The position numbers and the translations under genes are program-made. Of a stretch of 64,000 nt of DNA, positions 1-64,000 are shown piece by piece. How positions within the stretch are numbered: position 1 is the stretch's first letter; every line of letters begins with the position of its first letter. The notes under the pieces are model-generated. The model did not search any database and was not told the origin of the DNA. It saw only the letters and a program-made list of their open reading frames with translations. The DNA is taken from positions 1-64,000 of the IMG/VR virus record IMGVR_UViG_3300035698_022190; one strand, written 5' to 3'.

Positions 1-870
1 CAGGAACATCGGGTACAGATGGGACATCAGGAACATCGGGAACATCCGCTACAAATGGAACATCGGGAACGTCTGGAACATCCGGAACATCCGCCACAGA
101 CGGAACATCCGCCACAGATGGAACATCAGGAACAGCCGGAACATCCGCCACAGACGGAACATCAGGAACAGCCGGAACATCTGGAACATCGGGTTTAGAT
201 GGAGAAGTGGCAGCACAAGGTCTCCCCGGAACGAACGGAACATCTGGAACATCGGGAACATCGGGAACATCCGCTACAGACGGAACGTCGGGAACATCAG
301 GAACATCCGGAACATCCGCCACAGACGGAACATCAGGAACATCGGGAACATCCGCTACAGATGGGACATCAGGAACATCAGGAACATCCGCTACAGACGG
401 AACATCTGGAACATCGGGAACATCCGGAACATCAGGAACGTCCGCCACAGATGGAACATCGGGAACATCGGGAACATCGGGAACATCCGCCACAGACGGA
501 ACTTCGGGAACATCTGGAACATCAGGAACATCGGGAACATCCGCTACAGACGGAACATCGGGAACATCGGGAACAGACGGAACATCAGGAACATCTGGAA
601 CATCGGGAACTTCGGGAACGTCTGGAACATCCGGAACATCAGGAACGTCCGCCACAGACGGAACAAATGGATCTTCAGGATCATCGGGAACATCAGGAAC
701 ATCTGGAACATCTGGAACATCCGCCACAGATGGAACAAATGGATCATCAGGATCATCTGGAACATCAGGAACGTCTGGAACATCTGGAACATCTGGAACA
801 TCCGCCACAGATGGAACAAATGGATCATCAGGATCTTCAGGATCATCCGCCACAGACGGAACATCGGGAG
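1..870 (+). repeat. Coding 9-nt tandem repeat (GGAACATCN) encoding Gly-Thr-Ser
   Basis: Visible directly; variation falls mainly at wobble positions, so the repeat is coding. Confidence 0.9.
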
Positions 871-1199
871 TTGATATTACCGAGGAGTATACTACTGTTA
901 ACCCAAGTGTAGGAGTAGTAACTTTAAATTTTAATAATGGTCCAAACTTTAAATCATTAATGTCTGGAGTAGTAACTATTAATCCATCAAACGAGGCAAC
1001 CAATTTAGGTAAAAGTGGAAATTTAATAATAACAGGAGATACGGGAGGTATAACTTCTATTACATTAAATGCTGAGTTTAAAACACCTTTAGGTCAAACA
1101 CCTTCATGAGTATTAACACAAGGTGCAATATCTATATTAACATATATAGTAGTAGATGCTTCAACAATTCTAGTTAATTACATGGGTAATTTTAGCTAA
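3..1199 (+). CDS. Collagen-like (Gly-Thr-Ser)n fibre/decoration protein, 5'-partial; one TGA read as Trp
   Basis: Frame 3 is open from the window start with GTS/ATD triplets. Reading TGA 1107-1109 as Trp completes the C-terminal domain ([40 protein letters not shown]) to TAA 1197-1199, which overlaps the next ATG (TAATG). Confidence 0.8.
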
Positions 1200-1843
1200 T
1201 GCAACGTTTTGGTTTTATTCAAAAATATGAGTGAGAAACGAGCTTTAGTACTGATATACAAACTAGTACGACGTCATTATTAAACACTACGACTACTTGA
1301 GAAACTAGTCGCTCTACAACTACTACATATCAAACATCTCATAGCACAACAACGGCTTATGATACAAGCATATCCACGACGACTACGTGACAAACATCTC
1401 ATAGCACTACCACATCATACAATACAGACACGAGTACGACGACTACGTGGGGAACATCTCATAGCACTACCACATCATATAATACAGACACGAGTACAAC
1501 AACTACGTGACAAACATCTCATAGCACTACCACATCATATAATACAGACACGAGTACAACAACTACGTGAGAAACGTCTCGAAGCACAACTACAACTTGA
1601 AATACTAATGTTTCAACGATAACAGTACGAGCGACTCTTAGATCAACGCAAGAGCCAGCTAATACAACAGTGGAAACAAGCAGTAGTTATAATACATATT
1701 GGAATACAACAAGTACCAAAAATACACAAAGAGAAACAAGCACTTATACAGAATATGAGACTGAATGAACAACATACTGAAATACCACAGTTCAAACAAA
1801 TACTGTAATATTTTGAACTAAAGGATCAGGGATAACACAATAA
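1199..1843 (+). CDS. Thr/Ser-rich repeat virion protein 1 (214 aa, 9 TGA=Trp)
   Basis: [16 protein letters not shown]..., with 20-aa repeat STTTTWQTSHSTTTSYNTDT. TAATG coupling at both ends. One repeat copy has TGG (1448) where the others have TGA (1388, 1508, 1568). Confidence 0.8.
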
Positions 1844-2454
1844 TGATTGAATATACATATGAAACTTGGTTAACAGGAACCCTGGTAGAGACATCTAACG
1901 TAACAGATGTTTGAACAGGACGCACAACATATTGGGATACTACTGTTAATACTATTACCCAATGACAAACTAGTAAATCAACTACTGTATATTGAAATAC
2001 TCAAAGAAGTACTAACCATGCAACAAATACATGGGTTAATACCAATGTTAGTACTATTACTTTAAGAAGTACAAATAGGTCTACGACCACATTATTTAAT
2101 ACAAGCGGGTCCACGACGACTACGTGACAAACATCTCATAGTACAACAACGGCTTATGATACAAGCATATCCACGACGACTACGTGACAAACATCTCATA
2201 GCACAACAACGGCTTATGATACAAGCATATCCACGACGACTACGTGACAAACATCTCATAGCACTACCACATCATATAATACAGACACGAGTACAACAAC
2301 TACGTGAGAAACGTCTCGAAGCACAACTACGGCATATAACACTAGCCATAGTACCACCACAGCATTTAATACAAATACATCAACAGGTACTTTCACCACT
2401 TTTAACACAACCACAGCTTGACAAACAAGCAGAACCACAAATTTTTATGAATAA
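1843..2454 (+). CDS. Thr/Ser-rich repeat virion protein 2 (203 aa, 8 TGA=Trp)
   Basis: MIEYTYETWLTG...TTTTWQTSHSTTTAYDTSI repeats...WQTSRTTNFYE*. Shares the 60-nt repeat with the upstream gene. Confidence 0.8.
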
Positions 2455-3376
2455 AAAAATTCAAACACAAATGTTTGATGACAAAGAACAGACTAAACGT
2501 TTAGGTGATTTAAAGAAAAACGTTGTTTTGTTACATCTGGAACAGGTAGAATTATATCTCTTAGAGGTATTAAAAGAATATAAAATTGATTGCGCTTATG
2601 ATGTAACCGCGCGTGAATTGCCATATTTTAAAACTTTAGGTTATACAGAATATGGAACAAACTTAATTTTAAACCCCTTAAACTTAGAGCTTAGATCTAC
2701 ACAAATTAAAGAGGCTATTTTAGATACTCCCGAAACTATATATGATTATACTACATATTTAAAAAATAATATACTTAAAAAACAGGCTAATAAATATCAG
2801 GATAGAGAAAATTTAACAGGCGCTTATCCAGCTGTAAAAAACATTGTTGTTTTGCCCGGATCTAATAAATTAAAAGATAAGACTTGCCTTAACAAATTAA
2901 TATACATAAGTAAATTGCATGAAGGCAATATATATTTTAAACCGCACCCTTTAACTAAGCATTTTATGATTGGGGAGCTAAAAGATCTGTTTGGAGAACA
3001 TGCCATCTTGCCGAGAGAGGCAGATTTATATGAATTTTTAGTGCAAGCAGATAAAGTATATACCACACATATAAGTGAATCAGCTTTATACGCAAGTGTC
3101 CTTGGCAAAGAGATTGAACCTATAGATGTTTATAACCATTTACAAGATGGATCCTTTTATCATATAAATAGGTTTTTATTTGAAGAGCAGTTATATAATA
3201 GAGACCCTTCAATATGAATAAATAAAACTTTTTCCAGTTATAAGTCAGGGATTATAAATCCAACCGTAGATTTAAACTGAAAAGATAAGGTAGATAATTA
3301 TCTCGAGTATATAATGGGTATTCGAAATAGATATAAAAATTGATATATTGAGAAGTCTAAAAAAGAAAAAAAATAG
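2447..3376 (+). CDS. Putative glycosyltransferase-like protein (GT-B/capsule-biosynthesis-like), 309 aa with 3 TGA=Trp
   Basis: Starts MNKKIQTQMF. Motifs VVLPGS, YFKPHP and ADKVYTTHISESALYASVLGK resemble KpsC/KpsS/sialyltransferase-type GT-B domains. Read-through extends it to TAG 3374-3376. Confidence 0.55.
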
Positions 3377-3404
3377 TACCAGTATTTTAATGTAAATAAA
3401 AAAC

Positions 3405-3433
3405 TTGACTATCTTGTCACATAAGTTTATATT
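3405..3433 (+). promoter_or_regulatory. Sigma70-type promoter TTGACT-N17-TATATT, probably leaderless
   Basis: Exact 17-nt spacer; ATG 3439 lies 5 nt after the -10 box. Confidence 0.65.
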
Positions 3434-3438
3434 AAGTT

Positions 3439-3615
3439 ATGAGAATAGTACGGGATCCTTTTGTTGATTTCCCCAGTACGACATTGAATAAAATAAGAGA
3501 AGAAGTAAAAATGCTTGCAGAGCGTTTTTTACGACAAAATGGCCTACCTACATTAGGCATTAATGTTACAGAAAATCTGCAGGATTTTTTATTTCCACGG
3601 GTAAATATTAGATAA
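3439..3615 (+). CDS. Hypothetical protein (58 aa)
   Basis: MRIVRDPFVDFPSTT...FPRVNIR*. Follows the promoter and is TAATG-coupled to the next gene. Confidence 0.6.
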   Translation: MRIVRDPFVDFPSTTLNKIREEVKMLAERFLRQNGLPTLGINVTENLQDFLFPRVNIR

Positions 3616-4478
3616 TGGCTACCACAGGAAATATAAGTTTAGATATAAAATATATCTTCATTAGTTTTGCACAACAATTATTTGCTACACATGGACTGTA
3701 TACATGAAATACAAACCCCATTGAAACAAAGATAATAATTGCTGATAAAAATGCTGTTGATTTAGGTATAGTAGCTAAACGACCTTCAATTATTTTATCT
3801 CGTGGCGGCTTTTCGTTTATGAAATTAGCGATCAACCAACGAGCACCATCCAAAGATTTCGTTCATTTGGACGGAACACAAAATTTAGTAGGACCTTTAG
3901 GATCTGCAGATGCTTCAAAAAACGCTGTTTTTATGGACCAAATACAAGGTTCAGCAACATTTAATGTTTTATCAAAGCAGGGTATACAAGCAGAAACTAT
4001 TGCTAACGAGCTATACATGGCCTTAGTCGGATATAAAGAAGATATAAGGGCTAAGGGTATGGAAATTAAAAATATCTCATTTGGCGAAGAATCCATGCTT
4101 AAACATACTTCAGAAATTGAAGTATCGGCTATAGCCATCGGAGTTCAATTTACTAAAACAGTAAAAGTAGCTCGCGGTGAAAAACAAAATAATTGTTTAG
4201 TTTATCAAGATGGTACGGAAGTTAAAGAAGGTATACATTTTAGAGTGGCAACGGCAGGCACACAAATTGTTTTTGAAGATGCCCCTGCAACGGGAACAGC
4301 TTTAACATTAACATATGTACATGCCATAACATTAGCAACTCATACATCAGTAACTTTAATAGGTACTGTTGACGGATCAAACAAAACTTTTACAGTCCCG
4401 GAAAGTGGAGTAATTTATGGTTATTATACATTATTAGATTCCGTAGACATAACTATTAATGATGCAACTTATGATTAA
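3615..4478 (+). CDS. Putative tail completion/neck protein (287 aa, 1 TGA=Trp at 3705)
   Basis: MATTGNISLDIKYIFISFAQQLFATHGLYTWNTNP... joins the 3819-4478 ORF in frame. Position upstream of the sheath; KRPSIILSRG resembles tail-terminator-like proteins. Confidence 0.55.
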
Positions 4479-5463
4479 ACTTTCAACATATCAAATTGAC
4501 GAAGCCCTGCTTCAAGGTTTTATTGAAGAAATGAATGATATGGAAAAAACTGCTGGACCATCAAGTTTCGCTGCAAAAACACTTTATAAACTACTTGGCA
4601 AAGCTCGCTTAGGCTTACGTAGGGCGGGACGGGGCGGAAAAGCTATGGACGTAATGTTTAGACGCGGACGTGCAGGGTATAAAGCAGGCGGAGGACGAAG
4701 TATGCTAGGGGAAATGGGCAAGTTTAAAAACCCACTTTATTATGCTGGAAGCAAAGAAATACCTAAACATCATGAATTATTAAGACAACGTTATGAAGGT
4801 TTAGGTGCAATGTTTAAATCAATGCCACAAGGCGCAGTTAGAAGTCTTGGAACAACTTCTCAAAAACTTTTTGATTTAACTAAAGGCATGTCAGGTAAAG
4901 GTGGAATTTTTAAAAACACTGGAAGATTTATTAAAAATATGCCAGGTGTAATGGCCAAAGATGTAGGTGCAAATTTTAGATATAAAGAGCTTCTAGGTGT
5001 TTCAGATAAAATAAAATCTGGCAGAATTTTTATGAAAAAAGATGGTATTATTTTAGATGCAAAAAAAGCTTTAAAAATTTATACAAAAAACCCAGATAAA
5101 GCGGTTACTAGTTTACATTTAAGACCAGCATGGAGAAAGAAAGGGGGAACAGCCTTTTCTAGACCATTAAAGGGTAATACAGGAATAGGAGCAGCTGTTA
5201 GAAAGCGTACACAAACAGGTGTAGCAATGGCAGCTTTCTCAGGTCCTGGAATGGCTGCGACCACTTACTTAGGCAGTAAAACTAAAGAAGATGGTACCCA
5301 AAATAGCCAGCTAAAAAGAATTGGAATGTCCGCAGGTGAGTTAGCCTTGTGGGGTGTAAATCCCGCCATAGGAACTGCAGCCATGATTGGACACGGTGCT
5401 CTCAATTTATTGAAAAAACCGAAAAAGCCAAAACAACCAGAAACAATACAACAATTACTTTAA
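4471..5463 (+). CDS. Basic Gly/Lys-rich protein, possibly internal virion/ejection protein
   Basis: Acidic N-terminal leader ending MEKTA, then a very basic G/K/R/M-rich body and hydrophobic C-terminal helices. Function inferred. Confidence 0.5.
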   Translation: MIKLSTYQIDEALLQGFIEEMNDMEKTAGPSSFAAKTLYKLLGKARLGLRRAGRGGKAMDVMFRRGRAGYKAGGGRSMLGEMGKFKNPLYYAGSKEIPKHHELLRQRYEGLGAMFKSMPQGAVRSLGTTSQKLFDLTKGMSGKGGIFKNTGRFIKNMPGVMAKDVGANFRYKELLGVSDKIKSGRIFMKKDGIILDAKKALKIYTKNPDKAVTSLHLRPAWRKKGGTAFSRPLKGNTGIGAAVRKRTQTGVAMAAFSGPGMAATTYLGSKTKEDGTQNSQLKRIGMSAGELALWGVNPAIGTAAMIGHGALNLLKKPKKPKQPETIQQLL

Positions 5464-5510
5464 TAAGTAATTAATAATTAATAAATGCAATATTATTGGA
5501 GGAGTCATTA

Positions 5511-7118
5511 ATGGCGTACACCAAACCGGGAATTGAAGTTTCACAGATACAGGAAAGCACAACGCCGACCCTTATCACGCCCGATTTAGAGGCTGTCGTA
5601 GTTGGAGAATCTAACTACTGGCAACCAATGACAGAAGCAACAGGTACGTACTTAACAGCGGCTCAGACTGAAATTGCTGTAAGTGGTATTAATTCTTCAT
5701 TCCCAGATGTTACTGGACACAATGCCTTAGTGCTTGTTGACCTATTAACAGCAACGGGCGTAAGAAAACCACTCGTAAAAGATACAGATTTTACTATTTC
5801 GACAGTTGAGGGCTATTCTACTATCACTCTTGTTAGTGGTATACAGGTAGCGAGCGCTGATGTTACAACAGCAGCTGCTGTTTATGTAGGATATCGCGCA
5901 GATAATATAACTGGCCGTGGTTTTAAAACTCTTGAATCTTTAACTGATGTTCAGAATTTATATGGAACTATTAATTCGTGGAATCCATTAGCTTATGGCT
6001 CTGCCTTAGCTTTGGATAACGCAGGTTCTTCTATAAATGCTTATGGAATAAGTGGTATAACCTCGTCAGCAAGTATCTCAGCAGCGTTAAGTGACCTAGA
6101 AGCTCGCGAAGTGTATTCAATGTCTTTGTTAGATCAAAAGTATCTTTCAAGTACAGCGACTACATTAAGCACTCACGTTACAACTCAATCTTCAGCAATC
6201 AACAAGAAAGAACGTATTGCGTTTGTATGTAAAGCAACCGAGTTCACCGGTACAGCCTACTATGAGAGTAGTTCTGATAAAGCAACCACGGCAGCCGCCG
6301 TGCAATTAGCTAATATTGCCCATGGCAATAAGCGCTTTTTCAGTGTATTCCCAGATGTAGCCTTTATCGAAGAATCTCGCCACATTTCAACAATAGATCC
6401 AACCTGGATCACTGCAAGTTTTGCAAACACTTCAAGTGTAGGTTTTGGCACTGGAGATCTTGTTTGTATGTTTAGAAACAACACTACCATTAACGGTATT
6501 GCTTATCTAAAAGGACAAAAGATCACCAGCACTGTTTATACCGCCATCAAAGATTACATTTTAAGTGAAGACTTGACATTGTTAGTATGGGCGCCAGTTC
6601 CTGGCTTCTATCTAACTTCAGCGATTGCAGGTCAAGTTGCGGGCAAAGACCCACAACAACCTTTAACCAACGTACCTATCGGCGGTTTTGCCAAAACAAA
6701 AGGATCCAATGACTATTTCTCAGAAGCCAACCTAAACACAATGGCTGAAGGTGGAACTTATATTGTTAATGAACTTACTACAAACTCACTAATATGTAGA
6801 CATCAGGTTGCAACAGATATGTCGAGTATTGCTAAACGTGAATTAAGTGTAACAAATGCACTCGATTATTCTGCAAAGTTTATTCGAACTGCTTTCTCGC
6901 CTTATATAGGGCGATACACAATCAGTCCTTCGTTTATTAAATTAGCTAACACCATTTTAGTTGGTATTGGCATGTATTTAAAACGCGAAAGGAAGATTAA
7001 TGATTTACAGGTATTATCGATAACACAGGACCCAATAAATCCTGACACGTTACTCGTAGAAGTAAATATTCTGGTGAAATATCCAGTTAATTACATAAAA
7101 CTAAAATTATTATTTTAG
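5511..7118 (+). CDS. Tail sheath protein
   Basis: GGAGG RBS; starts MAYTKPGIEV; sheath-type C-terminus (PQQPLTNVPI, RELSV, LVKYPVNYIKLKL); immediately upstream of the tube gene. Confidence 0.9.
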   Translation: MAYTKPGIEVSQIQESTTPTLITPDLEAVVVGESNYWQPMTEATGTYLTAAQTEIAVSGINSSFPDVTGHNALVLVDLLTATGVRKPLVKDTDFTISTVEGYSTITLVSGIQVASADVTTAAAVYVGYRADNITGRGFKTLESLTDVQNLYGTINSWNPLAYGSALALDNAGSSINAYGISGITSSASISAALSDLEAREVYSMSLLDQKYLSSTATTLSTHVTTQSSAINKKERIAFVCKATEFTGTAYYESSSDKATTAAAVQLANIAHGNKRFFSVFPDVAFIEESRHISTIDPTWITASFANTSSVGFGTGDLVCMFRNNTTINGIAYLKGQKITSTVYTAIKDYILSEDLTLLVWAPVPGFYLTSAIAGQVAGKDPQQPLTNVPIGGFAKTKGSNDYFSEANLNTMAEGGTYIVNELTTNSLICRHQVATDMSSIAKRELSVTNALDYSAKFIRTAFSPYIGRYTISPSFIKLANTILVGIGMYLKRERKINDLQVLSITQDPINPDTLLVEVNILVKYPVNYIKLKLLF

Positions 7119-7129
7119 GGAGATAAAAA

Positions 7130-7759
7130 ATGGCTAATGTAAATGTATTAGGTGATTGGAATTTTTTGGACGGTAACGTTCAAAAGATCGACGATGGCAG
7201 CGATTTCTTATCAGCAGAATCTACTGTAATTTGTGCCGGACCACCGGACCTTGGTGCATCAATTCAAAGTGTAAGACCTGTAGGACTAGTGCAGAATGCA
7301 CAAATTACACAAAATAAGCAGATTCAACAGCTGTTCGAAATTGGATCGCGTAAACCGTTCTTCATTCCAGGAAGAACTTTAATACAACTCGGAATGTCAA
7401 GAGTGTTATTTGATGGGGCCTCATTAATGCGTGCGTTATATGAGCACGATGAGCTTCCAGGCGTAACAGACAACTATAATGCCGATGTTATTCCACCAGC
7501 TGAGCCTTACGGTCCAGCAACATCCAGTGATTTTTATATGAATTTAGCTTCTGAATTCTTTAATCGTCCTTTAGGTTTAGCCTTCATATTACATGATGGT
7601 CAAAATCAAAAGTATGGCGGTTTCTATTTAGAAAATTGTTATATTCAAACACACGGAATGTCAATGGCGGGACAGCAAACAGTGTTATTAGAAAATGTAG
7701 GTATCCGAGCAAGTAATTTAGTTCCTTTGGACTATGATGAAAGTGCAAGCGCAACCTAA
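7130..7759 (+). CDS. Tail tube protein
   Basis: Follows the sheath; VGLVQN..QQLFEIGS..FFIPG and LENCYI tube-fold motifs. Confidence 0.85.
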   Translation: MANVNVLGDWNFLDGNVQKIDDGSDFLSAESTVICAGPPDLGASIQSVRPVGLVQNAQITQNKQIQQLFEIGSRKPFFIPGRTLIQLGMSRVLFDGASLMRALYEHDELPGVTDNYNADVIPPAEPYGPATSSDFYMNLASEFFNRPLGLAFILHDGQNQKYGGFYLENCYIQTHGMSMAGQQTVLLENVGIRASNLVPLDYDESASAT

Positions 7760-7769
7760 TTTTTAAGTT

Positions 7770-7802
7770 AAAAAAAATGGGGGATGTTTTACGTCCCCCA
7801 TT
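7770..7802. terminator. Intrinsic terminator at the convergence of the + and - blocks
   Basis: Hairpin AATGGGGGATGT-TTT-ACGTCCCCCATT; the upstream A-run gives a U-tract on the - strand. Confidence 0.75.
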
Positions 7803-7807
7803 CGCAC

Positions 7808-8548
7808 TTAAATTAAGTGCGTATGCTTTAAATCATGTATAAAGTCTTTTACGACTACAGAAAGCTCGTTCACATTATGGGCTTTTAGTATTCGGTCTGG
7901 TTTTGTGTCATTTAAATCAGCTTCGGACGGATGATTAGGATCTCTGTCTGGTGCAACAAAACGTGTATTATCATCGTTTAGTCTGACCACATCAACATAA
8001 ACCCCGCCCGCGTCTTGTACGGCGGAAGCTTCATTTCTAAAGCGAGTATCCGCAACACATATCCACACTAATCCATCATAATTTTTATTTTCTTCAGCAA
8101 TACGATCAATATCTTCAAAGGTTCGCTTCACCCAATAATTATTTCCAAAATAAGTGCGTCGTAAATCTGTACCCCAAAGTTGAAGTAATAAAGGATCTTT
8201 ATCTAACATATATAAATATCTAAAACCATCTCTATTTATATTTCCTAAAACTAGATCTTTAAAATCGGGCAATTCTTTATGTGTAAATTTATCATAAATT
8301 ATTGTTCGAGTTTTACCAACAGTCTTCACACTTTTTAAACACCAAACTTCTTCATTATTTATTTTACACAAAGGCATTTCATGCTCTTCATACTCTTTGT
8401 TTCTAACTTCCTCATACAATTTATCAGCCCAATGAAGAATATGTACATTAGGTTCTAACTTTTTTATTATCTCTGCTGTGGTATCTTTGCCATTTCTTGC
8501 CTTAGATCCTAATCCAAGTAAAACAACATTTTTAGCCAGTTTAGCCAT
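7808..8548 (-). CDS. Deoxynucleoside monophosphate kinase
   Basis: P-loop GLGSKARNGKDT, LLQLWGTDLRR, ADTRFRNE and HPSE motifs of the phage dNMP kinase family. Confidence 0.85.
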   Translation of the reverse strand: MAKLAKNVVLLGLGSKARNGKDTTAEIIKKLEPNVHILHWADKLYEEVRNKEYEEHEMPLCKINNEEVWCLKSVKTVGKTRTIIYDKFTHKELPDFKDLVLGNINRDGFRYLYMLDKDPLLLQLWGTDLRRTYFGNNYWVKRTFEDIDRIAEENKNYDGLVWICVADTRFRNEASAVQDAGGVYVDVVRLNDDNTRFVAPDRDPNHPSEADLNDTKPDRILKAHNVNELSVVVKDFIHDLKHTHLI

Positions 8549-8571
8549 TTTTTATCGTGGTTAATTTTTTA

Positions 8572-10598
8572 TTAGTGAACCCATTCTCTAGCAATTGCTG
8601 GGTCTACTTCCATAGGTACAGAAGGGGCATAGTGATTGAAAGCACCAACCATGGCGGTCTTTACATGCTCTGCAACTTCTTCAGCTTCATCTTTATGTAC
8701 TTCCACTAGTATTTCATCATGAATCGCATTAATGATTTTAGCATCATATTTTTCTTTATCAAAAAGTCTTTTTAATCGACACATAGCTAATTTAGTAGTA
8801 CTAGCACCACATCCTTGGAAAGGAAGGTTCTTCGCAATATTAAATGCGTGTGCAACCTGTCTGGAGTCATCCCAATCAAAAGTTGTTAAGTCCCGACGAC
8901 GACCATCTAATGGTGATAAAGCATATTTATTTCTAGCAGCATCTGTTGTTAGCCCGTCTAAAGTCTTTTTAATATAAGTAAATGTTGCGAAATATTTATT
9001 CATTAAATTACGTGCTTCCTTTATTTCAATACCTAAATTTAAAGATAATTTCATAGGACCAATACCATATATTAATCCAAAGGTTAGAGACTTGGCGGGT
9101 GTTCTATACTTCTTTTTCATATCATCTTTTAATTTTCCTTTATCATCAAAAAATGTGTCATAAGGAATATTATAAATTAAGCTAGCTGAATAGCTATGGA
9201 GATCCATATTGTTTTGTAGAGCATATAAAAACTTAGGCTCTTGTGTTAAATGTGCTAATAATCTTAGTTCTTGCAGTTAATTCTCAGTTTTCACTGAGGA
9301 CTGGACTCTCTCTTCACCCAATAGGGTGCGCCGTATATAGTCTCTACACTTGCCCGGAAAAATACTTTCCTGCTAGCTCGGGATTGCCATATCAAGTGAC
9401 TTAGGTTTCCCCGAATTAGCGGCGTTTTCACTTATAAATTTCTTTATAAGGGAGCCTTGCAAAAATCTTTCATGCTTTCTTTCAAGAAAGTCAAGAAAAA
9501 TCTTTTATGTTGACCCGAAAAGTCTGCTGAGATTATTCTGTAATTTGGATCTTGTGCAATAAATGCTGCACGATATTCTGCTGCTGCGGGAATGTTTGTC
9601 ATATTAGGATTTCGGGAAGCATATCTTCCTGAGTCTGCTCCAAGCTGTACAAAGTTGGAGTGAACGCGTCCATCAATAGTTGAAACATTTTGCTCTAAAA
9701 ACTCTTTTCCATACGTAGTAATTTTCTTTTGTTGGCCTCTGTACTCAAGCAAAGCTTCCACTGCTGGATGTTTTACTTTTTTTAAAGCAGCTTCACTGGT
9801 CGATGTTAAACGCGTACGGGTTAAATCATTTAAAATTGGCAACAATTGTTTAGGTGAGTTATAGTTTATATCTAAATTACCAAACAAATCTTTTTGACAA
9901 AATTTTTCAAAGAATTTGTCCAACTTAGTTTTTGCTATATCTGCCTGTTTAACAGCAATATCTTTTAAAGCAAGCCAGCTGTCCCTATCTAAAAATATAC
10001 CATTTATTTCCATATCAGCCGTTACCTTAGTAGTTTCATATTCTAAAGTAGACAGTTCTTTCATTCCTCGTGCATTTAAAAGTTTTTGGATTTTTTTATA
10101 AATTGGTATTAAATATTGAACATCGTCTCCGGCATATTCTAGCTGGCGTTCAGTAAATTCTTGGCCCCACTTCATTCCAACAAAAGTGGTTTGTTGTGTT
10201 TTATCTAAAGCGTGTCCTAAATACTTTAAAGCAACAGAGTTAAAACTAGCACTTTGTTTTTTACCTTGATTTAGTAACTGCTCTCCAATCATAGTGCACT
10301 TTACTGATGGTAAATCATACCCAAAATTTGTTTTTATCATTCCATAATCAAATTTTGCATTGTGTATTACACAAGTGACATCTTTGTCAACAATCCAATC
10401 TAGCACTTTATAGATATGAGTACCTAGCCTATAAACATCAAAAACAAACTGTTCTTTTTCATCTCCTATTTGCAATAATAAAACTTTTGCTTCTAGGGGA
10501 TCAAGACCCGTTGTTTCCGTATCTAAAGCGACCATAGGCTGTCGACGCAAATAAGTTAAGGCTGCATCTAAGTCACTTTCTGATTTTATATATAACAT
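8572..10598 (-). CDS. polA: Family A DNA polymerase with 3'-5' exonuclease; join(10598..9513, 9273..8572), 595 aa
   Basis: ExoI LDTETTG, HNAKFD, YAGDD; motif A restored as ADFSG|QELR after splicing; motif B KSLTFGLIYG; motif C IHDE. Confidence 0.9.
9274..9512 (-). ncRNA. Group I self-splicing intron (239 nt, no ORF) in polymerase motif A
   Basis: 5' exon ends in U and intron ends in G. P AATTCGGGGAAA, Q AATCCCGAGC, R GAGACTA, S AAGAGAGAGTCC. Stems: P2 CTTATAAA-GAAA-TTTATAAG, P3 CGCCG/CGGCG, P8 CACCC/GGGTG, P9 CTCAGT-GAAA-ACTGAG. Confidence 0.9.
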
Positions 10599-10610
10599 CT
10601 GTTAAAATGG

Positions 10611-11423
10611 TTATTTATTATCACCCATAAAGTATCGTAATTGATCAGATCTCTTTCTATTTTTCAGCTTATCAATAACTTTTTCTTTAATTTGTCTTAC
10701 GCGTTCTCGTGTAAGCCCTATATCTATACCTATTTCTTTTAATGTATATGGTCTAACCTCATTAATTCCAAAATACATATAGATAATATCCCGCTCTCGT
10801 GGCGTAAATTCTTCTAAAACCAATTCCAATTCGTTTTTGAAAAGCTCTATATTACGCTCAATTTCTTCTGAAGACAATTCTGCAGGTATAACTGTTGTTA
10901 AATCTTGCTCATCATCGGTATGTGGCTCGTCCAAAGCAATAACTGTATAATTAAAAATAGCATCTTTAAGAGCTATACCTTCTTCTAAATAATCTTCTAA
11001 TTCCCAATCTGTTGGTTCTCGCTCTAACTCCTGCAATAAAAATTCGCGTGCTTTCGAAATTTTAGTCACATTAGTAATTTTATTTAAGGGCAAACGTATA
11101 AGTTTTGAATTTTCATGGATGGCATTTATAATACTCTGACGAATCCACCAAACTCCATAAGTAATGAATTTGACATTTTTTGCTACGTCAAATTTATGAT
11201 AAGCTTTTACTAATCCATAATTTCCTTCACATATTAATTCTTCTAGAGTAAGCCCTTGATTTTGATATTTTTTTGCTACAGATACAACAAATCTTAGATT
11301 AGCATTCATTAATTGTTCATATGCTAACGTATCCCCAGCTTGTGCCTCAGCAAACAGCTTGTGTTCCTTTTCTTTTGCAAAAGGTTCGTACTGTTTTATA
11401 CTATTTAAATATAATGTTAGCAT
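10611..11423 (-). CDS. Phage-encoded RpoD/SigA-like sigma factor (no region 1.1)
   Basis: Region 2 ANLRFVVSVAKKYQ and KFITYGVWWIRQSI; region 4 HTH TLKEIG..LTRERVRQI. Confidence 0.9.
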   Translation of the reverse strand: MLTLYLNSIKQYEPFAKEKEHKLFAEAQAGDTLAYEQLMNANLRFVVSVAKKYQNQGLTLEELICEGNYGLVKAYHKFDVAKNVKFITYGVWWIRQSIINAIHENSKLIRLPLNKITNVTKISKAREFLLQELEREPTDWELEDYLEEGIALKDAIFNYTVIALDEPHTDDEQDLTTVIPAELSSEEIERNIELFKNELELVLEEFTPRERDIIYMYFGINEVRPYTLKEIGIDIGLTRERVRQIKEKVIDKLKNRKRSDQLRYFMGDNK

Positions 11424-11431
11424 ATTAATTC

Positions 11432-12154
11432 CTATATGGTTAAAGTATAAAAAGATTTATTATTTTTTCCAAAATTTCCTAACCCTATTATAATTGGAAA
11501 TTCATCTTCATGTCTTACGTAATTGTGGTGATGGTGCCCGTGTATATAATATCTAGGCTTTATATAGTCTAATAGCATCCTTAGTTCCCTAGAACCTTCC
11601 TCTCTTTTGACATTGTGCCTAATAGGTAAGCACCCCATCGCAGCTTGATGTGTTACTAAAATATCGATTGGAACTTGATCGTGGGTTTTTCTAATATTTT
11701 CAATATCTTCTAAAGTAAAAAATCTGCGGTCTTTTCCTATTAATGTTTTTGGATCACGGTTTATTTTGATAGCTGAACGAATGCCTCCTAAACAAGAGAT
11801 TTGAACAGTACTATCTATGTGCCCTAAAAGTGCACTACGCGGGGAAAAGTGTATATTTTTTGTTGCTAAATAATCAACATCAATATTATAATCATCGTGT
11901 ATACCGCCCATAAAATATACCGGAACTTTAAATCGAGGTATTTTATCAGTTTCATACATTGTAATGAATGATTCCATATTCACACGTGTATTGGGAATTT
12001 TCCAATCAGCATCTGTTTTGGCTGCGGCTTTGCTTGAAAACAACCCAAAGTCCCCAACCTGTACAAAAAACTTTGTTTTTTTCTTTTTTCTAGTTAATCT
12101 AACAAATTGAGAAAAGTTGCTATGTACATCTCCTACAAAAGTGATTTCTGTCAT
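11432..12154 (-). CDS. Calcineurin-like metallophosphoesterase
   Basis: GDVH, VGDFG, ILVTH and HGHHH motifs; AGGAG RBS before MTEITF. Confidence 0.8.
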   Translation of the reverse strand: MTEITFVGDVHSNFSQFVRLTRKKKKTKFFVQVGDFGLFSSKAAAKTDADWKIPNTRVNMESFITMYETDKIPRFKVPVYFMGGIHDDYNIDVDYLATKNIHFSPRSALLGHIDSTVQISCLGGIRSAIKINRDPKTLIGKDRRFFTLEDIENIRKTHDQVPIDILVTHQAAMGCLPIRHNVKREEGSRELRMLLDYIKPRYYIHGHHHHNYVRHEDEFPIIIGLGNFGKNNKSFYTLTI

Positions 12155-12175
12155 AGTCTTCTCCTGGTTAAATAT

Positions 12176-12205
12176 AAAAAGGGTCAATCATAAGACTGGC
12201 CCTTT
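12176..12205 (-). terminator. Intrinsic terminator downstream of the holin
   Basis: AAAGGGCCAGTC-TTAT-GATTGACCCTTTTT on the - strand. Confidence 0.7.
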
Positions 12206-12229
12206 AAATAAACGTTTATTTAAGTAATA

Positions 12230-12466
12230 CTATCGGTTTTCGTAATAGCGTGTTACACCATCAACAATTCCTTGCCCGCCTATATAAGCGACGCCAATAG
12301 CTACTAATCCGGTCACAACAATATCTAGTTTGTCGGCAGGCATTTTAGAAAATCCAATTGATGTTATAACTGCAATTTCAAGTAGAACAGTTCAAAACTT
12401 GGTTCTAAGTAGCTTGCTCTTCAGTACTTCCTTGACTGTGTCCGGGGTCTTTGATTTTTCTGCCAT
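12230..12466 (-). CDS. Putative holin (78 aa, 2 TM; Trp25 encoded by TGA)
   Basis: MAEKSKTPDTVKEVLKSKLLRTKF(TGA)TVLLEIAVITSIGFSKMPADKLDIVVTGLVAIGVAYIGGQGIVDGVTRYYENR*. KFW and AYIxGQGxxD holin-like motifs; followed by a terminator. Confidence 0.7.
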
Positions 12467-12728
12467 CTTTATTTGTATATACTTTTTCACCTTTCGGCCC
12501 AAGTACATATCCTGGGTAATTATCTTTTTTTAATTGATCACACACAAAACATGTTTTATAAACCCTGTTTTGACTACACTTTTCTGGGTTATGCCAATTA
12601 TGAAAAGTCCAATCAAACTCATCGTCCGAAACATCCATATCTGATTGTGTGCTCCAAATTTCATTAAAGTCCACACTCTGTGCTTTAGGTTTTGTGTCGT
12701 GAATACCTAATTTATCTTTTATATCCAT
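12405..12728 (-). CDS. Hypothetical protein with possible His/Cys metal site
   Basis: 107-aa ORF with H..C..CxxC; its 3' end overlaps the holin start by 62 nt. Confidence 0.5.
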   Translation of the reverse strand: MDIKDKLGIHDTKPKAQSVDFNEIWSTQSDMDVSDDEFDWTFHNWHNPEKCSQNRVYKTCFVCDQLKKDNYPGYVLGPKGEKVYTNKDGRKIKDPGHSQGSTEEQAT

Positions 12729-12760
12729 ACAATTGTACGGTTATCCTATGTCTTTATCCA

Positions 12761-12937
12761 TTACCGAAACCAGCCTTTATGTGTAAACCACGCATAAAAG
12801 CTAAAGCTTCCCGCAGCCACTAAAGATAGATAGGTTAAAGTCTCGGAATTATAATGATCCCCGATTCCGCCTATTATACTAGTGCATACAACTGCTACTA
12901 TGAATCCCATAGTCAGTGTTTTTTTATTTATCTTCAT
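12761..12937 (-). CDS. Small 2-TM membrane protein (58 aa)
   Basis: MKINKKTLTMGFIVAVVCTSIIGGIG...LSLVAAGSFSFYAWFTHKGWFR*; directly behind a promoter. Confidence 0.6.
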   Translation of the reverse strand: MKINKKTLTMGFIVAVVCTSIIGGIGDHYNSETLTYLSLVAAGSFSFYAWFTHKGWFR

Positions 12938-12942
12938 AGTTT

Positions 12943-12971
12943 AATATAACAAATTTTAACGAAAATTACAA
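12943..12971 (-). promoter_or_regulatory. Promoter TTGTAA-N17-TATATT, probably leaderless
   Basis: ATG 12937 lies 5 nt after the -10 box. Confidence 0.5.
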
Positions 12972-13559
12972 TTAAAATTTATGTATAAATGTTGGCGGAT
13001 TCACCTCCCCACGGAGCCAGTTTAATATATATTGAGAACCAATACAGCCAATAATTTTATTACCGTTCTGTACTATACCAGCTTGCTTTTCATATTCGAG
13101 CTGACAACTACCGTCTTTTACATCTTTAGGTATTGTCAACATCATAGCTTCGAGAGTATTATTTTTATTTTTAGTAAAGGCTGCAATAGCGCGCCCCTCA
13201 GAACGAAGGTCTATCCAATAAAAATCGTTTTTTTCTGCGGTTTCAAATAATAATTTTCTAAACTTTGTATTATCTACCGCACATACAACACAGTCATATC
13301 CATCTAATTCTTTTGCTTTTGTAACGCGTTCTGTTTTTCCTGTAAAACCATACCTAGCTGAAATCGATTCAGCTTTTTCATCAGTGACATCTTCCATACC
13401 AAAATTTTGATATGAGAGGTTATCCATGTCCACAGTGTCATCATCTACAAAAGTAATAAAAGCGTCGTTTAATTGGCTATGTTCATTTAAATCATATAAA
13501 TGAAATGCTAACCATGAGCCAATTCCGCCTGCCCCAACAACTAAAATATTCTTAGTCAT
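12972..13559 (-). CDS. ThiF/E1-family ubiquitin-like-protein adenylating enzyme
   Basis: ILVVGAGGIGS, VDDDTVDMDNLSYQNF, KAE, CAVDN..R, YWID motifs; candidate catalytic Cys in GSCQ. Confidence 0.85.
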   Translation of the reverse strand: MTKNILVVGAGGIGSWLAFHLYDLNEHSQLNDAFITFVDDDTVDMDNLSYQNFGMEDVTDEKAESISARYGFTGKTERVTKAKELDGYDCVVCAVDNTKFRKLLFETAEKNDFYWIDLRSEGRAIAAFTKNKNNTLEAMMLTIPKDVKDGSCQLEYEKQAGIVQNGNKIIGCIGSQYILNWLRGEVNPPTFIHKF

Positions 13560-14030
13560 CTAATCTCCTATTAAATTTATTTGTGAAGGTTCAAAACTTC
13601 TATTTATTCCATCATAAAAAAAAACGTTTGTTTTCTTTTCTAGTAATGAAAAGATGGGATAAAATCCAGCGTATCCCGCGCCGTATATATCTGTTACAGA
13701 AGGTTGCGCAATATGGTTTGGATGTGTATGAAAGATGCCAATAAAATCTTTTTTTGCACCTTTATTCATTAATGTAGTCTGTTTTAATACTTGAAAAAAC
13801 TCGTTTGGATCTGGCACATAGTGAACTTCTGTTTTTAAATTTTGTGTTCCTATAAGCTTTTTCTCAAAGTTTTGTCCTGCTACATTTGTCATACTAATAA
13901 ACTCATTACATTCAGAGTTTTTATCATCTGTTTTTAAACCGAGCAAAGCCCCAACCACTTCATGACCAGGACTTGTTTCGCCATATTTATGCATCTCTGT
14001 CCATACAGATTTCTGCATATTTAAAATCAT
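13560..14030 (-). CDS. JAB/MPN+ (JAMM) metallo-isopeptidase
   Basis: Catalytic Glu in HEVVGALLG and JAMM motif HTHPNHIAQPSVTD (HxHx7Sx2D). Confidence 0.85.
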   Translation of the reverse strand: MILNMQKSVWTEMHKYGETSPGHEVVGALLGLKTDDKNSECNEFISMTNVAGQNFEKKLIGTQNLKTEVHYVPDPNEFFQVLKQTTLMNKGAKKDFIGIFHTHPNHIAQPSVTDIYGAGYAGFYPIFSLLEKKTNVFFYDGINRSFEPSQINLIGD

Positions 14031-14031
14031 T

Positions 14032-14838
14032 TTATGCTTGTGCCGTTGAGCCTGGTGTAAATGTAAATCTACACAGCGGGTTTAAACCTAATTCTTTACA
14101 AATTGCATTTTCTGATTTTCTACCGAAACGCATTTTAAAATTGTTTACAACCCAAGCTCTACTTGCATTTACAAGGCGATTGGCACCTAAAACATCTTTT
14201 GAGTTTGGTCCATATATTGCGTATATTAAGCCATTAGATACCCATAAGTCACGCGCAGCATTATCCATAGTTTTATGGCTAGCCTGCTCCATTAAAATAC
14301 CAGGAGTATTTTGCCGCATTGGCCAGAGTTCACCCAATACGGGCAATGCTATGTGCACTAAGTGTGTCTCATTAGTACCAGTTGGGTGATCATTATCTAC
14401 ACGCCCATAAATACCTTTGTGTCTTTTATAATAATTATGTATTTGTACGTTAGTTTTAGAAATACCTAACGTAGCCAAGTGCGCAGAAATATTAACCCAA
14501 CTTAATCCTTTATTTTCAACTAAATCGCATATGTATTCAAAAGGCGTTGTGGGAAGAACCGTAGCGCCCCAGCCTAAATTATGCCAGGTGACTTTTTCTT
14601 CTTTTAATCGTTTACCTAATTTGTGAACAGTAATCCCTAATTTTTCTGCCAATTCTTTTTGCGTTATTTTATTTCCAACGGTGCCTGCAGTAAAAGTAGC
14701 AGTTTGTTTTTTACCAAAAATAACTGTTGCATCTTTTGTCATATGACCCTTTCTTAAAACTTCGCCCAGAACTCTGGAAAATTTTGGTATGCGGGGCAAT
14801 TTCGCGGTTGTCATGTTTGCTTTTGTCTCTTTCTTCAC
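14032..14838 (-). CDS. Basic hypothetical protein with HTH-like segments
   Basis: GTG start with AGGA RBS; TQKELAEKLGIT is HTH-like. Confidence 0.5.
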   Translation of the reverse strand: MKKETKANMTTAKLPRIPKFSRVLGEVLRKGHMTKDATVIFGKKQTATFTAGTVGNKITQKELAEKLGITVHKLGKRLKEEKVTWHNLGWGATVLPTTPFEYICDLVENKGLSWVNISAHLATLGISKTNVQIHNYYKRHKGIYGRVDNDHPTGTNETHLVHIALPVLGELWPMRQNTPGILMEQASHKTMDNAARDLWVSNGLIYAIYGPNSKDVLGANRLVNASRAWVVNNFKMRFGRKSENAICKELGLNPLCRFTFTPGSTAQA

Positions 14839-14861
14839 TTAATTGTTTCCTGTTTAAAATT

Positions 14862-14888
14862 AAAATGGGGGCAAGTTACCCTGCCCCC
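14862..14888 (-). terminator. Intrinsic terminator after the ubiquitin-like gene
   Basis: GGGGGCAGG-GTAA-CTTGCCCCC-ATTTT on the - strand. Confidence 0.65.
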
Positions 14889-14897
14889 TATAATATC

Positions 14898-15149
14898 TTA
14901 ACCGCCTACTAGGGCGTTTGTTAACGTAATGTCTGCTGCGTTGATAAGAATATCAACTGTTAGCTGTACGGGATTCATTTGAATTCCGTCAATATAACAC
15001 CATTTGCTATGATTATTACATTGGTCTAAGACGCGCTCTAAAGCTGCATTTGGGTATTCTTCATACTCATCATGACCACGGCTACTTACTACTTTGATCA
15101 TAATACGTGCTTTTAGTTCTTCCGTTACGTTTACGGGTTTTTGTTTCAT
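14898..15149 (-). CDS. Putative ubiquitin-like protein ending in Gly-Gly (83 aa)
   Basis: C-terminus ITLTNALVGG*; size suits a beta-grasp fold; within about 2 kb of the E1 and JAB genes. Confidence 0.7.
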   Translation of the reverse strand: MKQKPVNVTEELKARIMIKVVSSRGHDEYEEYPNAALERVLDQCNNHSKWCYIDGIQMNPVQLTVDILINAADITLTNALVGG

Positions 15150-15171
15150 TGTCTGTTTTGGTTAAAGTACT

Positions 15172-17379
15172 TTATCCCCTATCAAGGGTATATATCTGTG
15201 TTGCTAACATAGAATCATTATGTAATGCAAATATTCTATTTACTAGTTTGTCCATTCCTACCTGCGTATTACTGCTTTTATCTACTATACAAATATATTG
15301 TCCGGTATTATAATCGTGAACTCCGCACGTGCTTCGCTCAATATCACCGCTATTTAATTCAACAAAATATCTGCGTAATTTACCCTCAATTACATATCCA
15401 AATTTAGTTTTACCATTTCCTAATGTAACAGTCTCCTGTTTTATTTTAAATAGCTTTTCTGTTTCTGTTAGTAATTGTTTAGATTTAGTTATAGCATCCA
15501 CATAAGCTGTTTTTGCATCTGCTATTAAATCTTTTATGTCTTCGGGCTGTATCCCTACAACAACTTCTGGATTTAATAAAACAGTAACAGCTCCTAATAG
15601 ATCATTTTGAGCTTCCAATCTGATTAATTTGTGAGTGTTTCTAACTTTATATTCTTTATCACCTAATACTAGATAGTTTAGATTTTTTGTTCTTTCAAGA
15701 GGAAGCTTAGCTTCAATAGAAACGCCCTCAAAAGCATCACGCAATTTTAAATCAATACCATGCTGTAAATAATTATGTAGCTGTAAACTACAGCTACTAA
15801 CTGATTTTACAAAGAAATTAAAATCTTCTTGTTTTTCGTAACATAAAGCACGTCGTAAACAATCTTCTAATTCAGCTGCATTAATTCGGCAATCATTTAA
15901 ATACGTAAGGGTACTATCTACGCCAAGGCTATTAGTATTTGTGCGCTTTTCAGCTACAAAGGTTACATCACCAATAGTGCCACTATCTTGATATTGGGCT
16001 TTATTTAAGAAAGCATCAAATGCCATTTCAAAGTTAATATCATCAAGGCGCCAACTATAATTTAAAGATCTAACAATATCATAAACCCAATCTGAGGTGC
16101 TTTCAAATGTTAATCGCTGCCCTTCATATTCAATACTACGAGGTTTAAATACAACATTATTTATCTTTAGCTCTGCTTTAGGGTTCTTTTTTGCGCCAGG
16201 TTTTTGAATTAAAATATCCAATTTTTTCTGAATTTTTTCTTTTAAAACCTTTTTGGCTGCCTGTTCTTTTTCTTCTCGTGAGCGTCTTTGATCGTGTCTT
16301 TTTGTAACTAAGCGTAAACGTTCATTGTTAATTAAAGCAAAATCATTCTCACCTTTTTCAGCTTGAAGGGCATGCGCTGCTTTATTGAGTACGTCATTGT
16401 CTGGCAATATAGGGGGCATATCGCTGAAAATAACTGTTCCCAGCTTATGACCCTCTTCTGCAGTATGAGGATTACTTCTATAAAACATTACATAACGCCC
16501 AATATCTAAATAATTATAGGCAGGAAATTCAGAGTCAATCTGAATTAAGTATAGTTTTGTACTATAATAGCTAAAACAGTTTTCACCTATTACAAGCGCA
16601 ACTCTTTTATTATCGTTTCCTTCCCAAACTTTATAGATACCATAGACATCACTATGTCTATCTACTAAATTGCGCATATTTGCTAGACTATCATACGTCG
16701 TAACAACCTCTGAAGGTAAAAATTTATCAAAAGTTTTTATGGCAGTTTTTAATTCACTAGAGCCCCCAATACTTCGTAGAGGAATAGAATTATTTAGGTT
16801 TAAAAAATATGGAAGAAGAGCGTCAATGTCAACACTCAATTCTTCAGCTGTTGTATAAATTTTACTGTACATCGCCCTAATCCTACGATCTGCATCGGGA
16901 GATATTTCTTCTGGTTTTATATAAGCCAAAATTTGTAATAATTTATTCAAGACTTTAATATTAGCCTGAGAAAGTGTAGTCATACAAAAACTTTTGTTAT
17001 GATTATAGTTTTCTACGGCATAGACAAAGGCGGTCTCATTTTCTTTCAAAGAATCAATGCTTTTTGAAACTTGAGGAGACCACCCGTCTTTAGATGTTTT
17101 TGGTGCTTTATGAATGTTTACCTTATAATTTGAGGTGTCCTCTTGAAAAGGGTTAATTTCAATAAGCATGGTTTTTGTACGTAAAACATATGAAATGCGG
17201 TTACGTATTTTATCATAGTGAGAATCACTATCATGATAATTCTTTATTTTAGACTTTAAAGTGTTAAAAACAGCTTTTGCGGAATCATTTTGAGTCCGCA
17301 TCTCTGCTAATTGTTTATCAGAAATACCTAAGTCATATAAAGAATTTATTGCAGGTAGTAATATAAAGCTCGTTTGCAT
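15172..17379 (-). CDS. Large hypothetical protein (735 aa) of the ubiquitin-like module
   Basis: Long ORF with a central coiled coil and a C-terminal domain GKLRRYFV...GQYICIVD...ALHND. Confidence 0.6.
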   Translation of the reverse strand: MQTSFILLPAINSLYDLGISDKQLAEMRTQNDSAKAVFNTLKSKIKNYHDSDSHYDKIRNRISYVLRTKTMLIEINPFQEDTSNYKVNIHKAPKTSKDGWSPQVSKSIDSLKENETAFVYAVENYNHNKSFCMTTLSQANIKVLNKLLQILAYIKPEEISPDADRRIRAMYSKIYTTAEELSVDIDALLPYFLNLNNSIPLRSIGGSSELKTAIKTFDKFLPSEVVTTYDSLANMRNLVDRHSDVYGIYKVWEGNDNKRVALVIGENCFSYYSTKLYLIQIDSEFPAYNYLDIGRYVMFYRSNPHTAEEGHKLGTVIFSDMPPILPDNDVLNKAAHALQAEKGENDFALINNERLRLVTKRHDQRRSREEKEQAAKKVLKEKIQKKLDILIQKPGAKKNPKAELKINNVVFKPRSIEYEGQRLTFESTSDWVYDIVRSLNYSWRLDDINFEMAFDAFLNKAQYQDSGTIGDVTFVAEKRTNTNSLGVDSTLTYLNDCRINAAELEDCLRRALCYEKQEDFNFFVKSVSSCSLQLHNYLQHGIDLKLRDAFEGVSIEAKLPLERTKNLNYLVLGDKEYKVRNTHKLIRLEAQNDLLGAVTVLLNPEVVVGIQPEDIKDLIADAKTAYVDAITKSKQLLTETEKLFKIKQETVTLGNGKTKFGYVIEGKLRRYFVELNSGDIERSTCGVHDYNTGQYICIVDKSSNTQVGMDKLVNRIFALHNDSMLATQIYTLDRG

Positions 17380-17416
17380 AATTTCCTGTTTCCGGTTTTA
17401 GTTTAATTTAAAATGA

Positions 17417-17851
17417 CTAGCTTTTAGAGTTGAGGTCAAACAATGTTCCATCTTCTGTTTTTTTAATATCGCATGCAGCAATTACTAAATAGTTAGATGG
17501 GTCTGGATGAACAACTACTTCCTTGTCAATCATTTCTTTAGGTGACTTTGCGTCATAATGTTTTAACAGTTTAGCTACTGCGGATTGCGGTGCTAACTCT
17601 GTTTTTCCGCTTACGCTTTTAGTTGTTGTTAACCAAAGTCCTTGTATTCGTTGTGCTCCTTTGTGGTCTTCAACCCAAGCATCAGAAATGTTAAATTTTC
17701 GATCATTTCCATTTGTCACTATAAATACAAGTTTATCTGAGTATGTTCCTTTTTTGGGAACGTGTACTGTGTCTGTGATTACGTCTACTACTGTCGCTAA
17801 GCGTGTTTCTGATCCAATCACTAAATCTAAGAAATCTTTCGTCTCATTCAT
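17417..17851 (-). CDS. Hypothetical protein (possible OB-fold)
   Basis: 144-aa beta-rich ORF; no recognisable family. Confidence 0.5.
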   Translation of the reverse strand: MNETKDFLDLVIGSETRLATVVDVITDTVHVPKKGTYSDKLVFIVTNGNDRKFNISDAWVEDHKGAQRIQGLWLTTTKSVSGKTELAPQSAVAKLLKHYDAKSPKEMIDKEVVVHPDPSNYLVIAACDIKKTEDGTLFDLNSKS

Positions 17852-17917
17852 TTGTGTATATTATTTGGTTTGTTTTTCGTTTCTTAGTGTGTCGGTGTGA
17901 TATGTGGTTTGAATCAC

Positions 17918-17944
17918 AAAAGCCCGAGCGAACTCAGGCTTTTA
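17918..17944 (-). terminator. Intrinsic terminator (UUCG loop, possibly bidirectional)
   Basis: AAAAGCCTGAG-TTCG-CTCGGGCTTTT. Confidence 0.75.
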
Positions 17945-17989
17945 ATTTAAAATATGTAGTGTTTATAACTAAATTACTTATACCATGAT

Positions 17990-19966
17990 CTATAAAATTT
18001 CACATGTATCGTTGTTACAGAATTTATCTACTTCTGCTTCTTCGCCCTTAACCCAGCGAAAGTTTAAGTTCTTTAATTCGGCAGAACGCTTGATGTATTG
18101 TTTCTCTGTTATTTCTTCATAAGGCATTTGTCGATAAGCTCCTTGCTTTAAACGAGGCAAAAAGCTAATACCTTTTAATTGATATTGAAAGTAATTTAAG
18201 GCTGTTGCAATCTGAGGTCCTTCTGTATCAGGATCAAACGTAATGGTGCAACTAACTTGATTATCTGCCCAATACTTTTGCATAAAAGCGGCTAAAGATA
18301 GTTGTTCCCACATTGTAAGATCTTTTGTTGTCCGTAACCCTTCTCCTGCGTCAACAGGAATTTCAACTACAAGGGTAGAATCCTCTGATCCATAAGCAGG
18401 TTCAATGTGATATCCTGCTTTTTCTAACGGCTTTATTAAAGCACTATTTATAGACAAACGCATTCGTCTTATATAAAAACGAGATTCTGGGTAATGCAGC
18501 CCAGGCGTTGATCCAGCAACTAAAGACACGGTACCGCTAGGCTTTACACTCGTAGTCTTTATACTTCTAGGAACAGCAAGCCAATCTGAATACATTTTAT
18601 CATAATCTTGTATAGATTTATATCCGCTTGTAAGCCATTCTTTTAGTTCATTTAGCCCACTCTTAGTAATAAATTGAGCTACACCACTAACAGAACATCC
18701 TATTCGTCTGTTCCGTAAAAGAACTCTATTAGTTTCAGCCCAATGGGTTTTCCCAAGTGTAACTGTTTTTGCATATAAATATGCATATTTTAGAGTCTTT
18801 AAGTAATCTTCTAAATCGTCATGATTATTAGGAAACGTTTCCACTAAACAACAAAGCTCATAAGATTCTAAAGTTTGTTCTAAACAGGGGTTCCCTCCTG
18901 CCGCACGATGATCTTTATTATCAGGACCATTTTGTATTCGTGAATATCCGCGCATATTTTCTAACCAAGCTACACCCGGTTCACCATTTATGCGTATACG
19001 TTCAGCTACGGCTTCATAATCCATCCCAAGATCAGCAAAAATACTATTATTTGATGTCCAGCCATATAATTCTCTGTGGGGATTTACTTTATAATTTTTT
19101 AAATCCATATATTCTTCAGAGTCTGAATCACCAAAAACAATTTCTGCTGTTCTTCTAACATTTCCTGCTACAACACATTTGCCTATTAAATTCATAATGT
19201 CGACAATAGTTGTGACAGAAATAGGCTCCCCGACGTTAGTATCTAAAGTTTCCATGATTGCTTGGTGTACTTCCTGAAGAGGATCAGGGCCGGAGCTAAC
19301 TCCACCAAATCCTTTTATAGGTTTCCCCGCTAATCTAATTTGACTGTAGTCAAAATCCATAGGCGCGGTTCCTTGGAAATATGATTCTATTAACAAACGC
19401 ATAGAATCTACCCAGCCTTCTCGGGTATCAGGAATACGAAAAGTTTCAATTGATCTGTTTGCGTTTGGTCCTTTAATTTCAAAAGTTCCTGCACCTTTTG
19501 TATCAAAACCAACACCAACGCCCAACATAGAAGCGTCCATTAAAAAACAAAATGGCGCTGCTAAGTCTTCTTTTAGATTTTTAGTTGATACAAAACCACA
19601 GTTATTTAAAGCTGCAAATAAGCCACGTTCTTCTGTGATAGGAGAACCCATGGCCCATATACCGCGACCAGGCGGTAGGAATTTCATATTAAATATACGT
19701 TCATACATTTCTTGAGCAGATCGCTGGGCTTTATAAGCTCCCCAACCTAAACCATGTTGCTCAATCCAACGTTTCTGCATATTATAAGTACCCTCGACTA
19801 CGCGCTGAATGGTTTCCCACCATTGCTCATTTTTACCGTCTTCTTTTAAACGAGAATAAGTTCGCATATATACAAGCTCTCCTAAGCCGTTAAATCCAAA
19901 CGGAGGTTTTATTTTCTTATACTTTTCTAAAAAAGGTGTTGATAGTCTAAAGGGTTTAATGTCCAT
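17990..19966 (-). CDS. nrdJ: Class II (B12-dependent) monomeric ribonucleoside-triphosphate reductase
   Basis: RTYSR, FLPPGRG, ALNNC, GGNPCLEQ, VKPSGTVS and C-terminal FCNNDTC motifs of the RTPR type. Confidence 0.93.
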   Translation of the reverse strand: MDIKPFRLSTPFLEKYKKIKPPFGFNGLGELVYMRTYSRLKEDGKNEQWWETIQRVVEGTYNMQKRWIEQHGLGWGAYKAQRSAQEMYERIFNMKFLPPGRGIWAMGSPITEERGLFAALNNCGFVSTKNLKEDLAAPFCFLMDASMLGVGVGFDTKGAGTFEIKGPNANRSIETFRIPDTREGWVDSMRLLIESYFQGTAPMDFDYSQIRLAGKPIKGFGGVSSGPDPLQEVHQAIMETLDTNVGEPISVTTIVDIMNLIGKCVVAGNVRRTAEIVFGDSDSEEYMDLKNYKVNPHRELYGWTSNNSIFADLGMDYEAVAERIRINGEPGVAWLENMRGYSRIQNGPDNKDHRAAGGNPCLEQTLESYELCCLVETFPNNHDDLEDYLKTLKYAYLYAKTVTLGKTHWAETNRVLLRNRRIGCSVSGVAQFITKSGLNELKEWLTSGYKSIQDYDKMYSDWLAVPRSIKTTSVKPSGTVSLVAGSTPGLHYPESRFYIRRMRLSINSALIKPLEKAGYHIEPAYGSEDSTLVVEIPVDAGEGLRTTKDLTMWEQLSLAAFMQKYWADNQVSCTITFDPDTEGPQIATALNYFQYQLKGISFLPRLKQGAYRQMPYEEITEKQYIKRSAELKNLNFRWVKGEEAEVDKFCNNDTCEIL

Positions 19967-19971
19967 AACTC

Positions 19972-20415
19972 CTACTTCTTTTTATCTGTTGATCCGAACC
20001 CGTCTTTTTCTCTCGGACTTTTTGTTAATTTCCCTACTTTTTTAAACTCGATGTCGGGCACAGGTAAAATTATCATTTGTGCCACTTTATCGCCTTTGCG
20101 TATTTCTATAGGGTAAGCGCCATGGTTACCCATTACAACGCCAATTTCTCCGCGATATCCGCTATCAATAACGCCCGCTTTTACTTGAAGTGTTTTTGCT
20201 AAAGCAAGCCCACTTCTATCTCGTATTTGGGCATAGTAGCCTTCAGGAATATCTAAGGCAATTCCCGTAGGAATTAAGCCCATAAAGTTTCCGTTTATCT
20301 TAAAAGTTTTAACAGAAAATAGGTCAAAACCTGCATCAGTTTCATAAGCTTTCTCCGGCGCTTTCGCAGAAGGATGTAATGCTTTAAATTTAATGACTAT
20401 AGGATTACTCGTCAT
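19972..20415 (-). CDS. dut: dUTPase (trimeric type)
   Basis: DAGFDL, RSGLA, GVIDSGYRGEI, AQ and R..GFGST motifs. Confidence 0.95.
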   Translation of the reverse strand: MTSNPIVIKFKALHPSAKAPEKAYETDAGFDLFSVKTFKINGNFMGLIPTGIALDIPEGYYAQIRDRSGLALAKTLQVKAGVIDSGYRGEIGVVMGNHGAYPIEIRKGDKVAQMIILPVPDIEFKKVGKLTKSPREKDGFGSTDKKK

Positions 20416-20728
20416 CGTCGTTTGTTTGGTTTGGTGTTAATAAAAATATTAATTTAATATCTTCTATTGCTATAATAACTGTAGTTGGTATTATGGTGGG
20501 CATCGTATTAAATTCCGCATCATCCATGGATTGGACTTGGTCTTTCGGAGGTGCCGGCATATAATTTTTTAAGGTATCTTCGTCAACTGGATCTAAAACC
20601 ATTGTATAAGGGTCTAATCTAATAAGCATTCCTACCCCTGCAATATCGGGAGTAACTACTTGTATAATATCTCCCTCATGTATAGTTACATCTAATTCAG
20701 TTTTTGTATATCTCTTTTTATTCATCAA
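20405..20728 (-). CDS. Hypothetical protein
   Basis: 107-aa ORF overlapping both neighbours. Confidence 0.55.
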   Translation of the reverse strand: MMNKKRYTKTELDVTIHEGDIIQVVTPDIAGVGMLIRLDPYTMVLDPVDEDTLKNYMPAPPKDQVQSMDDAEFNTMPTIIPTTVIIAIEDIKLIFLLTPNQTNDDDE

Positions 20729-21176
20729 TATATTTGATTAAATAATTGTTTAGGTCGACCAACCATGCTTTTTTAAAAGCTTTTAATGGTATGGATTTAC
20801 GGCCCATTTTTCCTTCCCAGTAGTCTGTAACTACGGGAATAGGGGTTATAAAAGCTTTGTCCTTATATACCTTTTTAAAGTGTATTAAGAAAAAAGCTAT
20901 CCCACCTAAACTTTCAACAATTTGTAAGTATGTTAATTGGTGTTGGTGTATGTTTGCTAAAGGAAAACTTGTTTTACTTTGTGTTTCTTTAGCGTCAAAA
21001 GCTAAAAATTTTCCGCCTTTTATAAGTCCCGTGTAGTCTACAGTAGAGCTTTGTGCTATTAAACCTTTCGCTGTCACTAATATAGGAACAGGAACTTTTA
21101 AAATTAAAGCTTTGCCGTCTTTACGGTACTGTAAATTAACTGTTTCGGCTGTTTTTTCTAATTGATTATAAGGCAT
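20718..21176 (-). CDS. recU: RecU-family Holliday junction resolvase
   Basis: STVDYTG, AFDAKET and SFPLANIHQHQ motifs; start MPYNQLE. Confidence 0.85.
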   Translation of the reverse strand: MPYNQLEKTAETVNLQYRKDGKALILKVPVPILVTAKGLIAQSSTVDYTGLIKGGKFLAFDAKETQSKTSFPLANIHQHQLTYLQIVESLGGIAFFLIHFKKVYKDKAFITPIPVVTDYWEGKMGRKSIPLKAFKKAWLVDLNNYLIKYIDE

Positions 21177-21723
21177 CTTCAAAATTTGGGCTGTACCCAA
21201 AGGTTTCAAAATCTAATTTATGGTACTCTTTTATAAGATCCACCAACTCTGGGGTATAATACTGATCTAAAGAGTTCCCCTTAGTTGCCCCAACAATAGG
21301 CAATACTAAGTTGTACTCTTTTAAAAAGGATGTTGTTGTAAAAGAAGTTGGCAAGTGCTCAAAAGGTATAGTATGATCAATACGAAGTTGATGATTTTTG
21401 ATAATAGTTGTAATTGGCCTATCTAAAAGTAATTTTGTTTCTTTTATAGCCAATTTTAAATATTCAGTAAAAGACAACACACCTGCATTTAGTATGTTTT
21501 TTGTTTGCCTATACCTGTAATGAGATATAGCCCTGTGATAAGGATTGCGGACACTACAAAAAGTTGTATAGTTTAGAGCATGTTTTGGGACATCATAGTA
21601 ATGTCTACGAGTTCCTCCAATGACTTCAGTGCCTGAAATAGTAAGTAATGCTTTTTTAATAGATCTAGACGCCGTTCTTGGTATTAATAAGTATACAAAT
21701 TTATCTTTATTTGATATTATCAT
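21166..21723 (-). CDS. Sulfotransferase family 2 protein
   Basis: 5'-PSB-like IPRTASRSI; 3'-PB-like VRNPYHRAISHY; C-terminal DFETFGY. Confidence 0.75.
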   Translation of the reverse strand: MIISNKDKFVYLLIPRTASRSIKKALLTISGTEVIGGTRRHYYDVPKHALNYTTFCSVRNPYHRAISHYRYRQTKNILNAGVLSFTEYLKLAIKETKLLLDRPITTIIKNHQLRIDHTIPFEHLPTSFTTTSFLKEYNLVLPIVGATKGNSLDQYYTPELVDLIKEYHKLDFETFGYSPNFEDAL

Positions 21724-22273
21724 ATTTTTTTAATTCACGAATTATTTCAGTTAAGCTATTCCAGTGGTTTCCGTCTGTCCACATTCCTGTGTGTGCAGCA
21801 GGAAAATCTTGTATCTCGGTATCTATTAATTCTACTTTATTGAAATAAGTGAATGCTCTATCTGCTTCTCTATTAAAAAACTTAGGGTTATCTAACCATT
21901 GCTGGAAAGAAAACATATTTTTAACTAAGTTTTTATTAAAAAGTGAGCCGTATCCTACTAAGGCAACTTTACCATCAGAAATTCTTTGATAATAAGTTCT
22001 CCTTTCTGCCTTACAATTTGCAATAATAGTGCCTTCCTTATAATTATCTATAAGTTCACCTATATTATTAATAAGACAATCATCGTCTTGAGTATATACT
22101 ATGTCATTTTTAGCAGTTAAAATAGCCTCATATCTAGTATATACTTGATTACCTTTATCTTTAGCGATAATAATTTCATCAAAAAAGGGTTTAATATGTT
22201 GAACTATTTGTTTTAGTTCTTGTTCTCTTGTACCCCTGGTTGGGAGTACTGCAGAAATTTTTAAATTAGTCGT
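21707..22273 (-). CDS. GT-A fold glycosyltransferase (188 aa), apparent ACG start
   Basis: Frame is open far upstream of the listed 69-aa ORF: KISAVLPTRG...AKNDIVYTQDDD...LVGYGS. AGGAGG lies 7 nt before ACG 22273. Confidence 0.65.
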   Translation of the reverse strand, partial: TTNLKISAVLPTRGTREQELKQIVQHIKPFFDEIIIAKDKGNQVYTRYEAILTAKNDIVYTQDDDCLINNIGELIDNYKEGTIIANCKAERRTYYQRISDGKVALVGYGSLFNKNLVKNMFSFQQWLDNPKFFNREADRAFTYFNKVELIDTEIQDFPAAHTGMWTDGNHWNSLTEIIRELKKYDNIK

Positions 22274-23103
22274 AGTAATTCCTCCTTTGTATATCTTTCA
22301 GCGTAGGAAGAATCAAGACCATCTGCAGTTAACTTTTCGTGCATATTTTCACCTGGCTGTAAGCCTATCACTTTAATTTTTGGTTTAGTGTTTGCATATT
22401 TTTCTATCATCGCCTCAAGCAAGTCTCCAATTTTAGCCGATTTCATAGAAGTTTTTTGGGGCTCTGCATTTGTTGCATTCTTTAAACATGAAAAAATTAG
22501 ATCTACTGCTTCCTGCACAGTCCAATAAAAACGGGTTGCTTCCATATCAGTTACTATTATCTCTTCATTATTTATAAGACGCTCTTTCCATTTACATAAT
22601 ACAGATCCCGTAGAATAAATAATATTTCCGTATCGTACCGTTCGGTACTTTGTATCAGAATTAAGGCGCTCATAATCCAAAAACATGCGTTCCATTAACA
22701 TCTTTGACGCCCCATATACACCACTAACTTGTGCAACTTTATCAGTACTTATACCTATTATAAACTTAGGTTTATTTTTGCGTGTCCAGTCTAGTAAATT
22801 CATAGTACCTATTACATTACTATTTATACATTCTCTAACATGTGTTTCCGCTAAACCTATATGTTTAAAAGCTGCTAGATGGTAAATTCCCGTGACGCCT
22901 TGACAAGCTTTAGCACACGAATATTCATTAGCAATGTCTCCCGTTATAATTTCTATTTCAGGAAAGTGTTCTTTTAATGTAATTAAATTTCCTTCATTTC
23001 GTGCTATTGTCACTAAATCAACATTATTTTTAGCACGTAATCTCTTTATTAGCTCATATCCTAAAAATCCGGATCCGCCAGTAATTAAATATTTATCCTT
23101 CAT
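22261..23103 (-). CDS. UDP-GlcNAc 4,6-dehydratase-like (PseB/CapD family SDR)
   Basis: ITGGSGFLG, HLAAFKH, STDKV, YGASK, VRYGN..STGSV, TRFY and IGLQPGENMHE motifs. Confidence 0.85.
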   Translation of the reverse strand: MKDKYLITGGSGFLGYELIKRLRAKNNVDLVTIARNEGNLITLKEHFPEIEIITGDIANEYSCAKACQGVTGIYHLAAFKHIGLAETHVRECINSNVIGTMNLLDWTRKNKPKFIIGISTDKVAQVSGVYGASKMLMERMFLDYERLNSDTKYRTVRYGNIIYSTGSVLCKWKERLINNEEIIVTDMEATRFYWTVQEAVDLIFSCLKNATNAEPQKTSMKSAKIGDLLEAMIEKYANTKPKIKVIGLQPGENMHEKLTADGLDSSYAERYTKEELLRLI

Positions 23104-23755
23104 AATTTATTGCTTGTCCCATTGGTTGGCCTACTATTAATTCTTCCTTTATTAAAAACCCCGCATTTATTAAAAAGCCTATATCTTTTTTATCTAAACC
23201 TAAAACACTAACTTTATTTGGGTGTCTGGCGGATAACGCAGAATCGTCGGCATAGCACAACGCTGGCTTCCAAGTTGTTTTTACATTTAAGTGATTTAAA
23301 TATTTTGATCCATCTATTTCAAATTCCCAAGGAGTTTTTATTTGTTTTAAAAGGTTTATAAGAAATTCTCTATTCCAAATTGCATATTGTGTGGTAACGG
23401 AATACATTTTATTGTTTATATCAAAAGCACTACATAAGTTACAAGCTACAGCGTCTTTTAGGTCGAGCGGTATATTTGTTTGGATTGGCCGATTTATAAA
23501 GTAATCGTCTAAAGCAAATATTATAAACTTATCAGTTAGTGTGGTTAAATATTTTATAAGATATTTAGCCCAAGCTTGCGATTTACCTTTTTGCGTATCA
23601 TCTAGTTTTATATATTCACCAATAAATAATTTATCAGTGTACTCACCAAAATTTAAAAATTTAATATCAAAACCTGGCAAATATTTACTTAATAAATATG
23701 AACATGCGGGAAGTATCTTCTTACTTGTATTATATCCTATTAGTATTATCTTCAT
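23093..23755 (-). CDS. Putative glycosyltransferase
   Basis: FALDDYF DxD-like motif, QYAIWNREFL..TPWEFE; cluster context. Confidence 0.55.
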   Translation of the reverse strand: MKIILIGYNTSKKILPACSYLLSKYLPGFDIKFLNFGEYTDKLFIGEYIKLDDTQKGKSQAWAKYLIKYLTTLTDKFIIFALDDYFINRPIQTNIPLDLKDAVACNLCSAFDINNKMYSVTTQYAIWNREFLINLLKQIKTPWEFEIDGSKYLNHLNVKTTWKPALCYADDSALSARHPNKVSVLGLDKKDIGFLINAGFLIKEELIVGQPMGQAINYEG

Positions 23756-24182
23756 ATTTTAGTATGTAGAAACCTACATCGTTTTCAATTTTATGTTCTA
23801 TTGCTTTATAGTCATGCTTTATAAATAAATTCATAGAGGGTATATTTCCATCTACTACTTTTGCTATCAATAGAGGGTATATATCGTTGTATGTGCGCAG
23901 TACCCACGCCCCAACCCCATAACCTCTATATTGCTTGTCAATTTTTATCGCTATTTCATTTCCATTATCTATTCTAACGTCTCCGTAATCCTTTAACCTA
24001 TCGCTAATAATATTTATGTTTTGTAAATTCTTTGCTAACCATTTTAAATGCTTATCAAAATTAATTTTGTCTTTGCTTTCTATAGACCATTTTCTTACAT
24101 CAGGGTCATTCTTCCAATCAAAAAGAAGCTTAGCATCCCCTAAGGTAGCTGGTCTAAGTTCTAGGTAAGGTATATATTTCAT
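23730..24182 (-). CDS. GNAT N-acetyltransferase (PseH-like)
   Basis: LRPATLGD..LFDWKNDPDVR, YRGYGVG and N.PS..LF motifs. Confidence 0.8.
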   Translation of the reverse strand: MKYIPYLELRPATLGDAKLLFDWKNDPDVRKWSIESKDKINFDKHLKWLAKNLQNINIISDRLKDYGDVRIDNGNEIAIKIDKQYRGYGVGAWVLRTYNDIYPLLIAKVVDGNIPSMNLFIKHDYKAIEHKIENDVGFYILKYEDNTNRI

Positions 24183-24765
24183 AGTTACTTAGGTTATGGT
24201 ATCCTTGGTCCTCTATTTTTAAGTCTGCTGTGTTTCTTTGATCAAGAGTAGAAAATAACTGGATCCCCCTTACTGCCTGTTCAGGTGTCATATACATATT
24301 CCATCCAAGCATATCAAAGTAATCATCTTGCATAGGAACTTCCCTACGACCATCGAAGCGCGCCCGTTTAAACCAACTGCGTGCATCCTTATCATCCGTA
24401 AGAATCATCCCGCCCCTACCCATTGGTAGTGCTTTTTTCATATGAAATGAAAGACAATGAAGTCCTCCATTATACATATCTTTTTTAAAACGCAGTGCCC
24501 CATCATAAATTTCATAAGGCTCTAGTTCATATATACCTTCCCAAGTGTTACCATTAAAGTTAACAGTCCCTCCGGCATGTATAATTGAACATGGGACGGA
24601 TGGGTAGGTGTACTTTGGTATTGTAACCGCAGTAACTTTTTTATAAACGCAAGATAAAAAGATCGCGGCTGTACAGCTTTCTAACGCAACTGCATATTTA
24701 CTTCCCGCATAACTTGCTATTATATCTTCGAATTCTGCAACTACATTAAAAGGATTATATGTCAT
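24154..24765 (-). CDS. DegT/DnrJ/StrS-family sugar aminotransferase, compact form
   Basis: YAVALESCTAA, SFHMKK (PLP lysine) and GRGGMILTDD motifs; only 203 aa. Confidence 0.8.
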   Translation of the reverse strand: MTYNPFNVVAEFEDIIASYAGSKYAVALESCTAAIFLSCVYKKVTAVTIPKYTYPSVPCSIIHAGGTVNFNGNTWEGIYELEPYEIYDGALRFKKDMYNGGLHCLSFHMKKALPMGRGGMILTDDKDARSWFKRARFDGRREVPMQDDYFDMLGWNMYMTPEQAVRGIQLFSTLDQRNTADLKIEDQGYHNLSNYEIYTLPRT

Positions 24766-25387
24766 ATCTGTTTATTGGATAAGTTTTTGTTCGTCTAAAG
24801 TGTGCCATCATAATTTCATCATTTCCTTCATATAGCTTGCCGTTTTTATAGTTTACCGTATCAAAGTTATTCCAATCTTTCGTTTGATGTACAGTATAAA
24901 CTATATTACAGTTTTTATTTACTATTTTAGTATAGCTAGTTTCTGCCCATCCAGAAGGAGCTGGGTCTTGCAAAATTTGTTTCCATTGTGGATGTAACCT
25001 AAAAAGATTATTAATTTTCTCATTATTTTTATATAATGTCCAAGCCCCCATTACGTAATCAACATGGTTTGACCATATATCAAATTCTTTGGGCAGATAT
25101 TTATCGACATCACCATATACACAATCAAAGTCGGTATGCCCCCATATATCATAATCTTTTATGATGTCGGCGTATATAGCCCCTAGTGCTGGTCTGTAGT
25201 CCCAAACTTTTCCAGTTCCGCCAACTATGTTAGGCTCGATCCCCAATGTTTCGCGAACACGTTCTTTAAAAAGTTTTAAATTTGAGAAGATTTTATAGTC
25301 GTAATTTAAACATTCCATATTAGCAACCCACTGATCCATCCATTCTGGATAGTGCCCAAAGTAGGGTAGTAAAAATATCTTATTCAT
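24755..25387 (-). CDS. DUF6625-like putative glycosyltransferase
   Basis: LPYFGHYP, DYRPALG and WGHTDFDCVYG motifs. Confidence 0.65.
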   Translation of the reverse strand: MNKIFLLPYFGHYPEWMDQWVANMECLNYDYKIFSNLKLFKERVRETLGIEPNIVGGTGKVWDYRPALGAIYADIIKDYDIWGHTDFDCVYGDVDKYLPKEFDIWSNHVDYVMGAWTLYKNNEKINNLFRLHPQWKQILQDPAPSGWAETSYTKIVNKNCNIVYTVHQTKDWNNFDTVNYKNGKLYEGNDEIMMAHFRRTKTYPINRYDI

Positions 25388-25934
25388 AGCTTTCCCAATT
25401 TAGCACATTTTCGTTTCGAAAATAAGGTGCTACGGTTTTAATTTTTAGTTGACTTGGGTAACAGTCTATCATTTTTCTTTTCAACTCTTTTTCTTCTTTA
25501 GTGGGCGTTATAATCTCACTACCCGTAGTTTTACTACTTTGGCCTGCATAGGTCATATAATGTTTTACGTTAAAAAACATTTTTGTTGTTACTCGACTTA
25601 CAGTGTTATGTATCCAGTTACCGCCCTTTTCAATCGCTGGAGTATAAACAAGATCTGCGCCTATGTAAAATAACAGTTTTTGTCGTAACGCTTCTTCTGT
25701 AAAGCTTTTATCTGGAATGTGTAAAAAGTCTACATCGACACCTATTAAAGCCATAGCTGCTAGGGTTTCGTTAATTCTTTGCTCAGTCGTGGCATCGTCT
25801 CCGCGCTCATGCTCAATGTATGAATCCGTACAGATTACAACGATCGGCTTTTCACGCATTATTGTATAGGCGCCAAAAAGAGCTTCATCGTCGTTATGGG
25901 GAGACAAAAAAACAACGTTTTTTATCGTGGACAT
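25380..25934 (-). CDS. PIG-L/LmbE-family N-deacetylase
   Basis: SPHNDDE, R..E and K..CYPSQ motifs. Confidence 0.8.
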   Translation of the reverse strand: MSTIKNVVFLSPHNDDEALFGAYTIMREKPIVVICTDSYIEHERGDDATTEQRINETLAAMALIGVDVDFLHIPDKSFTEEALRQKLLFYIGADLVYTPAIEKGGNWIHNTVSRVTTKMFFNVKHYMTYAGQSSKTTGSEIITPTKEEKELKRKMIDCYPSQLKIKTVAPYFRNENVLNWESYE

Positions 25935-26608
25935 GTTGAATTCCTCTCGTAACCTTTCCAAGCTAAATCAAAAGGCATATCTCGTTTCTGGCCCCCACCC
26001 TGTCGCAATACAGGATTAGTAGAAGCTAATATTTCACGTGTCCATCTTAGCTTTGGGTGATTCCAGTCACCCTCATAATTATTTTGAACAACTTGGTTTA
26101 TAAATTGAAAGTCCCCTCCACAAGAGTGTGGAAATTTTGCATCTTTAACTGCATCTGTAGTCATCACAAATCCTATCATTGAGAGCTGCCCAAAAACTAA
26201 TTCTCTTTGGCCTGCTTTCATTCTATTGTCTGTGGGAACTATTCCACCCGCGGCACGAACTTTGCTGAAAACAATGTCACCATCTCCTAATGTTCTTACA
26301 AAGCGAGATAAAGATGTGGGCATTGTATAAAAATCATCATCATCTATAACACAAAACAACTCGTTTTTTGGTAAAATTTTTAGAGCTAAGTTTAAATATA
26401 AATTATAATGTGGAACTTCGCTAGCTTTAATATAAATAGTTTGATATAGCTTATTTTCATATTGTTTGACATAGTTATTATCATAGTTATCGTCCACTAA
26501 AACAATGTGTTTTATGGTTGGGTAATCTTGAGCTTCTATACTATGGCGACATATTTTAAAGAAATTAGGTCGTCCTGATGTACGTGTTATTATAGTTAAA
26601 GGTTTCAT
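25922..26608 (-). CDS. Glycosyltransferase family 2
   Basis: IITRTSGRP, SIEAQDY, VLVDD, VIDDDD and GGDF motifs. Confidence 0.8.
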   Translation of the reverse strand: MKPLTIITRTSGRPNFFKICRHSIEAQDYPTIKHIVLVDDNYDNNYVKQYENKLYQTIYIKASEVPHYNLYLNLALKILPKNELFCVIDDDDFYTMPTSLSRFVRTLGDGDIVFSKVRAAGGIVPTDNRMKAGQRELVFGQLSMIGFVMTTDAVKDAKFPHSCGGDFQFINQVVQNNYEGDWNHPKLRWTREILASTNPVLRQGGGQKRDMPFDLAWKGYERNSTCPR

Positions 26609-27265
26609 TTATTTACCAAAGGGTGTTGTAAATTTTTCTTCTCCTGGATCTCCGCCCCACTTCTTTTTAAAGTACATGTGGTTTTTATGTGATCCGCGCC
26701 TTAAGCTACTATCTTTTTCTATGCTCTGTGAATTTAAGTATATTACTGGATCTAAAGCTGGGCAATTCATCAAGTGCTTAACGTTTGCCAACTTTACTCT
26801 ATAATGATAATCATTGTCCTCGTAATAAGCAGGAAAAAATTTCTCATCAAAAAATCCCACAGTGTTAAGAATTGATTTATGCATTAAGAAAGCACACCAA
26901 TTTTGTGGCCCTACAAATAGGCTTACATCCGGATTGCTGCCAATTAATTCTAAAATATCTTTTTTGGTTTTACCCAAAACAATGTCATCGTTTAAAATAA
27001 GAAGGTAATCAATGTCGGATAACTTAAAAGCAGTTTTCATCATATGATTCCAGCTCTTCGAAACCCCTAAATTTTTCTCACTTTGAAAGAATGCCACTTT
27101 TTTAAACTCAGTGGGTACTGTAATGTTCTGGCTGCCGTTGTCTACTAATAATAGTAGGTCCATGTCAGACATATTTTTTGCTAAATCTTTTAAAGCTCCG
27201 TCTAAAAGATCTGCTCTATTTATTGTAGGAATACCTACAGCTATTTTTAAATTTTTATTTATCAT
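26609..27265 (-). CDS. Glycosyltransferase family 2
   Basis: VDNGS, NLGVSKSWN, LNDD and GFFDEKFFPAYYEDNDY motifs. Confidence 0.85.
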   Translation of the reverse strand: MINKNLKIAVGIPTINRADLLDGALKDLAKNMSDMDLLLLVDNGSQNITVPTEFKKVAFFQSEKNLGVSKSWNHMMKTAFKLSDIDYLLILNDDIVLGKTKKDILELIGSNPDVSLFVGPQNWCAFLMHKSILNTVGFFDEKFFPAYYEDNDYHYRVKLANVKHLMNCPALDPVIYLNSQSIEKDSSLRRGSHKNHMYFKKKWGGDPGEEKFTTPFGK

Positions 27266-27269
27266 AATA

Positions 27270-27300
27270 GAAAGCGGAGAGGCCCGAAGACCTCCCCGCT
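27270..27300 (-). terminator. Intrinsic terminator (UUCG loop)
   Basis: AGCGGGGAGGTC-TTCG-GGCCTCTCCGCT-TTC. Confidence 0.7.
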
Positions 27301-27311
27301 ACTTATATTAG

Positions 27312-27725
27312 TTAGCTAAATAAATCGCTATCTGATTTAACAGCAGGTTTCCACTGTGTTAAAGTATTCTTTGGATTACCGGATGGTGTTTGACCCGGCT
27401 CTGTGTAAGCATTAACCTCAAGACCAATCATTTCTTTGACAAGATCTTCAGGATTAACATCATCATTTTCGATGAGTTTGCTTCCTGCAGCCTTTAAGAA
27501 CTGATGCAAAAATACCATTGCTTTTGGTACTAAGGAAAAATTATTCCATGCTTTACGATTTTTGTAATCCCCTTCGGCCACTACAAAAGTTACAGCGATC
27601 ATTTCGCTGCCCGTAGAAGCTGTCTTCATTTCTGCATCTTCTACTTTTAAGTTATAACGATTCATAGGCAGAGCGTCAAAACTTGCTGCTGATTCTTCGC
27701 CTATTTTTTTAAAATTAATTCCCAT
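27312..27725 (-). CDS. DUF669-like single-stranded DNA-binding protein
   Basis: FDALP..Y.LKVEDAE..TASTGSEM...GDYKNRK.WNN pattern; next to the AAA recombinase. Confidence 0.7.
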   Translation of the reverse strand: MGINFKKIGEESAASFDALPMNRYNLKVEDAEMKTASTGSEMIAVTFVVAEGDYKNRKAWNNFSLVPKAMVFLHQFLKAAGSKLIENDDVNPEDLVKEMIGLEVNAYTEPGQTPSGNPKNTLTQWKPAVKSDSDLFS

Positions 27726-27746
27726 TAATTATATTACGGTTTCCGT

Positions 27747-28664
27747 TTATTTTATTGCTTTTAGATCATTTATTAATAGCGATGCCTCATCGTTACGTAA
27801 GTCGAATAAGCTGTCTACCATATAATCGTCGCGCAATTTATCCTTAACTATTGTTTCACTTAGTTTACTAGCTAGTTTAGTTAAGATTTGTAAGTTTTCT
27901 GCACTAACTCCGGCAGTCATTACTTCTTTTTCATTTAACACAATTTTGAAAGTTCTCCCCGATCTCTGAACAAAAGCTTCCTCTTGTTTAAACTCTACAG
28001 GTTCTCTTTCTAATCCTTCAATTCCTAAGTACCCAGTAAGGGCTTTATAGGTGAAGGTGAAGGGTTCTTTTGGTAATTTATTTGTACGATCTTTATCAAC
28101 CGTAGCTATAAAAGTTTCTCCTTCTTGAGTAAGCTCCAAAACTACATCAAACATATGAGGCAGGTATTTAGGACACTCAGGAGCAGTACCAATAATCTTC
28201 ATGAATTCCTCAGGACTATACAATACTTTAGAATGTGCTGTTACAATAACATTCATATCTAAAGAAAGCATCTTTGCCATTAAACGTTTAACATCAGATT
28301 TAATAAATTTATAATCCAATGGTTGTATCTCGTAACTCGAGTTTCCTGTTTTTAGTCGTTTTCTTAAAAGCTGTCTATCCATAATGACATCATAAAGGAC
28401 GGTAATGGGGTCTAAAACAAAAGTTTTAAAACCATTTGGGTCTCTTAATAGCTCATCAATAGCTTTATCTACTACGTCCGGATCAACTGTTTTAATTAAA
28501 GAAAAGTCGAATAGCGGTCCGTAGTGTTCTGTTCCTCGTTCGCAGTCTACTACAACTGGATTTGGAAAATGCAAAGAGGTGACTGTTTTACCTGCACCTG
28601 TTCCACCATAGATTAACATTTTTAACCTATCTGGAGATTTCGTTGCTTTTTCGAATAATGACAT
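27747..28664 (-). CDS. AAA_24/Sak4-like ATPase (single-strand annealing recombinase)
   Basis: LIYGGTGAGKT, VDCERG, VLDP, VTAH and KDRT motifs. Confidence 0.75.
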   Translation of the reverse strand: MSLFEKATKSPDRLKMLIYGGTGAGKTVTSLHFPNPVVVDCERGTEHYGPLFDFSLIKTVDPDVVDKAIDELLRDPNGFKTFVLDPITVLYDVIMDRQLLRKRLKTGNSSYEIQPLDYKFIKSDVKRLMAKMLSLDMNVIVTAHSKVLYSPEEFMKIIGTAPECPKYLPHMFDVVLELTQEGETFIATVDKDRTNKLPKEPFTFTYKALTGYLGIEGLEREPVEFKQEEAFVQRSGRTFKIVLNEKEVMTAGVSAENLQILTKLASKLSETIVKDKLRDDYMVDSLFDLRNDEASLLINDLKAIK

Positions 28665-28675
28665 ATTATTTTTGG

Positions 28676-29344
28676 TTAGTATTTTTCCATATATACGTAT
28701 TGACGTACAACTTGGTAAACTTTAAATGTTGCCTTTACGTCGCGTAAGCAATAGTCAGAAATCTCTTTTATTCGTCCGTCTAAATATGCTTTTTCTACGT
28801 CCTTAGCTTTTATCTCGCCCTCTTTAGGAGACTTAACCCCTAAGCGATCACAAGCTAAATCTAATGTAACTGAGTTACCAATATTCCAATCTGACAGGAT
28901 TTGCATCACGTCAAAATGCGGGTATTTTTGAAAACGTCTTGTATTAGTAAAATATCCATTAGTTGAGGGTAAGCTGTGCACCATAGATCTTTTTAAGATA
29001 AAGGGCACGTCAAAGCCTAAACCGTTGAACGAAATATACATTCCGTTTCCGAACTTCTGTAGCAATTTCCAGAAAGGCTCTAGAATGCCTGTTACTTCGT
29101 CCCCAACTAAAGAGAAGGAGTCAAAGTTGTTGCTGTTGGTTTGGCGCATTAAACCTATGCAGATAATCTTTCCTAAGAAAGGATTAGTCCCCATAAGCAT
29201 TCGCGTCGCCTCTTTTTCTGCCTCTTCAGTGCGCTCTTTATTCCAGAAATAACGATTTAATTTCTTATCGAGTTCGGCTTGCTGGGCGTTTGAGAGAGGT
29301 TCTTCTTGAGGTATTGTTTCTATGTCGAAAGTTAATGTTTCCAT
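28676..29344 (-). CDS. PolB-related 3'-5' exonuclease (DEDD)
   Basis: FDIETIP, FNGLGFDVPF and YCLRDV motifs. Confidence 0.85.
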   Translation of the reverse strand: METLTFDIETIPQEEPLSNAQQAELDKKLNRYFWNKERTEEAEKEATRMLMGTNPFLGKIICIGLMRQTNSNNFDSFSLVGDEVTGILEPFWKLLQKFGNGMYISFNGLGFDVPFILKRSMVHSLPSTNGYFTNTRRFQKYPHFDVMQILSDWNIGNSVTLDLACDRLGVKSPKEGEIKAKDVEKAYLDGRIKEISDYCLRDVKATFKVYQVVRQYVYMEKY

Positions 29345-29349
29345 TATTA

Positions 29350-29378
29350 AATATAACTGATTTCGAGTTTAAAGTCAA
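29350..29378 (-). promoter_or_regulatory. Promoter TTGACT-N17-TATATT, probably leaderless
   Basis: Same hexamers as 3405-3433; ATG 29344 lies 5 nt after the -10 box. Confidence 0.65.
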
Positions 29379-29388
29379 TTAAATAACA

Positions 29389-30144
29389 TTAACTTAGTAA
29401 CAAAGGTTCAGTCGTCGGAGCAATAATAAATTTATTTTTGATCGTCGGAAACCGTTGTTTTAATTGAGTTTGTAGAAGTTCTGGAGAATTGGTTCTTGGA
29501 GACAAATGACCTAAGAGGACCCATTTAACTGTTTTTAAATTGATAAATTCTTCAATGAAGTCAAGGGTTTGTTGGTTGCTCATGTGGCCCCACGGACTGT
29601 CTACTCTTTCTTTATGTTCTTGCACATAATCTTCGTAATTCCAAAGAGATTGGTAGTCATAATCTGCTTCTAAAAAGTATGCGTCACAGTCTTTCAAAGC
29701 GTTCACCATAATAGGGCTAAAGCTTCCGCTGTCAGCCATCATACCAAGTTTTTTCTTGGTTGATTTTTCATAAATAGTAAAGCCGTTACTTGCCTGTGAA
29801 TCATGCCTTGTGCTAAAAGCGCTTATCTTAAAGTCTCCTATTTCTATAGTGTCTCCGCCTTCCATATAATTAATGACGCAGTTTTTAAACTTTGCTTCTT
29901 TAATTAAATAAGAGGCTTGTGGCATATAGATAGGACACTGAACTTTTCTTCCTAAAACTCCTGCCCCTGCGATATGGTCGCCATGCTCGTGTGTAATAAA
30001 TAAGGCATCTGGTTCTAATTCTTCAGCTGCAGCCACGGTTAATTTTTTATAACTAACCCCCGCATCAATTAAAATAGACGTTTTATTATTATATATTAAG
30101 CATGCGTTTCCCTGTGAGGAGCTGTATAAAGAATGTATATACAT
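29389..30144 (-). CDS. MBL-fold metallo-hydrolase (YycJ/WalJ-like nuclease)
   Basis: SSSQGNA, IDAG, THEHGDH, GHMSN and GHLS motifs. Confidence 0.85.
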   Translation of the reverse strand: MYIHSLYSSSQGNACLIYNNKTSILIDAGVSYKKLTVAAAEELEPDALFITHEHGDHIAGAGVLGRKVQCPIYMPQASYLIKEAKFKNCVINYMEGGDTIEIGDFKISAFSTRHDSQASNGFTIYEKSTKKKLGMMADSGSFSPIMVNALKDCDAYFLEADYDYQSLWNYEDYVQEHKERVDSPWGHMSNQQTLDFIEEFINLKTVKWVLLGHLSPRTNSPELLQTQLKQRFPTIKNKFIIAPTTEPLLLS

Positions 30145-32876
30145 TAGAGAAATTCTGGTTTTATTCTTAAGACTTTTACGCTTTTACCGTTCATTTTACG
30201 AACTACGCAGTCTTTATCATATAGTTTTTCGTTGTCTGCTAATTCAGAAATAACCGCTTTCCTAGCATGTGATAATTGTCCCTCTGCTGAAGACCTAAGA
30301 AAACTTTGGACTTCTTTGAAGGCAGTTGTGGCTAAGATATGAGGAACTTCATCATCAGGATTTTCATCTATCCGGGTGTAATATCCCACAACCGGTACAC
30401 GTAAATCGTCCTCAATGTCTGTTGTTTTGCCCGACTGTAGTCTAACCTTGCCTGTTGTAAGTAGTTCTTGTAAAATCATTAAGAACCTTTCTGAGGCTAG
30501 CTCCGATGAAGCTTCAGTTATAATTGAAAGCAACTGAACTTCAAGCATTGCGTTAAATCGGTCTATCTCTTGTTTTGCATCACGCGGTGTCCATAAAAAC
30601 TCTGCTACTGATTGAAAGCTTGTAGCCAATAGAGCTATATTACGGGCAACGCGAACATCATTGGATGAGCCTTCCACTTTTGGATAAAAGTTATTAATAT
30701 GGTCATCCAGCGTTTTATGTAACATAATAGGATTAAACGACAGCGCCTTATGTATGTAACGTGCCGTAAAGCCTGAATACAAATGTTTCATATTCATTAC
30801 TCTTCGTCCCCGTACTAAATCTTTAGAAGACATTTTAAAAGTAATTGGAACCATTCGTGCTAAATTAGAAGCTTCTCCGCCAGGGGTGTCTTCGCCGGTT
30901 GAGGCTATCCACCCACGTACTACATACGTTGGGGCTGTTTCTAATGTTTGCGTCATACGAGAACGAGCCGTATTATCAGCAAAGTTCTGCAGTAAGGTTA
31001 ACGCCGCACTTTCTGCACTTTGTTTTCCAAACATACGTTTTTTAAAGTCATCAATTAAGAATAAAGCATCTTTAAAGAAGTATCCGATACGTCCTAGCAC
31101 GTTAGCTGTAGAACTCCATGAAGCTATAGATTCAAAGTCACCAAAGAAGTTTTGAAAAGCTGCCATAATATATGACTTACCCTTACCAGATTCACCGCGA
31201 ACAAAGAATGAAAAACGTGTTTTGTCTCCCTTTATAAATGGAAAGATAATACCTAAAAAGGTATAGGCTAGTGCCATTCGCGTCATTTCATAATTTCCTA
31301 AATTAAGTAAATCTTCTTTTATATGAGTCTTTAAATCTTCAAACTCTTCGTCCGTAATAATTTGTAAGTCTAAGGAACTTGCGAACTCTTCGCCTGATAA
31401 ATCAACTTCAATATCGTCGTTTTTTTGAACACCTTTATTACTTATTAAAACAGAAGGAGATCTATATACATCGGGGTAAACAAGGTCTGGGTCTGTTTTA
31501 TCATACCCAAATTGTTTCAATACAATAATTTCCTTAGTCTTTGAAAACTTATTTATAGCATGCCTAATTGTATTAATATTATCAATTAGTAAACCGTCTG
31601 GTCCTAATATTTGATATATTACTGCCTTAAACTTGTTATCATCTACATAGTCTTCATGATTAATTTGAAACCCTGTTTCAAAACCATCTTTCTGTAAAGT
31701 ACCTTTATATACATCAATGTGCTGAATACCGTCACTCACTTTTAAACGCTCATTTAACTGCATATGAAACGATGAAATTTGACGAGTAATGGTATGTCCT
31801 TTTTGAGTGTTTATGTGCTCATAATAACAATTACCATTTTTAAACAAAAAGTCAAGTTTATTAGTAGCATTTACATCAGCTGTTGTCTCTTTTGTTTTCC
31901 AATGATAAAAAGCAATAGGACTCTTTCCTGCACCAATTTCGGCACAAGTTTTTGGACAGATATTATCATATTTAGAATCTTGTAATTTTTCGCAAGTGAT
32001 GGGACAGTAGCCTGTTCCTCCATCATCATTGTCGCGAATCTTTCCCTTCATATGGTTGATAGAATCCATTGTTTTTTGAGCACTATAGTTTTTCATTTTC
32101 TTAAAAAACTGCTCAACAATAAACTCTTCTCCGCCCTCAGTATTTAAAAACAAATACCCTAAGACTTCTCTAAAGAAATTAGGCGCTTCCCGTGCATCTA
32201 AGCACCTGTCCCATGTTGTTTTAATAGCAGAACATCTGTGTAAAATATCTAAATAAGGCTCATTAATTTGTTTTAGATCCTGTAAGATGGAATACTCTAC
32301 TACAGTTAAATCAATAGGGTCTATGAAATTGCTAAATGCTTTCGCTTTGTGGTGATATCCTGCAGGACCTTTTACAAGGCTTCCTAAGTTTGTTTTGGAA
32401 ATCTTTCCTTGTTTTGGAAAAAGTTCCCAAGCAATTCCTTCATCTACAGCAGTCATGTCTTTAAAAATAGTATCTAAACCTTTTTTGACTGTAGTGGCAC
32501 TTACAGGTTTATCAAAAAAGATCCAAACGTGATATCCCTTAAACCCAGAAAACTCAATATATGAGGCCATGCCATGTTGTTTAAATAAATTTTTAACAAT
32601 GTTTGCTTGCTGCAGAAGACGCTCTTTCCAAACTTCTAATTTGAAACCATCCGCGGAATATACGTTTTTTGTAATATCAATATCGACAACGGCCCATTTA
32701 ACTGTGCTTTCTAAATCCAGTTGATAGAGCCCGATAGTTTGACGTCCCTGTAGATGCGCATCAATTACTGTATCATCAATTTGTGCCTTCTCCGGATTGT
32801 ATGTCCCGTTAGGACGCTGTATAGCATAAACATCATCACGATGCACAAAAAGTTTTTTAAAAGTTTTTACGTCCAT
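30144..32876 (-). CDS. AEP primase fused to a P-loop helicase
   Basis: VDID and FSGFKGYHVWIFF AEP motifs; Cys cluster CPITC..CPKTC; Walker A GESGKGKS; Walker B FLIDD. Confidence 0.8.
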   Translation of the reverse strand: MDVKTFKKLFVHRDDVYAIQRPNGTYNPEKAQIDDTVIDAHLQGRQTIGLYQLDLESTVKWAVVDIDITKNVYSADGFKLEVWKERLLQQANIVKNLFKQHGMASYIEFSGFKGYHVWIFFDKPVSATTVKKGLDTIFKDMTAVDEGIAWELFPKQGKISKTNLGSLVKGPAGYHHKAKAFSNFIDPIDLTVVEYSILQDLKQINEPYLDILHRCSAIKTTWDRCLDAREAPNFFREVLGYLFLNTEGGEEFIVEQFFKKMKNYSAQKTMDSINHMKGKIRDNDDGGTGYCPITCEKLQDSKYDNICPKTCAEIGAGKSPIAFYHWKTKETTADVNATNKLDFLFKNGNCYYEHINTQKGHTITRQISSFHMQLNERLKVSDGIQHIDVYKGTLQKDGFETGFQINHEDYVDDNKFKAVIYQILGPDGLLIDNINTIRHAINKFSKTKEIIVLKQFGYDKTDPDLVYPDVYRSPSVLISNKGVQKNDDIEVDLSGEEFASSLDLQIITDEEFEDLKTHIKEDLLNLGNYEMTRMALAYTFLGIIFPFIKGDKTRFSFFVRGESGKGKSYIMAAFQNFFGDFESIASWSSTANVLGRIGYFFKDALFLIDDFKKRMFGKQSAESAALTLLQNFADNTARSRMTQTLETAPTYVVRGWIASTGEDTPGGEASNLARMVPITFKMSSKDLVRGRRVMNMKHLYSGFTARYIHKALSFNPIMLHKTLDDHINNFYPKVEGSSNDVRVARNIALLATSFQSVAEFLWTPRDAKQEIDRFNAMLEVQLLSIITEASSELASERFLMILQELLTTGKVRLQSGKTTDIEDDLRVPVVGYYTRIDENPDDEVPHILATTAFKEVQSFLRSSAEGQLSHARKAVISELADNEKLYDKDCVVRKMNGKSVKVLRIKPEFL

Positions 32877-32882
32877 AAGTTA

Positions 32883-33260
32883 TTATTTGATATTAATTTC
32901 ATGCCATTCCACTTTCTTATCTACAACAAGTTTGCGAATGTCACGTTGTTTTTTAGTTAGCCTAGCATTGCCAGACTTTATTTCTACAAAAGTTATTTTT
33001 TTATCACCAAAGACCATATAGTCTATGGGCATCCCTAAAAAAGTAGACTGCCTTGGATTATAAGGGAAGTCCTTTAAAAAAGGGGCCACTTTTTCAGTGA
33101 CGTGTCCTAGTAAAACTTCACTAGATTTTTTTTGGCTTAGTAATTTACTATACTTTTCGCTAGCATTTCTTTGTATTTTAAGCAAAGCACCAAATAGCCC
33201 AATTACCATTGCCAGTAATCCTAAAAATAAAATAAGACCCGTTGTTGTTAAGGGTTCCAT
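32883..33260 (-). CDS. Holliday-junction-resolvase-like PD-(D/E)XK endonuclease with N-terminal TM
   Basis: EKVAPFL..F.FLGMPIDY..F....FVEIKSG...LT..Q pattern. Confidence 0.8.
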   Translation of the reverse strand: MEPLTTTGLILFLGLLAMVIGLFGALLKIQRNASEKYSKLLSQKKSSEVLLGHVTEKVAPFLKDFPYNPRQSTFLGMPIDYMVFGDKKITFVEIKSGNARLTKKQRDIRKLVVDKKVEWHEINIK

Positions 33261-33646
33261 TATAGTTCCTCTTCATTAATAAGTGATCCGTCAGTACCAA
33301 AAACTTTTCCTACCCAGTCTGAAACAAGCCCAATACTCTGATATTTTGATTGGAATTTATGTTTATCGCAGGTATTTGTGGTGTGGGAGTGTAGCCAATT
33401 AGTCTTTATATCATGTATATCGTAGCTTTCTCCGCCCTTGGTGTTTATGGCACGCTCTTTAGCAAAAGGTTGCTTACAGTAGCCTCGCCTGGTTTTTCCG
33501 GGTTCGTACCAAAAGAATTTACAATTTCCGCAACACCTAATTATTCGATAGTTAGGTCTTGCGGGAATTTTTTCTTCTTCTATTTCGTGCTCGTCTAAAT
33601 TACTGTTTTTTAAAAAATCAAAGTCATAAGGAGATTTTTTTGTCAT
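33260..33646 (-). CDS. Cys-rich hypothetical protein
   Basis: CCGNCKF..GYC..TCDKH motif. Confidence 0.6.
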   Translation of the reverse strand: MTKKSPYDFDFLKNSNLDEHEIEEEKIPARPNYRIIRCCGNCKFFWYEPGKTRRGYCKQPFAKERAINTKGGESYDIHDIKTNWLHSHTTNTCDKHKFQSKYQSIGLVSDWVGKVFGTDGSLINEEEL

Positions 33647-33668
33647 AAAATTTTATTGGTTATACTTA

Positions 33669-33697
33669 AGTATAAAACTAATTGAACCGAAATCCAA
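33669..33697 (-). promoter_or_regulatory. Promoter TTGGAT-N17-TATACT
   Basis: Intergenic, 17-nt spacer; same -35 as 36452. Confidence 0.55.
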
Positions 33698-33702
33698 TTA
33701 GT

Positions 33703-34302
33703 TTATATATGTTTTCCCAACAAATGGTCCATTTCATGTTGCACTATTTGTGGATGGTTACCCTGTATCTCCCGTAAATGTGTTGTCTGCACATTATAAT
33801 GATCTTCAGGCTGCCATTCCATAACTACATTTTTTCCTCGAGAAACTTTTTTTTCTTTCCCAGGAACACTTAAGCATGCCTCAACACGCCTTAAAGTTTT
33901 ACCGGTAGGCTTTACAACTGGATTTAAAATAGCTTTCCAATTCCACTGCCTAGCTTGAGAAGCGTCCGGCCACCTCATTATAAAAACGGCCGGAGGGGGT
34001 GTATTTGGGGGCAAATCATAGTTTTCAGCAACCCATATTTGGTTAGATGCAAGACCCAAACAATTATCGGCTATTGCTTCTGCAGTGTCTTTTAAATCTT
34101 GTATTAAGTCAACAACATATTTTAACCAAGGTTGCTCCGCTTCAGGTTGCTCTTCTACTTCCTCTTTTAGCTCAACAACACTTGTTAAACTGTCACTGAT
34201 AACTTTTTTTGGTTCCTTAGTTTTATCTAACAAGATTGGAACACAACCAGAAGCTCTCTGGGTTAATACTGGTTCATTGTTAGTATGTATTGTGCGTATC
34301 AT
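33703..34302 (-). CDS. def: Peptide deformylase
   Basis: GLASNQI, EACLSVPG and QHEMDHL motifs. Confidence 0.88.
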   Translation of the reverse strand: MIRTIHTNNEPVLTQRASGCVPILLDKTKEPKKVISDSLTSVVELKEEVEEQPEAEQPWLKYVVDLIQDLKDTAEAIADNCLGLASNQIWVAENYDLPPNTPPPAVFIMRWPDASQARQWNWKAILNPVVKPTGKTLRRVEACLSVPGKEKKVSRGKNVVMEWQPEDHYNVQTTHLREIQGNHPQIVQHEMDHLLGKHI

Positions 34303-34310
34303 TTTTTTTC

Positions 34311-34994
34311 CTATTTAGTTTTTAAATTTTTGTGGCCACGATTTACTCTTTCTTTTGAAATTATTAAAGCTTCGTCGAACTTTGCTTTCTTTCTTGATAA
34401 ATATATTGTTGCGTCTTTGTATAAATAGTGGTGTATGTTTATGATTGATTTTGTTTGGGTTGTTTGAAGTTTATAACCATTTTTATTAGTTATATATTGA
34501 ACAATGGTTCCAGAAATTTTTAAATGTTGTTTTAACCACTGTAGCATTTCTAAAGTTCCTAATATAGTAAAATGACAAGATTTTCGTTTATATTTTAGTG
34601 TTGTTTGGTATATAGATATACATCCGTCACCATCAAAATATCCTCGAATAAAGTGCCTAATTAAGCTTTTTGGGACCCCTACAGGGGGCTTTAATATAAG
34701 TGATTTTGCTGGAACACATCCATGTTGGATAAGGTCTTGTTTTAATTTATAATTGTCTGGTCCTATACGTACTGAATCATAAGGCTTTGTATATCTACTG
34801 ATATTATTGGTTAACTTTAAATCTTTTTTAAAAGCTTTTAAGTGCTCAATATCTTGACTTTGGATTTGCAATACTACCTGATTTCTTGTTTTACTAACAT
34901 TGCCGTCTGCAAACATAAAACCTAAATGATATGCTTTGTTTTCTGTGTTTATGTTGTCAAAGAAATTATTATCTTTGTTCATTTTAAATACCAT
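34311..34994 (-). CDS. Free-standing LAGLIDADG homing endonuclease
   Basis: AYHLGFMFADG and HFIRGYFDGDGCI motifs; LSRK C-terminus. Confidence 0.85.
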   Translation of the reverse strand: MVFKMNKDNNFFDNINTENKAYHLGFMFADGNVSKTRNQVVLQIQSQDIEHLKAFKKDLKLTNNISRYTKPYDSVRIGPDNYKLKQDLIQHGCVPAKSLILKPPVGVPKSLIRHFIRGYFDGDGCISIYQTTLKYKRKSCHFTILGTLEMLQWLKQHLKISGTIVQYITNKNGYKLQTTQTKSIINIHHYLYKDATIYLSRKKAKFDEALIISKERVNRGHKNLKTK

Positions 34995-35006
34995 TTAGGC
35001 TTAGTG

Positions 35007-36374
35007 TTAAAGTTTCTTAAAAATTCTTTTTCGTTGGTAGCCCTGCACTTTTAACAGGCCCACTCTTGGGTCAACAAAGTCTACAATTGTAGCAGATGTT
35101 TTGCCTTTTGCCATGCGCATTAAACGTCCCGCTGCTTGCCTTAACTTTATTTCTGATCGTATAGGTGCGGCTAAAAATAAAACCTCTAGTTTGGGAAGGT
35201 CGATTCCAACTGCAAATAAACCATACGTGGATACTACTATAGTTTTTTTACCTTCCTGTAAATCTTTCATTGCCTGTAATCGGTCTTTTTTCTTCATTTG
35301 CGAATGAAGAAAGACTGCCTGTTCACCAAGATGTTTTGCCAAATATTCAACCTGGCTCCGTCTATTACACAAAAAAACTGTTGTTTTTCCTTTATAATCG
35401 GTTTGAAATGTTTTTAAAATTAAAGCATTTCTAGGCTCATCAATAGATAAGTCATTAATCAATTGAATATACTCTTGCGATGATATTAGGGGAAAATAGT
35501 AAGGTGTGTTTATGTAACGTACGTCAGGCGTTATTAAGACGTCTTTTAGTTTGCTTTTTTCTACAGTGTGTATCTTCGGTCCGGACGCAAAATGAATAAC
35601 TTTCGTTAATCCATCCTCACGTTTGGGCGTAGCACTAAATCCATATTTATACTTTGCATTTAAGTGTGACACTGTTTTATACCAAGTGTTAGCTGCGACG
35701 ATATGAATCTCATCACCTATAATTTGTCCGATTATACCATTCAATAAACTAAAACGATTTTTTTCCATTTTAGCTAAGGTTTGGTGTAATCCGACGGTGA
35801 TTGGTTTTACTTCAAATCGTCCATCGCCGATAAAACCAATGTCGTCTTTTTCTATGTTTGTAAACTTTTCAAAAGCTGCGATCGTTTGGTTTGCCAGTTC
35901 AAGTGTATGTACTAGTATAAGAGTGGGCTCTTTACGTAGTAAAGTTAAAGCTACAAAAGTAATGGTTTTGCCACTACCCGTCATTGCCTCTACAACCCCC
36001 ATATCTGTTGCCATACAACTGTCTACTATTTCTTGTTGATAGTCACGGAGTTTTCCTTTGAACTTCAACTTAGAAAAATAGTCAGGTTTCTTATTAGATA
36101 CTCGCTGATCCATTATATCTTTCTCGGTAATCTTGTTTCCATGTTTTCGTAAGATGTCAATGACTTCTGACAAAGCTCCTATAGGAACTTCGATGGTTAT
36201 GTCACTTGTTTGTTCGTAATATTCAAGATCTTGTGGGATATCCCAGGTTGAAAGTCCCAAATCCATTTTTTTAAAAAAGAGAGGATTACTTACAGTCAAG
36301 TATTTACATAGAGCCACCATGCCATCTTCATTTACACCGGTGATTATTGCACTGTTCTTTAATACGATTAACAT
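35007..36374 (-). CDS. SF2 DEAD/DEAH-box DNA helicase (UvsW/ResIII-like)
   Basis: LRDYQ, TGSGKT, DEIH, SATP, GIDLP and QAAGRLMR motifs. Confidence 0.9.
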   Translation of the reverse strand: MLIVLKNSAIITGVNEDGMVALCKYLTVSNPLFFKKMDLGLSTWDIPQDLEYYEQTSDITIEVPIGALSEVIDILRKHGNKITEKDIMDQRVSNKKPDYFSKLKFKGKLRDYQQEIVDSCMATDMGVVEAMTGSGKTITFVALTLLRKEPTLILVHTLELANQTIAAFEKFTNIEKDDIGFIGDGRFEVKPITVGLHQTLAKMEKNRFSLLNGIIGQIIGDEIHIVAANTWYKTVSHLNAKYKYGFSATPKREDGLTKVIHFASGPKIHTVEKSKLKDVLITPDVRYINTPYYFPLISSQEYIQLINDLSIDEPRNALILKTFQTDYKGKTTVFLCNRRSQVEYLAKHLGEQAVFLHSQMKKKDRLQAMKDLQEGKKTIVVSTYGLFAVGIDLPKLEVLFLAAPIRSEIKLRQAAGRLMRMAKGKTSATIVDFVDPRVGLLKVQGYQRKRIFKKL

Positions 36375-36451
36375 AGGTGTTTATGATTTATTATTTAAAA
36401 ACGTGGGCTTATTAAGCTTTTTTCTTATACCAAAAAACAGAAAGATTCTCA

Positions 36452-36480
36452 TTGGATGTTCCCCTAATTTATGTTATATT
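36452..36480 (+). promoter_or_regulatory. Promoter TTGGAT-N17-TATATT for the tail operon
   Basis: Lies in the divergent intergenic region; 17-nt spacer. Confidence 0.6.
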
Positions 36481-36532
36481 TAAAGTAGATACTTAATATA
36501 CTAAACATTTTAAAATAAACCAAATTAAAAAA

Positions 36533-36988
36533 ATGCCCGAAGACAAAAAAAACGCTCCCGAACCTTTACAAGTTAATGTAAAAGTTACAGATGAGCAAAA
36601 AAATAAAATTCTTGAAGAGTTATTTACAAATGGATATACAACCATAGATTTTGAAGTTATACCTGGGAAAGTTTCAGTAACACTAAAAAGTTTAAGCGCT
36701 GCAGACCAAATGACCGTCGAACGTTTTATGAGTGATCTTCAAGGTAGCACCACCTTTATCTTACATGCTTATACTATAGAAGTATTAGCGTGTACTATGT
36801 TAAAATATGGGGATAGTGAATTTAAACAAGTCGCAGATGCTAAGCAGTTCCTAGAAAAATTACCAAGCATAGTTTTAGACAAATTAATTAAAATTCAAAA
36901 CTCTTTTGAACAACAATTAAGATCCGTTTTACAGTTCGAAGAAATCAATAACTATTTTTTCGAAACACCCTCAACGCAGAAAAAGTAA
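36533..36988 (+). CDS. Tail assembly chaperone (gpG-like)
   Basis: Upstream of the tape measure; slippery T TTT TTC at 36955-36961 near its end. Confidence 0.7.
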   Translation: MPEDKKNAPEPLQVNVKVTDEQKNKILEELFTNGYTTIDFEVIPGKVSVTLKSLSAADQMTVERFMSDLQGSTTFILHAYTIEVLACTMLKYGDSEFKQVADAKQFLEKLPSIVLDKLIKIQNSFEQQLRSVLQFEEINNYFFETPSTQKK

Positions 36989-37383
36989 GAGCCGCAATTA
37001 AGGGAGTAGATTTAGGTACTTCCGGTAGTTTGAGGGAAGCTGTAATTTTAAAAGCGTTAGCCTTTGATAGAAAATTAGATTTTTTAAAAACGATTTTGGT
37101 AGCTCAGGCTGCTACTTTAGACACTTCGTCACAAGATCAAATAGATAATTATAAAAAAGTTATTCAAGAATTTGAGGATACCTTTTATTATAAGCTTACA
37201 AATGTTGTTGCTACACAAGGTAAGCCTGCACAGAAAGGAGAAATTACTCCAGAGTTACTTGGAAAGTATGTGGGTAAAAACCGAGGTAAAATGAAAAAAC
37301 TGACTTTCACAACTGGTAAGAAATTTACCCAAGATGTAAAAGAGACAAGTCTAACTGATTTAGCAAAACAAAGAATGAAATAG
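36955..37383 (+). CDS. Tail assembly chaperone -1 frameshift extension (gpGT-like)
   Basis: The -1 frame opens after TAA 36949 and runs from the slippery site (FRNTLNAEKVRAAIKG...) through the 37030-37383 ORF. Confidence 0.75.
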   Translation, partial: FFRNTLNAEKVRAAIKGVDLGTSGSLREAVILKALAFDRKLDFLKTILVAQAATLDTSSQDQIDNYKKVIQEFEDTFYYKLTNVVATQGKPAQKGEITPELLGKYVGKNRGKMKKLTFTTGKKFTQDVKETSLTDLAKQRMK

Positions 37384-37392
37384 GAAATTTAA

Positions 37393-40300
37393 ATGGCTGA
37401 AGAAACCCTAAAATATCGTGTAGAGATTGACTCTTCTGATGTTGGTGCTCAATTAGATCAAATCAGAAATCAAATAGATTCCGCTGTTGGTGCAAGTGCT
37501 GCTTCAGCTGTTGCTCCTCCAGGCCTATCTCAATTTTTAGGAGCAGGTTTTACTCCAGCTTTAGATGGAAGTTTTGCCTCCCCAGATTTAACAGGACGAA
37601 TAAGTTCTGGTATGACCAAAACTCTAGACTTCTTAGAAAGAACAAGCGAACGAGCACAGCTTGGATACTCTAGATTTGTCGATGATGCTAGACGTGTAGG
37701 TCTTTTATCTTCTCCTGATTTTTCACTTTATTCTCCACCACCAAGTGCGGCACAGTCCCAGCTTAACCAAGGTATAACTGGTAATGTTGGGGGTATGTTC
37801 GGATTTGGGTATGATGCTAGGGGATCATTAACTGTAGGCGAATTTAAAAGCATGTCTGCGAGCAGTTTAGCTGGCTTTGCTGGTGATTTGGCCGGCACAG
37901 CTCCAGCAACAATAATAGGGTCCACATTAGCGATGGCTACGCCCTTAGGTTGGGGGACTGTAGGGCTCAGTTTCGGTGCGGACATAGTCGGCGGAATATT
38001 AGCAGGTAATGCAAAGGACCGCAACGCTTTTGCAGAAAGTTTACAAACATTTACTGATCCTATTTTCGGGGGAATGAATCGAAGCACTTCTCGAAACGTA
38101 GCCGAAAATTTAATAGCTCGTACAAAGTCCTATGACGGTTACCTGCAAGGAATGGGAATGAATGATGTTGAAGAAATTATGGCTACTTTCGGAAAAGCTG
38201 GTGGCTATAGTGGTGTAGGAAATGCTCAAGAATTTCAACAAAGAACAAACGAAGTTTTAGACAATGTTAGACAGGTAGCGCATTCTTTAAATGTTTTTCA
38301 AGAAGAGGCTGCACAAATTATGGGTGAGCTTCAACAACGTGGTATTACTTCAGGCGGAAGTATGGGCGGTTTTGCTGCTAAGCAACAAATAGGAGGATCC
38401 ATGGTAGGTATGACCGGAATGGAATTTATCCAAGCTGGTTTACAGGGAGCTCAAATGGTTCAAGGAACAGGAATTGGAGCTACAAATGGTTTTAATATGG
38501 TACAGGGGGCCCTACTAAATGTAGGGGCTGTGCAACAAATGCCCGGTGGAGCTCAACTAGTTAATGACATGGGAGGACAAAACGCCGCCGCTCTTGCCGC
38601 AACTGAAAATGTTTTGCGCCATATGCAAGGTAGTCTTGGACTAGTTAAAACGGCAGGTGTTCTGGGGGGAGGAGACTTCTTTGAGGGCAACGTAACCAAC
38701 CAATTATTAAATGCCGCAACATTTTTTGATGCAGACCCATTAAATTACTTTAGAGCAGTGGGGATGCAAGGGCAGGCAACCGGAACTTTAGGTAGTATGT
38801 ACGGCACACAAGGCATGCAAATAAATATGGTAAACAGTGCTGTGGAAAGAATGCGACAGATGGGGATGATAGCCCCAGGACAAAAAGTGGACAGTACTAT
38901 CTTACAAGGATTTATGCCCGATCTTTATGGTGGTTCGGTTAATGACTCTGCTTTAGCAATACAAGGGGCTTTTCAAGACCCAATGATGGCACGAGCTCGA
39001 ATATTAGAAGGAACAATAGATCAAATCGAAGCAGAAAATGCTTATAGTCCCTGACGAAGGGGTATAGCTTCTTTAAGATCTAATATATCGTCTGTATGAG
39101 GATCTGCAACATATGGTTTCGGCGATGTTCATACAAGACTTCAAGATTTTGGACATGATGTAGTTCAAAAAGAATTGGATTCCTGAAGAGGAAAAACAAC
39201 AACTTCATACAGTGGTGTAAGTGACGGAATCAAATTAATAACTCCTGATGTATCTCAAAGAGCTACTAATGCCGATCTGACAAACCAAGGACGAGAGTAT
39301 TTAGACAACTTAGGAAGAGGCAAAAGTGCACATCTTTACAGAGGAATGGAACGCACTGTAGGTGGTATGATGGCTGAGGGAGGTAATTTAGCAGACTTGC
39401 GCACATTAAATCCTTTAATTATGGACGCAATGTTATATATGCGCGAACCGGCTGAAGTCGCTGGGCAGCTCGCAGAGGATTATATTCTCGGAGAATCACT
39501 TAATTTAACGGGCGATCCTTTGGCAAAAGCCAATCGAGAATATTTAAGACTAAATAATATATGATCTGAAGATAAAACAGGTTTTTTACAAACTAATCCA
39601 GGCGAAAGTCCTTATGACACCTTTGCACAAACGCAGTATGGGGTCGATTCCTATGAGCAATTAGAGGGATGGCAAGCACAAGCCATGCACCAAATGTTCC
39701 GAAATAAAAAACAAGATTTTCATGTTCCTGATAAAGCTTTAAAAAGTATGAGTGCTACAGTGTCTCTCGAAGAAATTGACTTTGGTAATTGGGAAAGCAG
39801 TAAAAACGATTTTTATGAAAGACTAGGCGGTAGTAAGCGTAAAGCGAAACGATTTACTAGAAAGATGGAAGGTATGCCAGGCACTTATTTAGAAAACCTT
39901 GACGCTATACTTTTAGATAAGAATTCTAATGATTATGAATTAGATGCCGCTCAAAATGCAAAAGATGATATTGCTTTCTTCGAAAAGGATTATAATCAAT
40001 TTATTTCAGCAAGAGAGTCTACCAAAATAAAAGACGCAACAATGCAGGAAATACGTTCGTTAGAGCAAAAACTTGGTAAGGATGCCAGCCCTAATATGAT
40101 TAGTGCTGTAATTAGTAGACAAATGGAAGCGGCTAGAAATGGCGAAACAGTTCAGTCACAGGTTCTTTATGGATCAAACTTAACAGCAGCAAAAATAGAA
40201 TTTGATGCAGCAAACGTAGAAGGCCTGTTCGGAGAAGACTTTGATAAATTATATGAAAAGTATGCTGAGACCTTATCTAACGTAGAACTAAAAGATATTA

Positions 40301-40464
40301 CAACTGATGAAAATATAGCTCCTGCATTTAGAGAAAAAGCAGCACAAGCACTTTATGGTACCTCCGCAGAAGAACACGCTAGGGTTGCAGCAGAGGCTAT
40401 GGTTAAATTAGCAAGAACTGTAAATGAAACAAATCAAATAAGAATCACTTATACAAAAGATTAA
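37393..40464 (+). CDS. Tape measure protein (1023 aa, 4 TGA=Trp)
   Basis: Fragments 37393, 39346 and 39685 share one frame and are separated only by TGA; Gly/Ala/Gln-rich helical; MAEETLKYRVEID start; follows the chaperone. Confidence 0.8.
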
Positions 40465-40465
40465 T

Positions 40466-43400
40466 ATGCAATTAGACCACCCAAAAGTACAAACTTATAA
40501 AACTGATTCAAAACATTCTTTTGAACTGTATTTAGAAGGACTTCAAATTCCCTTCTCGTCGATCACTATAAATGAATCAGAGAACGCTTACCCAACAGCT
40601 AGCATTTCTTTTCCTGCTTCTTCTGGAGTGTTACGTATTTTAGCGGGCACTATTGTGCAAATTTTTGGTCCCGGTTTATTAGAGGTAGATAAAACACAAA
40701 ATAAGACACCCGGAAAAATTTTATTATTTGAAGGACGAGTAAAAAGTTTAACCTACCAAAAACAATCTTTTGGCAGAATAATTATGATAGAGTGTGAAAG
40801 CCTATTAAGTAGTTTTGAAGATGCCAAATTACTTCCTGTTGATTCTTTTGTAACAACACAGGTATCTTCGGCGTTAGGTATAAATAAAGTGGACATCAGA
40901 AACAACCCAGATTTTTCTCCGGACCATATGTCCGATCCAGACGAGCTAGAAGCTTATAAAAATTCAGCTAAAAACTGGTCAGGAGATTTAAAAGATATTG
41001 CCTTAAAAAATACTTTAGGTGGTTTAGCCGTAGAAATTTCTAAACTTTTAAGAAGACCTAATGCCAAAGAAGGCGATTATTTTGAAATCTTTCATAAAAT
41101 GGAGTCTTATTTTGAAGTATATGATCTAATGTACGGAGTAACTGCTTCTGCTTTTAATATGCGGGCTTCTTTGTTAGCCATGCCTAATCCTAAAACTGGA
41201 CTACATAATGCCTTTCGAGCTAAGCTAACGGAAGCGGCTTTAGCAAATTATAAAGCTACTTATGGCAGTGCCGGAGAAATAGGGAACACAGAACAATTTA
41301 CTTTAAAAAACATTTTTGATTCGATCCTTAGTATTCTTAATTATAAATTAATACGTCCCGCTGCAATGCCTTATGCATCTAGATTTTATGCAGGTGCTGG
41401 GAACAAAGGGCCTATTAGAGCCATTATGTCCCCAGAGCTTGATATGAGTCCTCCTGCTTTATGCAATGTATTCTTTCCAGACCAAGTACAAGACTTTCAA
41501 TTTGCTAAAAATTTAAAAAATGAGCCAACAAGGGTTATTGCACAAGCACCTATTGGAAATATAGAGAAATCTGTTTTTAAAATGTATTACCCAATTTATA
41601 TAGCACCAGGGTTACCTTTAAAGCCAAGCGACACTACTAATTCTTACCAAGCAGCACTAACTGTTGAAGAGTCTTACAGGGGAGTTGTTCCAAAATATGT
41701 TGAACTAGACTATACTTTTTATGCAGCCTTAGAAGCTGATATGAACGAGTCAAAGAAGAACAAAGAACAAGGAAAAGAAACATCCTCTACAAAGTCTACC
41801 GAAGATATTACTGTAGATGAATTATATGATTCCGTATTTACTCACGAAGAGGGGTTATCTATAGATATGAGCAGCAGAGTCCGAAAACATAATAACCCAG
41901 GCGCACATATATTTTGTCCGGATGCTGTAGTTTTTGGCGCTACACAAGGCGACCCATTTCCAGATTCAAATGGTGATATATGTTATACGGCTAAATATGA
42001 GACTTGGGAAGAAGGAGTGAAAGCTTCTAAATTTTTTATTGACCGTATTTGGAGACGAAGTGGGTATAATGTCGATAGCTTTGTTCGTACTTATTCAGAC
42101 AATGAGGTAGGAACTGCTAAGCATAACTCATATAGAAAAAGAATCTATGAGAACGCAGGAATAAAAAATCCTGTAACTACTCCAACTTTTAATGAAGCCG
42201 GTGCGCCAGAAGGCTTGTCAATAAAACCAGAAGAATGGGATATAAAAAATGGTCAACTTGGTCAACTATTTAATGAATTAACAACTCTTGAATATGCAAA
42301 AGCTAAAATGGCTCACAAAATGTTTTCTATGAGCTGTGAATGGAGTCCTTATAGAATGATAGGAACTCCCGCTCTGTTTATTGATAGAAAAGGGCCGTCT
42401 ATAACAGGAGTTATAAACTCAATATCAACTACTTTAGATTCTCGAGGGCAGGCTAAAAGCTCTGTAACCTTTAGAAATTCAAAACTAGTTTTTGATCATG
42501 AATTTAATTCTATCTTCTTTTCTTTACCAGAAAACTCAGAGCAAACAGTTGGAGTTTCTTCACAAGTATTAAAAGATTTTGTTTCAGAAAATTTTGTAGG
42601 TGCATCTTCATTAATTTATGATGAAGGGCTTTATGGTCCGTATACAATAGGGCTAGATGCTTATAGTCTTATGTTTTATGGGAAAGGGCATAAGCGTAAA
42701 GAGTTGTCAACCTTTTCAAAAAAGCTTGATGAGAAATCTTTATGAAAAAACGTTAATTCTTTGGAGGGCAACTGACCCGCAAGATATGATCAATCAATAT
42801 TTTCTGTTATTAGGGAGAAGGAAGACTTTTCCCTTAATATACCCAAAGATTACGCCAAGTATATAGACAAATTAATAGCTAAAGGCCTAAACTATAAAAA
42901 CATTTTATATAATATTCAGATGTACCATGCAATACATACGCTAAGACAACAGTATACTGAGATGACCACGGTACAGACTGCATATGGAATAAAACAGCAA
43001 ATACCAAAAAATATGCAACTTTATATAGACGCTATTACATGAAGACCTATTATATCCAAAGAAGCTTATTTAGCTGATCTAGGTGTAGATAATTTAGGAG
43101 ATCTTGTTGATTATGTTGATACAAAAAAACTGTTTACTTCTACTGATTTTGTAGAAAAAATTTATAGTGAAGCTAAAATCGATTCGGAATTATTACTGAA
43201 AGCAGAGAGCGGTTCAACAGAAAATCTTGAAACACATACGAAAAGATTACGCGCTTTGCAACGCTACATGAACGATAATATAGTAGACTGGATGGATTGG
43301 CTGAGAGGGCATATAGTTAAGTCTGGGGTATCTTATGATCTTACAACAAGAGTGGGTATGCAATTTTTAGGTGATCCAAGTAAGGAAAAACAAGAAAAAG

Positions 43401-43897
43401 ATATTTTTGGCAAAATAATTACAAAATATACTCATATTATTGAAACACTTATTTATGATGGTTTGGATGCTGTTAAAGCAGATGTACAAGGTTTACTAAG
43501 TACAATAAATGAAACTCTTACCCAAGTTTCTCCTAAGAACGTAGACTCTTTATTGTTTGCCTTTAATTATCAAGATGCACATAGTCTTGGAACTCCTTTT
43601 CATAGTTTCTTTACTCGAGGTCAACGATTTACACCAAATGATATTATTACGGCAGATGGTTATACATTTACTCTTAATATGCTTAGAAATTTAGAAGGTA
43701 TAAATGAAATGTCAGATCGCCTTGATGAGGAAAAAGAAAAAGAAGGTATTTCTGATAAACCTGAACAAAAACTTAAAGCAGCACAAAAACTAAAAGCAAT
43801 TACAAGACCTTATGCTCTGATTAGAAGAGCACATGTGTTAGAAGGGTTAAAAGAATATATTATTCAAGCAAATAAAAATACAATGGTAACGACATAA
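40466..43897 (+). CDS. Baseplate hub-like protein with embedded lysozyme-like domain (1143 aa, 3 TGA=Trp)
   Basis: ELYLEG..PFSSITI...LLFEG hub-like N-terminus; RKHNNPG...YETWEEGVKA...TYS muramidase-like motif; in frame with the 43256 ORF. Confidence 0.65.
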
Positions 43898-45048
43898 TGG
43901 GAACAGATAAAATTAGTAGTGATACTTCGAAAGATACTGTAGATGGTGGATCAAACACAGGTGTAGATAACTTTCCAGATCAGCCAACTACTAACATAGG
44001 CGATAAGCAAATTTTTATTCAGCCTAATGAAAAAAAAGCTCCAGATGATTTAAGAGAAAACATCAATGCAGCCGTAGATGCAGGAGCACAGCTTTATGTT
44101 CAAACTGCAGATGGACAAATCGTAGCACAAACAAACAAGTTTTTTCTAAATTCATTTTCTTTCGTTACAAAAGAACGAACACAATTGATGGAAACCTTTA
44201 GCGCCCCGTCAATAGCTTTCTTTGGGGAAAGCGCAAGAGTATATACCTTTTCTGGAACGGCGGTAGACTATGCTGGATCAAGAGGACATCGCTTTTATCA
44301 AAGTAGTTTAATAAAACTCTATAATGATATGCTTCGCGGAACTCTTTTAGCGGAGTCTAAACAAATAGCTATTTTAACAATATTAAACCATACAATTTAT
44401 GGGTATCCCCTTTCATTTTCTTCACAATATAATGCACGAAATGATAAAGTAGCTACTTTCGCAATGAGTTGATTAGTAACAGAACATAAATTAGACTTAC
44501 CAGGAATAATAGATGAGCCGCAGCTTGAGTCAACTTATAAATTCAATGCAGTTATCCCTACGGGCGATGCTAAAGATTTACCACCATTAACCGCAACTTT
44601 GCAAGTATTGTCAGACTTTTTTAACTTTACTTCATGGGCTACTGATGCTCCAAAATTTTCTTTTTTGATAGGACGTGATTTTGCTTCTGTGGTCCCATAT
44701 GAATTACAAGCAGCTTTTGGAGAAGACCCAAGTGTATTCACTGACAAATTAACAAAAAAATTAGAAGAAGTGGAAAATGTTTTAAGGGGTGTTGCTAATC
44801 ACCATCATTTCTCTCCGTTATTAAACACACTTTTTGCAGATTCACAAAACCCAGATGAAGATTTAAAAGAGTTAATAGGTCTCGCCTTTAATACATGACT
44901 AGAAAATGCTGCAGCGCTATGGTCAGACAATGTATTAGGGTCAGGCAAGTGGAGCGCATTTAAAGGCGATATGACTCGTCTTGGTTTGTTATATAATAAG
45001 TTATTAACTTTACAACGAGCACAGCTGGCAAAAGCTAGCGTGATTTAA
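43897..45048 (+). CDS. Baseplate/tube-initiator-like protein (383 aa, 2 TGA=Trp)
   Basis: KERTQLMETF..FFGE..RVYTFSG tube-fold-like motif; joins the 44599 ORF; ends at TAA 45046-45048. Confidence 0.6.
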
Positions 45049-45050
45049 TT

Positions 45051-45767
45051 ATGAGCACTTTAAAAGAAAAAGAAATGACGCTTTTTGAAGCCTATAGACA
45101 AGGGGATAATAAAGCAAAATCCGAGTTATTAACTTCACTGGATCCTTTAGTGTACCAACAGGTAAATAAATATAAAGGATCGGGATTGCCAGACATGGCT
45201 TTAAAATTGGAAGCACGTCGTTTAACGTCGAATGCCATAGATACATATGATCCGAGCCGAGCGCAGTTAAATACGCATGTGACCAACTCCTTAAAAAAAC
45301 TAAGTCGTTTTGTAATGAACTATCAAAACATAGGACACATTCCGGAACCAAGAATTTTAATGATCGGCAAGTATAATACTATATTTGATAACCTTCAAGC
45401 AGATCTTGGAAGAGACCCAACCGTTATTGAGTTGGCAGATGCTATGCAAGTTAATTTAGCTGAGATAGAAAGACTTCAACTAGAGCTTAGAAAAGATCTA
45501 TCGATGACTGTTCAGGAAGACGACGAAGAGGGTGGATTTTATTTTTACCAGCCTAATGCAGAACTAGATCAAAAAACAAAACAAATCATTGAGTTTGTTT
45601 ATTTTGACGCAGATTCGATTGATAAAAAAATTATGGAATATATGTTTGGTATGGCAGGAGTACAAAAATTAACTTCAAAAGATATTGGTATGAAATTAAG
45701 ACTAAGCCCAAACCAACTTAAAAAAAGACAGTTACACATAGCTAATGAAATTAAACAATTAATTTAA
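45051..45767 (+). CDS. Second sigma-70-family factor (SigF/FliA-like)
   Basis: YRQGDNKAKSELL, AIDTYDPSR, LGRDPTVIELAD and C-terminal HTH TSKDIGMKL. Confidence 0.8.
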   Translation: MSTLKEKEMTLFEAYRQGDNKAKSELLTSLDPLVYQQVNKYKGSGLPDMALKLEARRLTSNAIDTYDPSRAQLNTHVTNSLKKLSRFVMNYQNIGHIPEPRILMIGKYNTIFDNLQADLGRDPTVIELADAMQVNLAEIERLQLELRKDLSMTVQEDDEEGGFYFYQPNAELDQKTKQIIEFVYFDADSIDKKIMEYMFGMAGVQKLTSKDIGMKLRLSPNQLKKRQLHIANEIKQLI

Positions 45768-47944
45768 TGCCAGATAGACAAGAAATAATAAAAGAATTTA
45801 AAGATAAAGTTACAAGTTCCTTAGCTCCTTTTGGGATTGCTTTAGAAGACCCATGTGATCTAAGTTTATTAAAAGATAAAATAACAGAGCTTAGTGAGGA
45901 TTTTTTAAAAGAAGCAAAAGAATCTATTAATGCCATGTCAGCAGAGGCTATAAGTGCTCAGTTCTGGCCTATCGTCACTCAAGTCTTGGTTGAAGTTTTT
46001 GGAGTAGCAGAAGGAATGGCTGCTGCTTATGTAGATAAAATTGTAGGAGACCTAATGTCTAAGGGTCTCGGAATTGTATATGCAGTATTGGCTTTAGTTT
46101 TAACTTCTATGGACGGGGCTCGTATTGTATTAGATTATTTATCTGTTGTGGCTTTAAAAAAGGCTTTGGAAAAACGTATTGAAATGAACCGTGTTGTGGA
46201 AGTCGATATTAGAATTTTAATAGGTTTTATTAAAAATTTACAAAAGGTAATAGATATTAAAACTGCCAAAGCTGGGCAACTTGGATCTTTAACCTTGGCT
46301 AAAAATAGATTAGATGTCGTATTACAAATACTTGGCGTAGAAATATCGAAACTAAATAATCGAGAAGGGTATGCTGTATCAAAATCAGCTATAGATAGTG
46401 CAGTAATTGGTATTAAAGAAACCATTGCCGACTTAACACAAGGATCATCAAAAGCTTCCGAAACCTTATTAAATAAAGCAGCACAAAAAGCTAGCGAAAG
46501 ACTAAACAAAAAGAATCCTTTTAGTGGTTCACTAAAACCTGTTGCGAATGCGGCAGATCTTGTCACTACTATAAATAAAAATATAAAAGATGTTATTTTC
46601 CAGGACATATCTTCAAACGCGTCGTCAGCACATAATTATGATGCAGCACTAAAGTCACAAATGCGTGTTTTTGATTTATATTTATCAGAAGTATTTCCTT
46701 TGATTCCTGATGCTTTACAGTTAATTTTAGCTCAAGAGTTAGTGGGAAGTTCGGTAAACAGGCTTGTAACTCGTATGCCTATTTTAGGAGGCATTTCCGC
46801 AGAGATTACTAAAAAAGCGACAGAGTGGTTATCAGGACCATCAAAAGAATTGCAAAAAGTATTTCCAGTTACGCCTTCAATTTTAAATGAGCCACCTATT
46901 TTAAAGCAAGAGCCTAAATTAACATGAAAAAGGGTAATGACTGCTGGGAAACTAGCTAAGTCTGGGGTTTTATTAACACCCGATTATTTCGCCTTTTTAC
47001 AAACCGTAGGGTACATAGCAAGTGTCTATTTAAAACCTGCACAAGCTTTAGTAAAAGATGTACGTGATGAAGTACAAGAGGCCATCGAAGGAGTAGAATC
47101 AAAAGTTGTCGAACTTGGGTCTATTCAGAGACAAAAAGCAAAATGGATATCTAGTCTATTAACAGCAAAAGGCTTATTAGAAAGTACCACACCTACTATT
47201 AATTTTGAGTCTGGGAAGTCAATAAACGTAGCGGAATCTTTACAATTACAACAATTTTCTGATACTTTATTAAGTGAAATAAAACTAAAAATACAAAAAT
47301 TTAGTTATGACGGGGACTCGGCACAAGCTATATTAGAGCCTGGAGATAAAGTACATGCTTTAGCACAAAAGTATTTGTCCCCATTAATGGCTACACAAGC
47401 TGTTTTGTTTAATCCAAAAGTTTTACATCGAATGGCTCCGGGATTAATTGGAATAAAAACTTTATTAGGTCAACAGCATGCCCAAGATTTAGAAATTTTA
47501 AATCTATGTAATCGTTATATTGCTAGTATGCAGGGGTCTCCTGTGTTTCGATTAATTAAGGCTGAATATGATGCAATTTTTAATACAATAGGAAAAGTTG
47601 ATAGTGTTATAGATAAAGTAAAAAACGGTGATCTGTCTGATTTAGTGGCTGTCTTAGACACTTCAAGACTTTTAAGCGATATTTCACACATGGCTGCATG
47701 TTTTAGTCAAGACTTAAAGCTAAACAATATTCCTTCTATTGAAGATGGTATTTGAGATGCTTTATCAGAGCACTGGGGGTCTGCAAAGAAATTTAAAGAA
47801 TGGGAAAAAAATAAAGATAAAATGATTACTGATCTAAAAGACAAATTAACTGACTTAACAGATCTCACTAATGTAGCTGATTTTATCATTGCTCAATTTA
47901 CACAATTAAGTAAAATTAAAGATTTTATTGGAGGAGAAGGATAA
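45767..47944 (+). CDS. Helical virion-associated hypothetical protein (725 aa, 2 TGA=Trp)
   Basis: The 45767 and 46937 ORFs are in frame; TAATG coupling at both ends once TGA is read through. Confidence 0.6.
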
Positions 47945-48468
47945 TGGCTAATATCTTTTATAACAAAGACGAAAACGGTAATTACACCGAACAAGGGGCT
48001 TTATATGTAACTTTAGGGAATGTTACTTTTGCTGATATTGCCGTAATTAATTTCAGTAATGTAAATAGTACTGGAGACGTGTCCTACAGATTAAGTCCTT
48101 CTGGAGATTATGTTACCGGCAGCAATAACTTGCTTCAAAGGATAATAAAAAGTATATTAACAGTACAGGGGTCTAGTGCTTATGATCCAAAATTTGGAAG
48201 TCAATTTTATGGGATGTATCAAACGATTAGTCTTGATGAAATTGATGATATCAAATCTAAATTCCCTTTGTTTTTAAAAATACTAACAGATACTTTAATA
48301 GAAGAAGATTTAACAGCCATTGCTAATGGCTATACTATAAAACCAGAGGAACGCTTACAAGACTTAGTTCTTGAAAATATAGAATATGACGACACTTTTA
48401 GTGGATGATTAATAACTATACGTGTAAAAACACTGGCTAATACCTCATTAATAATTACATTACCATAG
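47944..48468 (+). CDS. Baseplate wedge protein, gp25/GpW-like (174 aa, 1 TGA=Trp)
   Basis: VTG...LLQRIIKSILT..GS..YDPKFGS motif; precedes the baseplate J gene. Confidence 0.75.
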
Positions 48469-48477
48469 GGTAGACTT

Positions 48478-51400
48478 ATGCTAGATATAAAAAACTTTAT
48501 TATAGAACAAATAAAAACCACCAATCCAAACGCTGATGTTAGAACAGGATCAGTTTTTAAGGACTTAGTGCTAAACCCCCTTAGCTCAATTTTAGCGGGA
48601 TACCAACAAGAGCATGAAAGTTTCTTACAAAGAGAGGCCGTTACAAATCTTACAGAACTGGCTTCATCCGAACTAGACTCTGTTGCTTCTAACTTCTTGA
48701 TTACAAGAAACGAAGGATCCTACTCTGTTGGTGAAGTTAAAATTTATTTTAGCGATCCAAGAGCAATTTCATTTCCAGCTGGGACAATTTTTACTACAAA
48801 CACTGGTTTAGAATATCAGACTTTAGCAACATTTACCTTAAGTAAATTTCAAATGGAACAAAATGTTGTTGATTTTCCTAACTATGATACAGGATCTATT
48901 GCTTTAAGAGCAATGTTACCTGGCATAAAGCACAACATCCCAGAAGGAACTATTTTAACTTTTTCTAGTAGTGTAAATTTATCTCCAGTAAGAATAACGG
49001 CTGTCTCTGGATTTACTGGTGGAACTGCTCATGAAGACAATGATTCCTTATTTAGACGTTTAAAAGATACAGTTCACAACAAATCACTTGCAAGTGCCTA
49101 TGCTATAAAAGCTAAAATTGTTGATAACTACGATGACGTAAAAAACGTTAAGGTCGTTGGTTCTGGACACCCACTAATGATTAGAGATTTAACGACAATG
49201 GTTTCAGATATAGCAAGTTATAAATCAGAAGATTTTTATCTTGTATACTCAGGGCAACATTCAGAGCTTTATGATAAAAGTCATGAAGCATATCTAAATT
49301 TCTTTAATGACCCGCTACCAGGAATTCTACCAACTATGCCGGCCGTATCAGGATGATTATCAGAACTAACAACTGCGCAGTATCAAAGTGTATATAAATC
49401 TACTGATGCTTATTACTTAGAAGAAAATAACCAAGCCCTTATTCATGAATCTTTTGCAGAATTGATTGATCCGGACAACCCACAAGCAGCTTTACAGCTT
49501 ATTATTGATAATAATAAGTGGTATGTAAGTGATGGCGCTAATCCAACAAATGAAGTTTTTTATATTGATGAAATTAATGTAGAGGGCGGAAAACTAAGAT
49601 TAGGAAAATATCTAGATCCGGATGCTGAAGATAAACTGCTACATTTACCTTACTCAGAGATGGCTCTTTTAAATGATTTAGCTACCTCTAGATTACCTGG
49701 AACGACCGAGCGACTTGAGCTAGCTATTTCGGGAATGACTTCTACAGAACAATATAATAATACTGCACCAATATTTCATCGTGAGCTTTCAGAGCACACA
49801 GGAATTCAAATAACTTTTAATTTTGAAACAACTGATGATACTGTAAATGGTGAGATGGCATATGCCACTGTATTTAGAAATTCAAATTTTTATCAGCCAC
49901 AGGATGGTTATGGTGTTGCCTTTAGAAAACAGCCAGACTATTTAATTCGTATGGCTGCCGAAACACACACAGCCGCTGATATTGCCACCTTTACCGAACA
50001 GTACGGAGTGGCTCCTACCAAATTTGGTGCAGCTTTATTAGCAGATAACACACTATGAAAATATAATGTTTATTTAGTTGATAACGATGTACTTCAAGAA
50101 GAAATTTGGGTGGGCGGAGAACAACTTTGAGATCAAACATCTGGGAAGAACCAATTCATTGTTGCTGGAAAAGCATGGATAGAAAACGATGTAACTTATA
50201 ATGTAAAAATGAATATATATAGTACTATGGCTACTGAAGTATGACTATATGAAGTAGGACAAGCGCAAGGCTCCGCTATTATTAGTCGTGGCGCAACTGA
50301 TCCGAGATATGTTCCAATTGCTAATGAAGATATAGATGCAATAAATGGTGTAATTACTCAACGAAATCATTTTGGATTGGCTGTGGCTCAAACACGTAAC
50401 AATGAGTGGTATTTTGACGATTTAAATATTACAAGTTTTGCCTCTAAATCTCCAAAACATTTATTTAGAATCAATGTTGCAGATACAGAAATAGCGGCTG
50501 ATGACGACTTTGAAGTCAATTATTATGGAGCTGGATATGATCCAGTCTTATATTTAGCGGACGGAAATACCGGCCATAGCAAGACACTTGCACAAGTATG
50601 AAATGAAAATAGCAGCGCATGGGAAGATATAGGTACACATACTTATACAATTGCGGATTCAAAAGCAAACCAGTTAATTACAGATCAATTTACTCCATTA
50701 AGTAACTATACAGACGCAGGTGGTTTTTTAAATATTGCGGCCTTGGCACATAACTTTGGAGCAGCTTTTCCTAGTGACACGCAACACGGATTAAGAACCC
50801 ACTATGTTGAAGTAAATAATATAACCCCAGACACAGTACATCGTGGTAATGCAATGGACATATATGTTCAAGACCCAGATAATATAATAAAAGGGTCTAC
50901 AGCACAGGTAATGACTTCTAATACCTTGTTAGTACACAATATGCCAAGCATTCCAGGGTTTATCCAAGAGATACTTGAAGTGCGGGAGGGCATTTCTAAA
51001 GTAGCTTATGATGCATCGACATATTCAATTACGAATTTAGCAGACGGAGATAGCTACTCAGCAGATCAACAATATTCTATTGCTTTTGCTTCTGGTGATA
51101 TGACCGGGACTTTAATTGAAGTTGTTTATAGATATTGAAGCAACGGTGTTGCTGTGGCAACCTTATTAACGCAAGATGATGTGCGCTTCCCATTAGCCGA
51201 TAATAAAGTTAAAGTAATGGCCCCAACAATTATGAATATTACTAGCTTAATTTATTCAGGCGGATTACCAGCTGCCGAAATGAAGACATCTATTGCTACA
51301 TATTTGAACGGGTTAACAACAACCCAATTTGATAAGTCTGATCTTATTAATCATATGTATGACCAAGGTGCTAATTATGTAGATACTGATATTAAAATCA

Positions 51401-51534
51401 CTATCAGAGAATACGATACAGAGGCGACAAAGACTACTCGTAAAATGACGGATAGTCGATATACACTTCGTACAGATGTTGTAAGTCACTTCTACACTAA
51501 CGAAGATGAACTTTCAGGAGTTGTACAAATATAA
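48478..51534 (+). CDS. Baseplate J/gp47-like wedge protein (1018 aa, 6 TGA=Trp)
   Basis: GSVFKDL, LDSVASNF.ITR, FPAGT.F and FTGG..HEDNDSL..R motifs; five listed fragments in one frame with no TAA/TAG until 51532. Confidence 0.8.
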
Positions 51535-52979
51535 TGTTTAATACTACATCACCAGTTAATCCTTCTTATATTTGGCAGTTACTAGGCTCATTTTATAGTC
51601 TATTAGATAGCGACAGTAAAGAACTTATTGAAGCTTACTGACAAGGATTGTTAAATGGTACAGAAGGGCTATTTTATAATTTAGCACAAACACATTTATC
51701 TATGTACTTAGAAAAAACCCCAGGTTACATCGAGCACGGCTATGAAACTTTCGACTTCCGGTTCTCTGGTTTGGACCCAAACTATTCGTCCCGAGTTCGG
51801 TTTGAACCGCCAGTCGTTGTCGCGGAGCCGGACACACCGAGCGGCGATAACGAATTATACAGCTATGTAGTAACCAGTGTTTATGATACTGGTGAGTCTA
51901 CACCTTCATTACCCGCACTACTTGTGAGTGGTGCAAGTGACCTTTCAGCTACACCAAACAACCTAAGTTGGTCGGCAGTATCTGGGGTGGATAGTTATAA
52001 TATATACGGAAACACACAAAACAGTTTTTTCTATTTAGGAAATACTACAGGAGCCACTTTTATTGATAATGGTATAACAGCCACTACTGCTGTACCCCCA
52101 ACAGTAAATACAGCCATTAAATCTTATTTGTTTGACCTCCCGGCTAACAGAAATTATTTAACAATGCCTGTACTTAGTGGGATAGACTCTGCTCAAATTT
52201 TAGCTGAAAATACTGATTTTACTATAGAGCAATTAACAAAAATAAAGTTTTTAAATACTTTAACACTTACAGAAGAAGTAGATAAAATTCAAATAACAGA
52301 ACCAGTGAGTGGGGAATATTCTTTAAAAGTGTTGAACCCATCAAGTTTGACTATCTTACCTTCTCTGACATCTATATACTTTCCGGCATTTGGTCAAGAA
52401 AATAATCCATCTTCAATAATAACTAGTGGTTTTTATAACCCACAATTAAGTGGCTATTATGATGCAGAAACAAGTTATTTTGATAAGAGGGCGATGTATG
52501 GGAAACACTTATCACGCTGAACACATGCGATGGTTTCTGGGTTAAGAGCCGCACCTACTATTGTAAATATTACAAATATAACTGGCCTATTATATAACTT
52601 ACCATTTTCCTATGAATCTGGAACTTTAACAGGGGTAGTTTTAGCCGGAGAATACAATTATGCTACAATTGAAGGAACAGAAACCGCTTGTTATCGTGTC
52701 CCTAGTGGGTTATATTTAAAGTATGAAGTAGGCGATACTGTCGGTCAGTATAATATCTTATGTTCAGGTATACAAGTCAACGATTACTTAAGTGATGAAA
52801 TAATAATTTCAGGACTAATGGATAGAGAAGGATCAACCACAGATTTAGATGTTTTTGCTCACCATAAAGGCGGAGCGAATCCTTATTTTCATATAGCAAA
52901 AAGTGTAGAAGAAGACACAGTTACCGCGCCACTCACTTCACCAATAGTATTAAATTACGAGGGGGGAGAAAATGGCTAA
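51534..52979 (+). CDS. Baseplate wedge/structural protein (481 aa, 2 TGA=Trp)
   Basis: MFNTTSPVNPSYIWQLLGSFY... joins the 51648 and 52530 ORFs; FN3-like LSWSAVSGVDSYNIY segment. Confidence 0.6.
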
Positions 52980-53493
52980 TTTCCTTTCAATTATTATTGG
53001 AACTGAGTATACATTAAAAATTTATAATCGTCTATTTGCAGAACATCCGTGCATAATAACAAGCAGTAGTACAGGTGGAAGTTATGATGATATAATCACC
53101 GATGGCGTAGTTTATCATTATGTAAATTCGGACGGGGAGACTTATGAGGGAGCTGTTAATTACGATCTTGACACCGGAGATATTTATTCTTTAAGTGTTT
53201 TTGATAAAGATAATTCAGTAAAACTAGATATCATAAAAATCGTTTTTACACCCGATGCTTCAGCTACTTGATTAACTCCTTACATACAATCTGGAAAAGA
53301 CGCTACTATGGGAAGACCTTTATATAGAATAAGTGAAGCAGGGGCTATTTTAAATGCACAACAATTTTACTATATATTAGGAATTGGGCACCAATCAGAA
53401 GTGGAAAATTTTAATTACGCAAACACATTTATAGACTTTTACACAAAACAAGTTTTACCTGCAAGTGTAGATGCTAAACTATACACAATTTAA
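52972..53493 (+). CDS. Baseplate-associated protein (173 aa, 1 TGA=Trp)
   Basis: The 52972 and 53308 ORFs are in frame; ends KQVLPASVDAKLYTI. Confidence 0.55.
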
Positions 53494-53508
53494 TGAGGAA
53501 AGAAAAAA

Positions 53509-55563
53509 ATGGCTAACGAATCAGGTCGTATAAAAGTACCATCAGGAACTAAACAAAACTTAGAAACGGTTTTTGATGATCTCCAATCCTATGCAGCCGA
53601 AAACTTAGAGCGACGTATACTAAAAATCTTTGATACTTTTGGCCCCGTAGTCTCCGTAAATGCTGGAATAGTTACCGGCACAGATTTACAATTAAGTAAA
53701 GGATCCGGTTTAAATATAACAGTTGCAGCCGGAGAAGCGCTTTTAACAGATGGAACTTTAATTCGTCTAGATTCTGGAGGGGCGGAAACATTAACAAGTG
53801 TCTCAGCTGCAACAGAATATGTAATTACTTTAAAATACGCTGAAGCAGGAGAGACTCCTATAACTGCACAAAATGCCTTCTTATATGACACTACCGGTGC
53901 AACTTTATATTCCACAAAATATACACGCTATACAGATAGTTACTCAATAGAACATACTGAAGTAGCAGATTTTGCAGCAATTGCCACGCACATAGCTTCA
54001 AATCCGGATGAAGTTCCAGTTGGTATTGTAAAAACTAATGTCGGGGGAGATGGTTTTGAGACTGTCTTTACATTTGATACAAAAGCAGCTGTTAGTGGTG
54101 TGGTTGAGGCACGACATATATACTCTTTAAAAATTAATCCAGAAGTTATAGATGATGCCGATATTGTATTTACAGATAGAGATTCAGATATTGATGGTGA
54201 CGTAACAGTAAATGCTTTAACAGCTGACTCCGCCTCAATAACAGGGGCATTGGCAGCAGGAAGTATTTCATCTGCAAGTGTGCATGGAACAGCATTAACT
54301 GGAAATACAGCAACTGTATCCGGGCTAGGAAATTTTGGAAGCTTACAAGTGGGTGGAGTAAGTGTTCAATTAGACGAAGGAACCCCAACCGTTCCTGCTA
54401 ACTTAAGAATTTGAGATATCTGACCAACAGATAATCCTTCAGAACCTTGCGGAAATATATGGTTTCGCTGAAATTACGATGAGTTACTTACAGGAGGAAC
54501 TGCTGTATATGGTGGAGTATCTACCATTGTAAAAATTTCTGTACTAACTGGAGATGATGAAGCTTTTAGTCCGACTTCTGATGATGTAGTGGGAAAATAT
54601 TTAAAATTTGCAACAAACTCTTATCCCATCACGGCAAAAGGAACAGCTACGGATGTCTATGTACCAATTACGGTAACCGGAGATGCGTCTGGCGAAAGTT
54701 GGGTAACTCGTCCTAAAATAATTGATAACAATGTAGATGGCTATTATATAACTATCGCCCGAAATCCAGATAGTGCCTATAAATTAGTTTCTAACTTGGA
54801 TTCTTCTTTTGTTACCGCGCCTGAATTTAAAACTAAGCTAGACTTGGGCCAACAATATAATGTTAGTATTAAAACTTATAATGACACTGCGAAGTCAGCA
54901 GACTCTGATTTAATAACAGGAACTTTTGACCCTGATCAAGGAGGTACTGATCAAGCTGATGTTTCATTCGCTAACCCATTTACAATGCAACTTCCTGATA
55001 TATATGATGATGGTAGTTTAAATATTAGTACCACTGCAAACGGAGTAGTATTAACCGTTGGTGGATGAAATAGGGGCGGACAGCAAGATGTACATGAATA
55101 TGAATATGTATATAAAACCGGATTGACAGAATCTTTGTCAGCTTTAGCGGATGTGGGCCGAAACTACACCCATGTTATATCCCCTTCACCTACACACAGT
55201 ATAGTTGCGAATGAAGCAACAACCTTTTCATGTGGTGTTAGAGGGCTTCAAAATAAACAAGTTGTAACTGAAGATGTTTTTACAGAATCTACCGCAGGTG
55301 GTTTTGCAGGAGAACCTGTACAAGATAAAGTATTACTACAAAAAGTAAATGCCGAAGTTAAAGTAAGGCGAGGCACAATAGGAGGGCCAGGGGCAACATC
55401 TGGCTCTAGTGATGAATGAACCGCAGTTGTTGAGGATCCCGTTAATCCATTATTGTTTGTTTCTGTCGGGGACGGTTTTTTAGAAGGTGAATATTTAAAT
55501 ATTAATGGTGAAGATTCACGAGATTATAAAATTACTAGACAAAGCTTAAATATTACTGAATAA
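53509..55563 (+). CDS. Tail fibre/baseplate attachment protein (684 aa, 5 TGA=Trp)
   Basis: LNITVAAGEAL..DG fibre N-terminal motif; the 53509, 54589 and 55123 ORFs are in frame to TAA 55561. Confidence 0.65.
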
Positions 55564-55569
55564 TAAAAA

Positions 55570-56121
55570 ATGGCTATTACACATCCAATGACTCTAGATG
55601 GATCATCTTCTTTTCAGCCGGGCGAAGATAAGCCCTTTACAATAGGAATGAGACAACCTGGTAGGGTTATAATGAAAAAGCAGTTAGACAGAGACTACAC
55701 TTTAACAAGGCTAGATTTTGAATTAAAAGCTGGGAAGTTTATAACTGATTTAATTCCAGCGGTTATTAGGATATATCAAAAAGACCATGAAACAGATGCA
55801 GCATATTTAATTTTACCAAGTGGCGTACAGCGAACTTATGTATCTGGTGCAGATCCAGATAGTGTAGTTCATGATGATACTTTAAATCAATACTCTCTTA
55901 CCTTAAGTTTAGAAATTACATCTAAAGAAGCCACTCGTGAGGTCATTGTGGATGCTTTCTGCCCTTTAACGTGATCTGGTTGAACTGCCAATGGAGGAAG
56001 CTATGGAGTTTTTGGCCCTGATCATGACGATGGGCCACTAGTAGGATTGCACATAAATTCACAACCCATTAAAGGAGATTTACAAATTTTCGGTAGACCT
56101 TTACACGATATACCAACTTAA
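55570..56121 (+). CDS. Virion protein, paralogue A (183 aa, 2 TGA=Trp)
   Basis: Aligns with the next gene (KPFTIGM, LTRLDFE, VIVDA, HINSQP..G.LQIFGR) once TGAs are read through. Confidence 0.7.
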
Positions 56122-56142
56122 ATTTATTTATAGGAAAAAACA

Positions 56143-56622
56143 ATGGCATTAAATATTGAACATCGAATTAATTTAGGCGGATCTGAAAGCTATGTGCCTA
56201 CTACAGAAAAACCATTCTCAATAGGTATGACACAGCGTGGTCGCCGAATTATGCATAAAACTTTTGAGCAGGACCAAGTGTTAACTAGAATAGACTTTGA
56301 GGTTATGAGTGGTAAATTTTTATCGGCCGCTACACCTGCAGTTCTGCGTGTATATCAATCTGGCACCGCAACCGATGCAAGATACTTGGCATTAACAGGA
56401 ACTGGGTCTTTTTCAACAGAAATTACTCTAAATATTGTTGATCGTGGGTATAATCGCACAGTAATAGTTGATGCTTGGGCGCCGGTTTCATGGCCAGGCT
56501 GGGGATCAGAATATACTCAAATAGATGCGTCAACACAAGCTGTGGGTGGACATATAAATGCACAACCTTTCACAGGACATCTACAAGTATTTGGTAGAGC
56601 GCTGACTTCAACCGTTTCATAA
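56143..56622 (+). CDS. Virion protein, paralogue B (159 aa)
   Basis: KPFSIGM, LTRIDFE, VIVDA and HINAQPFTGHLQVFGR shared with the upstream paralogue. Confidence 0.7.
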   Translation: MALNIEHRINLGGSESYVPTTEKPFSIGMTQRGRRIMHKTFEQDQVLTRIDFEVMSGKFLSAATPAVLRVYQSGTATDARYLALTGTGSFSTEITLNIVDRGYNRTVIVDAWAPVSWPGWGSEYTQIDASTQAVGGHINAQPFTGHLQVFGRALTSTVS

Positions 56623-56631
56623 TTTTAATCT

Positions 56632-59600
56632 ATGGCAACTTATAAAGGCAGATTAGATCCCGAAAAGACAAAAGCTTATCGAGGAATATTAACTTACATC
56701 TTTGACATTAATGGTCATCGTGTAGGTGTAGATGCAACTGATGACTATGGTATATATGAGTTCTCAGGACTTGAAACGGGTTGACATCGTATTACCTTCT
56801 TAGGGGGCAATTATGATGAAAAGGATACCATCGATGTTTTTGTAACTTCTACTCCCGGAGATCCAGATTCTGTTGGTCGCTTTAGTGGAACTCCCACCTT
56901 AGAAGTATATGAGGAAGGTTATACTTATACAAGTGGAAATAATATTGATTCAGCGGAATCCTATGCTCGTGTTAATATATCAAACCTAGCTCTGTCTCAA
57001 GGTACTTTATCCGATGTAGTTTTACATTACCGTGATAGTAACCAATCCCTCCCAAGTTTAGAAGGTCTGACTATTGCTTGTGTTGGAGATAGTATTACTG
57101 TAGGTATGGATCCTGCACAAGAAGCAGACGAAGATTATCCTTCCCAATTAGAAGCTTTAATATCTGGTGGCACTACTGTCAGTAATTATGGCGTCTCTGC
57201 CAAAACAATGACTACAACCTTATCAGGTATCTCTTATAGAGAAACCGATAGCTACACAAATGCTTTAGCTGCAGAAGCTGATGTGTATATTGTTGGGCTT
57301 GGAATGGGTGATGCTAATCATTGATCTGAGGTTAGCGCGGATTTTTTAACTGACACAATTTCCTTATATGAATCTCTAAAAACTCCAACAAACGTTGTTT
57401 TATTTAATAAATTAACTCCTTCTTTTTACACGGGTATTACTAATACCACTATAGGGTATGCAAACAGTTTCTTAGCTAATGCAATGGCTTCTGTAGGAGC
57501 TCCCGCCCCTATAGATTTACACAGTGATATGATGGAGCATGAAGACGATTGATTTATTCCTGGTGATATACTACATCCAAATGTTGCGGGCAACACTTTT
57601 ATGGCCGGAAAAGTATATGAAAAATTAGAAAGTCTTGTTGTTTTAGATCGTCCTGCTGTCTCTGGATTAGGAACACCTGCGACTATTTCTGGTTGGACTG
57701 AATGATTTACAATGGCCTATAGCACAAATTCAGACGATGTAGAATCTAACGGGGATATAATAGTATCAAAATCTTTAACACTACCAACAATTCCCTTTAA
57801 TTCTGATTTTAGGGCAACCTTTATAGATGACACAGGGAGCTGAATTGAGGATGAAGATACCGATGAAATAGTACATGCGTACGACTATGATGTAACCTTT
57901 GGTCAAGTATTAGACAATACTCCTCCCGAAATTGATTCTGATAAATTCTATATAGACGCTGATAATAATCCAGATACGCCTGCTATTAGAAGCATCAACA
58001 CATCAACTGGATTTTTAATTAGTAAGCAAGGGGCAATAACGGATTCAATTTCAGAGGTCACGAAAATTTTTGCTCAACCCGCTTTATTTAGCTATAGCAC
58101 GGTAATCACTTCTACAAATGAGGGAAATACTTCTTGAAATGATTCTGATTTAGTTGATTGAAATGTAGGAGATTTAGCAGGATATTATATTCTTGATAAA
58201 AATTATGAGACATGAAAAATTATTAGTTTTGCATCTGGAGCAGGAACCATTACTGTTGCGGGAACTGGCGTAGTAATAAATAGTTTCTATGCTATTATTA
58301 AATGACTTGGAACAGACCATGATCTAATTAGCTCCTTATGAGATTATGAATGAACTTATAATGATGGTGGTGGATACCCGATTGCTTTTAGCGGACCTGA
58401 CATACTATCAAGACCTACTGAATGATTAAAACCAGGATTTGCTACTTCAAAATATGGTTTTATAGTTACTGGGGCGGATAAACATAAGAATATCGTAACT
58501 AGTTTTGCAGATATGGCGATGCCCGACATTAAAGTGGGGAATCCTGCTTTCGGCGGCACCACCGAAATGAAATGATATTTTTGGGATGGAAGCGAAATCG
58601 CTAGGCCCAACTCTTACGATCCAGTATATGGGTGGTACAATGACGCCGATTTATATTTACGATTAGAGGCCCGAGTGGGTTATGAGTTGGCTCATGCTGC
58701 ATATCAAATTTCTGAAGCTGATGGAAGTTGGGACCCCGATGTGTTCTACCCTGTGGCCGCGATAGATGGATATTGTGACATACCATTATTTGAAGGTGTT
58801 AGGACTATTCAATTTACTTATGCGTTGACCGGGGTAAATGGTGTTGATGAGCATTTAACGTGATATACAAAACCGTACCAATGGGACAAAACAGCTCCAG
58901 AATGGAGTCCTACTGGAAAATCGTTATCAGCCGGATTTAATGAATTACTGGTTTCTTGGACTGGGGATCCGCCTTCAGACCCTGAGCCAAGTGTTGGAGG
59001 AAGCGGGGAAGCTAGTGGTCACAAAGGTTTTAGGGTATACTATGGTCCCGGTGGTTTTGAAGGTACTACCATTCTGGATTATGGAAGCTCCACTACATCA
59101 TTGACTATCCCGGCAAATTATAATACACCCACATGTGTCTGGGTAGCTGCAAGGGATCACGCAGATAATTTTGGAACACCCGAAGAATTTGGATGTGCTA
59201 CGGCAGCCCCAATTGTACGTGCAGATGTAGATGGGGCTCTTAGAATATTTTCTTCAAGTTATCCTTTAATATCAGGACAAGATGCCCATGTTTGGCAAGA
59301 TAGGTACGGTATAGCTGTTCCTATAGAAAGTTGTTCTATTACAATGCCAGCCGGATTAACAGGGGCACCAGAATTGTTAAGTATCCAGTATGCTGCAAAA
59401 GCTGATGCACTAGACCCAGTTATTAGTGGGCTGGGCTGAACAGATGTTACTGATGACAACATGACAGATGGAACAGGAAATCCTGGCGACGTAATGCATT
59501 TTGATGTGGACCGGGGGGAAGATGTTGAAAAACATTTAACAGGAACTACTGGTTTTTCTTTCGAAACAGGAGCTGTTGCAAGGGTATATACTTTCCGATT

Positions 59601-62600
59601 CGATCCTGTACAAGACAAATATTTCTGAAGAGCGGTCTTTAAGCCAGGACAAGTTTTAGTTGATGTAGGTACTAGCACAGGAATTTCAACAGAATTGAGT
59701 GAAGTTTATGATGTGCATTTTAATAGTATTCTCGCAGCAGATTTAATTGTTGGTGGAGTATTACGTTTGGAAACAGGCCTATCTATATGAGGCAAGACCG
59801 GTGAAGTAGGGATGACTATATCTCAAGATGGTTTATCTTTTTATGACCATTTAGATTCTTCGGCTGGAACTGCCGGTCCCGGCGCAACAAAAACAGTTGA
59901 TATTGATGGAAATACGGGAGATTTTGTTTTCGGAAAAGATTACGGAGCTTACGAAGACCAATCTTATTTGAAATGGGTTGATGGGGCTGTTGAATTACGT
60001 GGTAATTTACGACTATTAAATGGCTCGGAAATAATAAGCCCTATTAACTATGTAGGGGCCTGGAGCGCTACATATACTGCAGATAACGGTATCAATTATT
60101 TAGTAAATGATGCAGTTTCTTTTTGAGACTCAGAGACAGAAATAACAAATCAATATATTTGTATTGAAGAGCATGAATCAGCTTTGCTAAAAGATCCTTC
60201 TAATGCAACATATTGAGAACAATTAACTGGATCTACACCTGTATTCTCTTATTTTATAAAACCAGAGGGTGGAACTGCAATTAAGAATGGTATAGGAACT
60301 CTTCCTTTAGTTGCCACACAACATGGAGCTTTAGGCCAGTTTCCTATAGAACCCGATCACAACCCGTTAGCATTACAGCTTTATACAGATGATGATGAGA
60401 GTCATGGTACGGAGTGGACGGTAAGTGGGATAGATATAGATAATAGTTTAGTAGTATACTTAGCAGATGCTATCATTTCAGCGCCCGGTGCTACTATTTA
60501 TGACACCATAACTCTTTCAGATATTTTAGATGGGGATGACCCTACACAGGGGTCTATCATAACAAATAATGGTCTTGCTTTTACAAAAGGATTAGATCAC
60601 GAATGGGTGCCCGCGGCTGCTTCTACAAATTTAGCTTCTGTATTTTATAGAGCAGGGGTTCAAATTGACACATACTTAAGAACCGTGACACTGACTGAAG
60701 GGGACGGAACATTAGATGCCGTCGAAGGTACCAGCTCTAGTGGTTTTATTACAATGACTAAAGAGAATGGCGGAACTTCTACCATAACTTTAACATTTAC
60801 ATATAATGATGGTGTGCATAGTCCGGTTTCTGTTTCTGAGAATGTAATATCTGTTCAAGCTGGAGAAGATGCCCAATCAATGAGTATAACTGCCGAAAGA
60901 CAAGTTTTTACTTACCATACTGACGATCAGTTATATACAATTGGTACATCTATAATTACAGCGACAGCGCGTATTATAAATTTATTTGCCCCAATTCCAA
61001 CATTTTATTACACCTTTAAAAAAGGTGTAACTGTCCTTCAAGCAAGTTCAGTCGATAATACATATCAATATACAGCACAGGCAGATTATGGAGACATGCC
61101 CGAAACGATAACTGTGGAAGCTGCATTGTCAGCGGGCGGGGAGGTAATGGTTACCGAAGAAATAGACATGTTTGGAGTAAAAAATGGCTCAGATGCGGTT
61201 ACAGTGGTACTTACTAATCCAACACATACTTTTGCTGTTTTCGGAAACGGTGATATTGAATATGCAGGATCGGGTACAGATATTCGGGTATTTCTTGGGG
61301 CATTAGCATTGGATTATGATGCGGCTTTATCGGTCGCCAATACATTTAAAGTTACTGTAACAGACGACACTGATATAACAGTTGATTCAAGTCCAACACC
61401 TGTTGGCGATTATACTATTCGATATGGGCCTGCTAGTGGTTTTAATACCAATGCTGATACTGCTTCCATCACTTTTGAAATAACTATTTCAGATGAAAAT
61501 AAATATCAAAGAGGCCCATTCACACAAATACAAACATTTGCACCTGCCAGAGAAGTAACTTATAAATACTTTTTGAAGCCACTTAATGGTACGGCCATAA
61601 AAAATGGTACTGACACATTAGACGTTCAAGCTTTTCGTGTGACTCCGAGTGGGGAAGAAGAGCTTGAAGCAGGAAACCCCGAAGGCTTAGCTTTATATGC
61701 ATCGGATAGTGATACACCGCACGCAGAGGGCTCTCCTAGTGTAATTAAATGGACTGGCATCGACGATACCGACATTAATGGTAATATAGACCTATGGCTA
61801 GCTGATGGCGTACCATCCAGCGTTCCTACGAAATATGATACAATTACATTGGTGGATATCACTGACGGGGATGATGCTACAACAGGTTTTATCGAAGGTC
61901 TTCCATTAGCTTACTCACAGGAACCAAATGGTGGTGATTGGTCAAATGCTGGGCCAACAACTTTAACGGCTTATTTCTATAGATCCGGAGTAGAGCTACA
62001 AACCATGATTAAAAGTGTTGTTTTAAATCAGGGTGACGGAACTTTGTCTGCAACTGGGGGCACTGTTGGTTATATTACTTGTATAGTCCATAATAATGCT
62101 TCAACAGCTATTACGCTAGAATTTCAATTTGATGATAGTATTGGAAACCCAGTTACTGTCGCAGAAACAGTTTCAACTGTTGTTGGGGGAACTGACGGAT
62201 CTTCGGGATCTTCTGGCTCAAGTGGGTTGGCTGGAGCAGAGGGTGCAGAAGGAGCTGCAGGCGTGGACGCAAGGACAGTATCTTTAACAACAGACAAGCA
62301 AGCTTTTGAATATTTAACAAGTAATGTACTAACTGGGACTACTACATGTACATTGACTGCAACTGCATTAAATACTACAGGAACAGTCTACTATCAATTT
62401 TATAAAACACCAAAGGGCGGTGCCGCCAGCTCAGTTCAAAATTCAGCAAGCGCTACATATATATATACAGCTAATAGTTGGTACCCTGATATGCCCGAAA
62501 CAATGGAAGTACAAATACGCGAGGGTGCGGTTACTGGACCAATATTAGCGCGTGATTCAATGACTATGATGGCCATTAAACCGGGTACAGATGGCGACGA

Positions 62601-63999
62601 TGGTCTAGATGGTACAACTGTTTTAGTAACTAACGAAGCCCATTCTTTACCGACGACTAGCGCAGGCGCAGTAACTTATACAGGTTCCAGTACTTATATT
62701 AAAGTTTGAATAGGAACTACTGCAATCCCAGTTGATCTTGTATCTAGCTATGCTTCCCCATCATTTAGAGTTACTGCAGCAGGTACAGGTATTACAGCGG
62801 GAGGAATCTGACAGGATAGCACTTATGTTGTTGGTGTTGGTAATGCAAGTGCGGTAACCACAAACCCAGCCACAGTAAATTTAACTATAACAGTAAAAGA
62901 TGCAGCAGGCACAGAAATTGTATATACCAAAATTCAGTCCCTTTCTCAATCTATTGAGGGTGATACGGGCGGAGCAGGAACTGCGGGCGATCCAGGTACT
63001 AGAGGGTCCTTACATTTTGAGGGCAACACTACAGAGATTTTGTGAACAAACGCCGCAGCAGAAGTAGTTATTGCTGATGCTATTGACGATGGTATTATTA
63101 CCGCAAAACAGAATCTAGATTCAGTTACTTTAAAAAATTCTGGTGTTGGGAGTTGAGACGGTTTTTGGGACACTACACAAAGTCCGGACGATTGAACTGT
63201 AGTTGAATACTATATGAATGGAAGTTTACTTGTGCAAGGAACTGTAACTGCCGCAGCACTAAACGCTGATAGTATTTTTTCAAAAGATTATACTCTAGGT
63301 ACTAATGGCTCTATTAAAACCAGCGGACGCGCTTATGGTGCAGCTTCAGCTGGTATATATTTAGGTAATGCTAGTAGTACGAGTAAATTAGATGTAACAA
63401 GTGCGAGTGGTACAAATTACATGCGCTGAGATGGGGCAAAATTTTCAGTTTATGGCGACGGTATGTGAATAATTGATTCATCGTCGGGACTAGTTGATGG
63501 TCCCATGTTAACTAGACATGTAGGAGATAGTCAAGGAGAGATCTTTACAAGCACTTCTACATCTTATGCTAAAAAAATGCAAGGTTCCTGTATATTAAAT
63601 TCTTTAGATACTAAAATTACTTGCGCTTATAGAGGATATAATTTAACTAATGATGCTGAAGGAAGGGTATGATTTAAAGTTTACTCTATTAACAACACCG
63701 TAACAGGATATAATACTGAGGTTGCAGCTGAAAGTGGTTGATTTGGAAACGGGGAAAGCACTACTAGCTGTTTTGTTGGAAATACACCAATTACTTTAGC
63801 TAGCGGAGAACAAGAATATATTAAATTTATAAAACCTGGAGATCTAGTACTTGGAAAGGATAATCAAATTAATGAAGTACAATCTATTCTAACCCCTACC
63901 CTTGGAACACAAACCTTATATAGAATAAATAAAAGTTTTCCTTTTGTAACAGGAGGACACCCATTTTGAACACAAAACGGCTGAAAAGTTATTGATCTA
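56632..63999 (+). CDS. Giant multidomain tail fibre/adhesin (>2450 aa, about 30 TGA=Trp, 3'-partial) with SGNH esterase, FN3/Ig-like repeats and a Hint domain
   Basis: Frame 1 has no TAA/TAG from ATG 56632 to the window end. GDSIT..YP..NYGVS..DILHPN near 57070-57600; CFVGNT Hint start at 63769. Confidence 0.8.
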
Positions 64000-64000
64000 G

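What the first reader, a model, noticed from the sequence alone, without database searches (positions are those of the whole stretch)
15172..15420. C-terminal Cys domain of the 735-aa protein as a candidate cryptic E2 or conjugation target
Seen: the module has no recognisable E2. The large protein ends in YVIEGKLRRYFVELNSG...TGQYICIVD...DKLVNRIFALHND, directly upstream of the Ubl gene. From recall, this resembles the C-terminal domain of DUF4132-type proteins (G.LRTY..HLGSG...YLCIV), and G.YICI loosely echoes the G.ICL active-site motif of E2 enzymes. Inference: this Cys may accept Ubl from E1.
Basis: inference. Interest (0 to 1): 0.65.

Follow-up and report, generated by a model that had tools for sequence, protein, structure and literature searches.

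The report
Cryptic E2-like domain in phage Ubl module
The last ~125 residues of a 735-aa phage protein look like a very diverged ubiquitin-conjugating (E2-type) domain with an invariant cysteine. It always sits beside a GG-ended ubiquitin-like gene, a small E1 and a JAB peptidase, so it is probably the missing E2 of a phage-encoded protein-tagging system.

Summary
The 735-aa ORF (15172-17379, minus strand) ends as quoted and lies 22 nt upstream of an 83-aa gene ending in GG, followed by an active-looking JAB and a 195-aa ThiF-type E1.

Evidence for an E2-like role:
- **Invariant cysteine.** Cys697 (YICIVDK) is present in 144/144 full-length representatives of a family with 562 clusters, all metagenomic or viral.
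- **Fold.** AlphaFold models (pLDDT about 83) give a helix, a 4-strand meander, the Cys loop and then helices. The top structural matches are almost all UBC-superfamily folds (BubB, Cap2 E2, Tsg101/Vps23 UEV, RWD, Ubc9, Ubc13). Z never exceeds 5.1 and Foldseek finds nothing significant.
- **DUF7737 link.** The domain is a remote homologue of Pfam DUF7737 (hhalign 90%, E 1.6e-6, Cys aligned).
- **Phage context.** In 34/34 informative phage loci the order is big protein, Ubl, JAB, E1. One rearranged locus keeps Ubl-E1-big.
- **Bacterial covariation.** DUF7737 proteins in bacteria are always next to a Ubl-like gene. Cys-type proteins pair with GG-ended Ubls (11/11). Ser/Ala-type proteins pair with Ubls lacking GG (6/6).

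No canonical E2 is found anywhere in the 210-kb genome. Thioester chemistry is untested, and complex prediction gave no answer. Verdict: a probable cryptic E2, confidence about 0.6.

The parts
15172..17379 (-). 735-aa gene (P0001). The N-terminal half (residues 1-394, 16198-17379) is variable. The middle region (395-611, 15547-16197) is conserved. The C-terminal part is the E2-like domain.
   Evidence: Translation. Family alignment. 562 representative relatives, all with the same C-terminal-half architecture. The N-half has no consistent Pfam signal: at most 3 of 120 members hit any one family.
15175..15546 (-). C-terminal DUF7737-like domain with a UBC-like fold (residues 612-735). It consists of a long helix, a 4-strand meander, the Cys loop and C-terminal helices.
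15289..15291 (-). Codon of Cys697, the proposed Ubl-accepting (thioester) cysteine in YICIVDK.
   Evidence: Present in 144/144 representatives. In the model it lies 8 residues after strand 4 and 13 residues before the next helix. hhalign places it on the Cys of bacterial YLCIVP.
15775..15843 (-). Second conserved cluster in the middle region: Cys513, Cys530, Ser531, His535. Its role is unknown.
   Evidence: Conserved in 136, 127, 136 and 130 of 144 representatives. The residues lie at the ends of three consecutive helices in the C-half model.
14898..15149 (-). 83-aa ubiquitin-like candidate ending LVGG* (Gly82-Gly83 at 14901-14906).
   Evidence: Translation. The C-terminal GG is invariant in 20 unique phage homologues. 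Sixteen end exactly at GG and 4 carry 1-20 extra residues. The beta-grasp fold was not verified: the nearest named Atlas cluster is ThiS at 0.82, which is only a lead.
14032..14838 (-). 268-aa HTH-containing gene between the Ubl and JAB genes. It is a variable insert, not part of the core.
   Evidence: Weak HTH hits only. Present in about a third of related loci and absent in L006, L008, L009 and others.
13560..14030 (-). JAB/JAMM metallopeptidase (156 aa) with an intact E...HTHPxH...S..D motif.
   Evidence: Pfam Prok-JAB, E 3.9e-10. The motif is conserved in 8 homologues. Linked in 34/34 loci.
12972..13559 (-). Minimal ThiF-type E1 (195 aa) with GAGGIGS and DDDTVD..NL.YQ motifs. Cys152 (13104-13106) in GSCQ is invariant.
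   Evidence: Pfam ThiF, E 4.3e-15. Alignment. Cys152 is invariant in 24 unique sequences.
17417..17851 (-). Conserved 144-aa gene immediately upstream. Whether it belongs to the module is uncertain.
   Evidence: Detected by HMM upstream of the big gene in 32 of 35 phage loci and in L038. No Pfam or PHROG family. Absent from the bacterial modules.
12761..12937 (-). 58-aa hydrophobic small gene downstream of the E1 gene. Its position is conserved but its role is unknown.
   Evidence: HMM hits in most loci. Alignment.

Best explanation
The C-terminal ~125 residues of the 735-aa protein are a highly diverged UBC-fold (E2-type) domain of the DUF7737 lineage, and Cys697 is its catalytic cysteine.

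Proposed mechanism:
1. The 195-aa E1 adenylates the C-terminal Gly-Gly of the 83-aa Ubl. It probably forms a thioester on its invariant crossover-loop Cys152.
2. The Ubl is passed to Cys697 of the big protein.
3. The conserved middle region and the variable N-terminal half of the big protein act as a built-in substrate receptor, making an E2/E3 hybrid as proposed for Bil E2s. They direct transfer to a lysine of a still unknown phage or host protein, possibly the big protein itself.
4. The JAB peptidase trims Ubls that carry residues after GG and/or reverses conjugation.

Shown: the gene order, the motifs, the invariance, the fold resemblance, the DUF7737 homology and the covariation. Inferred: every chemical step, the beta-grasp fold of the Ubl, and the target.
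For: - **Invariance.** Cys697 is present in 144/144 and Asp722 in 144/144 representatives, Asn721 in 143 and Arg715 in 140. This holds although identity falls to about 30%.
- **Fold.** The domain model (pLDDT 83.7, pTM 0.73) reads H3-35, four strands, Cys88, then a helix from residue 101. From my knowledge of UbcH5 and Ubc9, this matches the E2 order alpha1, beta1-4, Cys loop, alpha2.
- **No other E2.** None is found in the module or in the genome.
- **Linkage.** Big-Ubl-(insert)-JAB-E1 is kept in 34/34 phage loci with downstream sequence. In the divergent 1059-aa variant L038 the same order holds. In L039 the order is Ubl-E1-big, with no JAB detected.
- **A portable domain.** Only the C-terminal domain is shared with bacterial DUF4132-DUF7737 proteins. 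Those proteins also sit next to a Ubl-like gene in 18/19 loci.
- **Covariation.** Cys-type DUF7737 pairs with a Ubl ending L(V/A)GG* in 11/11 loci. Ser/Ala-type pairs with a Ubl ending G-x-x-W* in 6/6. A long-form actinobacterial protein (L186) keeps both the Cys and the GG.
- **E1 adjacency in bacteria.** In L172 a ThiF gene overlaps the stop codon of the DUF7737 gene.
- **E1 cysteine.** The E1 has an invariant Cys152 at the ThiF/MoeB crossover-loop position.
Against: - The highest-ranked eukaryotic matches are non-catalytic UEV and RWD domains.
- There is no HPN motif and no sequence-profile match to any E2 family or PDB chain.
- I could not see residue-level superpositions. Equivalence of Cys697 with the E2 catalytic Cys rests on secondary-structure order and spacing only.
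- YICIV is a hydrophobic strand-like segment, so the Cys could be a packing residue.
- 18 of the 19 bacterial modules have no adjacent E1.
- The six Ser/Ala-type cases are all from one Bacteroidota clade, so the covariation may reflect a single evolutionary event.
- The Ubl fold is unverified.
- The complex prediction gave no answer.
Confidence: 0.6

Rival explanations
1. The domain is a non-catalytic UEV/RWD-type Ubl-binding or scaffold domain. The minimal E1 conjugates the Ubl directly, without an E2, as in archaeal SAMP/UbaA or Thermus TtuB/TtuC. The 735-aa protein is then an adaptor or the main target, and Cys697 is structural.
Against: A purely structural Cys would be expected to vary (Ser, Ala, Val) across 144 representatives that fall to about 30% identity, as it does in bacterial subfamily B. 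It never does. Where the Cys is lost, the partner Ubl has also lost its GG end (6/6), which points to covalent chemistry between the two.
Confidence: 0.2
2. The module is a sulfur-carrier pathway of the ThiS/MoaD/CysO type. The E1 adenylates and thiocarboxylates the small protein, JAB processes or releases it, and Cys697 is a persulfide relay on an enzyme that thiolates a nucleotide, tRNA or DNA.
For: The E1 is a minimal ThiF/MoeB-like adenylation domain. ThiS-like protein + JAB + E1 trios exist in sulfur metabolism, for example CysO/Mec+ and QbsE/QbsD (my knowledge). The module lies among nucleotide-metabolism genes: class II RNR, dUTPase/DCD in relatives, DNMK. The nearest named Atlas cluster of the Ubl is ThiS, at 0.82.
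Against: No rhodanese, cysteine desulfurase, ThiG/MoaE/CysM-type acceptor or PP-loop enzyme was found in the module or its conserved flanks. The Cys domain resembles UBC-like folds rather than sulfurtransferases.
Confidence: 0.1
3. Cys697 is the nucleophile of a different enzyme, such as a Ubl-specific cysteine peptidase or transpeptidase, and the UBC-like resemblance is coincidental.
Against: No conserved His accompanies the Cys. His720 and His688 are not conserved in the phage family, and the bacterial IHLGS His aligns to Glu/Asp/Thr in phages. A JAB peptidase is already present. No peptidase fold appears in any fold search.
Confidence: 0.07

Closest known systems
Pfam DUF7737 (PF24879), the C-terminal domain of bacterial DUF4132 proteins
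   Same: Same domain by profile-profile comparison: hhalign 90.1%, E 1.6e-6, 85 columns. The motif pattern is shared: G.(L/M)R.Y ... Y(I/L)CIV ... A(L)L..D..(I/V)...I..(T/Q)(L/I). Both sit at the C-terminal end of a large protein, and both are adjacent to a small gene ending in GG.
   Different: The phage protein scores below the Pfam cut-off (19.2 vs 27 bits). It has no DUF4132 domain, and the rest of the protein is unrelated. The phage modules always carry an E1 and nearly always a JAB. The bacterial ones are two-gene modules, with an E1 adjacent in only 1 of 19. No function for DUF7737 or DUF4132 was found in the literature library.
Non-canonical bacterial E2s: BubB of Bub (6E/DUF6527) operons and the E2 domain of CBASS Cap2
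   Different: BubB uses Ser and an oxyester, whereas this domain has an invariant Cys. Bub and Cap2 are bacterial defence genes with E1 fusions, whereas this is a phage gene with a free 195-aa E1. There is no detectable sequence similarity.
Bil (bacterial ISG15-like) systems
   Same: The parts list matches: Ubl, E2, JAB, E1. The E2 is proposed to recognise the target directly without an E3 (PMC11601596).
   Different: [quoted passage not shown] Here the E1 is a single 195-aa adenylation domain. The Bil E2 is a small free-standing protein, whereas here the E2-like domain ends a 735-aa protein. Bil is host-encoded and acts against phage, whereas this module is phage-encoded.
UEV and RWD domains (Tsg101/Vps23, VPS37A, GCN2, FANCL ELF)
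   Different: These domains lack a catalytic Cys. Here the Cys is invariant and covaries with the GG end of the partner Ubl.
E2-independent prokaryotic Ubl systems (archaeal SAMP/UbaA/HvJAMM1; Thermus TtuB/TtuC/TtuD)
   Same: A small GG-ended protein, a ThiF-type E1 and a JAMM peptidase, with no recognisable E2 (my knowledge of these systems).
   Different: Those systems have no obligatorily linked large protein with a UBC-like Cys domain, and they double as sulfur carriers with known acceptor enzymes.

Membership tests
UBC/E2 superfamily (UQ_con, Prok-E2 families) | UBC fold: N-terminal helix, four-strand antiparallel meander, then helices | tested here: inconclusive
UBC/E2 superfamily (UQ_con, Prok-E2 families) | Catalytic Cys in the segment between strand 4 and helix 2 | tested here: inconclusive
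   Cys697 is invariant (144/144). In the model it lies 8 residues after strand 4 and 13 residues before the next helix. Residue-level superposition on an E2 could not be inspected.
UBC/E2 superfamily (UQ_con, Prok-E2 families) | HPN motif upstream of the Cys (canonical E2s) | tested here: not met
   The consensus upstream of the Cys is VYDYPxGxYIC, with no His-Pro-Asn. Non-canonical bacterial E2s also lack this motif (PMC11601596).
UBC/E2 superfamily (UQ_con, Prok-E2 families) | Sequence-profile match to an E2 family | tested here: not met
   None of the 142 members hits an E2 family in Pfam. There are no PDB sequence hits at E<=10. UQ_con, Prok-E2_A and Prok-E2_B have no match in the genome. 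PADLOC gives nothing.
UBC/E2 superfamily (UQ_con, Prok-E2 families) | Forms a Ubl~Cys thioester downstream of an E1 | not testable with these tools
   This needs biochemistry. The complex prediction gave no answer.
Pfam DUF7737 (PF24879) | HMM score over the gathering cut-off (27 bits) | tested here: not met
   P0001 scores 14.6-19.2 bits and 18 bits in six-frame search. 32 of 142 members hit the family, all below the cut-off.
Pfam DUF7737 (PF24879) | Homology by profile-profile comparison with genuine members | tested here: met
   hhalign gives 90.1%, E 1.6e-6, with the Cys aligned. With full-length profiles it gives 52.9%, E 1.4e-4, over the same region. An HMM built from 10 bacterial members finds only this ORF in the 210-kb genome, at E 7.5e-4.
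Pfam DUF7737 (PF24879) | Lies C-terminal to a DUF4132 domain | tested here: not met
   P0001 has no DUF4132 hit, and nothing outside residues 634-727 aligns to the bacterial proteins.
Bil / Bub / type II CBASS Ubl-conjugation operons | Co-encoded Ubl (or target C-terminus), E1, E2 and a peptidase | tested here: met
   A GG-ended Ubl, ThiF, JAB and the E2-like domain are linked in 34/34 loci.
Bil / Bub / type II CBASS Ubl-conjugation operons | Family-specific architectures: Bil IAD-AAD-CYS E1, Bub JAB-E1 or E2-E1 fusions plus DUF6527, Cap2 E2-E1 fusion with a CD-NTase | tested here: not met
   The E1 is a free 195-aa single domain. There is no DUF6527 or CD-NTase, and no PADLOC match.
ThiS/MoaD-type sulfur-carrier pathways | Linked sulfur donor or acceptor enzymes (rhodanese, desulfurase, ThiG, MoaE, CysM) | tested here: not met
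   None was found among module proteins or conserved neighbours.

The most novel reading that the evidence does not exclude
DUF7737 is a previously unrecognised family of E2 enzymes. In large uncultured phages it is the catalytic end of a 600-1000-aa E2/substrate-receptor fusion. Together with a minimal E1, a GG-ended Ubl and a JAB peptidase, this forms a complete virus-encoded protein-conjugation cascade expressed with the replication genes, used to tag host or phage proteins. In bacteria the same domain, fused to DUF4132, works with its own neighbouring Ubl. One Bacteroidota clade has decayed to a non-catalytic UEV-like pair, with Ser/Ala in the domain and a Ubl without GG.
Probability: 0.45. 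Interest if true: 0.85.

Novelty: new variant of a known kind. Interest (0 to 1): 0.72.

Why it matters
Ubiquitin-like conjugation in bacteria (CBASS Cap2, Bil, Bub) is so far known as a host weapon against phages. A complete Ubl-E1-E2-JAB cascade carried by phages would show that the viral side uses the same chemistry. This family is large: 562 clusters at 50% identity, found on contigs of 146-210 kb. The cascade would come with an unusual E2 fused to its own presumed substrate receptor.

The result also gives a first testable function to two widespread domains of unknown function. DUF7737 would be an E2-like Cys domain. DUF4132 proteins would be partners of a neighbouring GG-ended Ubl. The bacterial relatives also supply a natural active/inactive pair (Cys with GG versus Ser/Ala without GG) on which to test this.

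A single thioester assay with a Cys-to-Ala control would settle the central claim.

Tried and rejected
- **Complex prediction** of E1 (x2) + Ubl + C-domain: 'no answer', score 0.00 against a mark of 0.32. This is no evidence either way.
- **Foldseek against PDB**, both models: nothing at E<=0.001.
- **ESM Atlas shape search and Atlas look-alikes of the C-domain**: uninformative. The Atlas's own model has pLDDT 0.44.
- **BFVD**: only unnamed viral proteins. The best is A0A516M0H5 (prob 1.00, TMq 0.54), probably a family relative.
- **Profile searches of PDB sequences** with the C-half and the C-domain: only a chance syntaxin hit, or none.
- **PADLOC**: no defence-system E2 match.
- **PHROGs**: no family for the big protein, the Ubl or the 144-aa neighbour.
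- **Phage records**: megablast and tblastn against 50,697 records found no relative of the big protein.
- **Species genomes**: a pattern scan of 185,579 species genomes found no relative.
- **The 268-aa gene between Ubl and JAB as the hidden E2**: rejected, because it is absent from many otherwise intact modules.
- **E. coli YehI as a DUF7737 example**: rejected. It has DUF4132 only.
- **Phage Ubl versus the bacterial Ubl-like neighbours**: hhalign finds no significant similarity (prob 0.6%). Their kinship rests only on size, position and the L(V/A)GG end.
- **crAss-like phages**: they carry a related ThiF gene beside a 'metalloprotease', but no Ubl or big-protein homologue was detected there.
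- **Literature**: searches for DUF4132, DUF7737, MolR and YehI/YehK found no functional study.

No alternative genetic code was used.
Full report
**What is there.** The window is the first 64 kb of a 210,208-bp virus record that CheckV rates as complete. On the minus strand, between a class II ribonucleotide reductase and a sigma-70/DNA polymerase A block, lies a tight gene row:
- a 144-aa gene (17417-17851)
- the 735-aa gene (15172-17379)
- an 83-aa gene ending LVGG* (14898-15149)
- a 268-aa HTH gene (14032-14838)
- a JAB peptidase (13560-14030)
- a 195-aa ThiF-type E1 (12972-13559)
- a 58-aa hydrophobic gene (12761-12937)

Its span 15172-15420 corresponds to residues 654-735. Cys697 is encoded at 15289-15291.

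**The family.** A word search found 15 relatives. A profile search of 1.84 billion representatives found 562 at E<=0.001 and 204 at E<=1e-30. Nearly all are 600-800 aa, with the match in their C-terminal half. None is in 50,697 phage records, and none was found in 185,579 species genomes by pattern scan. The family therefore belongs to uncultured phages. The polymerase is only about 30% identical to those of crAss-like, Leptolyngbya and Thermus phages.

The N-terminal half is poorly conserved and has no Pfam signal. The C-terminal half is well conserved. Across 144 full-length representatives, Cys697 and Asp722 are the only residues present in all 144. They are followed by Asn721 and Gly666 (143), Tyr671 and Arg563 (142) and Arg715 (140). 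A second conserved cluster (Cys513, Cys530, Ser531, His535) lies in the middle region and is unexplained.

**Fold.** AlphaFold2 was run on residues 395-735 (15-row alignment, pLDDT 82.7) and on residues 610-735 (142 rows, pLDDT 83.7, pTM 0.73). Both give the same C-terminal domain: a long helix, four antiparallel strands, a short extended piece carrying the Cys, a loop, and two or three helices.

**The DUF4132 recall.** Pfam DUF7737 is hit weakly by 32 of 142 family members, while no other family is hit by more than three. The N-terminal halves, scanned the same way, show no such enrichment.

I fetched genuine DUF7737 proteins from Bacteroidota and Actinomycetota genomes. hhalign of the phage domain profile against ten of them gives 90.1% probability, E 1.6e-6, over 85 columns, with Cys697 on the Cys of YLCIVP. 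Only this domain is shared; the DUF4132 part has no counterpart in the phage protein. E. coli YehI has DUF4132 but no DUF7737.

**Context in phages.** In 35 loci fetched by identity or by pattern, every one with sequence downstream of the big gene (34/34) has the Ubl, JAB and E1 genes in the same order. These loci hold about 20 distinct Ubl sequences. The 268-aa gene is present in only about a third of them, so it is an insert, not the missing E2. The 144-aa upstream gene is usually present.

Because these phages are syntenic over the whole region, linkage alone is weak evidence. Two divergent cases add weight. A 1059-aa variant keeps Ubl-JAB-E1 (L038), and an AT-rich contig has the order Ubl-E1-big with no JAB detected and quite different neighbours (L039).

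Further details of the partner genes:
- All phage Ubls keep GG. Sixteen of 20 unique sequences end there and four carry 1-20 extra residues, which gives the JAB peptidase a processing role.
- The E1 keeps the nucleotide-binding and Asp motifs, and Cys152 is invariant in 24 unique sequences.

**Context in bacteria.** This was unexpected and is the most informative result. Across 19 DUF4132-DUF7737 loci from two phyla, only two genes are conserved: the DUF7737 protein and an adjacent 85-280-aa Ubl-like gene (18/19).
- Where the DUF7737 domain has the Cys, the neighbour ends L(V/A)GG*. There are 13 such loci; in 11 the neighbour's end is readable, and all 11 end this way.
- Where the domain has Ser or Ala (six ~1700-aa Bacteroidota proteins), the neighbour ends G-(R/S/T)-(L/Y)-W* with no terminal GG (6/6).
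- A long-form actinobacterial protein (L186) keeps both the Cys and the GG.
- In L172 a canonical ThiF gene overlaps the stop codon of the DUF7737 gene. The other 18 loci have no E1 nearby.

The six non-Cys cases probably stem from one ancestor, so this counts as one clean co-loss rather than six. Even so, it is what a covalent Cys-to-GG relationship predicts, and it parallels the E2/UEV split in eukaryotes.

**Most likely mechanism.** The E1 adenylates the Ubl and probably forms a thioester on Cys152. The Ubl moves to Cys697 of the E2-like domain. The rest of the big protein selects the target. JAB matures the Ubl and/or removes it from targets. Every chemical step is inferred. I give this 0.6.

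**Rivals.**
- A non-catalytic UEV/RWD-like domain in an E2-less, SAMP-like system (0.2).
- A sulfur-carrier pathway with Cys697 as a persulfide relay (0.1). No sulfur enzymes are linked.
- Another Cys enzyme, such as a peptidase (0.07). No conserved His accompanies the Cys.

The complex prediction returned no answer and counts for nothing.

**Comparison with known systems.** Functionally the module looks like Bil, Bub and type II CBASS operons (PMC11601596). It differs in three ways: it is phage-encoded, its E1 is a bare 195-aa adenylation domain, and its E2-like domain is fused to the end of a large protein and belongs to the DUF7737 lineage, which no paper in the library discusses. It fails the sequence-based membership tests for E2 families and scores under the DUF7737 cut-off. 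I therefore describe it as working like an E2 and being a remote DUF7737 relative, not as a member of either Pfam family.

**Novelty and score.** This is a new variant of a known kind of system (Ubl conjugation). Interest is 0.72. The central claim is cheap to test, would assign a function to DUF7737, and would document a virus-encoded conjugation cascade.

Noticed in passing
Loci L172-L190 (bacterial genomes G001-G617); e.g. L172:2220-5771, L174:4449-7421, L177:5389-10877: Bacterial DUF4132-DUF7737 proteins form a conserved two-gene module with an adjacent Ubl-like gene (18/19 loci). Proteins with the Cys pair with Ubls ending L(V/A)GG* (11/11). Bacteroidota ~1700-aa proteins with Ser or Ala pair with Ubls ending GxxW* (6/6). 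A ThiF gene is adjacent in only one locus (L172).
   Followed up: partly
window 15775-15843 (-), residues Cys513, Cys530, Ser531, His535 of the 735-aa protein: A second conserved Cys/Cys/Ser/His cluster, present in 127-136 of 144 representatives, lies at the ends of three helices in the middle region. It could be a metal site or a second catalytic centre, such as an E3-like relay. It was not explained.
   Followed up: partly
window 17417-17851 (-): A 144-aa gene with no known family is conserved immediately upstream of the big gene in most related phages. It has a conserved ...V.V.PDP.N(F/Y)LV...C... C-terminal motif. It may be a further module component or a substrate.
   Followed up: partly
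window 14032-14838 (-): A 268-aa gene with a weak HTH signal is inserted between the Ubl and JAB genes. It is present in only about a third of related loci and is very divergent among them. This behaviour suits a mobile or homing-type insert.
   Followed up: partly
window 8572-9207 and 9444-10598 (-): DNA polymerase A is encoded in two separate ORFs (384 aa with exonuclease plus the N-terminal polymerase part, and 211 aa with the C-terminal polymerase part), about 236 nt apart. Relatives have it intact (L003, L004, L006), split (L001), or interrupted by a LAGLIDADG gene (L007). Their RNR genes carry inteins (L001, L005).
   Followed up: no
L040 (Kehishuvirus 'tikkala' OQ198717.1, 71507-73896) and 37 other phage records: crAss-like Bacteroides phages carry a ThiF-like gene (annotated as a thiamine biosynthesis protein) related to the phage E1. 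It sits next to a 'metalloprotease domain' gene and near a B12-dependent RNR. My HMMs detected no Ubl or big-protein homologue there.
   Followed up: partly
L003:10192-10491, L004:2708-2962, L008:6239-6463, L009:4324-4596, L038:10192-10425: Some phage Ubls carry 1-20 residues after the GG (for example GGYTEHPRG..., GGSCN, GGSI). These would need trimming, presumably by the linked JAB peptidase.
   Followed up: no
window about 34000-38000: Cumulative GC skew and AT skew change sign near 36 kb, where gene orientation switches from the minus to the plus strand. This may mark a divergent transcription or replication boundary.
   Followed up: no
L041 (E. coli K-12 2197410-2204289): E. coli yehI (DUF4132, without DUF7737) is followed by the small gene yehK and preceded by the yehH pseudogene and the WGR protein YehF. 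It lies next to the MoxR/VWA genes yehLMPQ. Whether YehK is a Ubl-like partner was not examined.
   Followed up: no

What the first reader, a model, noticed from the sequence alone, without database searches (positions are those of the whole stretch)
21166..27265. Nine-gene glycan synthesis and tailoring cluster (rare amino-sugar pathway, deacetylase, sulfotransferase)
Seen: contiguous GT2, GT2, PIG-L deacetylase, DUF6625-like GT, DegT aminotransferase, GNAT, putative GT, 4,6-dehydratase and GT-A, followed by a sulfotransferase. Known: dehydratase + aminotransferase + acetyltransferase (PseB/C/H or PglF/E/D logic) makes UDP-2,4-diacetamido-2,4,6-trideoxyhexose, and N-deacetylation followed by sulfation is the NDST logic of heparan sulfate. 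Inference: the phage builds a complex, possibly sulfated glycan. The target could be virion proteins, its DNA (the cluster sits among replication genes), or the host surface.
Basis: partly seen in the sequence, partly recalled or inferred. Interest (0 to 1): 0.65.

Follow-up and report, generated by a model that had tools for sequence, protein, structure and literature searches.

The report
Portable phage glycan-building gene cassette
A salt-lake jumbo phage carries ten tightly packed genes for making a rare amino sugar and building it into a tailored glycan; seven of them form a cassette that other uncultured phages keep next to their capsid genes, so the glycan most likely coats the virus particle, not its DNA.

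Summary
Window 21166-27265 (minus strand) holds ten overlapping genes:
- two GT2 glycosyltransferases
- a PIG-L deacetylase
- a DUF6625 glycosyltransferase
- a DegT aminotransferase
- a GNAT acetyltransferase
- a 220-aa protein, shown here to have a GT-A fold
- a PseB-like UDP-GlcNAc 4,6-dehydratase
- a small GT-A whose only well-placed start codon is ACG
- a sulfotransferase

**New findings:**
- Seven genes (PIG-L through the small GT-A) form a mobile cassette. It recurs in the same order in unrelated uncultured phages, sometimes as gene fusions.
- The DegT is a half-size (about 200 aa) enzyme from a large, almost phage-only family. It keeps the PLP-binding residues and is predicted to form the usual dimer.
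- In four of five independent genomic contexts the cassette sits in the head-morphogenesis block. Its position among replication genes here is the exception.
- This complete genome lacks every known route to a glycosylatable DNA base (no ThyA homologue, TET/JBP or C5-methyltransferase). It has ThyX and dUTPase.

**Verdict:** most likely a virion-glycosylation system, closest in logic to giant-virus fibril glycosylation clusters. The sulfotransferase is an accessory gene, and the heparan-sulfate "NDST" analogy is unsupported. The target is inferred, not demonstrated.

The parts
27273..27300 (-). GC-rich 12-bp hairpin with a T-rich tail, in the only intergenic gap of the region (between SSB and the first GT). 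It marks the upstream boundary of the cluster and is a possible partial terminator or RNA-stability element.
   Evidence: 12 pairs, 8 G-C, tetraloop. All other gene junctions overlap.
26609..27265 (-). GT2-family glycosyltransferase, 218 aa (GT-A). Not part of the conserved cassette.
   Evidence: PF00535 29.5 bits, above the cut-off. phrog_29879 'galactosyl transferase' E 3.5e-24. No tblastn match in related loci.
25922..26608 (-). Probable second GT2-like glycosyltransferase, 228 aa. Weak assignment.
   Evidence: PF00535 E 4e-4, 20.7-21.2 bits, below the cut-off. Acidic DxD-like motifs are visible in the translation.
25380..25961 (-). PIG-L/LmbE-type metal-dependent N-deacetylase. 193 aa from the TTG start, or more likely 184 aa from the ATG at 25934, as in its 186-187-aa homologues.
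   Evidence: PF02585 42.7 bits. His22, Asp24, Asp25 and His118 are invariant in 9 phage homologues. Fused to GT2 and DUF6625 in L008.
24755..25387 (-). DUF6625 glycosyltransferase, 210 aa.
   Evidence: PF20330 87.3 bits. Invariant DxD (D86, D88) in 14 homologues. Atlas structural neighbour is a 'glycosyl transferase family protein' of Bacteroidota, TM 0.91.
24154..24765 (-). Half-size DegT-family PLP sugar aminotransferase, 203 aa. It consists of the large PLP domain only and has no C-terminal domain.
   Evidence: PF01041 62.4 bits. K111 aligns with the PLP lysine of perosamine synthase. D88, S106, K111 and N156 are invariant. Model pLDDT 88, TMq about 0.7 to perosamine synthase, PseC and ArnB. 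Predicted homodimer.
23730..24182 (-). GNAT N-acetyltransferase, 150 aa. Presumed to acetylate the newly made 4-amino group.
   Evidence: PF13302 E 1.4e-4. Best NCBIfam match PseH, E 5e-6, far below the cut-off. Directly follows the mini-DegT in most cassette-bearing loci; in L011 and L017 it lies just upstream of DUF6625.
23093..23755 (-). Glycosyltransferase of a new GT-A family with no Pfam model, 220 aa.
   Evidence: No Pfam, PHROG or NCBIfam hit. 89 relatives, one fused to a Polysacc_synt_2 dehydratase. Invariant 'LDD' and Glu146. Model pLDDT 91.6. Foldseek matches GT6 enzymes and SpsA, E about 1e-6, TM about 0.5.
22261..23103 (-). PseB-like UDP-GlcNAc 4,6-dehydratase (short SDR), 280 aa.
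   Evidence: PF02719 202.9 bits. Best NCBIfam PseB, 151.9 bits against a 407.75 cut-off. Best PDB match 2gn4 FlaA1/PseB, E 6e-37, then CapD, FnlA, CapE, PglF. GxxGxxG, Thr-Asp-Lys and Tyr-x3-Lys are present.
21707..22279 (-). Small GT-A glycosyltransferase of about 189 aa, with no Pfam hit and no canonical start. The likely start is ACG at 22273-22271, 7 nt after AAAGGAGG; ATT at 22279 or 22258 are alternatives.
   Evidence: Open frame. DNA read. Homologues in 13 loci start 1-3 residues before the conserved first strand and share the QDDDC motif. The ACG is confirmed in contigs from two runs. Atlas neighbours are viral clusters, some GT2/GT64.
21166..21723 (-). Sulfotransferase, 185 aa. An accessory gene, not part of the conserved cassette.
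   Evidence: PF03567 35.3 bits over the N-terminal PAPS-binding region. phrog_3347 E 3.6e-12. No homologue in the other cassette loci. No APS kinase in the genome.

Best explanation
The ten genes are a self-contained, cytoplasmic glycan factory.

**Step 1: an unusual sugar donor.** The family assignments and catalytic residues are shown; the chemistry is inferred.
- The PseB-like SDR dehydrates host UDP-GlcNAc to a UDP-4-keto-6-deoxy-HexNAc.
- The half-size, dimeric PLP enzyme (mini-DegT) aminates C4.
- The GNAT acetylates that amine, giving a UDP-2,4-diacetamido-2,4,6-trideoxyhexose.
- The configuration is unresolved. The PseB-like Tyr signature leans towards the L-altro series.
- The pathway stops at the UDP-hexose level, because the genome has no nonulosonate synthase and no CMP-sugar synthetase.

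**Step 2: assembly (inferred).** Five small soluble GT-A enzymes (two GT2, DUF6625, the new 220-aa GT-A and the 189-aa GT-A) build an oligosaccharide on an acceptor in the cytoplasm.

**Step 3: tailoring (inferred from family behaviour and the fusion).** PIG-L enzymes act on GlcNAc glycosides, not on nucleotide sugars. The GT2-PIG-L-DUF6625 fusion in another phage suggests this order: add GlcNAc, remove its acetyl group to expose a free amine, then add the next sugar.

**Step 4: sulfation (weakest step).** In this phage only, an accessory sulfotransferase may add sulfate using host PAPS.

**Target (inferred from comparative context).** Most likely virion structural proteins, chiefly head or fibre proteins, giving the particle a glycan coat. 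The core seven genes are a mobile cassette that has moved between unrelated phages. Here it landed in the replication operon.
For: **Enzyme identities and active-site residues**
- The mini-DegT homodimer is predicted with ipSAE 0.90 against a best control of 0.00. That mark was reached by 20 of 30 proteins solved as pairs of one chain and by 1 of 23 solved as single chains.
- The runs agree in 100% of contacts and the partner's pLDDT is at least 91.
- Invariant N156 of one copy touches the phosphate-loop residues 29-33 and Y54-P55 of the other.
- This pass may reflect the model's memory of DegT dimers.

**The mini-DegT always sits in nucleotide-sugar contexts**
- In 54 of 85 viral loci an NDP-sugar 4,6-dehydratase lies close by, at a median of about 600 nt downstream. 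Acetyltransferases, methyltransferases and GTs are also common.
- The same holds for the single clearly cellular case, in Bdellovibrio.

**A conserved, mobile cassette**
- The same genes recur in a largely conserved order in L008, L009, L011, L015, L017, L021, L023 and L091, and in partial form in L004/L006.
- The flanks are unrelated to those of the window.
- Two fusions link neighbouring steps: GT2+PIG-L+DUF6625 and the 220-aa GT-A+dehydratase.

**A soluble system**
- No hydrophobic segment is long enough to be a TM helix.

**Head-gene context elsewhere**
- In the complete 41-kb phage L021 the order is terminase, portal, protease, major head protein, one ORF, cassette.
- In the L015 lineage the order is major head protein, GT, cassette, collagen-like tail fibre.
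- In L004/L006 the cassette lies just upstream of terminase and portal. In L008 it abuts the portal gene.

**This phage can glycosylate proteins**
- A 756-aa protein beside candidate head genes matches the protein O-heptosyltransferase TibC over almost its full length, E 3.7e-64.

**Precedents**
- Giant-virus fibril glycosylation clusters have the same parts list, including a 278-aa dehydratase and a sulfotransferase (PMC10117803).
- Mycobacteriophage capsid and tail-tube glycosylation, as summarised in PMC12619734.
Against: - No glycan, glycoprotein or enzyme activity has been observed. Everything is inference from sequence, predicted folds and gene context.
- In this genome the cluster lies in the replication operon, not beside structural genes.
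- The acceptor and the initiating GT are unidentified.
- The small GT-A has a non-canonical start (ACG or ATT), so it may be poorly expressed.
- The second GT2 and the GNAT assignments are below curated cut-offs.
- The six loci of the L015 lineage are not independent, so the head-gene association rests on four independent contexts.
- Peripheral-membrane GTs that act on lipid-linked sugars also lack TM helices, so solubility does not exclude a host-envelope target.
- A half-size DegT has never been shown to be active.
Confidence: 0.5

Rival explanations
1. Host-envelope remodelling. The soluble GTs act at the inner face of the membrane on the host's undecaprenyl-linked O-antigen, capsule, S-layer-glycan or teichoic-acid intermediates. 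This would change the cell surface during infection, for example to block superinfection or to stop progeny sticking to debris.
For: - GT2 and related GT-A enzymes, PseB/DegT/acetyltransferase trios and PIG-L enzymes are typical of bacterial surface-glycan loci.
- The bacterial structural neighbours of DUF6625 are Bacteroidota GTs.
- Published annotations of similar cyanophage genes assume cell-surface modification (PMC12801897).
- Lack of TM helices does not exclude peripheral-membrane GTs.
Against: - None of the ten cluster proteins matched a phosphoglycosyl-transferase, flippase, polymerase or ligase family, and none has a TM-length hydrophobic segment. The rest of the genome was not scanned for these families.
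- The cassette moves between phages with unrelated backbones, presumably with different hosts. That is awkward if the acceptor is a host-specific lipid-linked intermediate.
- In small complete lytic-type genomes it sits inside the head operon.
- The mini-DegT family is almost absent from cellular genomes: 5 pattern hits in 185,579 species, 4 of them on phage-sized MAG contigs.
Confidence: 0.22
2. DNA hypermodification. The cluster glycosylates the phage genome to evade restriction, and is expressed together with the replication genes around it.
For: - The cluster is co-oriented with and embedded in the replication operon.
- Phage GT-A enzymes with an R...DDD...ED motif do glycosylate DNA (bioRxiv 10.1101/2023.12.21.572611). 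The small GT-A has a QDDDC motif.
- The sulfotransferase's only isolated-phage relative also lies among replication genes.
Against: - Every documented route needs a hydroxylated base made by a ThyA homologue (hmC, hmU, 5hoC; PMC13326640) or by MT+TET/5mYOX.
- This CheckV-complete genome has none of them. The TET/JBP search had no positive control.
- It does have ThyX and dUTPase, which points to ordinary thymidine.
- Five other cassette-bearing viral records lack ThyA homologues, including one rated 100% complete.
- No known DNA glycan uses diamino-trideoxyhexoses, deacetylation or sulfation.
- The cassette's usual neighbours are head genes.
Confidence: 0.07
3. A small-molecule product. The GT + PIG-L deacetylase + aminotransferase logic also occurs in mycothiol, bacillithiol and 2-deoxystreptamine aminoglycoside pathways. 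The cluster could make a soluble amino-glycoside metabolite used against the host or competitors.
For: From established knowledge, not tested here: characterised PIG-L family members include MshB, BshB and the aminoglycoside 2'-N-acetylparomamine deacetylases, each acting straight after a GT. The best NCBIfam hit of the PIG-L is BshB1, though only at E 9.5e-4.
Against: - The cluster has no aglycone-forming enzymes (no inositol-phosphate or 2-deoxy-scyllo-inosose synthase, no Cys ligase).
- Five GTs imply an oligosaccharide, not a pseudo-disaccharide.
- The head-operon location in other phages fits a structural role better.
Confidence: 0.05

Closest known systems
Megavirinae (Mimivirus/Moumouvirus) fibril glycosylation gene clusters
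   Same: - A virus-encoded, self-contained cluster with a UDP-GlcNAc 4,6-dehydratase, a DegT-type aminotransferase, an N-acetyltransferase and several GTs.
- Moumouvirus australiensis also has a sulfotransferase, and its dehydratase is only 278 aa.
- Its fibrils contain GlcN and diNAcBac (PMC10117803). This matches the deacetylated amino sugar and the trideoxy-diamino sugar predicted here.
   Different: - A tailed phage of bacteria, not a giant virus of amoebae.
- The aminotransferase is half-size (203 aa against 352-384).
- The acetyltransferase is a GNAT.
- A PIG-L deacetylase and DUF6625 are present, and there is no APS kinase.
- Sequence-level homology to the giant-virus genes was not tested. 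The target in the phage is inferred, not shown.
Mycobacteriophage virion glycosylation (Freeman et al. 2023, as summarised in PMC12619734)
   Same: Phage-encoded GTs modify capsid and tail-tube subunits. In relatives of this cassette the genes likewise lie directly beside the major head protein gene.
   Different: To my knowledge (not checked here), the mycobacteriophage loci consist of GT genes without a sugar-nucleotide pathway. Here there is a full amino-sugar pathway plus tailoring enzymes. In this genome the cluster is not next to structural genes.
Pseudaminic acid pathway, early steps (PseB/PseC/PseH)
   Same: The best-scoring characterised relatives of the SDR (PseB), the DegT (PseC) and the GNAT (PseH). 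The Asp-Lys and Tyr catalytic signature of PseB is shared.
   Different: - All three score far below the equivalog cut-offs (151.9 against 407.75; 37.2 against 423.5; 26.7 against 93.1).
- No PseI/NeuB synthase and no CMP-transferase anywhere in the genome. PseG was not searched for.
- No nonulosonic acid can therefore be made.
Bacillosamine pathway (PglF/PglE/PglD)
   Same: The same three-reaction logic from UDP-GlcNAc. PglF is among the SDR's PDB matches (E 4e-29).
   Different: From established knowledge, PglF has Met where this SDR has Tyr, and PglD is a hexapeptide-repeat acetyltransferase, not a GNAT. Some other phages pair the mini-DegT with a hexapeptide acetyltransferase, but this one does not.
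Phage DNA glycosylation systems (T4 hmC glucosylation, RB69/DLP3 arabinosyl-5hoC, MT/TET-linked GTs)
   Same: Phage GTs encoded close to replication genes.
   Different: The defining base-hydroxylating enzyme is absent from the complete genome. No such system uses amino-sugar synthesis, deacetylation or sulfation (none of these terms occurs in Pyle et al.).
Heparan-sulfate NDST (N-deacetylase/N-sulfotransferase)
   Same: Only the abstract idea of deacetylation and sulfation occurring in one glycan pathway.
   Different: The protein families differ: PIG-L and Sulfotransfer_2/Gal3ST-like rather than, from established knowledge, NDST's own deacetylase domain and Sulfotransfer_1. The two genes are not adjacent, and the sulfotransferase is not conserved with the deacetylase.

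Membership tests
DegT/DnrJ/EryC1/StrS sugar aminotransferases | PLP-binding lysine, the Asp that binds the pyridine nitrogen, and a fold-type-I large domain | tested here: met
   PF01041 62.4 bits, above the 19.8 cut-off. K111 aligns with the catalytic Lys of perosamine synthase. D88 and K111 are invariant. Foldseek TMq 0.66-0.72 to perosamine synthase, PseC and ArnB.
DegT/DnrJ/EryC1/StrS sugar aminotransferases | Full two-domain architecture of about 360-400 aa, including the C-terminal small domain | tested here: not met
   203 aa. The C-terminal domain and about 45 residues of the large domain are absent. Every PDB match listed is 358 aa or longer. The short form is conserved in thousands of relatives.
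DegT/DnrJ/EryC1/StrS sugar aminotransferases | Homodimer with a shared active site | tested here: met
   Prediction only. ipSAE 0.90 against a best control of 0.00. The mark was reached by 20 of 30 proteins solved as pairs of one chain and 1 of 23 solved as single chains. Contacts agree 100%, pLDDT at least 91. N156 contacts the partner's residues 29-33 and 54-56. The pass may reflect memory of solved DegT dimers.
PseB (inverting UDP-GlcNAc 4,6-dehydratase, TIGR03589) | Score above the equivalog cut-off | tested here: not met
   151.9 bits against a cut-off of 407.75. 280 aa against a 324-position model.
PseB (inverting UDP-GlcNAc 4,6-dehydratase, TIGR03589) | NAD(P)-binding GxxGxxG, the catalytic Asp-Lys pair and Tyr-x3-Lys | tested here: met
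   Alignment to 2gn4 shows GGSGFLG, STDK and YGASK aligned with PseB's GGTGSFG, STDK and YGATK. CapE and FnlA have Met at the Tyr position.
Pseudaminic/legionaminic acid pathway as a whole | Nonulosonate synthase (PseI/NeuB) and CMP-sugar synthetase (PseF) | tested here: not met
   No PF03102 and no PF02348 match in the complete genome, with positive controls.
PIG-L/LmbE N-deacetylases | His-x-Asp-Asp metal/base motif and a distal His ligand | tested here: met
   PF02585 42.7 bits, above the 28.2 cut-off. H22, D24, D25 and H118 are invariant in 9 phage homologues.
GT-A fold glycosyltransferases (for the 220-aa ORF) | Rossmann-like GT-A fold with an acidic DxD-type motif | tested here: met
   Model pLDDT 91.6. 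364 PDB matches at E<=0.001; all those listed are GT-A enzymes (GT6, GT2 such as SpsA, B4GALNT1), at TM about 0.5. D83/D84 and E146 are invariant or nearly so. Activity is untested.
Phage DNA base-glycosylation systems | An enzyme that makes a hydroxylated pyrimidine acceptor (ThyA homologue, or C5-MTase plus TET/5mYOX) | tested here: not met
   No PF00303 or PF00145 (both with positive controls) and no PF12851 (no control rang) in the 100%-complete genome. None in 5 other cassette-bearing records.
NDST-type coupled N-deacetylation/N-sulfation | NDST-type deacetylase and Sulfotransfer_1 N-sulfotransferase, physically or evolutionarily coupled | tested here: not met
   The families found are PF02585 and PF03567/phrog_3347. 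The sulfotransferase is absent from all other cassette loci.
PAPS-dependent sulfotransferases | 5'-phosphosulfate and 3'-phosphate binding motifs | tested here: inconclusive
   PF03567 matches residues 2-72, the part of the profile that covers these motifs, at 35.3 bits against a cut-off of 22. The 'PRTASRS' and 'RNPYHRAIS' stretches resemble these motifs from memory. No PDB relative by sequence. At 185 aa the protein is short for the family.
Virion-glycosylation systems of phages and giant viruses | Glycan demonstrably attached to virion proteins | not testable with these tools
   Only context is available: the cassette sits beside head genes in 4 of 5 independent contexts, and a TibC homologue lies beside candidate head genes in this genome.

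The most novel reading that the evidence does not exclude
In this phage the cassette has been moved from the head operon into the replication operon and given a sulfotransferase. It may therefore decorate the DNA itself, or a DNA-bound or packaged protein, with an amino-sugar, partly deacetylated and sulfated oligosaccharide. That chemistry would not start from a hydroxymethylated or hydroxylated pyrimidine, which would be a kind of nucleic-acid or nucleoprotein glycosylation not yet described.
Probability: 0.06. Interest if true: 0.95.

Novelty: new variant of a known kind. Interest (0 to 1): 0.55.

Why it matters
**Biology**
- Virus-encoded glycan coats are established for giant viruses and for a few mycobacteriophages.
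- If the inference holds, tailed phages in the environment commonly carry a portable cassette that makes its own rare amino sugar and builds a tailored, possibly charged glycan on the virion.
- Small 36-41 kb phages spend roughly 5-7 kb on it, which implies strong selection.
- Such a coat could affect adsorption, aggregation and stability in brine, or recognition by host defences. It would also matter for phage-host modelling and phage engineering.

**Enzymology**
- The cassette is a source of miniaturised enzymes: a roughly 200-aa PLP sugar aminotransferase, about half the size of any solved relative and predicted to keep the dimeric active site.
- It also includes GT-A families that no curated domain model covers.
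- These are attractive for glyco-engineering and for defining the minimal fold-type-I aminotransferase.

**Annotation**
- Proximity of GT genes to replication genes is not, on its own, evidence for DNA glycosylation.

Tried and rejected
**Searches that found nothing**
- blastn of the whole cluster against 50,697 phage records: no match. The genome has no close sequenced relative.
- Single-sequence locus search with the mini-DegT: nothing. An alignment was needed.
- DUF6625 against isolated phages by tblastn: no match. No paper in the library mentions DUF6625.
- Literature searches for phage + LmbE/aminotransferase, phage bacillosamine + capsid, and phage-encoded sulfotransferase + glycan: nothing relevant.
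- Sequence search of the PDB with the sulfotransferase and the PIG-L: no hits.
- PAPS supply: no APS kinase in the genome, so any sulfation must use host PAPS.
- A TibC-like gene in other cassette-bearing loci: none; only the methyltransferase part matches. The TibC locus is therefore independent of the cassette.

**Ideas considered and dropped**
- Truncation or pseudogene for the short DegT: rejected. Thousands of relatives have the same length, with invariant catalytic residues.
- Assembly error for the missing start of the small GT-A: rejected. Contigs of two runs show the same ACG with no differences.
- Nonulosonic-acid synthesis: rejected.

**Read-laying**
- Done on 5,966 letters, using assembled contigs only, so nothing can be said about expression.
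- The 'letters between a joint' at 22499/23132 rest on sides of about 20 nt and are not listed as a joint. I treated them as an unrelated sequence.

**Not used**
- The big representative-protein search, because the word search and family scans sufficed.
- Any genetic code other than table 11.

Full report
**Setting.** The window is the first 64 kb of a 210,208-bp IMG/VR virus record that CheckV rates 100% complete. GC content is about 35%. The phage is a myovirus with a tail sheath and baseplate wedge. It is found in salt-lake metagenomes and has no close sequenced relative.

**Observation.** Ten genes lie head to tail on the minus strand between 27265 and 21166.
- GT2 (26609-27265)
- a weaker GT2 (25922-26608)
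- PIG-L deacetylase (25380-25961)
- DUF6625 (24755-25387)
- DegT (24154-24765)
- GNAT, with its best NCBIfam match to PseH (23730-24182)
- a 220-aa ORF with no family (23093-23755)
- a Polysacc_synt_2 SDR (22261-23103)
- a GT-A-like open frame (21707-22297)
- a sulfotransferase (21166-21723)

All junctions overlap except one. That 46-nt gap, after the SSB gene, holds a 12-bp GC-rich hairpin with a T-rich tail (27273-27300). The flanks are replication and nucleotide-metabolism genes: SSB, Sak4, exonuclease, primase and helicase on one side; Holliday-junction resolvase, dUTPase, RNR and DNA polymerase on the other.

**The sugar-nucleotide trio.**
- *The SDR.* All its closest solved relatives are UDP-GlcNAc 4,6-dehydratases, led by PseB/FlaA1 (2gn4, E 6e-37), then CapD, FnlA, CapE and PglF. 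It keeps the GxxGxxG motif, the Thr-Asp-Lys triad and the Tyr-x3-Lys of PseB, where CapE and FnlA have Met. At 280 aa and 151.9 bits it is far below the PseB equivalog cut-off.
- *The DegT.* It is only 203 aa. Its lysine K111 aligns with the PLP lysine of perosamine synthase. About 45 residues of the large domain and the whole C-terminal domain are missing.
- *Not a truncation.* The word search returned 7,566 hits, and the best 120 are nearly all about 200 aa, at up to 76% identity. In an alignment of 31 members, D88, S106, K111, R117 and N156 are invariant.
- *Fold and dimer.* The AlphaFold model (pLDDT 88) superposes on the large domain of perosamine synthase, PseC and ArnB at TMq about 0.7. 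Every listed PDB match is 358 aa or longer. A homodimer is predicted with ipSAE 0.90 against a best control of 0.00. That mark was reached by 20 of 30 proteins solved as pairs of one chain and 1 of 23 solved as single chains; contacts agree 100% and pLDDT is at least 91. N156 of one copy touches the phosphate-loop residues 29-33 and residues 54-56 of the other. This pass may reflect the model's memory of DegT dimers.
- *Context.* In 54 of 85 viral loci an NDP-sugar 4,6-dehydratase lies close to the mini-DegT, at a median of about 600 nt downstream. Hexapeptide acetyltransferases, methyltransferases and GT1/GT2/GT10 enzymes are also common neighbours.
- *Distribution.* A pattern scan of 185,579 species genomes found only five copies. 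Four are on roughly 40-kb MAG contigs. One is in Bdellovibrio, again straight after an SDR and a UDP-sugar dehydrogenase. IMG/VR gave 372 copies.
- *End point.* The genome has no NeuB-type synthase and no CMP-sugar synthetase. The product should therefore be a UDP-2,4-diacetamido-2,4,6-trideoxyhexose used directly by a GT, not a nonulosonic acid.

**Glycosyltransferases and tailoring.**
- *The 220-aa ORF.* It has 89 relatives and no Pfam model. One relative is fused to a Polysacc_synt_2 dehydratase. Its model (pLDDT 91.6) is a GT-A fold matching GT6 enzymes and SpsA. It has an invariant 'LDD' motif.
- *DUF6625.* It has an invariant DxD. Its structural neighbours are bacterial GTs of Bacteroidota.
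- *The small GT-A.* It has no Pfam hit, but homologues occur in 13 loci with a conserved QDDDC motif. Its atlas neighbours are viral clusters, some carrying GT2 or GT64 domains.
- *Its start codon.* Homologues begin 1-3 residues before the first strand. The codon at that position in the window is ACG (22273-22271), 7 nt after AAAGGAGG. Contigs from two runs show the same ACG. The rest of the frame is intact.
- *PIG-L.* It keeps the His-x-Asp-Asp motif and a distal His.
- *Sulfotransferase.* It matches Sulfotransfer_2 over its N-terminal PAPS-binding region, and a phage Gal-3-O-sulfotransferase family. It has no solved relative by sequence, and the genome has no APS kinase.
- *Solubility.* None of the ten proteins has a TM-length hydrophobic segment.

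**A mobile cassette.**
- The genes PIG-L, DUF6625, mini-DegT, GNAT, 220-aa GT-A, SDR and small GT-A recur in L008, L009, L011, L015, L017, L021, L023 and L091 at 32-74% identity. The order is largely conserved, with local rearrangements in L011, L017 and L021; L009 and L091 show no PIG-L match. L004/L006 lack the SDR and the 220-aa GT-A.
- None of the window's flanking genes matches those loci.
- In L008 the GT2, PIG-L and DUF6625 are one 677-aa protein. This suggests the three steps act in succession on one acceptor.
- The two upstream GT2 genes and the sulfotransferase are not part of the shared set.

**Where the cassette sits elsewhere.**
- *L021,* a complete 41-kb genome with terminal repeats: terminase, portal, protease, major head protein, one ORF, the cassette, then a GT1, all on one strand.
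- *The L015 lineage,* six loci sharing a major head protein at 44-71% identity: major head protein, GT, cassette, collagen-like tail fibre.
- *L004/L006:* the cassette precedes terminase and an SU10-type portal.
- *L008:* it abuts the portal gene.
- Four of five independent contexts are therefore head-morphogenesis blocks. The window's replication context is the exception.

**DNA as target.**
- Every documented phage DNA glycosylation starts from a base hydroxylated by a ThyA homologue (PMC13326640) or by a methyltransferase plus TET/5mYOX. Such pathways normally cluster together (bioRxiv 10.1101/2023.12.21.572611).
- The complete genome has no PF00303 or PF00145 match, both with positive controls, and no PF12851 match, for which no control rang.
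- It does encode ThyX and dUTPase.
- Five other cassette-bearing records also lack a ThyA homologue.
- I therefore rate DNA unlikely, though not formally excluded.

**Protein glycosylation capacity.** Outside the window a candidate major head protein gene is followed, two genes on, by a GT1. Next comes a 756-aa protein (genome 206428-208698). Its first 350 residues match the protein O-heptosyltransferase TibC at E 3.7e-64, with no LPS heptosyltransferase among the hits. It is fused to an FkbM methyltransferase. This locus is independent of the cassette, but it shows that the phage invests in modifying proteins.

**Comparison with known systems.**
- The nearest analogue is the fibril glycosylation cluster of Megavirinae. 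Moumouvirus australiensis combines a 278-aa 4,6-dehydratase, an aminotransferase, an acetyltransferase, GTs, a sulfotransferase and an APS kinase, and its fibrils contain GlcN, QuiN and diNAcBac (PMC10117803).
- Mycobacteriophages glycosylate capsid and tail-tube subunits (summarised in PMC12619734).
- The heparan-sulfate NDST analogy fails on protein families and on co-conservation.

**Conclusion.** The enzymology is well supported by sequence, predicted fold and context. The virion target is an inference from comparative gene order. No activity or glycan has been observed. I file this as a new variant of virus-encoded glycan biosynthesis, notable for its portability and its miniaturised enzymes.

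Noticed in passing
Outside the window: genome 205467-208698 (L090:13468-16699): A GT1 (319 aa) is followed by a 756-aa fusion: a near-full-length homologue of the protein O-heptosyltransferase TibC (E 3.7e-64 to 4rap) joined to an FkbM methyltransferase. It lies two genes downstream of a candidate major head protein (L090:10389-11285, phrog_2522 E 8.8e-7). A TibC-type protein glycosyltransferase in a phage may be worth a finding of its own.
   Followed up: partly
Outside the window: genome 67939-68925 (L089:3939-4925): A 328-aa actin-like protein matching Pfam Volactin (E 2e-70) and weakly MreB and PilM. It could be a cytoskeletal element of this jumbo phage.
   Followed up: no
window 22256-22288: The small GT-A gene has no ATG/GTG/TTG start. 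A strong AAAGGAGG is followed 7 nt later by ACG, one transition away from ATG, at the position where homologues start. The ACG is identical in contigs from two runs.
   Followed up: partly
window 27273-27300 (minus strand): A 12-bp, 8-GC hairpin with a tetraloop and a T-rich tail fills the only intergenic gap. It ends a few bases before the first GT's start codon, so expression of the cluster must pass through it.
   Followed up: no
L021 (41,077-bp record with terminal repeats) and L015 (36,299-bp record with terminal repeats): These small, apparently complete phage genomes devote roughly 5-7 kb, more than a tenth of their length, to the glycan cassette and its accompanying GTs.
   Followed up: partly
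Proteins P0057 and P0058: Two mini-DegT relatives carry an N-terminal Endonuclease_7 (PF02945) domain. They could be real fusions or gene-calling run-throughs.
   Followed up: no
Outside the window: genome 72300-73613 (L089:8300-9613) and 70036-71910: A further GT1 glycosyltransferase (437 aa, phrog_2170 E 9e-34) lies next to a weak portal candidate (624 aa).
   Followed up: no
Outside the window: genome 198480-200171 (L090:6481-8172): A 563-aa ORF with a LAGLIDADG homing-endonuclease domain, upstream of the candidate head genes.
   Followed up: no
L096 (Stenotrophomonas phage DLP_6, record 38223-38837): The only isolated-phage relative of the sulfotransferase (29% identity) lies between the clamp-loader and DNA-polymerase genes, with no glycan cluster around it. 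Phage sulfotransferases may therefore have a substrate unrelated to this glycan.
   Followed up: no
window 22499-23132 (table 5c): Contigs in three runs join these two places through 16 unrelated letters, at higher depth than the phage. The matching sides are only about 20 nt, so this is probably another organism and not a deletion variant of the dehydratase gene.
   Followed up: no
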